Source: a virus | Lineage: Duplodnaviria > Heunggongvirae > Uroviricota > Caudoviricetes | IMG/VR virus record: IMGVR_UViG_3300029998_000021 | Reading direction: 5' to 3' (one strand) | DNA length: 14,699 nucleotides | Made by a program: the position numbers and the translations under genes | The notes under the pieces: model-generated | Told to the model about the DNA's origin: nothing | What the model saw: only the letters and a program-made list of their open reading frames with translations | Database searches by the model: none | Part shown: positions 1-14,699 of the stretch, piece after piece | Numbering within the stretch: the stretch's first letter is position 1 | How the letters are laid out: every line of letters starts with the position of its first letter

Positions 1-697
1 CAATTAAAATACCAATATCTTCAAAATTAAATTCATTTTTCCATGGTATCCAAGGATTATCAAAAATATAAACTGGTATTGAGCCGTATTGTAATGACTC
101 ACAAATTCTAAAAGATGTTGAACCATATCCTCTTGGACATAATGAAAACACATTTCTTTCCATTATTTCTGAAAAACCATCATAACTTAATGAATTACTT
201 ATAAAAAATCCTGACTGACCAAATAATTCTTTAACCATAATATCTCTAACTTCATGCCGACCATTTATAGCACCTACAAAACCTGCAAGGATATCTCTAT
301 TTCTAATTTTAATATTTGGATTAGGTTTACAAATTAAAGGAATTTCAATTCCTAAATTTTTTCTTGGTACATTTTTCTTTCCTCCTCCACCTGCACCATA
401 TACAATAATATCTAAATGATCAATATTCTGCAATATACCATCATCATATTGTAAAATAGTAAAATATTTTTTTGTTTTATCTAAAGAATCTAAAAAATAT
501 TGTAAATCAGACATATCATATTCAGCATTACCTCTACTTAAATAAAAATTTGTCCAAAGTATAGGCAAATAAACTCTATTAGTAACATCATTATTAGTAA
601 TATAATTATAGAAGAATTCTTCAAAAATCATATTATTAAATGGTGGATAAGTATGATTTGTTTTTACTATAAATTTCATTGGTGTATCTTGAATCAT
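1..697 (-). CDS. Exostosin-like (GT47-like) glycosyltransferase, 3' end runs off the window
   Basis: Not in the ORF track. Hand translation from ATG at 697 is open to the window edge (232 codons): MIQDTPMKFIVKTNHTYPPFNN...SVFSLCPRGYGSTSFRICESLQYGSIPVYIFDNPWIPW. This matches the exostosin C-terminal motif (S.FcLcPrG.g..s.R..Eal..GcIPV.i.d...lPf). It starts 9 nt after the GT32 stop. Confidence 0.85.
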   Translation of the reverse strand, partial: MIQDTPMKFIVKTNHTYPPFNNMIFEEFFYNYITNNDVTNRVYLPILWTNFYLSRGNAEYDMSDLQYFLDSLDKTKKYFTILQYDDGILQNIDHLDIIVYGAGGGGKKNVPRKNLGIEIPLICKPNPNIKIRNRDILAGFVGAINGRHEVRDIMVKELFGQSGFFISNSLSYDGFSEIMERNVFSLCPRGYGSTSFRICESLQYGSIPVYIFDNPWIPWKNEFNFEDIGILI

Positions 698-706
698 ATT
701 AATAAA

Positions 707-1468
707 TTATTTTTGCCAATTTGTATGCCATAAATGAAGACAATAAGAGTTTTCATTCAAAAAACTATAAATAAATTTCTTAGATTCTTCACCATCATCT
801 ACATTGTGTCTATAAACAGCAGGAAAAGGAAATAGAAATTTTGTAGGAAATATAACAACATTATCATTTTTATTTATAACATCAAAAAATACTTTTGTTA
901 CAAAATATGGTCCAGTATTATTCATAACACCATTGATATCATCTACAAATGTTGTTTTCTTTTGTAATTCTGACACCAAATTAGAAACATATTTATGATT
1001 AGGTATTGATGCCATAATACTGTTAAATACTTCTGGCTCTTGTACATGTCCATTACCAGCAAAAAAATCTAAATGACATAAATCATCAAATGGTTTAATA
1101 AAATCAAAATCAGCATCAACATATAGTCCTCCAATTCTTTCTAATATTTCATATCTTAAAATATCACTTTTTGCACCCAAATTTTTTATATTATTGAACA
1201 ATTTAATATTTTTTAATCCAAAATCATCTACATCGTTATCAGTCCATAATTTATATTCCCAATTTGGATTAATTTTAATCAATTTTTCTCTATATAAATC
1301 ATACCTTTTAGGTACATCACTGCCTAGCCATATTTGATGTATAATTTTAGGAATTTTGTCAATTTTTTCCTTTTTTTCTAAAAAATTCTTATTATACAAT
1401 TCTTCTAATAATAACCATCGTTTATCACTATTTATAGAATTTACCATGTTAATTAAATAATCACTCAT
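707..1468 (-). CDS. GT32 family (OCH1/Gly_transf_sug-like) glycosyltransferase
   Basis: IPKIIHQIW motif, SDILRYEIL...GGLYVDAD (DxD) motif and a C-terminal HLWHTNW, all typical of GT32. Confidence 0.9.
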   Translation of the reverse strand: MSDYLINMVNSINSDKRWLLLEELYNKNFLEKKEKIDKIPKIIHQIWLGSDVPKRYDLYREKLIKINPNWEYKLWTDNDVDDFGLKNIKLFNNIKNLGAKSDILRYEILERIGGLYVDADFDFIKPFDDLCHLDFFAGNGHVQEPEVFNSIMASIPNHKYVSNLVSELQKKTTFVDDINGVMNNTGPYFVTKVFFDVINKNDNVVIFPTKFLFPFPAVYRHNVDDGEESKKFIYSFLNENSYCLHLWHTNWQK

Positions 1469-1469
1469 A

Positions 1470-2261
1470 TCAATTTAAATAATTTTTATAGATATAATCT
1501 TCAAGTACTTCCATTTCTAATACCTTTTCAAAATTTTCCTTAACAAATTCCATCTTAGAATAGTATAAATCTGGGGTCAAATCATCAAAAATTAAATCTT
1601 TCAATTTTATTATACCATTTGAATTAAAATAATTTGAAATATTATCTGTACCATAATATATTGGAATCGTACCACTAGCAAAACAATCTAAAATTTTCTC
1701 TGTAAAATAATCATCATATTTAGCATTTTCAATTGCAACAGAAAACATATAATCTTTTAATCCTTCATCTTTAAGTTTTATTTCATTAAAACCTCGACCA
1801 AAAATATCAAATTTATCTTTATTTTCAGAAATAAATTTCAATCTAAGTTTCTGACCATCTGTCATTCCTTTATTTGAAGATACCATTGATAATAACTTAG
1901 TTTTTTGATAAATTTGAGGTTGCTCAATCCAAAACCCCATTGCTGGCACAAATTTAATTTTATCTGGATTAATCTTAATCAGATCCTGATCCATTGTGAA
2001 TAATAAATCATAATAATCTAATATTCTATCTAAATTTCTGAACAAAAAACTATTATCAAATATTGCCTTTGATTCTAAATTCCAAGCAAATTTTTTCCCA
2101 TGTAATTTAGGATAAGATAAACCACTTATTATTGAATCATCTACAAAAAAAGTAGTTTTTTCATAAAAACTATCTTTACTATATTCTATAAATTTAGATT
2201 TTTTCCACCAAGTTGAAGAATGTGCATGTCGGAATGGTCCACCAATTAAATTAACTTTCAT
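1470..2261 (-). CDS. GT10 family alpha-1,3/4-fucosyltransferase-like protein
   Basis: YMFSVAIENAKYDDYFTEKILDCFASGTIPIYYG matches the alpha-1,3-fucosyltransferase motif (Y.F.la.ENs...dYvTEK......g.vPiy.G). The ATG overlaps the upstream stop (ATGA at 2258-2261). Confidence 0.8.
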   Translation of the reverse strand: MKVNLIGGPFRHAHSSTWWKKSKFIEYSKDSFYEKTTFFVDDSIISGLSYPKLHGKKFAWNLESKAIFDNSFLFRNLDRILDYYDLLFTMDQDLIKINPDKIKFVPAMGFWIEQPQIYQKTKLLSMVSSNKGMTDGQKLRLKFISENKDKFDIFGRGFNEIKLKDEGLKDYMFSVAIENAKYDDYFTEKILDCFASGTIPIYYGTDNISNYFNSNGIIKLKDLIFDDLTPDLYYSKMEFVKENFEKVLEMEVLEDYIYKNYLN

Positions 2262-2890
2262 ATTTTAGTATTTTTTAATAATACATTATTTTCAACAAAT
2301 TTAACAAATTTAAAATCAGGCAACATTTTTAATATCTGCTCTAAATTTGGCTGCCCTTCATATAATTCTGAATTATCAAATTCTGTATATAAATATTTAG
2401 TTTTTTTCAAAGTTTCAATTGCACCTTCTATCATTTCTTTTTCTGCACCTTGAACATCAACCCAAATAAAATCTATACCTTCTAATTTTTCTTCATTAAA
2501 CCAATCATCTAACTTTTTAGTTTCAACTTTAATTGTATTATTAAAAATACACCATCTATGCTGTAATAAATGTAATTTTGGTGTTTTAATTGATGATGAT
2601 TTATCCCAATCACCATACCACGGCATTCCAGGATTACTACCACCACTTAAATGAAAATCAATCTCTCCATTACTGTTTGATATTGCTATTTCATATAATT
2701 TATAATTTGAATATTTTTTCATGCGATTTTTAAACCTTTGTATTGCCCTTGGATCAGGTTCAAAACAATATAATTGTATATTCTTAAATGTGTTTACAAA
2801 ATCCTCAGAATCTTCACCATCATTTGTACCAATTTCAAGAATTATTGGATTATCTTTTTTTAATAATTGTAGTATTTCTCTCTTATTCAT
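2258..2890 (-). CDS. FkbM family SAM-dependent O-methyltransferase (NoeI-like)
   Basis: Motif I ILEIGTNDG, then CFEPDPR, TKKLDDW and IDFIWVDVQGAE, all FkbM hallmarks. The WDKSSSIKTPKLHL segment resembles rhizobial NoeI as I recall it. Confidence 0.9.
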   Translation of the reverse strand: MNKREILQLLKKDNPIILEIGTNDGEDSEDFVNTFKNIQLYCFEPDPRAIQRFKNRMKKYSNYKLYEIAISNSNGEIDFHLSGGSNPGMPWYGDWDKSSSIKTPKLHLLQHRWCIFNNTIKVETKKLDDWFNEEKLEGIDFIWVDVQGAEKEMIEGAIETLKKTKYLYTEFDNSELYEGQPNLEQILKMLPDFKFVKFVENNVLLKNTKI

Positions 2891-2897
2891 AATTTTA

Positions 2898-3695
2898 TTA
2901 ATTTATTAATTTTATTTCAATTTCTTGATGACAAGATATATTTTTTAATCCTTTGAAATCCTCAAAATCAATAATATAACCTTCTAAAAATTTATCATTC
3001 AAAAATTCGGCAGAAACATTTCCATGAACATTATTATTCCAATTTTGAACTTTATTTATTGGATTATTTACAATCACTGATTCTTCAAAACAAATCATTT
3101 TTGGCCTCTTTAATGGATAACTAGCCAATATACTTTCATAAGAATTTGGATTATTAAAAGTTAATACCTTTGTTATAGCAGTTATTTCTTTAGTTCTAAA
3201 AAAATGTCCATCTAAACTCATTGGATAACTATAATCACCTTGTGCGCCATACCACTTAAATAATAAATTAGAATCAAAATTAGGTGGTGTCATTCTAATT
3301 CTTGCTGCATAACAATAAGTTAAATATGGATGTAACCTAAGTGATAAAGTCAAAATATCATCATTTAATGTAAATAACTTAAATTGTTTAGAATCTAATG
3401 TAAAATAATTTTTAAAAACTATATCATCAACAAAAAATATAGTGTATGGATTATTCTGATCTAATAAAAGAACAACATGACGTTTGAAATCTTGTATTTC
3501 CCTTATATAATTAATATTTGAATCATTATGAATACTGAAAAGTTTATCATAACCATCTTTATACTTATCATTTGAATAAGTATATAATACATTAATTTTA
3601 TAATCATAAAATTCTTTAAAATAAAATTTCATTGATCTCAAAAAAAGTTCTAGTTGTGAGGCACGATCTTTACTGAAAACTATAATATTCAACAT
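2898..3695 (-). CDS. Putative GT-A fold glycosyltransferase
   Basis: N-terminal beta strand IIVFSKDR.SQL..FL.S and an FFVDD DxD-like motif, in an operon of glycosyltransferases. The family cannot be assigned. Confidence 0.6.
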   Translation of the reverse strand: MLNIIVFSKDRASQLELFLRSMKFYFKEFYDYKINVLYTYSNDKYKDGYDKLFSIHNDSNINYIREIQDFKRHVVLLLDQNNPYTIFFVDDIVFKNYFTLDSKQFKLFTLNDDILTLSLRLHPYLTYCYAARIRMTPPNFDSNLLFKWYGAQGDYSYPMSLDGHFFRTKEITAITKVLTFNNPNSYESILASYPLKRPKMICFEESVIVNNPINKVQNWNNNVHGNVSAEFLNDKFLEGYIIDFEDFKGLKNISCHQEIEIKLIN

Positions 3696-3725
3696 AAATT
3701 ATTATAGGTTGTGGAAATAAAAAGG

Positions 3726-3742
3726 TTTAGAATTATTCTAAA
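3726..3742 (-). terminator. Weak AT-rich hairpin, possible terminator or attenuator between the nuclease-Mom gene and the glycan operon
   Basis: TTTAGAAT-T-ATTCTAAA dyad, followed on the minus strand by CCTTTTTATTT. The stem is almost all A/T. Confidence 0.3.
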
Positions 3743-3745
3743 TAA

Positions 3746-5725
3746 TTATCTATTTTTTGGATATACATATGTCTTATTAATTTGTTCGAATTTTTTTCTC
3801 AAAAATTTAGTTTCTCCATTATCTTTACCTAAAATATAAATGTATTTATGTTTAGATTTTGCTTTTCTAACATAGCATTTACCTAAAGACTCAATAGAAT
3901 AAGTTTTCATCATTTCAACAATATTATTTGGGATTTTATTCCATAAAATTGTAGTTTTTGAATTCCATTCATTATTCCATATTATATTATTTTTTCTTAA
4001 ATATGATTTATAAAAATTCAATTTTCTAAATCCTCTATTATTAGTCCATCCTTTATCTGGATTATCTGGATTAAAATATAACTTATCTGAGCCAAATTTA
4101 TTACCAATATAATAAAAATTACAAGCTTGATAAATTGTACCAAGTTCTTTAGCTTCAGGATCTGCATATGCTTCAAATAATCTAAATTCTGTATTATCAG
4201 CCATCCACCTTATAGACCACATTAATAATGCACTTGCTAAATTTTTAGGTGTCCATGACGCACAAGCACCTCTACTTATAAGTTTTTCTATGCCAGATGT
4301 ATCATTTCCTAATATTGAAGAAAATGAGTTTGGTGTTGACATCACAATAGATCCAGCTAATATGCCATTATATGTGGCAATAAATCTATGTGTAGGTCTA
4401 TTAGGCATCTTACCTAACCATTCATATTTTTTAATAAAATTAACAATATCTTTTGTCTTATTATCTTCTTTATCAACAAATTCAAAATTAAAATCTTTGA
4501 TAGTTAAATTTTCATAGTTAAAATTTAATTTTTTAATATCATCATCTAATGTATTTAATCGTAATTCATATTGCCATGAATGTTCTTTATTGTAGATAAT
4601 AGGATTAATCATCTTATTAAAAATATTATAATTTCTATCTATAATAAAAATAAAATTATAACCATTTTCTTCACACACTAATTTCTTAGCTATATTTTTA
4701 TCATAATGTTTATCATACCAATATGAAGATTTTATTTCTATTATTAAATTTAATTTTTCAAAATAAAAATCAGGATAATATATACATTCTTTATCTTTGA
4801 AATTATATTTTATTGCTTTACCTCTTTTTATTTCAATTTTATCAAAATAATTATTTAAAAAATCTAATTCATATTCTCCTTGATAATATAATTCAGATTC
4901 ACGAAATTTAAAGATATGTAGACCATTTTTAATCATTTTTTTATATACATCTGCATTTTGTGCTGGATAATATACACCATATTTTTCAAAAATAATATTA
5001 GATAATTTTTGTTTTACTAACTCATTTTGCATTGGATTTTCAAATCCAAATTTTTCTAAACAAGTTTCTTTATATTTTTCTCTATTATTATAAAACTCAT
5101 CATTATATCTTTCTTTTTTTGTATCAGATATTTTATCTTTAACTATTTTAGAGCCTAAAGGTGACTTAGATAAATATCTTAGCAAACATGTATTTTCAAC
5201 TTTTAATTTAATTTCATCATTCTTCAAAGGTGAGTCTACACCATATAAATTATTTAATGTTATTTTTGATTTTTCTTTAAAATCATTAGTTGACATATAT
5301 TCATCAGAACCATATTTTTCATTAATTGTTTTTTTTGATTTTTCCCTAACTTCCTTATTTTGGATAGAATATTCTACTCCATATCTTTCTAAATTTGTTT
5401 CCTTTGATTTTTCTTTAAACTTATCTAATTTTAATGGATGATCTACACCATATCTTTCTAAATTAGTTTCTTTTGTTCTACTACCAGAACAATGTTTACA
5501 ATGATAAATACTATTTTGAATATTTCTTAAATACGAAAAATATGAAATATTATACTCTTTTTGACATAAATCACAAATAACATCTATTTTATGCTTTGAT
5601 GTTTTTGGCAAATCAGAAACATCAATAGTTATAATACTACCTGATTTTACATTATAACCTAAATTAATATAATGACCTATATTTTTGTTAGTTGTTTTAA
5701 CTTCTATTCTGTCTATTTTAATCAT
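3746..5725 (-). CDS. Fusion of a homing-endonuclease-like module (Zn ribbon, 23-aa repeats, PD-(D/E)xK nuclease) with a Mu Mom-like GNAT DNA adenine-modification domain
   Basis: CDLC...CKHC Zn ribbon; eight ~23-aa K.T..E+YG repeats; YYPDFY...IIEIKS nuclease motif. From ~aa 372: ISRGAC..WTPKNLAS.LL.WSIRW...EAYADPEAKELGTIYQACNFYYIG and terminal HKYIYIL...YPK, paralleling Mu Mom (..QSFADERCG..GVVYQASNFDFIG...YRYI.FL...YPK). Confidence 0.8.
   Translation of the reverse strand: MIKIDRIEVKTTNKNIGHYINLGYNVKSGSIITIDVSDLPKTSKHKIDVICDLCQKEYNISYFSYLRNIQNSIYHCKHCSGSRTKETNLERYGVDHPLKLDKFKEKSKETNLERYGVEYSIQNKEVREKSKKTINEKYGSDEYMSTNDFKEKSKITLNNLYGVDSPLKNDEIKLKVENTCLLRYLSKSPLGSKIVKDKISDTKKERYNDEFYNNREKYKETCLEKFGFENPMQNELVKQKLSNIIFEKYGVYYPAQNADVYKKMIKNGLHIFKFRESELYYQGEYELDFLNNYFDKIEIKRGKAIKYNFKDKECIYYPDFYFEKLNLIIEIKSSYWYDKHYDKNIAKKLVCEENGYNFIFIIDRNYNIFNKMINPIIYNKEHSWQYELRLNTLDDDIKKLNFNYENLTIKDFNFEFVDKEDNKTKDIVNFIKKYEWLGKMPNRPTHRFIATYNGILAGSIVMSTPNSFSSILGNDTSGIEKLISRGACASWTPKNLASALLMWSIRWMADNTEFRLFEAYADPEAKELGTIYQACNFYYIGNKFGSDKLYFNPDNPDKGWTNNRGFRKLNFYKSYLRKNNIIWNNEWNSKTTILWNKIPNNIVEMMKTYSIESLGKCYVRKAKSKHKYIYILGKDNGETKFLRKKFEQINKTYVYPKNR
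4955..5473 (-). repeat. Eight ~23-aa tandem protein repeats (K-x-T-x-x-E-R/K-Y-G) in the endonuclease-like module
   Basis: KETNLERYGVDHPLKLDKFKEKS / KETNLERYGVEYSIQNKEVREKS / KKTINEKYGSDEYMSTNDFKEKS / KITLNNLYGVDSPLKNDEIKLKV / ENTCLLRYLSKSPLGSKIVKDKI / SDTKKERYNDEFYNNREKY / KETCLEKFGFENPMQNELVKQKL / SNIIFEKYGVYYPAQNADVYKKM. Confidence 0.85.
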
Positions 5726-5729
5726 AATC

Positions 5730-5737
5730 TATATATT
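5730..5737 (-). promoter_or_regulatory. Putative late promoter -10 box AATATATA
   Basis: AATATATA 4 nt upstream of the ATG at 5725. The same box precedes four other minus-strand genes and resembles the T4 late box TATAAATA. Confidence 0.55.
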
Positions 5738-5788
5738 ATTTAATAGCACAAAAGTTTATATTATTATCAATTTAATAGCACAAAAGTT
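5738..5788. repeat. Perfect 19-bp direct repeat pair, 32-bp period
   Basis: ATTTAATAGCACAAAAGTT at 5738-5756 and 5770-5788, abutting the putative late promoter of the nuclease-Mom gene. Confidence 0.9.
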
Positions 5789-5812
5789 CAAATTAATATA
5801 TAATAACACACA

Positions 5813-5842
5813 AAAAAAGAGAGGATAAATCCTCTCTTTTTT
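5813..5842 (-). terminator. Intrinsic terminator of the major capsid gene (potentially bidirectional)
   Basis: AAAAAAGAGAGGA-TAAA-TCCTCTCTTTTTT perfect 13-bp stem with T tracts on both strands, about 20 nt after the MCP stop (TAA TAG). Confidence 0.9.
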
Positions 5843-5861
5843 ATTATGTAGTGTGTAACTA

Positions 5862-7682
5862 TTAGATTAAAACACCAGCTGAGTCAGTAACAACAATTGT
5901 CATGAATTGTTTCCAAGGAAAAAATCCGATATCGGCAACCGCGTAACGGCTACGAATCATCATTCTGGGTGCCCAAGTTGCTTCGGAAATAAGTTGAATT
6001 GACTGTGCCATCAAATAAGGTACGAATACCAAACCTGGTTGTTCAACAGAATTCTTTCTTCCTAAGAAGATGCGGTTGTCATCCCATCTTTGATAAGGGT
6101 CAACATAGATGCTGATGTTACCAACATTACCCATTGGGAAAAGTTGACCATTTGCGTTTAAGTTAGCCTTAACAGGGTTAAGAGTATAACCAGCAACATC
6201 TTGAATAACAGATGCTAAGTTACCATTGGTAACAAGATATTGAGCAGGACCTACACGACCTTCAGTTGCGATGAAGTTAGAAGCGTTGTTCAATTTAGCG
6301 ATAAGTTTTCTTTGAATTGAGTGAGTTGTTTCACCACCTGGGGTAGCTGCACCAACTGCTAAATAAGCGTCAACGTTGAAGTCAAATTTAGGATTACCGG
6401 CACTATCTTTTGGAGTAGTCCAAGCAGTTCTATTTTTGTCAGCCATCTCAGTTACTTTTGCGATGATTTGTTTAGAAATAGTTTGGGTAAGTTCGTTAAC
6501 CAATACTGATTCTAATTTTTGAACGATATCCATGCCTGTTGCAGCTTTAATATCTTCAATTTGAGTTCTCTTCAATGAAGAAGTGATTTCGATGTCACCT
6601 ACTTGAATAGTTTTGGTGAAAATGTCAGGACCAATAACGTTTGGATAAGTTCTTTCGTCTTCATCTCTTGTCATAGGTTTGTTCAAATACCAACCTGCAC
6701 TAAATCCAGGAATATGATCTTCAAGTAATGATACTAAATCAATAGTAGCACCTGTTAAAGGAACTTCAGTAACAATAGCGGTAGTAGTTGCAATTTGCAT
6801 TGAAACGTGATCGTTCAATAAATCAACGATTGAATATTGAGCTGTTGGGAAAGTATTTCTATCATCAACAAATCCCCATCCTGCGTTATTAGCGCCTGGG
6901 TTAAATTGACGGAATACTCTAAACATAGGATAACCGTTAATACGTGACCAACCTAAAAATTCCATCATACCTTCTTTTGCAAGAGTTGTATTTTTAGCAT
7001 AATTAGTTAGGGTTGGATCAAATCCTTGAAGAATAGGAGCTGTAATAGCACCTGCTAATGCGTTATAAGCTGCATAGTTACCAGTTGTATTACCCAAGTT
7101 AACTGTTAAAGTTCCACCAGTTAAGTGAACATAAAGAGGATTAGTTAAACCACCTATTTTTTCTCTTACTGGTTGTCCATTAGCATCCAATTTAGCGCCC
7201 ATAGCCAATTTTAAAGCTGCATTAATAGCGGTTTTGCTAGGTAAATTCAATGAGAACATAATTGGTCTTTCATCTTTCAATGTAGAGTCAGCTAAGTTAT
7301 CATATTTAAAGTCAACAAATAGTAAATCAACTTTTGGAGAAGAAGCTGGTTTAACAGCTACTAAATCAAGACCAATAGTTTGAGCAGCAATTTTCATAGA
7401 AACTGGAAGTAAATTCTGTCCAATATCACCTGAACCAATACCACCTGCACCTGCAGTATAATCACCCCATACTAAACCAGGAGTAGTTGAAGGTTGAGCA
7501 GCTGTAACTGGGCCCATACCGTTTAAGTTACCTAATGTGCTATAAGCAACATTTTCGTTCAATGAATGCATTTCTGCATATTCAGACATCCATTTCATTC
7601 TGTAAGGATCACTAACGCCTAAAGATTCCAATACTGGTTTCCATTTTGCGGTTGCTTTCTGTGAATCAATTATTAAATTCAT
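5862..7682 (-). CDS. gp23: Major capsid protein, T4 gp23-like
   Basis: N-terminal KWKPVLE; AQTIGLDLVAVKPASSPKVDLLF (cf. T4 IAFDICGVQPMNSP); C-terminal YVDPY...PGLVFVPY...WAPRMMIRSRYAV (cf. GIYYAPY...FQPVMGFKTRYG). It follows protease/scaffold as in T4. Confidence 0.93.
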   Translation of the reverse strand: MNLIIDSQKATAKWKPVLESLGVSDPYRMKWMSEYAEMHSLNENVAYSTLGNLNGMGPVTAAQPSTTPGLVWGDYTAGAGGIGSGDIGQNLLPVSMKIAAQTIGLDLVAVKPASSPKVDLLFVDFKYDNLADSTLKDERPIMFSLNLPSKTAINAALKLAMGAKLDANGQPVREKIGGLTNPLYVHLTGGTLTVNLGNTTGNYAAYNALAGAITAPILQGFDPTLTNYAKNTTLAKEGMMEFLGWSRINGYPMFRVFRQFNPGANNAGWGFVDDRNTFPTAQYSIVDLLNDHVSMQIATTTAIVTEVPLTGATIDLVSLLEDHIPGFSAGWYLNKPMTRDEDERTYPNVIGPDIFTKTIQVGDIEITSSLKRTQIEDIKAATGMDIVQKLESVLVNELTQTISKQIIAKVTEMADKNRTAWTTPKDSAGNPKFDFNVDAYLAVGAATPGGETTHSIQRKLIAKLNNASNFIATEGRVGPAQYLVTNGNLASVIQDVAGYTLNPVKANLNANGQLFPMGNVGNISIYVDPYQRWDDNRIFLGRKNSVEQPGLVFVPYLMAQSIQLISEATWAPRMMIRSRYAVADIGFFPWKQFMTIVVTDSAGVLI

Positions 7683-7701
7683 TTTATTTTTTTGTTTTTA
7701 T

Positions 7702-7715
7702 AAGACATATGTCTT
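7702..7715. promoter_or_regulatory. 14-bp perfect palindrome in the MCP 5' leader
   Basis: AAGACATATGTCTT lies between the AATATATA box (7731-7738) and the ATG (7682). Confidence 0.45.
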
Positions 7716-7730
7716 TGTTTTTCTTGATAA

Positions 7731-7768
7731 TATATATTCTTTAAAAAATATCGTTTTTTTCTATTTTT
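7731..7768 (-). promoter_or_regulatory. Extended late promoter of the MCP gene (38-bp element, copy 1)
   Basis: Minus strand AAAAATAGAAAAAAACGATATTTTTTAAAGAATATATA, 33/38 identical to 10182-10219 (hand count), ending in the ATATATA box. Confidence 0.7.
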
Positions 7769-10160
7769 AAGAATTTAATTTATCAAATACTGATTTAAAT
7801 CTATCTAACTGTGAATCAGATAATTTAGAGCCGTCAACAAGACGATTTTCAGTGATTAATTGTTTTGAAGGTTTTTCGTTTGTATACCTTTCTAAATCTC
7901 TACTAAACCAGAAACTCTCAAATTTTTGTACTGTATCTAAGGCAGGGAATAATCTTGAAGATGTCAAGATTTGGTTTTTTACATTTGTGTCGAGTTTTTC
8001 CCAAATTGGTGTTAATTCTGATGGCATTGCATCAAGTAATAATTCATTAAATGACTTTTTCTTTGGAGAAAGAGCTTCATTGATGATTGATAAAACTTGT
8101 GCTTCTGAAGTGTACTTACCTTCGCTTTCTTTTAATGCGATTTTAACTTTAACTTTATCGTCATTACTTAAGTTATAATAAGCTGTTTTTCTCTTTTCTG
8201 TTAAGAACATCAAGAAATGTGGTTGATCTGTTTCTGAAGCTTTACGTTTTTTAGTTTCAAGGATCAAAGTATTTAAATTTTCTGTTAATCTGTTTTGAAC
8301 GTTTGTTAATCTGCTACCAAGTCTAGTAACTTTAGATTCATGAACCTCAACTTCTGGTTGTGCACCTTCAGCATCAGGAACGTCTAATTTAACAACAATC
8401 ATTCCATTTTGAGGATTAGTTGCTTGAACTTCACCTGTTTGATCACCAATAGCGACAGTTTCGCCAGGAGATGGCATACCTGTTACTTCACCTTCACCAG
8501 TATCTGTAAGAGCTGGTTCTTCAGTTGTTGGCTCAATTGGTTCTTCTGTTGGTAATTCTCCATCAGGTTCTCCGTCTTCAACTGGTTCTTCAACACCTTC
8601 TTCGCCTGTTGGTTCTTCGGTTGTTGGTTGATCTACAGTTGGTTCAGCTGTTGGTTCAGCGGTTGGTGTAGTTGCTGGTTCTTCATAATATTTATTAACA
8701 TCAACGTCGTCATCTTCATTAATAAATTGGAATTTACTTTCAAGAACTTTTCCAGTTTTTAAATGTTCTGTTAAAAGTTTTGAACCTTCAATAGTTTTAT
8801 CTAAACTTTCTGCAATATAATTAGTATAAGCCATTGCATCGTCTAGATTTTCAGCAATATACTCTGAATAAGAGATATTATTATCTACATGTTCTGCAAT
8901 ATATTCTGAATAAGCAATATTATTATCAAGATTTTCGGCTATATACTCTGAATAAACAATAGAGTTATCAAGATTTTCTGCTAAATATTCTGAATAAACA
9001 ATTGAATTATCAAGATTTTCTGCTAAGTATTGTGAGTACTCAATTGAATTGTCAAGATTTTCAGCGATATACTCTGAATAATCAATAGTTTTATCAAGAT
9101 TTTCAGCGATATATTCTGAATATTTGATATTTTTGTCAACATGTTCTGCAATATATTCTGAAAAGTCAATATTTTTATCCAAGGTTTCAGCGATATATTT
9201 ACCATAGTCAATAGATTTGTCTAGAGTTTCAGCTAAATACTCAGAATAATCACTTACTTTTTCTAAACTTTCAGCAAGATAGTCGTTGTGCTTAATTAAA
9301 TCGGTTGTAGTTTTTCTCAACTCAGCATTTTCTTTAACAACAATTGTCAAATTTTCTGCTAAATAATCTAAGTATTTGCCGATTTTTGTTTGTTGTTCTT
9401 GTAATTTTTCATAATAGCCTAGCATATCATTTAACTTAGAAGGATCAAAATCGCCTTTTGTTTTAATGGCTTCATTGATATTACCTTTGAATTTTTCAAT
9501 TTCTTCTGTTAAATAATTTGAATACTCAAGCATTTGTTTTTTGGTTACAAAGTCTTCATTCATTTTAAATAATTCATTAATTTTTGACTCGTCGGATATA
9601 TCATATACCCTAAAGTTGGCTGATTCATTAAATCCCAAACTTTCATTTAACGATTTAACTTCCATTCGTGCTGAACTAAATCCTGGATCAGCAACGGCAT
9701 CATAAGTAAATAACTTTTTAACAGTTACTGTTCCATCTGATTCTGTGATACCCGCAGCTCGAGACGACACGAAAATAGGACAACCATCATCAACAAGTGC
9801 TTTAGCCTCTTTACCCCAATGGGTATTAAGCAATCTAATTTCACCTTTAACTACGTTAGTTTCTTTAACGAAAAAGGCTTTTTCAATTGTGTGGGAAACT
9901 CTTGATAATGAAGTGTCAAAAACATCTGGGTGGTCAAATTCTCCATAAACAACTCCTAACTGATTCTTACGACTTATTAATTCGTTCAAGTGAGGGAGGA
10001 ACTTATCAGCAGTATATATCCTATCATTACGATTTTTGATATTGAATTCTGTGAATGTCCCTTCTAAAATGTACTGTCTATCTTTACCATTAGTAATAGA
10101 AGAGTGTTCATTTAGTTTTAGACCGTCCATGCAATGTTCTACAATAAGGACTGGTTTCAT
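7767..10160 (-). CDS. gp21: Prohead protease (gp21-like) fused to prohead core/scaffold (gp22-like), 797 aa from the ATG at 10160
   Basis: YILEGTF..FNIKNRNDRIY, GEFDHP (catalytic His), FVSSRAAG (catalytic Ser) and YDAVADPGF match T4 gp21 motifs. A long acidic coiled-coil/repeat region follows in the gp22 position. The track start at 10205 runs through the promoter, so MKPVL at 10160 is the likelier start. Confidence 0.88.
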   Translation of the reverse strand: MKPVLIVEHCMDGLKLNEHSSITNGKDRQYILEGTFTEFNIKNRNDRIYTADKFLPHLNELISRKNQLGVVYGEFDHPDVFDTSLSRVSHTIEKAFFVKETNVVKGEIRLLNTHWGKEAKALVDDGCPIFVSSRAAGITESDGTVTVKKLFTYDAVADPGFSSARMEVKSLNESLGFNESANFRVYDISDESKINELFKMNEDFVTKKQMLEYSNYLTEEIEKFKGNINEAIKTKGDFDPSKLNDMLGYYEKLQEQQTKIGKYLDYLAENLTIVVKENAELRKTTTDLIKHNDYLAESLEKVSDYSEYLAETLDKSIDYGKYIAETLDKNIDFSEYIAEHVDKNIKYSEYIAENLDKTIDYSEYIAENLDNSIEYSQYLAENLDNSIVYSEYLAENLDNSIVYSEYIAENLDNNIAYSEYIAEHVDNNISYSEYIAENLDDAMAYTNYIAESLDKTIEGSKLLTEHLKTGKVLESKFQFINEDDDVDVNKYYEEPATTPTAEPTAEPTVDQPTTEEPTGEEGVEEPVEDGEPDGELPTEEPIEPTTEEPALTDTGEGEVTGMPSPGETVAIGDQTGEVQATNPQNGMIVVKLDVPDAEGAQPEVEVHESKVTRLGSRLTNVQNRLTENLNTLILETKKRKASETDQPHFLMFLTEKRKTAYYNLSNDDKVKVKIALKESEGKYTSEAQVLSIINEALSPKKKSFNELLLDAMPSELTPIWEKLDTNVKNQILTSSRLFPALDTVQKFESFWFSRDLERYTNEKPSKQLITENRLVDGSKLSDSQLDRFKSVFDKLNS
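8790..9293 (-). repeat. Twelve in-frame 42-nt (14-aa) tandem repeats, consensus xYSEYIAENLDxxI
   Basis: KHNDYLAESLEKVS, DYSEYLAETLDKSI, DYGKYIAETLDKNI, DFSEYIAEHVDKNI, KYSEYIAENLDKTI, DYSEYIAENLDNSI, EYSQYLAENLDNSI, VYSEYLAENLDNSI, VYSEYIAENLDNNI, AYSEYIAEHVDNNI, SYSEYIAENLDDAM, AYTNYIAESLDKTI. Confidence 0.95.
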
Positions 10161-10181
10161 AAATTTTTTTGGTTTTTGTTT

Positions 10182-10219
10182 TATATATAAGTTAAAAAAT
10201 ACCATTTTTTTCTATTTTT
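10182..10219 (-). promoter_or_regulatory. Extended late promoter of the protease-scaffold gene (38-bp element, copy 2)
   Basis: Minus strand AAAAATAGAAAAAAATGGTATTTTTTAACTTATATATA, 33/38 identical to 7731-7768, about 21 nt upstream of the ATG at 10160. Confidence 0.7.
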
Positions 10220-10232
10220 GAATTAATCAACT

Positions 10233-10281
10233 ATTTAAAATGAAAAAACCAGATTTTTAATCTGGTTTTTTCATTTTAAAT
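10233..10281 (-). terminator. Long perfect inverted repeat, intrinsic terminator ending the portal/183-aa transcript
   Basis: ATTTAAAATGAAAAAACCAGA (10233-10253) pairs perfectly with TCTGGTTTTTTCATTTTAAAT (10261-10281). The CCAGA/TCTGG core is followed by T6 on both strands, and one arm overlaps the stop at 10276. Confidence 0.85.
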
Positions 10282-10827
10282 TGTATTCATAAAATCATCA
10301 ATATCATCATCAGTTTTCTTTATTACTACATTTTTAGGTTTTTTAGTAGTTTTAGTGTTGCTTTTTATTTCTACTTTTGTAGCAACTAATTTTTTATTTT
10401 CTTTTACTTCTTTTATCATTTCTTCAAGTGAAGGCTGTTTAAAAATTTCTTTTACTTCATCTTCTTTAATCTTTTCCAAAAATGCGGCATTTTCATCATC
10501 AGATTTTTTCATTTCTTCTTCAAAAGAATTTTCAGATTCAATTATTAATATTTTTTCTTTGACCCATTCTTCACTAAAATATGGGATGTTGTCTTCATTT
10601 ACAATATGCAATAAAGTTTCTGCTATTTCTGCTCTTTGAATTTTAGTTTTTTCTTCATTCTCAGTGTTAATGTCATATTTATAACCAGGAATCTTCAATT
10701 TTTTTAATTCGTTATCAATTATAACTTCATAATAATTATCGTTCTCACCTATAAATTTTTCTACATCTTCAATATCAAATATTTCATTGTGATATAAAAT
10801 TGATACTATTCTTCTATCTATACTCAT
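10276..10827 (-). CDS. Acidic/Lys-rich hypothetical protein in the T4 gp67/gp68 position, containing a segment paralogous to the portal C-terminus
   Basis: Lies between portal and protease. RAEIAETLLHIVNEDNIPYFSEEWVKEKIL aligns with portal RAEIASTLSSNLQDAEGKPYLSIEWIVRNIM. Confidence 0.7.
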   Translation of the reverse strand: MSIDRRIVSILYHNEIFDIEDVEKFIGENDNYYEVIIDNELKKLKIPGYKYDINTENEEKTKIQRAEIAETLLHIVNEDNIPYFSEEWVKEKILIIESENSFEEEMKKSDDENAAFLEKIKEDEVKEIFKQPSLEEMIKEVKENKKLVATKVEIKSNTKTTKKPKNVVIKKTDDDIDDFMNTI

Positions 10828-10843
10828 TATATTAAATTATTTT

Positions 10844-12634
10844 TTAAAATTCTGTACTACCTTGTGTTTGGCCTCCACCTTGTGCTTGCCCTCCGCCTTG
10901 TGCACCACCTTGTGCACCACCTTGTGCGCCACCAGTTTGTGGTGCTTGAGCCTGTCCACCTTGAAGGTTCTGTCCTCCACCCATTTCACCCTGAGGACCA
11001 CCCATTTCACCACCAGGTCCTCCCATATCAGGCATACTCATATCGCCGCCACCGCCTCCACCGAAGCCACCGCCACCACCGCCTTCACCTGGTGATGCTA
11101 GTCCGCTCATCATCTTATATTTATTATTAGATTCTATATCTTTATCAGTAAATTTCATAATATTTCTAACAATCCATTCAATACTTAGATATGGTTTACC
11201 TTCAGCATCTTGTAAATTGCTTGATAAAGTTGATGCTATTTCTGCTCTCTTAGATAAATTATTTAAATATTTCCATTCTTCAAATAAGTCATTAGAATTA
11301 AATTTCAATTTAATATAACTATCAAAAATTCTATCTTGTTCTAATTCAGGAAAATCTAAAACCATTTGAATTTTTAATGGTTTAACCAATATTTCTTTAA
11401 ATAAAGTCCTTAATCTATTAACAAAAGTCTTAAATCTAATTTCATCCATTGTTAATGATGATGTATCATCATAAAAAGCACCACCACCACTATCTTCATC
11501 TAATCTGGAAAATGGCATTTTAGATGCTCTTTTCAAACCTTTATAAAACCATTGAAGAGTAATATCTTCATTCAATTCTGCTTGTTGTGGTTGCTCAATA
11601 GTCATTTCTGGAGTACCAGCTTCTGATTGTGGAAACCAATAATCTTTTGAATGTGGTATTTTAGTTGATCCATTTATATAAGGAATACCAGTTCTATCAT
11701 CCCATTCGATATCTTCATGATATTCACTCATCAACTGTTGAATTTGTTGCTCTGCTTGTTGACGAGTTAAGCCACCAACAGGAATAATAAATTTTTTATA
11801 AATAGATGCTTGATTTAAATTATACATTAATTTTGTAAATTCTAATAATTTAAGTTGATTATAAGGTTTAATAAGTCCCTCAACATAAGATGTTTCATCA
11901 TAATCTAAGTTATTAGAATAGGAAATATAAATAATATTAGCATCTAATAATACTCTTCTTAATTGTGGAATATCTGGATTTTGAATCCAAACAACTGTAC
12001 CAGTTCCTGGCTCAGCAGCTACAATAAGAGTAAGTGGATCCAATAAGTTAAGGTCAATAATATTTTTTTGATTATCATCATAAACAATTTCAAACGCTAA
12101 AAATCCATCAATTAAAAATGTTTTCATATAATTCCAAGCTGTTAAGCCATCATTAAAATTAAACGCATTATAAATTCTTCTGAAATTCTCTTGGTATTTA
12201 GCTCTAATAGTTTGATCATAACTATCTGGTAAATCGGTTAAACTGCAAAAATAATTATCATCATCATACATTACCGCTTCTTCAGCAATTCTTGTAACAT
12301 AATCTTTTATTTCCTCTTTAATAGCATATTGATGTAAAATTTTTCTTTTATCTAAATATCTTCTATCTAAATATGCAATTGATTTCTTCTCTAATATTTT
12401 AGATATTATTTTCTTTGTGAATAAATCATACATATTTGTACCTGGCTCATAAAGCAAATTACTAGTATCTTGAAATGCGCCAACTGCTTGACTATTCTTA
12501 ACTACCATTTCTTGATCATCCATTCCAAAATTGCTCAATCTTTTTAGTAATTTATTACCAAAACTTCTTCCTACATTTCCTTTACCAAACTCATACATTG
12601 AATTTGGTTGATTATATCTGTTGTATGTTGCCAC
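10844..12634 (-). CDS. gp20: Portal protein, T4 gp20-like (GTG start, Gly/Gln-rich tail)
   Basis: IKPYNQLKLLE (T4 IKPANQLKLLE), KDYWF, QWFYKGLKRASKMPFSRL (T4 RWFRQALYMALRVPLSRI), TMDEIRFKTFVNRLRTLFKEILVKPLK (T4 [27 protein letters not shown]). Confidence 0.95.
   Translation of the reverse strand: MATYNRYNQPNSMYEFGKGNVGRSFGNKLLKRLSNFGMDDQEMVVKNSQAVGAFQDTSNLLYEPGTNMYDLFTKKIISKILEKKSIAYLDRRYLDKRKILHQYAIKEEIKDYVTRIAEEAVMYDDDNYFCSLTDLPDSYDQTIRAKYQENFRRIYNAFNFNDGLTAWNYMKTFLIDGFLAFEIVYDDNQKNIIDLNLLDPLTLIVAAEPGTGTVVWIQNPDIPQLRRVLLDANIIYISYSNNLDYDETSYVEGLIKPYNQLKLLEFTKLMYNLNQASIYKKFIIPVGGLTRQQAEQQIQQLMSEYHEDIEWDDRTGIPYINGSTKIPHSKDYWFPQSEAGTPEMTIEQPQQAELNEDITLQWFYKGLKRASKMPFSRLDEDSGGGAFYDDTSSLTMDEIRFKTFVNRLRTLFKEILVKPLKIQMVLDFPELEQDRIFDSYIKLKFNSNDLFEEWKYLNNLSKRAEIASTLSSNLQDAEGKPYLSIEWIVRNIMKFTDKDIESNNKYKMMSGLASPGEGGGGGGFGGGGGGDMSMPDMGGPGGEMGGPQGEMGGGQNLQGGQAQAPQTGGAQGGAQGGAQGGGQAQGGGQTQGSTEF
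10847..11092 (-). repeat. Gly/Gln/Met-rich low-complexity portal tail with GGAQ x3 (12-nt) repeats
   Basis: PGEGGGGGGFGGGGGGDMSMPDMGGPGGEMGGPQGEMGGGQ...GGAQGGAQGGAQGGGQAQGGGQTQGSTEF, visibly the most GC-rich stretch of the window. Confidence 0.9.
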
Positions 12635-12653
12635 GTTTATAATTATTTTTTAT

Positions 12654-12661
12654 TATATATT
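12654..12661 (-). promoter_or_regulatory. Putative late promoter -10 box AATATATA (portal)
   Basis: AATATATA 19 nt upstream of the portal GTG, preceded by a T6 run and an A7 tract. Confidence 0.6.
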
Positions 12662-12700
12662 AAAAAATGTTGTCTCAATTTTTTTAATAAAAAATATTCT

Positions 12701-12708
12701 TATCTTTG
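12701..12708 (+). promoter_or_regulatory. Bacteroidota-type primary sigma -7 element TAnnTTTG
   Basis: TATCTTTG 19 nt upstream of the ATG at 12728. No clear -33 TTTG element was found. Confidence 0.55.
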
Positions 12709-12727
12709 TATATTAAAATTTGAAATT

Positions 12728-12910
12728 ATGAAAGCAAAGCATCATTTAATCGTAGGAATTATATTTATTGCATTATTAGCATTTGAAATAATTGCATTCA
12801 CAGACATATTAAAAGAGCCTTATATGGTTGGTCTTTGCATATTCCTTGGATGTGTTGGTGGTTATAATTTAGGAATGGTATTTAATTATTGTTATTGGCA
12901 TAAAAAATAA
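12728..12910 (+). CDS. Small two-transmembrane-helix membrane protein (60 aa)
   Basis: MKAKHHLIVGIIFIALLAFEIIAF-TDILKEP-YMVGLCIFLGCVGGYNLGMVFNYCYWHKK: two hydrophobic segments and basic ends. The ATG at 12728 is preferred over the track start 12608, which overlaps the portal start. Confidence 0.7.
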   Translation: MKAKHHLIVGIIFIALLAFEIIAFTDILKEPYMVGLCIFLGCVGGYNLGMVFNYCYWHKK

Positions 12911-12923
12911 AACTATTGTGTTG

Positions 12924-13796
12924 TTATTCATTAAATTTACTTTTGAATATTTTCAATATAGCATTTCTTAATTTTTCAAAATGTTCAGTACTTAATAATT
13001 CTGTATCATTCAGAACTAAAATCTTATATGAATTAAACATTTTCAATAAAAATTCCACAGTTATTTTATCACTTAAAACTATTGTTTTTTCATATCTACT
13101 CAAATCTACATAATAACTTTTTCTTATTGATAAATACCAATATCTAAATAGCCAATGTGTATAATTAATTGGTTTCCTAAGCATAGTAATAGACATTAAT
13201 AACTCCTTTTCATATAAATTCCACACTTGAAAATATATTGACTTTAAATGAGGTATTGGAAAATGTGGATCTGTAAAAAATATTTTATTTTGAGTTTTAT
13301 GTACTAAATTATAATTATTGTTTAATGTCTGAGAAAAACAATCACTAGCAAATGGCCTATAATATTCTATTTCAGTCATATCAACTGGTAGATTATTTAT
13401 AAAAAATAATTCTTGTGGTATCACATCAATTATAAAAAAATCGTCATTAAATAATACAAATTTTTCAGATAATTCTGGTATTTTATGTAAAAATAATTCA
13501 ATAGTATTTGAATTAAATGTTGGCAAAAATTCATCAGGAATATAATCTCTATGATATACTATTTTTATTTTATTATTATTAATATTTTTATAAAGAGGAA
13601 TTTGAGATTCATCAGATACAATTAAAAATATTTTATTTACCCAAGGAGCATTTTTTAACATACATTCTATACAATAATAAAAATTATTCCAATTTCTATA
13701 ACGGCATTCTTCAACACCATTGCTATTATATTTTAAAAATTCTTTTTGCCATTTTTTATCATCAGCATCAACATAAGTTACTACAAAATCTATCAT
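12924..13796 (-). CDS. Stealth family (CpsY/SacB/XcbA-like) hexose-1-phosphate transferase
   Basis: CR1 IDFVVTYVD; CR2 RYRNW...APWVNKIFLIV...QIP...IVYH...LPTFNSNTIE..LHKIPELSEKFVLFNDDFF; CR3-like PHFPIPHLKS. Confidence 0.92.
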   Translation of the reverse strand: MIDFVVTYVDADDKKWQKEFLKYNSNGVEECRYRNWNNFYYCIECMLKNAPWVNKIFLIVSDESQIPLYKNINNNKIKIVYHRDYIPDEFLPTFNSNTIELFLHKIPELSEKFVLFNDDFFIIDVIPQELFFINNLPVDMTEIEYYRPFASDCFSQTLNNNYNLVHKTQNKIFFTDPHFPIPHLKSIYFQVWNLYEKELLMSITMLRKPINYTHWLFRYWYLSIRKSYYVDLSRYEKTIVLSDKITVEFLLKMFNSYKILVLNDTELLSTEHFEKLRNAILKIFKSKFNE

Positions 13797-13801
13797 GAAA
13801 T

Positions 13802-13809
13802 TATATATT
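13802..13809 (-). promoter_or_regulatory. Putative late promoter -10 box AATATATA (Stealth gene)
   Basis: AATATATA 5 nt upstream of the ATG at 13796, with an A6 tract ending 15 nt upstream of the box as in the MCP and protease promoters. Confidence 0.55.
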
Positions 13810-13847
13810 AAACATTGCTGGCTCTTTTTTATTTAATTATTATTCTT

Positions 13848-13855
13848 TATATTTG
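13848..13855 (+). promoter_or_regulatory. Bacteroidota-type -7 element TAnnTTTG
   Basis: TATATTTG followed by AAA-ATG (13859). The track's TTG start at 13853 lies inside this element. Confidence 0.55.
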
Positions 13856-13858
13856 AAA

Positions 13859-14116
13859 ATGAAAAAAATAATCTGTAAAAATAACACTTTTAGTCCAAAT
13901 TTTAAAAAAGATAAAATATATCATTACGAATATAATAATGGTATATATTCTATAATAGATGATTTTTCAATTTTATTTAAATTTGACAAAAAACATCAAA
14001 CATCTTTTCAAGATGTTTTTAATTTTAAGCCAAAAAACGCATTATTCGATGATTTTTTCTATGAACTTAAAGAATTTAGAAAATTAAAATTAGAAAAACT
14101 TTTAAAAATAACCTAA
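13859..14116 (+). CDS. Small hypothetical protein (85 aa) with basic C-terminal helix ELKEFRKLKLEKLL
   Basis: Open frame from the ATG at 13859, with its own promoter-like element, fitting the gap between two minus-strand genes. No recognisable family. Confidence 0.65.
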   Translation: MKKIICKNNTFSPNFKKDKIYHYEYNNGIYSIIDDFSILFKFDKKHQTSFQDVFNFKPKNALFDDFFYELKEFRKLKLEKLLKIT

Positions 14117-14150
14117 TTAAGTTAAAAACAACATAATTAACCAAAATAAG

Positions 14151-14699
14151 TTAATTTAAATTATCAATTAATTTTAAATTTTTCTCAAAACTTCTTAATG
14201 ATTTATAAAAAGCTTCAATATCAGTTTCGTATAATTTTATTATCTCCTCAAACATTTTTATTTTACCAGAAAACTCACTTCTAAGGCTCTCATTTTGAAT
14301 TTTACTTAAAGTATCATACATTAATCTATTGTTAATATATAATGTATCTAAAAAAACAAATCTATGCAAAATAGATGATGATATTTCATATACTTTTTCT
14401 ATTTTAAGAATATCATATGCGGTTATTGCATAATTTTTACCTCCATTTCTCTTCAAAAAATCATAAATCCATGTTATTTTAAATGGAACTTCTTCTTTAA
14501 CCTTTCCGCCATCTGACATCGTATTTTCATTCTGCTCATATCTAGAAAAATTATTCTGTATTATAGTATCTATCAAATCAACTTTATACATTATTGGCAA
14601 ATAGTCAAAATTTACAGCAAACAAAACATTTTTATTATTCACAAGTTTTAATTGTCTTTCTAAAATACCATTTTCATTCTTATTAGGCACTGGAGGTAT
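14151..14699 (-). CDS. gp2: DNA end protector protein, T4 gp2-like (5'-truncated by the window edge)
   Basis: LFAVNFDYLPIMYKVDLIDTI resembles T4 gp2 [21 protein letters not shown], and PFKITW...YAITAY...KVYEIS..ILHRFVFL resembles KLKIDW...QMIKAY...LVEIAP.DW.NVVLM. The frame is open to 14699 (ATA CCT CCA GTG), so the GTG at 14690 is probably not the start. Confidence 0.6.
   Translation of the reverse strand: MPPVPNKNENGILERQLKLVNNKNVLFAVNFDYLPIMYKVDLIDTIIQNNFSRYEQNENTMSDGGKVKEEVPFKITWIYDFLKRNGGKNYAITAYDILKIEKVYEISSSILHRFVFLDTLYINNRLMYDTLSKIQNESLRSEFSGKIKMFEEIIKLYETDIEAFYKSLRSFEKNLKLIDNLN

Follow-up and report, generated by a model that had tools for sequence, protein, structure and literature searches.

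Glycosyltransferase cassette in a peat megaphage predicted to build a branched, methylated glycan, possibly on the virion

The window analysed here is a stretch of 14,699 nucleotides from the viral record IMGVR_UViG_3300029998_000021. Its first five open reading frames lie on the minus strand in the order 2-697 (3′ open), 707-1468, 1470-2261, 2258-2890 and 2898-3695, with gaps of 9, 1, −4 and 7 nt, in agreement with the original prediction of five tightly packed, co-oriented genes. The features considered below are as follows.

2..697, minus strand: exostosin/GT47-like glycosyltransferase, truncated at the window edge (PF03016 Exostosin_GT47, 1.5e-12)
707..1468, minus strand: GT32-type (Gly_transf_sug) DXD glycosyltransferase (PF04488, 3.9e-10)
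1470..2261, minus strand: GT10a, a GT10 fucosyltransferase-type enzyme (PF00852 Glyco_transf_10, 1.3e-11)
2258..2890, minus strand: FkbM-family methyltransferase (PF05050 Methyltransf_21, 2.2e-20; phrog_8156)
2898..3695, minus strand: GT74-like GT-A glycosyltransferase, leading gene and anchor of the cassette (fold, motif and homologues)
3696..3745, minus strand: conserved upstream element of the cassette (alignment of upstream regions)
3746..5725, minus strand: fusion gene, DUF7487 homing-endonuclease-like and Mom-like (PF24308, 2.8e-49; PF25680, 3.6e-11)
5813..5842, minus strand: intrinsic-terminator-like hairpin directly 3′ of the capsid gene (13-bp stem and T run)
5862..7682, minus strand: gp23-type major capsid protein, candidate acceptor (PF07068, 1.6e-24)
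12924..13796, minus strand: Stealth-family (hexose-1-phosphate transferase type) protein (PF11380 Stealth_CR2, 9.7e-30)

The proposed family assignments (GT-A-like, methyltransferase, GT10, GT32 and GT47) were upheld by Pfam matches together with an AlphaFold GT-A fold, and a single gene does separate the cassette from the capsid gene. The operon also continues beyond the window, as had been suspected: longer contigs from the same phage carry 11 co-oriented genes over roughly 9.2 kb, the first five being those of the window and the remainder encoding a GT25 enzyme, a second FkbM protein, a GT9-like GT-B enzyme, a GT47/RXYLT1-like enzyme, a second GT10 (GT10b) and a sugar C-methyltransferase. 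The cassette encodes eight glycosyltransferases (GT74-like, GT10a, GT32, GT47, GT25, GT9-like, GT47/RXYLT1-like and GT10b) and three methyltransferases (two FkbM and one of the NDP-hexose C-methyltransferase type), and all 11 products are predicted to be soluble. No protein-priming transferase could be identified among these enzymes. The Stealth gene, upstream of the portal gene, places a further glycan enzyme at the flank of the head module; none of the 70 related loci other than this phage has it, and tblastn found no homologue in the phage collection.

In the capsid protein, identity is 48-57% to the 635-735 kb phages LR756501-4 and 31% to Lak. While the phage had been described as T4-like, this description holds for the head genes only, and the capsid identities place this megaphage from peat in the Mahaphage/Lak clade, the hosts of which are probably Bacteroidota. 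The cassette gene order is identical in four independent peat assemblies (JGI and ENA), the same junctions recur in ~90% identical variants from other samples, and in at least 12 peat runs half or more of the words sampled from window positions 1-7700 are present. Cassette GC is 0.20-0.25 against a phage background of 0.26, and both GC and GC3 match those of the neighbouring phage genes. Because composition matches and the order is the same in four assemblies, the region is not chimeric; with orthologues also embedded in complete 640-735 kb phage genomes, the chance that a host-derived fragment was fused to phage DNA by misassembly is negligible.

The product of the first cassette gene, a stand-alone protein of 265 aa, has no Pfam match and 279 unannotated homologues; an FVDD motif at residues 88-91 is invariant across 38 homologues. 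Its AlphaFold model (pLDDT 93.5) adopts a GT-A fold and matches the GT-A enzymes GnT-I, POMGNT1 and SpsA in the PDB. The best match in AFDB, spanning the whole length of the phage protein, was residues 470-769 of Dictyostelium PgtA (Q54QG0; TM 0.83, 25% identity, E 4e-21). Both proteins combine the GT-A fold with a DxD-type motif; PgtA differs in being a two-domain protein of 769 aa. The model resembles the GT74 alpha-1,2-fucosyltransferase domain of PgtA, in a comparison of two predicted structures made where no GT74 structure or Pfam model exists.

The GT74-like gene is single-copy in four of four megaphage relatives of at least 345 kb (G001, G002, G003 and W01), where its product is 49-53% identical, compared with 57-61% for the capsid protein; across 11 phages the pairwise identities of the two proteins correlate (r = 0.93). 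In G001, G002 and G003 it is followed directly by the FkbM gene, whose window counterpart (2258-2890) is probably a sugar O-methyltransferase, and in the cyanobacterium Tumidithrix the neighbour of a GT74-like gene encodes a GT2-FkbM fusion. On these comparisons, the GT74-like enzyme and its FkbM partner form a conserved anchor that is vertically inherited in the clade.

GT10a carries the fucosyltransferase motif FxxxIEN...YFTEK, here FSVAIENAKYDDYFTEK, and is 46-49% identical to sugar-gene-cluster proteins of the T4-like cyanophages S-SM2, S-T4 and S-SRM01. The GT32-type enzyme contains GGLYVDADFDF and has a short TcdA_TcdB match confined to the DXD region. The full-length GT47 protein (282 aa in L074; PF03016, 7.6e-16) is 59% identical to its orthologues in G001 and G002, and the C-methyltransferase matches its orthologues in relatives at 75% identity. 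Beside their glycan clusters, relatives also encode a full-length GDP-mannose 4,6-dehydratase. The earlier idea of a branched, methylated, fucose-type glycan is therefore retained and extended by the GT10a motif, the PgtA match and this dehydratase: as judged by sequence, fold and comparative evidence, the cassette should build a branched, methylated oligosaccharide rich in fucose or other 6-deoxyhexoses. Outer cassette enzymes are swapped between close relatives, an exchange by which the outer part of the glycan diversifies, the conserved anchor pair aside.

The original prediction argued for a virion role from the proximity of the capsid gene, an argument that did not survive the synteny test proposed with it. 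The hairpin at 5813-5842 is the sole terminator-like site in positions 1-7900. The gene between, whose PHROG labels are homing endonuclease and Mom-like, is missing from relatives or swapped for other family members; it is a mobile gene outside the glycan pathway, and such Mom-nuclease fusions have been described in jumbo phages (PMC7824862). About 50 relatives conserve a promoter motif at the capsid and protease genes; the cassette lacks it and has its own upstream element (TAAAC..TTTTTA..[C/G]TATAAT, 6-7 nt before the ATG in an alignment of L074, L004, L007, L016 and L010). This element accompanies the GT74-like gene regardless of what stands upstream, and the box was found at only one of 34 gene starts in a 25.7 kb record. 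Downstream of the capsid gene lies a hypervariable hotspot full of homing endonucleases and unrelated cargo, including Thg1, an HD domain protein, thymidylate synthase and DNA polymerase pieces. Cassette genes stand beside the capsid gene only in the closest relatives (capsid protein at least 75% identical), so synteny with gp23 is kept there alone; in G001, G002, G003 and W01 (345-735 kb) the orthologous clusters lie 50-400 kb away. The terminator, the mobile gene, the missing capsid promoter motif, the hotspot and these distant clusters make the positional argument weak, and the capsid-adjacent location appears to be a lineage-specific arrangement in a recombination hotspot. In an alignment of 13 close relatives, the capsid protein carries, around residues 145-345, an S/T/N/A/G-rich insertion that is hypervariable and does not follow the presence of the cassette. 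Exact-match transcript contigs of the capsid gene were found in four peat metatranscriptomes, in which the cassette is hardly covered.

Our leading proposal for the acceptor, to which we assign a probability of about 45%, is a protein of the phage's own particle, and it does not depend on capsid-gene adjacency. Co-divergence of the anchor with the capsid protein favours a phage-autonomous acceptor. The same is suggested by gene content: no polyprenyl-phosphate priming transferase of either type, Wzx flippase or Wzy/ligase was found in five relatives (three rated complete), in a search whose controls were all positive in known bacteria. PgtA, the one relative of the anchor that has been characterised, modifies a protein-linked glycan in the cytoplasm (PMC12595478).

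Remodelling of the host envelope is a possible but less probable target. Here the enzymes would extend or redecorate a lipid-linked host glycan (O-antigen, capsule or the Bacteroidota general O-glycan) at the inner face of the membrane, the host would perform priming, flipping and ligation, and the altered surface would block superinfection by other phages or change recognition during a long megaphage infection. Peripheral cytoplasmic glycosyltransferases free of membrane segments are normal in lipid-linked glycan synthesis, so that host priming and export could be borrowed; Stealth proteins produce capsule polymers in bacteria; and bacterial anchor homologues are located in polysaccharide clusters with 6-deoxysugar synthesis genes. 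The swapping of outer enzymes would also fit surface-antigen diversification, and the jumbo cyanophage clusters to which GT10a is related have been read as sporadic 'LPS/capsular polysaccharide modification' genes (Iyer et al. 2021, PMC7824862). Against this, host surface glycans, and hence the acceptors needed, change fast between strains, whereas phages from separate samples retain the anchor enzymes, which diverge in step with the capsid protein; the enzymes are of phage composition with mostly phage-only relatives, and the priming and export genes are absent as described above.

Another soluble acceptor, such as a phage or host protein outside the virion (perhaps a host factor to be inactivated or masked), a small molecule or a non-envelope lipid, is unlikely. 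The C-methyltransferase family PF08484 is typical of natural-product deoxysugar pathways, the fold matches of the GT9-like enzyme include the protein heptosyltransferase TibC, the promoter-like element of the cassette differs from that of the capsid gene, and the cytoplasmic protein modified by PgtA is a regulatory one. Eight transferases, however, imply a glycan larger than is usual for regulatory protein modification, and no aglycone-forming, carrier or export genes were found within the cassette.

We regard hypermodification of DNA, in which a sugar chain on a modified phage base would block restriction, as very improbable. To our knowledge, no GT10, GT32, GT47, GT25 or GT9 enzyme acts on DNA. 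While a Mom-like DNA-modification gene directly adjoins the cassette, it is a mobile insertion, missing or displaced in relatives. Phage glycosyltransferases can place diverse glycans on hydroxymethylated cytosine, but the known DNA-glycan pathways are accompanied by genes of the thymidylate-synthase-like or 5-methylpyrimidine dioxygenase type (bioRxiv 10.1101/2023.12.21.572611); the cassette has neither. Relatives each have one ThyA gene, which is more than 100 kb away from the large glycan cluster and has its own GT2 nearby, and this separate pair is a stronger candidate for a sugar modification of DNA, if there is one.

The proposal of a virion acceptor has precedents. As summarised in PMC12619734, Freeman et al. 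(2023) reported glycans on mycobacteriophage capsid and tail-tube subunits and virion-glycosylation genes in Corndog (gp35-38), Che8 and Myrna. Corndog, with the order portal, methyltransferase, three transferases, protease and capsid, shares with the peat megaphage a co-oriented set of a sugar methyltransferase and several soluble glycosyltransferases in a head-gene module, a GT25-family enzyme and the lack of priming or export genes. The enzymes between its portal and protease genes also include a GT2-like protein. It differs in host phylum and phage type, in having four genes rather than eleven, in a TylF-type instead of an FkbM methyltransferase, and in lacking GT10, GT32, GT47 and GT74-like enzymes; gp36 has no detectable homology to the Stealth or GT74-like proteins. 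In the peat megaphage, for which virion glycosylation is a prediction, the capsid protein has no C-terminal extension like the reported glycosylated tails of mycobacteriophage subunits.

The sugar-gene clusters of T4-like jumbo cyanophages such as S-SM2, S-T4 and S-SKS1 are direct sequence relatives (GT10a 46-49%, GT47 36% identical). In both cases transferases of several families are clustered in a phage that has gp20/gp23 head genes, and the functions are putative. The cyanophage clusters are surrounded by genes for nucleotide metabolism and tRNAs and contain many enzymes of nucleotide-sugar synthesis, whereas the peat megaphage has a clade-conserved anchor pair and a cassette of transferases and methyltransferases only. 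In chlorovirus PBCV-1, virus-encoded cytoplasmic enzymes (A064R, A111/114R) glycosylate the capsid, building a conserved core glycan (PMC7826918, PMC9614988). Both systems combine methyltransferase activity with several transferases, use fucose or other 6-deoxyhexoses, and vary the decoration of a conserved core among relatives. Chloroviruses, however, infect eukaryotes and encode multidomain enzymes at dispersed genomic sites, and for them the structure of the glycan and its attachment to the capsid have been proven. The top 50 PDB matches of the GT74-like model included no specific fold match to the enzymes of PBCV-1.

Whatever the acceptor, the soluble enzymes should use nucleotide sugars in the cytoplasm of the infected cell to make a branched, 6-deoxyhexose-rich oligosaccharide capped or decorated with methyl groups. 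Under the virion-protein proposal, a capsid or tail protein, the putative acceptor, would be glycosylated before or during assembly, and the glycan may provide the particle with a variable surface coat that serves in shielding, stability or adhesion.

All genes in the 14.7-kb window are encoded on the minus strand, and the five at its left end begin a co-oriented set of glycan genes (the cassette):

2-697, minus strand, cut by the window edge: exostosin/GT47 gene (Pfam)
707-1468, minus strand: GT32/Gly_transf_sug gene (Pfam)
1470-2261, minus strand: GT10 gene, GT10a (Pfam)
2258-2890, minus strand: FkbM methyltransferase gene (Pfam)
2898-3695, minus strand: GT74-like gene, without Pfam or PHROG match
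3746-5725, minus strand: fusion of DUF7487 (homing-endonuclease-like) and Mom, upstream of the cassette in transcription order
5862-7682, minus strand: gp23-type capsid gene
transcriptionally upstream of the capsid gene, minus strand: prohead protease gene, a small ORF and a gp20-type portal gene
12924-13796, minus strand: Stealth-family gene, upstream of the portal gene

The original prediction described five tightly packed open reading frames within 1-3695 in a T4-like phage. The packing was confirmed (gaps of 9, 1, -4 and 7 nt), and the head genes are indeed T4-like. However, the capsid protein shared 48-57% identity with its counterparts in the uncultured phages LR756501-LR756504 (635-735 kb) and 31% with those of Lak megaphages, and the sequence therefore belongs to a megaphage with T4-like head genes rather than to an ordinary T4-like phage. 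The LR756501-LR756504 genomes form part of the Mahaphage clade, for which Bacteroidetes are the predicted hosts (PMC7162821). Compared with the 25.7-kb IMG/VR record, the window contained seven mismatches. Past the window's right end, a few kb beyond the head module, this record encodes a TnsA-like endonuclease and a TnpB/IS605 OrfB protein (15288-15812 and 18579-19433). Among 70 related loci, the Stealth gene was seen in this phage alone, where it separates the portal gene from the gene upstream of it, and a tblastn search of 50,697 phage records with its product found no match; on the opposite strand, between the Stealth and portal genes, lies an ORF of 60 codons that contains two hydrophobic segments (12728-12910).

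Continuation of the operon beyond the window had also been anticipated, and longer contigs bring the cassette to 11 genes. Their order was identical in longer contigs from four independent assemblies (two JGI, two ENA): GT74-like, FkbM, GT10a, GT32, GT47 (282 aa), GT25, a second FkbM, orf297, orf276, a second GT10 (GT10b) and a 404-aa methyltransferase. All eleven encode glycan enzymes, comprising eight transferases and three methyltransferases, and no membrane-spanning segment was found in any of the eleven proteins.

Pfam and fold searches upheld the families proposed for the window (GT10, GT32, exostosin/GT47, GT-A-like and methyltransferase). GT10 alpha-1,3-fucosyltransferases share the motif FxL/VxFENxxxxxYxTEK. 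GT10a matched PF00852 at 44.9 bits (cut-off 23.9) and carries this motif as FSVAIENAKYDDYFTEK; GT10b matched at 37.2 bits and contains a FucT_N domain, with the motif interrupted (FAFAFEN, then an insertion, then NTSEK). Fucose transfer from GDP-fucose by the GT10 enzymes is putative, and receives indirect support from GDP-mannose 4,6-dehydratase genes beside the clusters of relatives. The GT32 protein matched PF04488 (40.7 bits, cut-off 23) and contains the DXD motif GGLYVDADFDF. GT47 scored 47.8 bits against PF03016 in the window and 58.7 bits as the full 282-aa protein (cut-off 33.4), the match covering only the C-terminal half of the model. The FkbM protein (2258-2890) matched PF05050 along its length (73.9 bits, model positions 1-171 of 173), and its context suggests a sugar hydroxyl as substrate. 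Further along the cassette, orf276 is GT47/RXYLT1-like, and the 404-aa methyltransferase contains an NDP-hexose C-methyltransferase domain (PF08484, 8.6e-45). The model of orf297 (pLDDT 92.6) has a GT-B fold most similar to GT9 heptosyltransferases; among AlphaFold DB clusters its closest matches were mostly unnamed entries.

The GC content of the cassette (0.20-0.25) and its GC3 equal those of neighbouring phage genes, the phage average GC being 0.26. Window DNA was present in many peat metagenomes, 12 runs containing at least half of the sampled words. With this phage-like composition, the same order in four concordant assemblies and recovery from at least 12 peat runs, chimeric misassembly and recent capture from a host were therefore rejected, and the probability of an artefact is negligible. 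Nuclease genes flank the cassette on both sides: upstream lies the Mom fusion, and downstream a further DUF7487 gene that is encoded on the other strand. Just past the cassette, a longer contig of the same phage carries three small ORFs starting MKTKF.../MKNIK... (L074 19171-20065, minus strand).

The first gene of the cassette (2898-3695), which we term the anchor, has 279 homologues, none with an annotation, and the sequence FVDD is invariant across an alignment of 38 of them. Its AlphaFold model (pLDDT 93.5) displayed a GT-A glycosyltransferase fold when compared with the PDB, with GnT-I, POMGNT1 and SpsA at TM ~0.5. In a Foldseek search of AFDB clusters the outstanding match was residues 470-769 of Dictyostelium PgtA (Q54QG0; TM 0.83 by query, 25% identity, E 4e-21), and the next named GT-A families followed at TM ~0.5. 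CAZy family GT74 is defined by the fucosyltransferase in the C-terminal part of PgtA, whose substrate is the cytoplasmic protein Skp1; GT74 has no solved structure and its fold is predicted to be GT-A (PMC12595478). Based on similarity of fold to the PgtA C-terminal domain, together with a GT-A fold bearing an acidic motif (FVDD), the product is designated only GT74-like, and alpha-1,2-fucosyltransferase activity on a Gal-terminated acceptor is putative. A profile search of the PDB using the alignment returned no match. Bacterial homologues were few. In the cyanobacterium Tumidithrix the anchor corresponds to the first domain in a triple transferase of 1173 aa, whose gene adjoins a GT2-FkbM fusion and 6-deoxysugar synthesis genes; the neighbours of a Variovorax homologue (30% identical) are unrelated.

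A terminator-like hairpin with a 13-bp stem lies 3′ of the capsid gene (5842-5813, minus strand). Upstream of the capsid gene, ~50 relatives (loci L002-L072) share a bipartite promoter-like motif, GGAAAAAAATGAC followed by a T run and AATATATAA; within the window it was found before the capsid and protease genes only (7731-7762 and 10182-10213, minus strand), and the cassette has no copy. The GT74-like gene has its own conserved upstream element, ending [C/G]TATAAT 6-7 nt before the ATG, which is retained regardless of the upstream gene and is the sole case among 34 gene starts of the record. Given the terminator-like hairpin, the missing capsid motif and the TATAAT-type element, the cassette is apparently transcribed as a unit of its own. 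A sigma-70 promoter scan predicted 66 sites against 62.6 expected, which is uninformative in this AT-rich DNA. At the protease gene the bipartite motif overlaps the annotated ATG (10205), so the true start is probably farther downstream. Comparison of peat metatranscriptome contigs from four runs against window 1-10300 recovered exact pieces of the capsid gene and almost nothing on the cassette; such contigs lose rare transcripts and cannot rank expression. Because of these exact capsid-gene pieces, the phage is active in peat.

To assess the synteny of the transferases with gp23, 70 related viral loci were compared. The complete cassette followed the capsid gene in two loci (L004, L005) with capsid proteins ~90% identical, and its first four genes were present on a short contig (L007). 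Mosaic versions occurred in L006 and L016, where the GT10 (34-40% identical) and GT32 (47-76%) alleles were divergent though the capsid proteins are 82-87% identical. Three loci (L010, L019, L023) retained the GT74-like gene only, L023 adding a weak FkbM match, and no cassette genes were found at this site in more distant relatives among the 70 loci. The full cassette thus adjoins the capsid gene in the closest relatives only, and the synteny, whose testing the original prediction had proposed, was rejected as functional evidence.

Directly after the capsid gene, nearly all relatives (most of L004-L073) carry one to three DUF7487/homing-endonuclease/Mom-like genes (63 members in one cluster). 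The cargo beyond these nucleases includes GT2; an FkbM gene with FabH; UDP-GlcNAc 2-epimerase with Thg1; thymidylate synthase with GT2; an HD protein; a GIY-YIG nuclease; DNA-polymerase pieces; a collagen/propeller protein; and a lectin/CBM protein. Sugar genes recur here in several lineages, and so do unrelated genes. The site is a recombination hotspot, and has the look of one for homing. Ahead of the window's DUF7487-Mom copy (3746-5725) is a 19-nt motif, AACTTTTGTGCTATTAAAT, which is duplicated. The collagen-repeat/beta-propeller protein (860 aa, L040 11872-14454) and the concanavalin-like lectin/CBM protein (594 aa, L020 15051-16835) in this hotspot could be capsid fibres or decoration proteins.

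Clusters of related composition were found in large megaphage genomes, far from the capsid genes. The complete 640-kb genome G001 has a 17-kb co-oriented glycan cluster at 233-250 kb (two DUF2827, five GT2, GT32, GT10, GT74-like, FkbM, GT47, another FkbM and an epimerase), with its capsid gene at ~627 kb. Similar clusters in G002 (676 kb), G003 (345 kb, about half complete) and LR756501 (735 kb) lie 50-400 kb from the capsid genes, that of G003 additionally encoding two GT11 fucosyltransferase-family genes and sugar-nucleotide enzymes. Identity to the relatives was 49-53% for the GT74-like protein, 59% for GT47 (G001, G002), 75% for the C-methyltransferase (LR756501), 39% for GT10a and 35% for orf297, compared with 57-61% for the capsid protein; orthology of the cassette enzymes to those of the relatives' clusters is clear. 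Each of the four large genomes has a single GT74-like gene, directly followed by an FkbM gene in G001, G002 and G003. Across 11 phages, pairwise identities of capsid and GT74-like proteins were correlated (r = 0.93), a trend from non-independent pairs and not a test. Taken together, these comparisons give a picture in which the anchor is inherited vertically and the outer enzymes are exchangeable, and in which adjacency to the capsid gene is a derived, lineage-specific arrangement. The clusters of LR756501 and G003 are accompanied by full-length GDP-mannose 4,6-dehydratase genes, which fits fucose or another 6-deoxyhexose and may supply the 4-keto-6-deoxy substrate for the C-methyltransferase.

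The acceptor of the glycan is tentatively proposed to be a virion protein, to which we assign a probability of roughly 0.45. The soluble transferases and a methyltransferase start one gene after the capsid gene, a position that distant relatives do not share. Acceptors on host surfaces change rapidly; a conserved core co-diverging with the capsid in phages from different places would favour a virion protein. The nearest characterised relative of the anchor, PgtA, glycosylates a cytoplasmic protein, which may be counted on the same side; a soluble acceptor of some other kind is considered rather improbable.

An alternative, less probable and itself doubtful, is that the host envelope is glycosylated. 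This is the published interpretation of homologous cyanophage clusters (PMC7824862), whose proteins are 46-49% identical to GT10a. In addition, the Tumidithrix homologue of the anchor sits in what appears to be a polysaccharide locus, and soluble transferases normally act on lipid-linked acceptors, such that host priming and export could serve. The cassette encodes none of the typical components of an O-antigen or capsule locus (priming phosphoglycosyltransferase, flippase/ABC exporter, polymerase/ligase). Five relatives, three of them rated complete, likewise lacked the priming transferases PF02397/PF00953, the Wzx flippase PF01943 and the Wzy/ligase PF04932 in a search limited to these four families, for all of which control bacteria were positive. 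The lack of detectable lipid-carrier machinery would argue for the virion protein as acceptor.

Glycosylation of DNA by the cassette is highly improbable. In sugar-hypermodification pathways the transferase is clustered with a hydroxymethylpyrimidine-forming enzyme (thymidylate-synthase-like or 5-methylpyrimidine dioxygenase). The cassette contains none, and the relatives' single thymidylate synthase (ThyA) gene is >100 kb from the big cluster; a Tet_JBP family search gave no match, with an equally silent control. ThyA is close to a lone GT2 gene in four of five relatives (G001 115-121 kb; G002 414-418 kb), the two being adjacent in G003 (292968-294572) and, beside the capsid gene, in locus L057 (13110-15421). 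Published pathways for sugar hypermodification of phage DNA have a similar layout, and by the criteria of a DNA-glycan study (bioRxiv 10.1101/2023.12.21.572611) the ThyA-GT2 pair, not the big cluster, would be the better candidate for DNA modification.

Precedents for a glycosylated virion come from other viruses. In mycobacteriophages, capsid and tail-tube subunits are reported to carry glycans (PMC12619734). Between portal and protease, mycobacteriophage Corndog encodes a GT25 enzyme, a sugar methyltransferase and two other transferases; however, only the GT25 family is common to the mycobacteriophage enzymes and the cassette, and comparisons of Corndog gp36 with the Stealth protein and with the GT74-like profile gave nothing significant. 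A conserved core glycan is also the pattern in chloroviruses (PMC7826918), which was likewise counted for a virion protein. No stable binding between a transferase and the capsid protein is claimed; contacts of an enzyme with its substrate are transient. The capsid protein has no C-terminal extension. An insertion at residues ~145-345 of the 5862-7682 product is hypervariable and S/T/N/A/G-rich, the remainder being >90% conserved in close relatives, which suggests diversifying selection on the capsid surface; variation in the insertion was not correlated with cassette presence. The fullest form of the proposal, unlikely as it stands, is that the largest known phages (Mahaphage-type, 345-735 kb) possess a vertically inherited, host-independent cytoplasmic machinery that would coat their giant capsids with a methylated, fucose-rich glycan, using a conserved anchor pair (GT74-like fucosyltransferase and FkbM methyltransferase) and swappable outer enzymes.

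Jumbo phages with clusters of several transferases are already known, as is glycosylation of mycobacteriophage virions. New here are the occurrence in a megaphage, an anchor pair found across the clade, the anchor's link to GT74 and the demonstration that the position beside the capsid gene is not conserved. Whichever acceptor is used, the cassette offers a compact soluble enzyme set for expression and assay, one member being a stand-alone relative of the GT74 fucosyltransferases, a poorly known family, and the conserved anchor gene is usable as a metagenome marker for such clusters. If the glycan is placed on the host surface, the cluster would be a clade-wide megaphage superinfection-exclusion device. 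If it is placed on the virion, the largest phages known would join a few mycobacteriophages and the giant eukaryotic viruses in glycosylating themselves, which would point to a common way of protecting very large particles, or of targeting them, in the environment; were the capsid-coating model true, it would be an independently evolved bacterial-virus counterpart of chlorovirus and mimivirus self-glycosylation.

Follow-up and report, generated by a model that had tools for sequence, protein, structure and literature searches.

A predicted homing-type nuclease fused to a Mom-family GNAT in a capsid-side cassette of a T4-like giant phage from peat soil

The gene and its surroundings

The DNA analyzed here, referred to as the window, is a stretch of 14,699 nucleotides from the IMG/VR record IMGVR_UViG_3300029998_000021. 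Its source is a T4-like giant phage of peat soil, with head genes of the T4 type (portal, gp21-like protease and gp23). The record is 25.7 kb long and 5% complete, and homologues of the protein described below are encoded on contigs of 640–711 kb. No tRNA genes were found in the window. Positions 3746–5725 of the minus strand contain one uninterrupted ORF of 659 amino acids, with its stop codon at 3746–3748 and no internal stops. A search of the whole protein against PHROGs revealed homing endonuclease and Mom-like matches, and both halves are also matched by Pfam. The original prediction of a single in-frame polypeptide that joins a Zn ribbon, eight 23-aa repeats and a PDF...EIK nuclease core at 4730–4774 to a Mom-like C-terminal domain is thus supported in each of its parts by the translation, the repeat register, the alignments and the models presented below.

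The gene is located directly after the MCP terminator, as had been proposed. This intrinsic terminator, a 13-bp stem followed by a T run, follows the gp23 capsid gene at 5842–5813 on the minus strand; it marks the upstream edge of a variable slot and is the sole terminator-like site found between positions 3500 and 6100. The further proposal that the gene carries a late box of its own holds in part. The box AATATATA is present at 5730–5737 (minus strand), 5 nt before the ATG, it also precedes the capsid, portal and Stealth genes, and the five copies that the window has on the minus strand all lie between genes; its total in the window, however, is not above chance (9 found versus 5.5 expected). 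The positional pattern is suggestive. The window shows no enrichment of the T4 late promoter box TATAAATA (8 found versus 6.3 expected).

The region upstream of the ORF (5738–5786, minus strand) contains two exact copies of CTTTTGTGCTATTAAAT with a period of 32 nt, at 5786–5770 and 5754–5738, which are the only two matches in the window. Relatives keep one to three copies ahead of the cassette, and the motif is found at no other place in about 80 loci; this cassette-specific motif is probably a promoter or operator. The upstream motif of the cassette differs from the one common to the protease and capsid genes, a difference that counts against the late timing that we infer for expression of the fusion gene.

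The two halves of the protein

The N half opens with a small beta-rich domain (aa 1–50; 5576–5725, minus strand), with strands at residues 6–10, 31–35 and 46–50 in the AF2 model m8588308ddfd7. The matches to phrog_12131 and phrog_5104 begin at residue 1, and the domain is also kept in free-standing DUF7487/HEN-like ORFs. It is followed by a four-Cys Zn ribbon (aa 51–79; 5489–5575, minus strand), whose residues Cys51, Cys54, Cys76 and Cys79 are invariant in alignment A3 and in the 65 full-length homologues, and by eight tandem 23-aa helix-loop repeats (aa 82–261; 4943–5482, minus strand) with the consensus ..K.T...KYGV..P.Q..., defined by their register. The AF2 model of the N half displays eight helix-loop units at these repeats. 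Pfam identifies DUF7487 in the N half with an E value of 2.8e-49, the matches falling in three stretches, and the match to phrog_3339 is confined to the repeat region. The number of repeats differs among homologues of 546–560 aa. The eight-repeat array is presumed to serve in DNA recognition.

The PD-(D/E)xK core comprises residues 270–377 (4595–4918, minus strand) and includes the PDF (aa 318–320) and EIK (aa 330–332) motifs, encoded at 4730–4774. The putative catalytic residues E286/D288, D319, E330 and K332 are invariant or near-invariant in the A3 and "full" alignments and in about 65 full-length homologues. A structural comparison of the model with VIA-align revealed TnsA (Z 8.5), Vsr (Z 8.0), the homing endonuclease I-Bth0305I (Z 7.9, 21% identity), VRR-NUC and Hjc (Z 5.6–7.8) as matches to residues 270–377. 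The top matches are all nucleases and cover the same residue range, with middling Z scores (8–8.5 at best). The fold was recovered by VIA-align only: Foldseek of the N half against the PDB gave no match at E ≤ 0.001, and single-sequence and profile searches of the PDB sequences gave chance matches only. NCBIfam reports a weak Vsr match in the core. The Vsr-type EDxHD motif (Asp, His, Asp) was not found in the nuclease core, which has PD..EIK instead. Unlike the core of the fusion, the proteins that occupy the neighbouring slot in loci L026, L032 and L051 contain an ...EF(D/N)G..WH.. motif. On the basis of the model, the N half is a predicted PD-(D/E)xK-fold nuclease of the homing-endonuclease type.

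The C half (aa 378–659, 282 residues; 3749–4594, minus strand) contains the motif YADP...GTIYQACNFYYIG at residues 520–541 and a terminal YPK at residues 655–657. It matches the Pfam family Mom (PF25680) over residues 431–544 with 43.6 bits, against a curated cut-off of 27.1 (E 3.6e-11), and the Mom-like phrog_1384 over residues 423–657 (E 6e-16). The AF2 model of the module has a pLDDT of 90.5. Searched against the PDB with Foldseek, it retrieves Mu Mom (8bv8) in first place, with an E value of 1.3e-8 over 257–260 columns, and generic GNATs rank below with E values of about 1e-5 over about 150 columns. The first match in BFVD is the Mom protein of Salmonella phage FSL SP-031 (E 4e-14, TM 0.80). 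Modelled separately, the C half is therefore recognized as Mom and not as an unrelated GNAT. Sequence likeness to Mu Mom is confined to the core motif, with identity reaching 30% only in a BLAST segment of 53 residues. Comparison of the module profile with Mu Mom by hhalign aligns a 26-column core motif only, at 68% probability, and single-sequence and profile searches of the PDB sequences with the module gave no match.

BLAST and MAFFT alignments place W436, H446, R485, S498, D522, Y532 and W560 at the positions of Mu W48, H58, R111, S124, D149, Y159 and W181. These equivalents of the Mu active residues are invariant or nearly so among 32 module sequences, and they include R111, which is essential and Mom-specific in the Mu enzyme (PMC7261163, PMC13219725). 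The position of Mu R151 is occupied by E524 in the same sequence-based alignments, and by Glu or Gln in relatives. Because R151 is essential in Mu Mom, the donor or the chemistry may differ in this subfamily, and a Lys or Arg at +2 near E524 could act as a stand-in. The module model shows helices at module residues 186–201, after the conserved Trp; in Mu Mom, an HTH-like insertion (residues 175–209) is needed for activity. Taken from its sequence matches and its model, the C half is a Mom-family GNAT. The donor used by Mu Mom is Gly-tRNAGly, not an acyl-CoA (PMC13219725).

The Mom module is also found with other partners. It is fused to nucleases of the DUF7487/DUF559, REase_MTES_1575, HNH and LAGLIDADG types, to HEG-type DNA binders (CapR, NUMOD3 and DUF4379), to a tyrosine recombinase, and to HTH (HTH_17, ParB-HTH) and Myb domains, and it stands alone in proteins of 260–320 aa. 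Bacterial elements encode the module next to integrases or together with plain HTH domains, so it does not need a nuclease partner to function. Structure searching also placed Mom-like folds in proteins of Campylobacter phage CP21 and Pseudomonas phage PA5oct that are annotated as "homing endonuclease".

Conservation of the fusion and turnover of the cassette

A stop codon or frameshift near 4612, or a fusion found in this assembly alone, had been named as grounds for doubting the protein. Contigs in Logan from four independent peat runs span the domain junction (nt 4482–4857) with no differences and no gaps, and about 65 full-length homologues carry both the nuclease and the Mom half in the same architecture at 47–81% identity; one protein with 100% identity was also found. 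The fusion is therefore not an assembly artefact. The two halves are separated by a short linker, and their junction is conserved. Judged by substitution rates in the closer pairs, where dN/dS lies between 0.15 and 0.30 in both halves, purifying selection acts on the N half and the Mom half alike. A megablast search of the gene against GenBank phages gave no match, and in a tblastn search of the same phages the two halves were matched only separately, with no record covering at least 80% of the protein.

In every locus that carries it, the fusion gene lies downstream of gp23, the capsid gene. About 28 related loci that extend far enough downstream lack it, some of them with capsid genes that are 84–88% identical. 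Comparison with one cassette-less relative (L016) defines the edges of the cassette exactly, since homology stops at 5787 and restarts at 3745; the slot in that locus is occupied by a DUF723/DUF4379 ORF. In other relatives, the slot is filled by several unrelated HEN-like ORFs without Mom. Decayed copies were also found. L051 has a 5'-truncated remnant, reduced to the final 124 aa of the Mom module; L060 has a frameshifted, truncated copy in which the N half is kept; and in P0076 an internal deletion has removed the PD motif of the nuclease core and left the Mom module intact. In these comparisons, the gene shows the behaviour of a free-standing homing-endonuclease cassette. Clustering next to essential genes is a known trait of homing endonuclease genes (PMC10448857).

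The 572-aa protein that occupies the slot in L026 has a GNAT-like C-terminus. No sequence link between this C-terminus and the Mom module of the fusion was found; a possible relationship is suggested by motif resemblance and by BFVD matches to similar proteins.

The identity of the cassette (51–85%) drops in step with that of the capsid gene (54–91%), and recent horizontal spread, with a cassette far more similar than its flanks, was not seen in this comparison. Such tracking is explained equally well by active homing and by a long vertical residence interrupted by losses. The possibility that the gene is a core, vertically fixed late gene was rejected, as it is contradicted by the presence/absence survey and by the remnants.

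Proposed function and relation to known systems

The reading that we favour, with reasonable though far from full confidence, is that of a free-standing, homing-type cassette in which two enzymes share one DNA-recognition scaffold and follow a selfish logic similar to that of restriction-modification (RM) systems. In the mechanism that we infer, which extends to cleavage, adenine modification, the acyl donor and the coupling of the halves, the N half, with its Zn ribbon, eight 23-aa repeats and PD-(D/E)xK core, would bind and cut DNA. The C half, by analogy with Mu Mom, would place an aminoacyl group, probably the glycine of Gly-tRNAGly, on the N6 of adenine in double-stranded DNA. Phage DNA bearing this mark would be shielded from restriction by the host and probably also from the phage's own nuclease. 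Co-infecting relatives or the host, with DNA that is unmarked or lacks the cassette, would be the targets of the nuclease, whose attack would maintain the cassette in its slot after the capsid gene.

In a rival account, marking and cutting are not linked mechanistically. The enzyme could be a site-specific homing endonuclease that cuts the capsid-gene region of cassette-less relatives and owes its immunity to sequence differences, as in the case of T4 seg/mob, with Mom carried along as a beneficial passenger that gives general anti-restriction protection. The occupation of the post-gp23 slot, in turn, by unrelated HEN-like ORFs without Mom agrees with this account, as do the known clustering of such genes by essential genes and the occurrence of the module with HTH domains or on its own. 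Against it, the module has repeatedly and independently been joined to nucleases of at least three folds, in the same polypeptide and not as a neighbouring gene, which argues for a functional link; the short linker and conserved junction also count against a passenger, and we regard this explanation as unlikely. We consider it improbable that the N half serves mainly to aim the modifying enzyme, in the way of the HTH_17, ParB-HTH and Myb partners, with cleavage unimportant and the gene no more than an anti-restriction accessory encoded in a variable region. The catalytic residues of the nuclease, near-invariant in about 65 homologues, would be needless in a pure binding module, and the two halves have equal dN/dS, even though the partners of the module are overwhelmingly DNA binders and variants of the P0076 type have lost the nuclease core and kept Mom.

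In a third account, the GNAT module would acylate something other than DNA (a protein, a small molecule or, like TacT, an aminoacyl-tRNA) and would be Mom-like in fold only. The lack of conservation of Mu R151, the additional N-terminal extension of 35 aa and the insertion of about 40 aa that set the module apart from Mu Mom, and the alignment of only 26 columns in the profile comparison would be in line with this. Nevertheless, the Pfam Mom score exceeds the curated cut-off, the Mu and phage Mom proteins outrank generic GNATs with 250–260 versus about 150 columns, the equivalent of the Mom-specific R111 is invariant, and all fusion partners act on DNA; a non-DNA substrate is therefore very improbable. 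Returning to the RM-like cassette, a wider version of it, which we put forward tentatively, is that the Mom module is a local self-marking partner of homing endonucleases in general. The same array would direct both a tRNA-dependent adenine marking of the enzyme's own target sites and the cleavage of unmarked sites, so that a single polypeptide would act as a site-specific, RM-like homing element. The arrangement would have arisen several times over, with nucleases of the PD-(D/E)xK, Vsr-like, HNH and LAGLIDADG types and also with a tyrosine recombinase.

The fusion family provides compact, well-conserved test proteins for the questions that such a combination raises: whether a hypermodified adenine acts as the "self" mark of a phage against its own nuclease, whether homing endonucleases guard their host genome epigenetically and not via sequence change, and which donor and DNA motif are used by a Mom subfamily without R151. 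The chemistry of Mom, in which glycine is transferred from charged tRNA to adenine, was settled only in 2026. The post-capsid slot, for its part, provides in its intact, swapped and decayed cassettes a natural series for following the turnover of selfish genes in huge peat phages.

The original prediction combined the RM-like selfish-element reading with the claim that no such architecture was known. The patchy distribution, the exact replacement of the cassette and the decayed remnants agree with the former, but the latter was overstated. In the accessible text of Iyer et al. 2021 (Viruses 13:63, PMC7824862), REase-Mom fusions in jumbo phages are predicted computationally, and an RM-like logic is proposed in which modified adenines shield self DNA and the nuclease attacks other DNA. 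As in the present protein, those fusions combine an REase-fold domain and a Mom GNAT in one polypeptide in T4-like ("group 2") jumbo phages. Within the same accessible text as reference, the differences are the DUF7487 N half, with its Zn ribbon, eight 23-aa repeats and PD..ExK core, and the distinct 282-aa Mom subfamily; the documented gain, loss and decay of a gp23-side cassette and the HNH and LAGLIDADG fusions are new here. Searches of the literature found no paper mentioning DUF7487 and none combining Mom, GNAT and homing endonuclease.

Mu Mom (8bv8; Silva et al. 2026, PMC13219725; Karambelkar et al. 2020, PMC7261163) shares with the C half the GNAT fold and Mom-specific features, namely the equivalents of W48, H58, R111, S124, D149, Y159 and W181 and the C-terminal YPK. 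It differs in being a stand-alone protein of 231/241 aa under Dam/OxyR/C/Com control, whereas the module studied here is fused to a nuclease, bears the additional extension and insertion, lacks R151 and is about 15% identical to Mu Mom in the structural alignment.

The free-standing homing endonuclease genes of T4-like phages (seg, mob, Hef) are likewise intergenic cassettes beside a conserved essential gene with a patchy distribution in close relatives, and likewise combine a modular repeat DNA-binding region with a nuclease. The N half matches homing-endonuclease PHROGs and "Hef-like" genes of Dickeya phages, and its catalytic domain finds a structural match in the PD-(D/E)xK/Vsr-like I-Bth0305I (PMC3239194, PMC2988022). 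The Vsr/Hef lineage differs by its EDxHD motif, in contrast to the E..PD..ExK of the fusion.

To our knowledge, no characterised homing endonuclease has a DNA-modifying domain. Single-chain RM enzymes of Type IIG/IIL, such as MmeI, are cellular defence genes in which a PD-(D/E)xK nuclease and a SAM-dependent methyltransferase that modifies adenine at N6 share a recognition part. The likeness to the fusion, one polypeptide with a nuclease and an adenine-N6 modifier on a shared recognition part, is one of analogy, as the modifying domains are not homologous: the place of the methyltransferase is taken here by a predicted tRNA-dependent GNAT, carried in a phage cassette.

The fused gene and its conservation

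Every long ORF of the window lies on the minus strand; among them are a T4-type portal, a gp21-like protease fused to scaffold and the gp23 capsid, then the nuclease-Mom gene and a glycosyltransferase/methyltransferase run. The source record, an IMG/VR fragment of 25.7 kb, has a completeness rating of 5%. The nuclease-Mom ORF (3746..5725, minus strand) is uninterrupted and encodes 659 residues. Pfam places DUF7487 in three stretches (E 2.8e-49) and the Mom family at residues 431-544 (E 3.6e-11; score 43.6 bits, cut-off 27.1), and PHROGs assigns 'homing endonuclease' families to the N half and 'Mom-like DNA modification protein' to residues 423-657. The motifs of the original prediction were all found where it had placed them, namely a four-Cys ribbon (C51/54/76/79), eight 23-aa repeats (82-261), PDF (318-320) with EIK (330-332; nt 4730-4774), and the Mom motif YADP...GTIYQACNFYYIG (520-541) with a terminal YPK.

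A search of 5.8 billion proteins revealed about 65 full-length homologues (639-663 aa, 47-81% identity), all containing both Pfam domains, from JGI, ENA, NCBI and Logan assemblies that include contigs 640-711 kb long. Contigs of four independent runs read through the domain junction (nt 4595-4612) with zero differences and zero gaps, and the phage DNA (window 3700-5900) occurs almost exclusively in peat metagenomes (at least 20 runs, separate studies). Therefore, neither a fusion unique to this assembly nor a frameshift near 4612 is tenable; the nuclease-Mom fusion in a single polypeptide is real and conserved. The dN/dS value against closer relatives is 0.15-0.30 in the N half and the Mom half alike, and neither is decaying in this lineage. 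Several peat runs contain diverged repeat-region variants, with contigs breaking at 5093, 5378 and 5418.

Elsewhere in the window, the T4-like portal has a long Gly/Gln/Ala-rich, low-complexity C-terminal tail (residues ~515-596; 10844-11100, minus strand; GGGGGGFGGGGGG...GGAQGGAQGG). The portal-protease interval holds a 183-aa ORF (10276-10827) unrelated to the gene that relatives have there, an extra free-standing DUF7487 gene of 530-545 aa on the opposite strand (L004:1-1393, L006:1780-3411, L008:1-1403).

Predicted folds of the two halves

The Mom module is a discrete unit of 282 aa, starting at ..NKEHSWQY.. and ending at ..YPKNR. Its model, built on 32 homologues (mean pLDDT 90.5), has the Mu Mom crystal structure (PDB code 8bv8) as its top PDB match (E 1.3e-8, 257-260 aligned columns, target-normalised TM 0.63-0.68), with ordinary GNATs ranking below (E about 1e-5, about 150 columns). 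Among viral models, the Salmonella phage FSL SP-031 Mom ranks first (E 4e-14, TM 0.80). At the sequence level, only the core motif directly resembles Mu Mom. Residues important in Mu Mom (PMC13219725, PMC7261163) are W48, H58, R111, S124, D149, R151, Y159 and W181; they correspond to the invariant W436, H446, R485, S498, D522, Y532 and W560, except for the essential R151, which aligns with E524. The C half thus belongs to the Mom family, as originally proposed. That the GNAT module does not act on DNA is very improbable, the missing arginine being set against the rank of 8bv8 and the other retained residues.

The N-half model (pLDDT 87.8) starts with a small beta domain and the Zn ribbon, followed by eight helix-loop units and an alpha/beta core (residues 270-377). 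The core matches TnsA (Z 8.5), Vsr (Z 8.0) and I-Bth0305I (Z 7.9, 21% identity), and further aligns with VRR-NUC and Hjc nucleases. These Z values are middling, yet every top match is a restriction-fold nuclease aligned across one and the same range. The homologues show no variation at the E..PD..ExK residues, in agreement with the PD-(D/E)xK half expected from the original prediction, and the N half is a putative nuclease with a repeat array.

The site downstream of gp23

Five homologue loci have the fusion downstream of gp23 and on its strand, in some cases with 1-3 additional DUF723/DUF7487 ORFs intervening. A survey of 70 related IMG/VR loci, anchored on the capsid protein, placed it there in about 16; it is absent from about 28 with sufficient downstream sequence, some with a capsid gene 84-88% identical. 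Homology between the window and the related locus L016 spans the capsid gene and terminator up to 5787 and restarts at 3745, one base beyond the target stop codon; in L016 the gap is occupied by a 318-aa DUF723/DUF4379 zinc-finger ORF (6398-7354). Other occupants include a protein of 496 aa that shares the N-terminus and repeats of the fusion and has a Vsr-like core, without Mom, and a 572-aa full-length phrog_3339 'homing endonuclease'. Decay products comprise the final 124 aa of the Mom module (L051), a frameshifted, truncated N half (L060) and P0076, from which the PD motif has gone. Free-standing homing endonuclease genes adjoin essential genes (PMC2988022, PMC10448857), and the patchy presence, sharp L016 edges, alternative occupants and decay products form the pattern expected of them. 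One trait of that pattern is absent: in the surveyed loci, similarity in the cassette does not exceed that of its flanks and drops along with capsid identity. Prolonged residence with recurrent losses accounts for this no less well than active homing.

The slot is a hotspot for DUF723/DUF4379 zinc-finger ORFs, Mom-less nucleases that combine the repeats with a Vsr-like core, and phrog_3339 proteins (L016:6398-7354, L025:7916-8668, L032:7961-9451, L026:7921-9639, L051:8299-10017). The 572-aa proteins have a C-terminal Mom-like motif, TYADRS..QGNLYEILGF.

The gene had been described as following the capsid terminator with its own late box. The intrinsic terminator after gp23 was confirmed, but the AATATATA box, 5 nt before the target ATG and likewise before three other genes, does not exceed chance in total count. 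Upstream of the ORF, the 17-nt sequence CTTTTGTGCTATTAAAT occurs twice without mismatch, at a 32-nt period. A longer form, TATAAAC-TTTGTG(C/A)TATTAAA, precedes the cassette one to three times in relatives and is found nowhere else among about 80 loci. Another motif, about 25-40 nt long, is common to the protease and capsid genes: AAAAATAGAAAAAAA(C/T)G(A/G)TATTTTT, just upstream of the capsid gene (7744-7768, minus strand) and at the protease-scaffold start (10195-10219, minus strand); by BLAST, 7731-7770 pairs with the pre-protease region of two relatives (L025, L026). It is possibly the head-gene promoter, and it is not the motif that precedes the nuclease-Mom gene. Late expression of the nuclease-Mom gene is plausible.

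Fusion partners and relation to known systems

A module profile search gave 1099 clusters (50% identity) at E<=0.001, of which 159 passed E<=1e-30. Some members are stand-alone proteins (260-320 aa), whereas in others the module is the C-terminal part of a 450-890-aa protein. Among 55 long representatives, 54 scored for Pfam Mom; partners are DUF7487 (8, one also with DUF559), the nucleases LAGLIDADG (3), HNH (2) and REase_MTES_1575, and otherwise tyrosine recombinase, CapR, NUMOD3, DUF4379 and assorted HTH domains. Single-polypeptide fusions with LAGLIDADG, HNH endonuclease and Phage_integrase occur in P0125, P0133 and P0130, respectively. Judged by domain assignment, all detectable partners act on DNA, several having homing-endonuclease folds or being homing-type DNA binders. 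On a 2-Mb bacterial contig (L010:87-14111), a module-HTH_17 protein lies in an integrative element adjoining three consecutive tyrosine recombinases and FtsK, and a second Mom-family gene (299 aa) adjoins a different integrase; such elements seem to carry Mom modules regularly. DarT-Macro and RHS/Ntox33 genes lie nearby.

We consider it probable that a single DNA-recognition scaffold in the fusion carries both a homing-type nuclease and a tRNA-dependent adenine modifier, and that the two would work together in a restriction-modification-like manner. The domains and the selfish cassette of the original proposal stand; the activities and their coupling are what we infer. It is unlikely, though worth weighing, that the Mom module is independent cargo on a homing endonuclease. 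A DNA-targeted Mom whose nuclease is of no importance is less probable still; the loss of the PD motif in the homologue P0076 is set against the constraint on both halves.

The claim that the architecture was unknown is not correct. Iyer et al. 2021 (PMC7824862) report Mom-family enzymes in several group 2 (T4-like) jumbo phages and describe REase-Mom fusions, and our structure search independently matched proteins of PA5oct and Campylobacter CP21 that are annotated 'homing endonuclease'. Both the architecture and the restriction-modification-like reading of it have therefore already been published, though only as predictions. We found no paper on DUF7487 or linking Mom with homing endonucleases as such. 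The core motif is the classical E..PD..ExK, unlike the EDxHD of the Vsr/Hef lineage (PMC3239194). Mu Mom acts on dsDNA with the glycine of Gly-tRNAGly, a chemistry that supersedes the earlier-assumed acyl-CoA (Silva et al. 2026; PMC13219725); relative to Mu Mom, the module is extended by 35 aa at its N-terminus and has about 40 aa inserted.

Follow-up and report, generated by a model that had tools for sequence, protein, structure and literature searches.

The stretch of DNA analyzed here, referred to as the window, comprises 14,699 nucleotides from a Caudoviricetes virus (IMGVR_UViG_3300029998_000021) and belongs to a record of 25.7 kb. The closest public phage records are those of uncultured megaphages of 634-735 kb, and the Lak phages are more distant. 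The head-module genes of the window are all encoded on the minus strand. The portal gene (10844-12634, minus strand) specifies a protein of 596 residues of the T4 gp20 type, as judged by Pfam Portal_T4 (PF07230, E 6e-63) and PHROG 213, and the protein matches the structures 3JA7 and 6UZC of the PDB at E 1e-28. The portal lies upstream of ORF183 (10276-10827, minus strand), a frame of 183 codons taken from the list of open reading frames and its translations, and a spacer of 16 nt separates the two genes. Downstream of ORF183 come a gene for an 812-residue protein, in which a gp21-like protease is joined to a scaffold rich in repeats, and then the gene for a 606-residue gp23-like capsid protein.

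A scan for terminators found a perfect hairpin of 23 bp, flanked by A/T tracts, at 10234-10280 (no strand assigned), which overlaps the last codons and the stop codon of ORF183 and has an RNA folding energy of -26.2 kcal/mol (z -8.5). The hairpin is predicted to be a bidirectional terminator-like element that closes the unit formed by the portal gene and ORF183. On the basis of the 16-nt gap and the strong hairpin after ORF183, the two genes are assigned to a single transcription unit. Readthrough or recoding of a stop codon, by which the portal would be joined to ORF183, was considered and rejected, given that the portal gene ends in TAA, ORF183 is in another frame and the spacer holds more stops.

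Homologues of ORF183 number 27 in a database clustered at 90% identity, and an exhaustive HMMER scan recovered 64 clusters. The family is confined to one clade of megaphages (about 64 sequence clusters), where its gene is always found between a T4-type portal gene and the protease/scaffold gene. The order portal-[homing-endonuclease gene]-ORF-protease/scaffold-MCP is kept in nine related loci (L005-L011, L016 and L017), and a homing-endonuclease-like gene (DUF7487) separates the portal gene from the ORF183-family gene in some relatives. The family gene is present beside portals that are at least 75% identical to that of the window and absent beside portals of 60-66% identity. ORF183 is a real gene, because the dN/dS of its N-terminal domain is 0.09-0.36 among five crown-type alleles, and it encodes a lineage-specific, small and modular head-module protein.

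The hallmark of the family is the strongly conserved N-terminal domain (residues 1-52; 10672-10827, minus strand), with the pattern MSIDRRIVSILY...KLKIPG..Y; sixteen invariant columns of the family alignment lie in or adjoin this domain, which AF2 models as a helix followed by three strands with a pLDDT of 82-88. It is followed by a hypervariable middle cassette (residues 53-100; 10528-10671, minus strand). Across the family the middle ranges from 0 to about 150 residues and cannot be aligned over the whole family; the smallest members (98 residues) lack a middle altogether, and the largest has 271 residues. An acidic helix, SFEEEMKK..FLEKIKE (residues 101-123; 10459-10527, minus strand), is conserved in nearly all members. 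The C-terminal portion (residues 143-183; 10279-10401, minus strand) consists of a disordered basic linker rich in Lys and Thr and an acidic-aromatic tail, DDDIDDFMNTI, in which D178 and F179 are invariant across the family; residues 142-167 have an AF2 pLDDT below 50.

The middle cassette of ORF183 contains a segment that resembles the crown of the adjacent portal. The crown-like segment (residues 63-99; 10531-10641, minus strand) is an old and diverged in-frame copy of the crown helix-loop-helix, and the source-type sequence in the portal (residues 461-498; 11141-11254, minus strand) is nearly invariant among related portals. An initial annotation of the window had reported that a piece of the C-terminal domain of the portal (11157-11248) is duplicated in ORF183 (10546-10635). 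This is borne out by the peptides, which are identical at 13 of 31 residues with one gap, and by the DNA, in which 11224-11248 and 10611-10635 agree at 23 of 25 nucleotides. The nucleotide identity of portal and ORF183 is 56/90 over the span of the initial annotation and 0.61 over an alignment of 37 codons. A diversity-generating retroelement was rejected as the source of the variation, given a nucleotide identity of no more than 61-62% between the two segments and differences of every kind, not mainly at adenines.

Taken alone, the pair of sequences in the window is moderately significant, with a BLASTP E of 4e-4 for a single comparison. When compared with shuffled controls, its Smith-Waterman score of 62 was reached by 24 of 2000 shuffles of ORF183 and by 4 of 2000 shuffles of the portal, such that the pairwise match survives the comparison only marginally (p 0.002-0.016). 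This marginal result, together with the AT-rich and Glu/Lys/Ile-rich composition, could be taken to mean that the similarity arose by chance or convergence without common descent. The profile comparisons argue strongly against such an explanation. A profile of the eight closest homologues aligned by hhalign to seven portals gives a probability of 91%, E 1.2e-6 and a score of 52, as against a maximum of 25.4 among 400 column-shuffled controls; with the portal reversed, the score is 12. When eight cassettes of the crown type, taken from several clades, are compared with an independent alignment of 30 portals, hhalign gives a probability of 96% and E 2.4e-9 over 56 columns (portal 447-502). An independent and distant homologue, P0036, which is 37% identical to ORF183 overall, matches better than the window: 25 of 51 aligned residues are identical to residues 447-500 (54 residues) of its own neighboring portal (E 4e-10, p 5e-7), and an extension of this match back to portal 417-446 was not significant alone (p 0.55-0.59). 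Since the likeness is also specific to the portal of this clade and the ORF copies share derived features, a chance origin is very improbable. As judged from these profile comparisons, the segment of ORF183 is a genuine paralogue, copied from part of the portal crown.

The limits of the T4 gp20 domains have been defined as 451-524 for the crown, 279-358 for the clip, and 255-278 and 359-377 for the stem (PMC4493910). By HMMER alignment, residues 461-498 of the window portal correspond to gp20 residues 460-496, approximately, inside the crown, where they make up helix alpha10, a loop and helix alpha11. The AF2 model of ORF183 contains a helix at residues 53-73, a loop, and a helix at residues 86-94. 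The Pfam Portal_T4 model (PF07230) does not match ORF183 or seven other family members, even at E<=1, and the best crown identities, KRAEIAS.L and G.PYLS..W, are specific to the portals of this clade. Because the generic model is blind to the cassette and the best identities are clade-specific, the source of the cassette was the portal gene of this lineage itself.

The initial annotation had proposed that ORF183 is a portal-derived mini-protein. This is too broad, in that portal ancestry is limited to some 37-54 residues within the exchangeable cassette in the middle of the protein. Neither the N-terminal domain nor the tail has significant similarity to the portal. The best local alignments of the N-terminal domain fall at portal 229-272 with p 0.10-0.15, and hhalign places the domain inconsistently at E 0.13-0.19. 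Neighbors of ORF183 1-56 in a language-model search are portal fragments, but their scores (0.79-0.82) are often equalled by shuffled sequences, and the predicted helix-plus-three-strand fold is a misfit to the portal stem helix. Descent of the N-terminal domain from the portal is a possibility that we regard as rather unlikely. Searches with the AF2 model of ORF183 against the PDB (Foldseek), in a VIA wide search and against BFVD returned nothing above noise (best Z 4.7, E 0.006). Weak rows labeled "portal" or "capsid assembly" appeared in the BFVD output and were not significant. As a separate observation, the alignments of the N-terminal domain on portal 229-272 are collinear with a clip piece found in the homologue P0046.

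The crown-like piece is not a general property of the family. It is found in about 8-11 of some 80 members (about 10-14%); a portal-crown HMM detects 8 of 80 at E<1e-4, and there are three further weak or partial cases. The check proposed in the initial annotation, that homologues should keep the motif, thus gave a negative answer for most of them. Four other members (P0046, P0041, P0025 and P0026) carry in the same middle slot a different piece of the portal, for which the source-type segment in the window is residues 270-313 (11696-11827, minus strand). The clip cassettes match this segment by hhalign with a probability of 97% and E 6.7e-11, and the clip piece of the ORF of L011 matches its own portal with p 9e-8. 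On the T4 map the segment comprises the last part of stem helix alpha5, together with the first strand and the helix of the clip, and it covers the positions aligned to residues N291-K296 of the T4 clip tip. These residues in T4 contact the packaging ATPase gp17 (PMC4493910).

The slot holds other material as well. In one further member the middle is similar to the coiled coil encoded by that member's own scaffold gene downstream (tblastn E 8e-4), and another member has an insert of about 150 residues. A GNAT acetyltransferase domain (49 bits) seems to be carried by one member, on a contig of 888 nt that may be an assembly chimera. A hydrophobic, tape-measure-like stretch seems to be carried by another, likewise on a single contig of less than 900 nt that may be chimeric; both contigs are thus shorter than 900 nt, and one is at less than 1x coverage.

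A direct view of cassette exchange is provided by a sibling phage, L005, which is 99.95% identical to the window, with only 3 differences over about 6.4 kb outside the cassette. Over 6.66 kb of alignment, 114 of the 117 differing columns lie at 10500-10799, and the exchanged tract can be placed at about 10529-10732. The cassette of L005, designated type B, is related neither to the portal nor to the crown cassette. The break-points of the exchange fall in the conserved KLKIPG and SFEEEMKK flanks; the acidic helix serves as the 3' anchor, and from there the window and L005 are identical again. The crown cassette has moved among phages by homologous recombination anchored in these conserved flanks. 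In a tree of the N-terminal domain, the members with a crown piece are spread over at least four clades and those with a clip piece over two, and the tree is poorly resolved, such that capture events are not countable. Derived states are common to the crown copies, such as IL in place of the IM of the portal, and these suggest that the copies have a single origin and were shuffled afterwards.

The distribution of the cassette bears on what it might do. The initial annotation had proposed that ORF183 mimics, or co-assembles with, the crown, and thereby nucleates scaffold assembly or controls portal incorporation; on such a model it would co-assemble with, or cap, the portal subunits to nucleate the scaffold core. 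Such a role would be in keeping with the true homology of the segment to helices of the crown, which face the interior of the head, with co-transcription with the portal gene and with a position adjoining the protease/scaffold gene. Yet the motif is confined to a small minority of members and is missing from near-identical phages, which excludes an essential nucleation role for the cassette, and a closed 12-mer crown ring has no free homotypic interface. Because the cassette of L005 is unrelated and some members have no middle, the crown copy is not required for scaffold nucleation or portal incorporation, and the proposal is not supported in the form in which it was made. A complex prediction for portal residues 60-515 with ORF183 gave a score of 0.08, with the mark at 0.32, which speaks neither for nor against an interaction. 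A crown mimic that co-assembles with the portal to nucleate the core or to control portal incorporation is improbable.

The preferred reading, to which a probability of roughly 0.55 can be assigned, is that ORF183 is a packaged accessory protein of the prohead core or of the portal-proximal region, in which the middle is an optional and dispensable payload. In such a mechanism the conserved ends of ORF183 would act in targeting, and the middle, into which the crown helix-loop-helix (portal residues 461-498) was copied in frame from the portal of the clade itself, would be carried as a dispensable payload. A crown-like payload might have affinity for the inner face of the portal or for its partners, but would be optional. 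The diversity of the slot, in which other members carry the clip piece, the scaffold-like coiled coil, the insert of about 150 residues or the candidate GNAT and tape-measure-like stretches, is what would be expected of a payload. Against an accessory protein of this kind, the crown copy is weakly constrained, and neither in sequence nor in fold does the protein resemble gp67/gp68, portal binders of the SPP1 gp7 type or any solved structure.

In position and composition, ORF183 would be analogous to T4 gp67 and gp68, and in architecture to the T4 internal proteins. The T4 core proteins gp67 and gp68 are encoded at this map position, and gp68 is non-essential (PMC9958956). Like ORF183, they lie between the portal gene, 20, and the protease gene, 21, and they are small proteins with acidic and basic low-complexity halves; the order in ORF183 is acidic, basic and then an acidic tail. 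The initial annotation had held these proteins to be unrelated to ORF183, and we agree, as no sequence similarity was found. An HMM of the family compared with T4 gp67, gp68, gp21, gp22 and gp20 gave a best E of 0.036, which is due to compositional bias, and gp67 and gp68 have no significant portal-like segment of their own (best BLASTP E 0.25). What sets ORF183 apart from them is its folded N-terminal domain and its C-terminal tail, both of which are conserved, and we know of no swappable cassette in either gp67 or gp68.

The T4 internal proteins (IPI-III and Alt) share with the ORF183 family a head-associated gene in which one or more conserved terminal modules are combined with a diverse, exchangeable payload, and the candidate enzyme payload of the family (GNAT, on the one 888-nt contig) recalls the enzyme Alt. 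The targeting sequence of T4 internal proteins is a cleaved N-terminal peptide of about 10 residues, whereas the conserved module of ORF183 is a domain of 50 residues, and any packaging or cleavage of the protein would be putative. To our knowledge, payloads copied from the portal have not been described for T4-type internal proteins. SPP1 gp7 and Mu F (PF04233) are comparable in that their genes are directly downstream of the portal gene and in that an association with the portal is plausible, but they differ from ORF183 in size and architecture, and ORF183 has no Pfam or PHROG match to this minor head protein family. With respect to the T4 gp20-type portal (PF07230) itself, the cassette of the window is homologous to crown alpha10-loop-alpha11 and those of other members to the stem end, clip strand and clip helix. 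Only 37-56 residues are held in common, without the wing-stem-clip-crown fold, and ORF183 cannot form a portal.

A neutral origin is the most serious competitor of the accessory-protein reading. The crown and clip pieces may be fossils in a disordered and tolerant spacer, with no function in mimicry or docking, that were acquired from the neighboring portal gene by illegitimate recombination at the locus or by template switching, perhaps while a homing-endonuclease cut was being repaired. The homing-endonuclease-like genes of some relatives are situated exactly at the portal/ORF junction, and the cassette is dispensable: most members lack it, the sibling of 99.95% identity has another in its place, and members of 98 residues have no middle. 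Among the five crown-type alleles, moreover, dN/dS is as high as 0.76 in the crown core (0.14-0.76), and it is 0.35-0.79 in the rest of the protein outside the N-terminal domain. The estimates for the crown core are below 1 in all 10 pairs; the constraint is weak and the estimates, from 34 codons, are noisy. In five of six ORF/portal pairs the counts of identical codons are at the level expected from codon usage, and amino acid identity is still 41-49%. Because synonymous sites are randomized while this identity persists, the crown copy is old and has not evolved neutrally. In addition, both pieces are in frame and in the sense orientation, both come from surfaces by which the portal interacts, namely its crown and its clip tip, and the crown piece is predicted to keep its helix-loop-helix. 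A neutral passenger is less probable than the accessory-protein reading.

A more speculative proposal is that the family is an arms-race module, in which a conserved carrier (the N-terminal domain and the tail), expressed together with the portal, displays swappable mimics of surfaces exposed on the portal as decoys or competitors. The surfaces in question are the crown and, at the clip, the tip onto which terminase and neck proteins dock. Avs4-type STAND proteins are host immune sensors that recognize portal proteins. RAZR is another host immune sensor that recognizes portal proteins (PMC13017515). The mimics might titrate such sensors, or might tune the docking of the terminase or the neck; were this true, cassettes would be exchanged between otherwise identical phages because the mimics act as decoys or competitors. 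This proposal is decidedly unlikely.

Few phage proteins are as strongly conserved as portals. The capture of two portal surfaces in one recombining cassette of a portal-adjacent gene appears to be an undescribed pattern, and a full-text literature search found no description of partial portal paralogues. A small, fast-evolving neighbor of the portal has taken up two exposed surfaces of that protein in a single slot, the content of which is traded between near-identical phages. If functional, the copies would amount to naturally occurring peptides that mimic the interfaces of the portal, of use as probes for portal assembly, terminase docking and portal sensing by the host. If non-functional, they would be a clean natural case in which an accessory protein gains new coding sequence from in-frame fragments of an essential neighbor.

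The sixth of the ORF/portal pairs, that of the window, differs from the others in its codons. Twelve of its 13 identical residues share a codon, compared with 7.4 expected from the codon usage of the window (p 0.0035), and in a longer alignment the same is true of 15 of 17; the five other pairs have no such excess. The excess may reflect a small patch of recent gene conversion between the portal gene and ORF183, or chance after six tests.

Besides the crown segment found in ORF183 of the window, a second piece of the portal occurs in the variable slot of the family. Portal residues 270-313 are copied into this slot in members P0046, P0041, P0025 and P0026, the first two of which are encoded at L011:6001-6513 and L012:860-1453. 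The copied segment consists of the end of the stem and the tip of the clip, and differs from that in the window ORF183. In the T4 portal, the clip tip is the docking site for the terminase (PMC4493910).

Exchange of the slot can be seen between the window and a sibling contig, L005. The two are 99.95% identical across about 6.4 kb, and nearly the sole difference is an exchanged ORF183 middle cassette (window 10529-10732 versus L005:1200-1450). The ends of the recombination tract lie within the conserved flanks of the cassette.

Other middles were found on related contigs. P0039 (L033:103-855) combines the N-terminal domain of the family with a GNAT acetyltransferase domain (PF00583, 49 bits), and P0048 (L034:30-734) combines it with a hydrophobic, tape-measure-like stretch. 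Both contigs are shorter than 900 nt, and the two proteins may be chimeric assemblies; the upstream context of each fits, being the end of a homing-endonuclease-like gene or of a portal gene. Members at L028:2501-3292 and L029:2501-3316, as well as P0051 and P0079, carry an insert of about 150 aa, with P-I-E-T repeats in variable number ahead of the basic linker. The middle of the L027 member (L027:2501-3076) is similar to the coiled-coil region encoded by the protease/scaffold gene downstream of it (L027:4661-4903; tblastn E 8e-4), a resemblance that may reflect coiled-coil composition only.

The junction between portal and ORF183 homologue is occupied in some relatives by a DUF7487 homing-endonuclease-like gene (L006:4202-5014, L008:4202-4996 and L009:997-1791), an insertion that the window lacks. 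A gene-free gap that follows a 66%-identical portal (L015:5262-5697) holds an apparent remnant of the C-terminus of a similar gene.

Short DNA repeats make up the coding sequence of a Gly/Gln-rich tail, about 85 residues long, at the C-terminus of the portal itself (window 10850-11100); the last residue of this tail, a Phe, is invariant (..STEF). T4 gp20 likewise terminates in ..QEDF, and Asp-Phe is invariant in the ORF183 tail. Judged from these sequences, portal and ORF183 could possibly have an acidic-aromatic C-terminal peptide in common.

The end of ORF183 is overlapped by a perfect palindrome of 23 bp that has A- and T-tracts (window 10234-10280). Its predicted RNA fold has an energy of -26.2 kcal/mol (z -8.5). 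The element resembles a bidirectional terminator between portal plus ORF183 and the protease/scaffold gene. The repeat array that the initial annotation described in the latter gene is matched by off-diagonal BLAST hits, which place internal DNA repeats of roughly 70-75% identity, at offsets of about 126 nt, at window 8754-9284.
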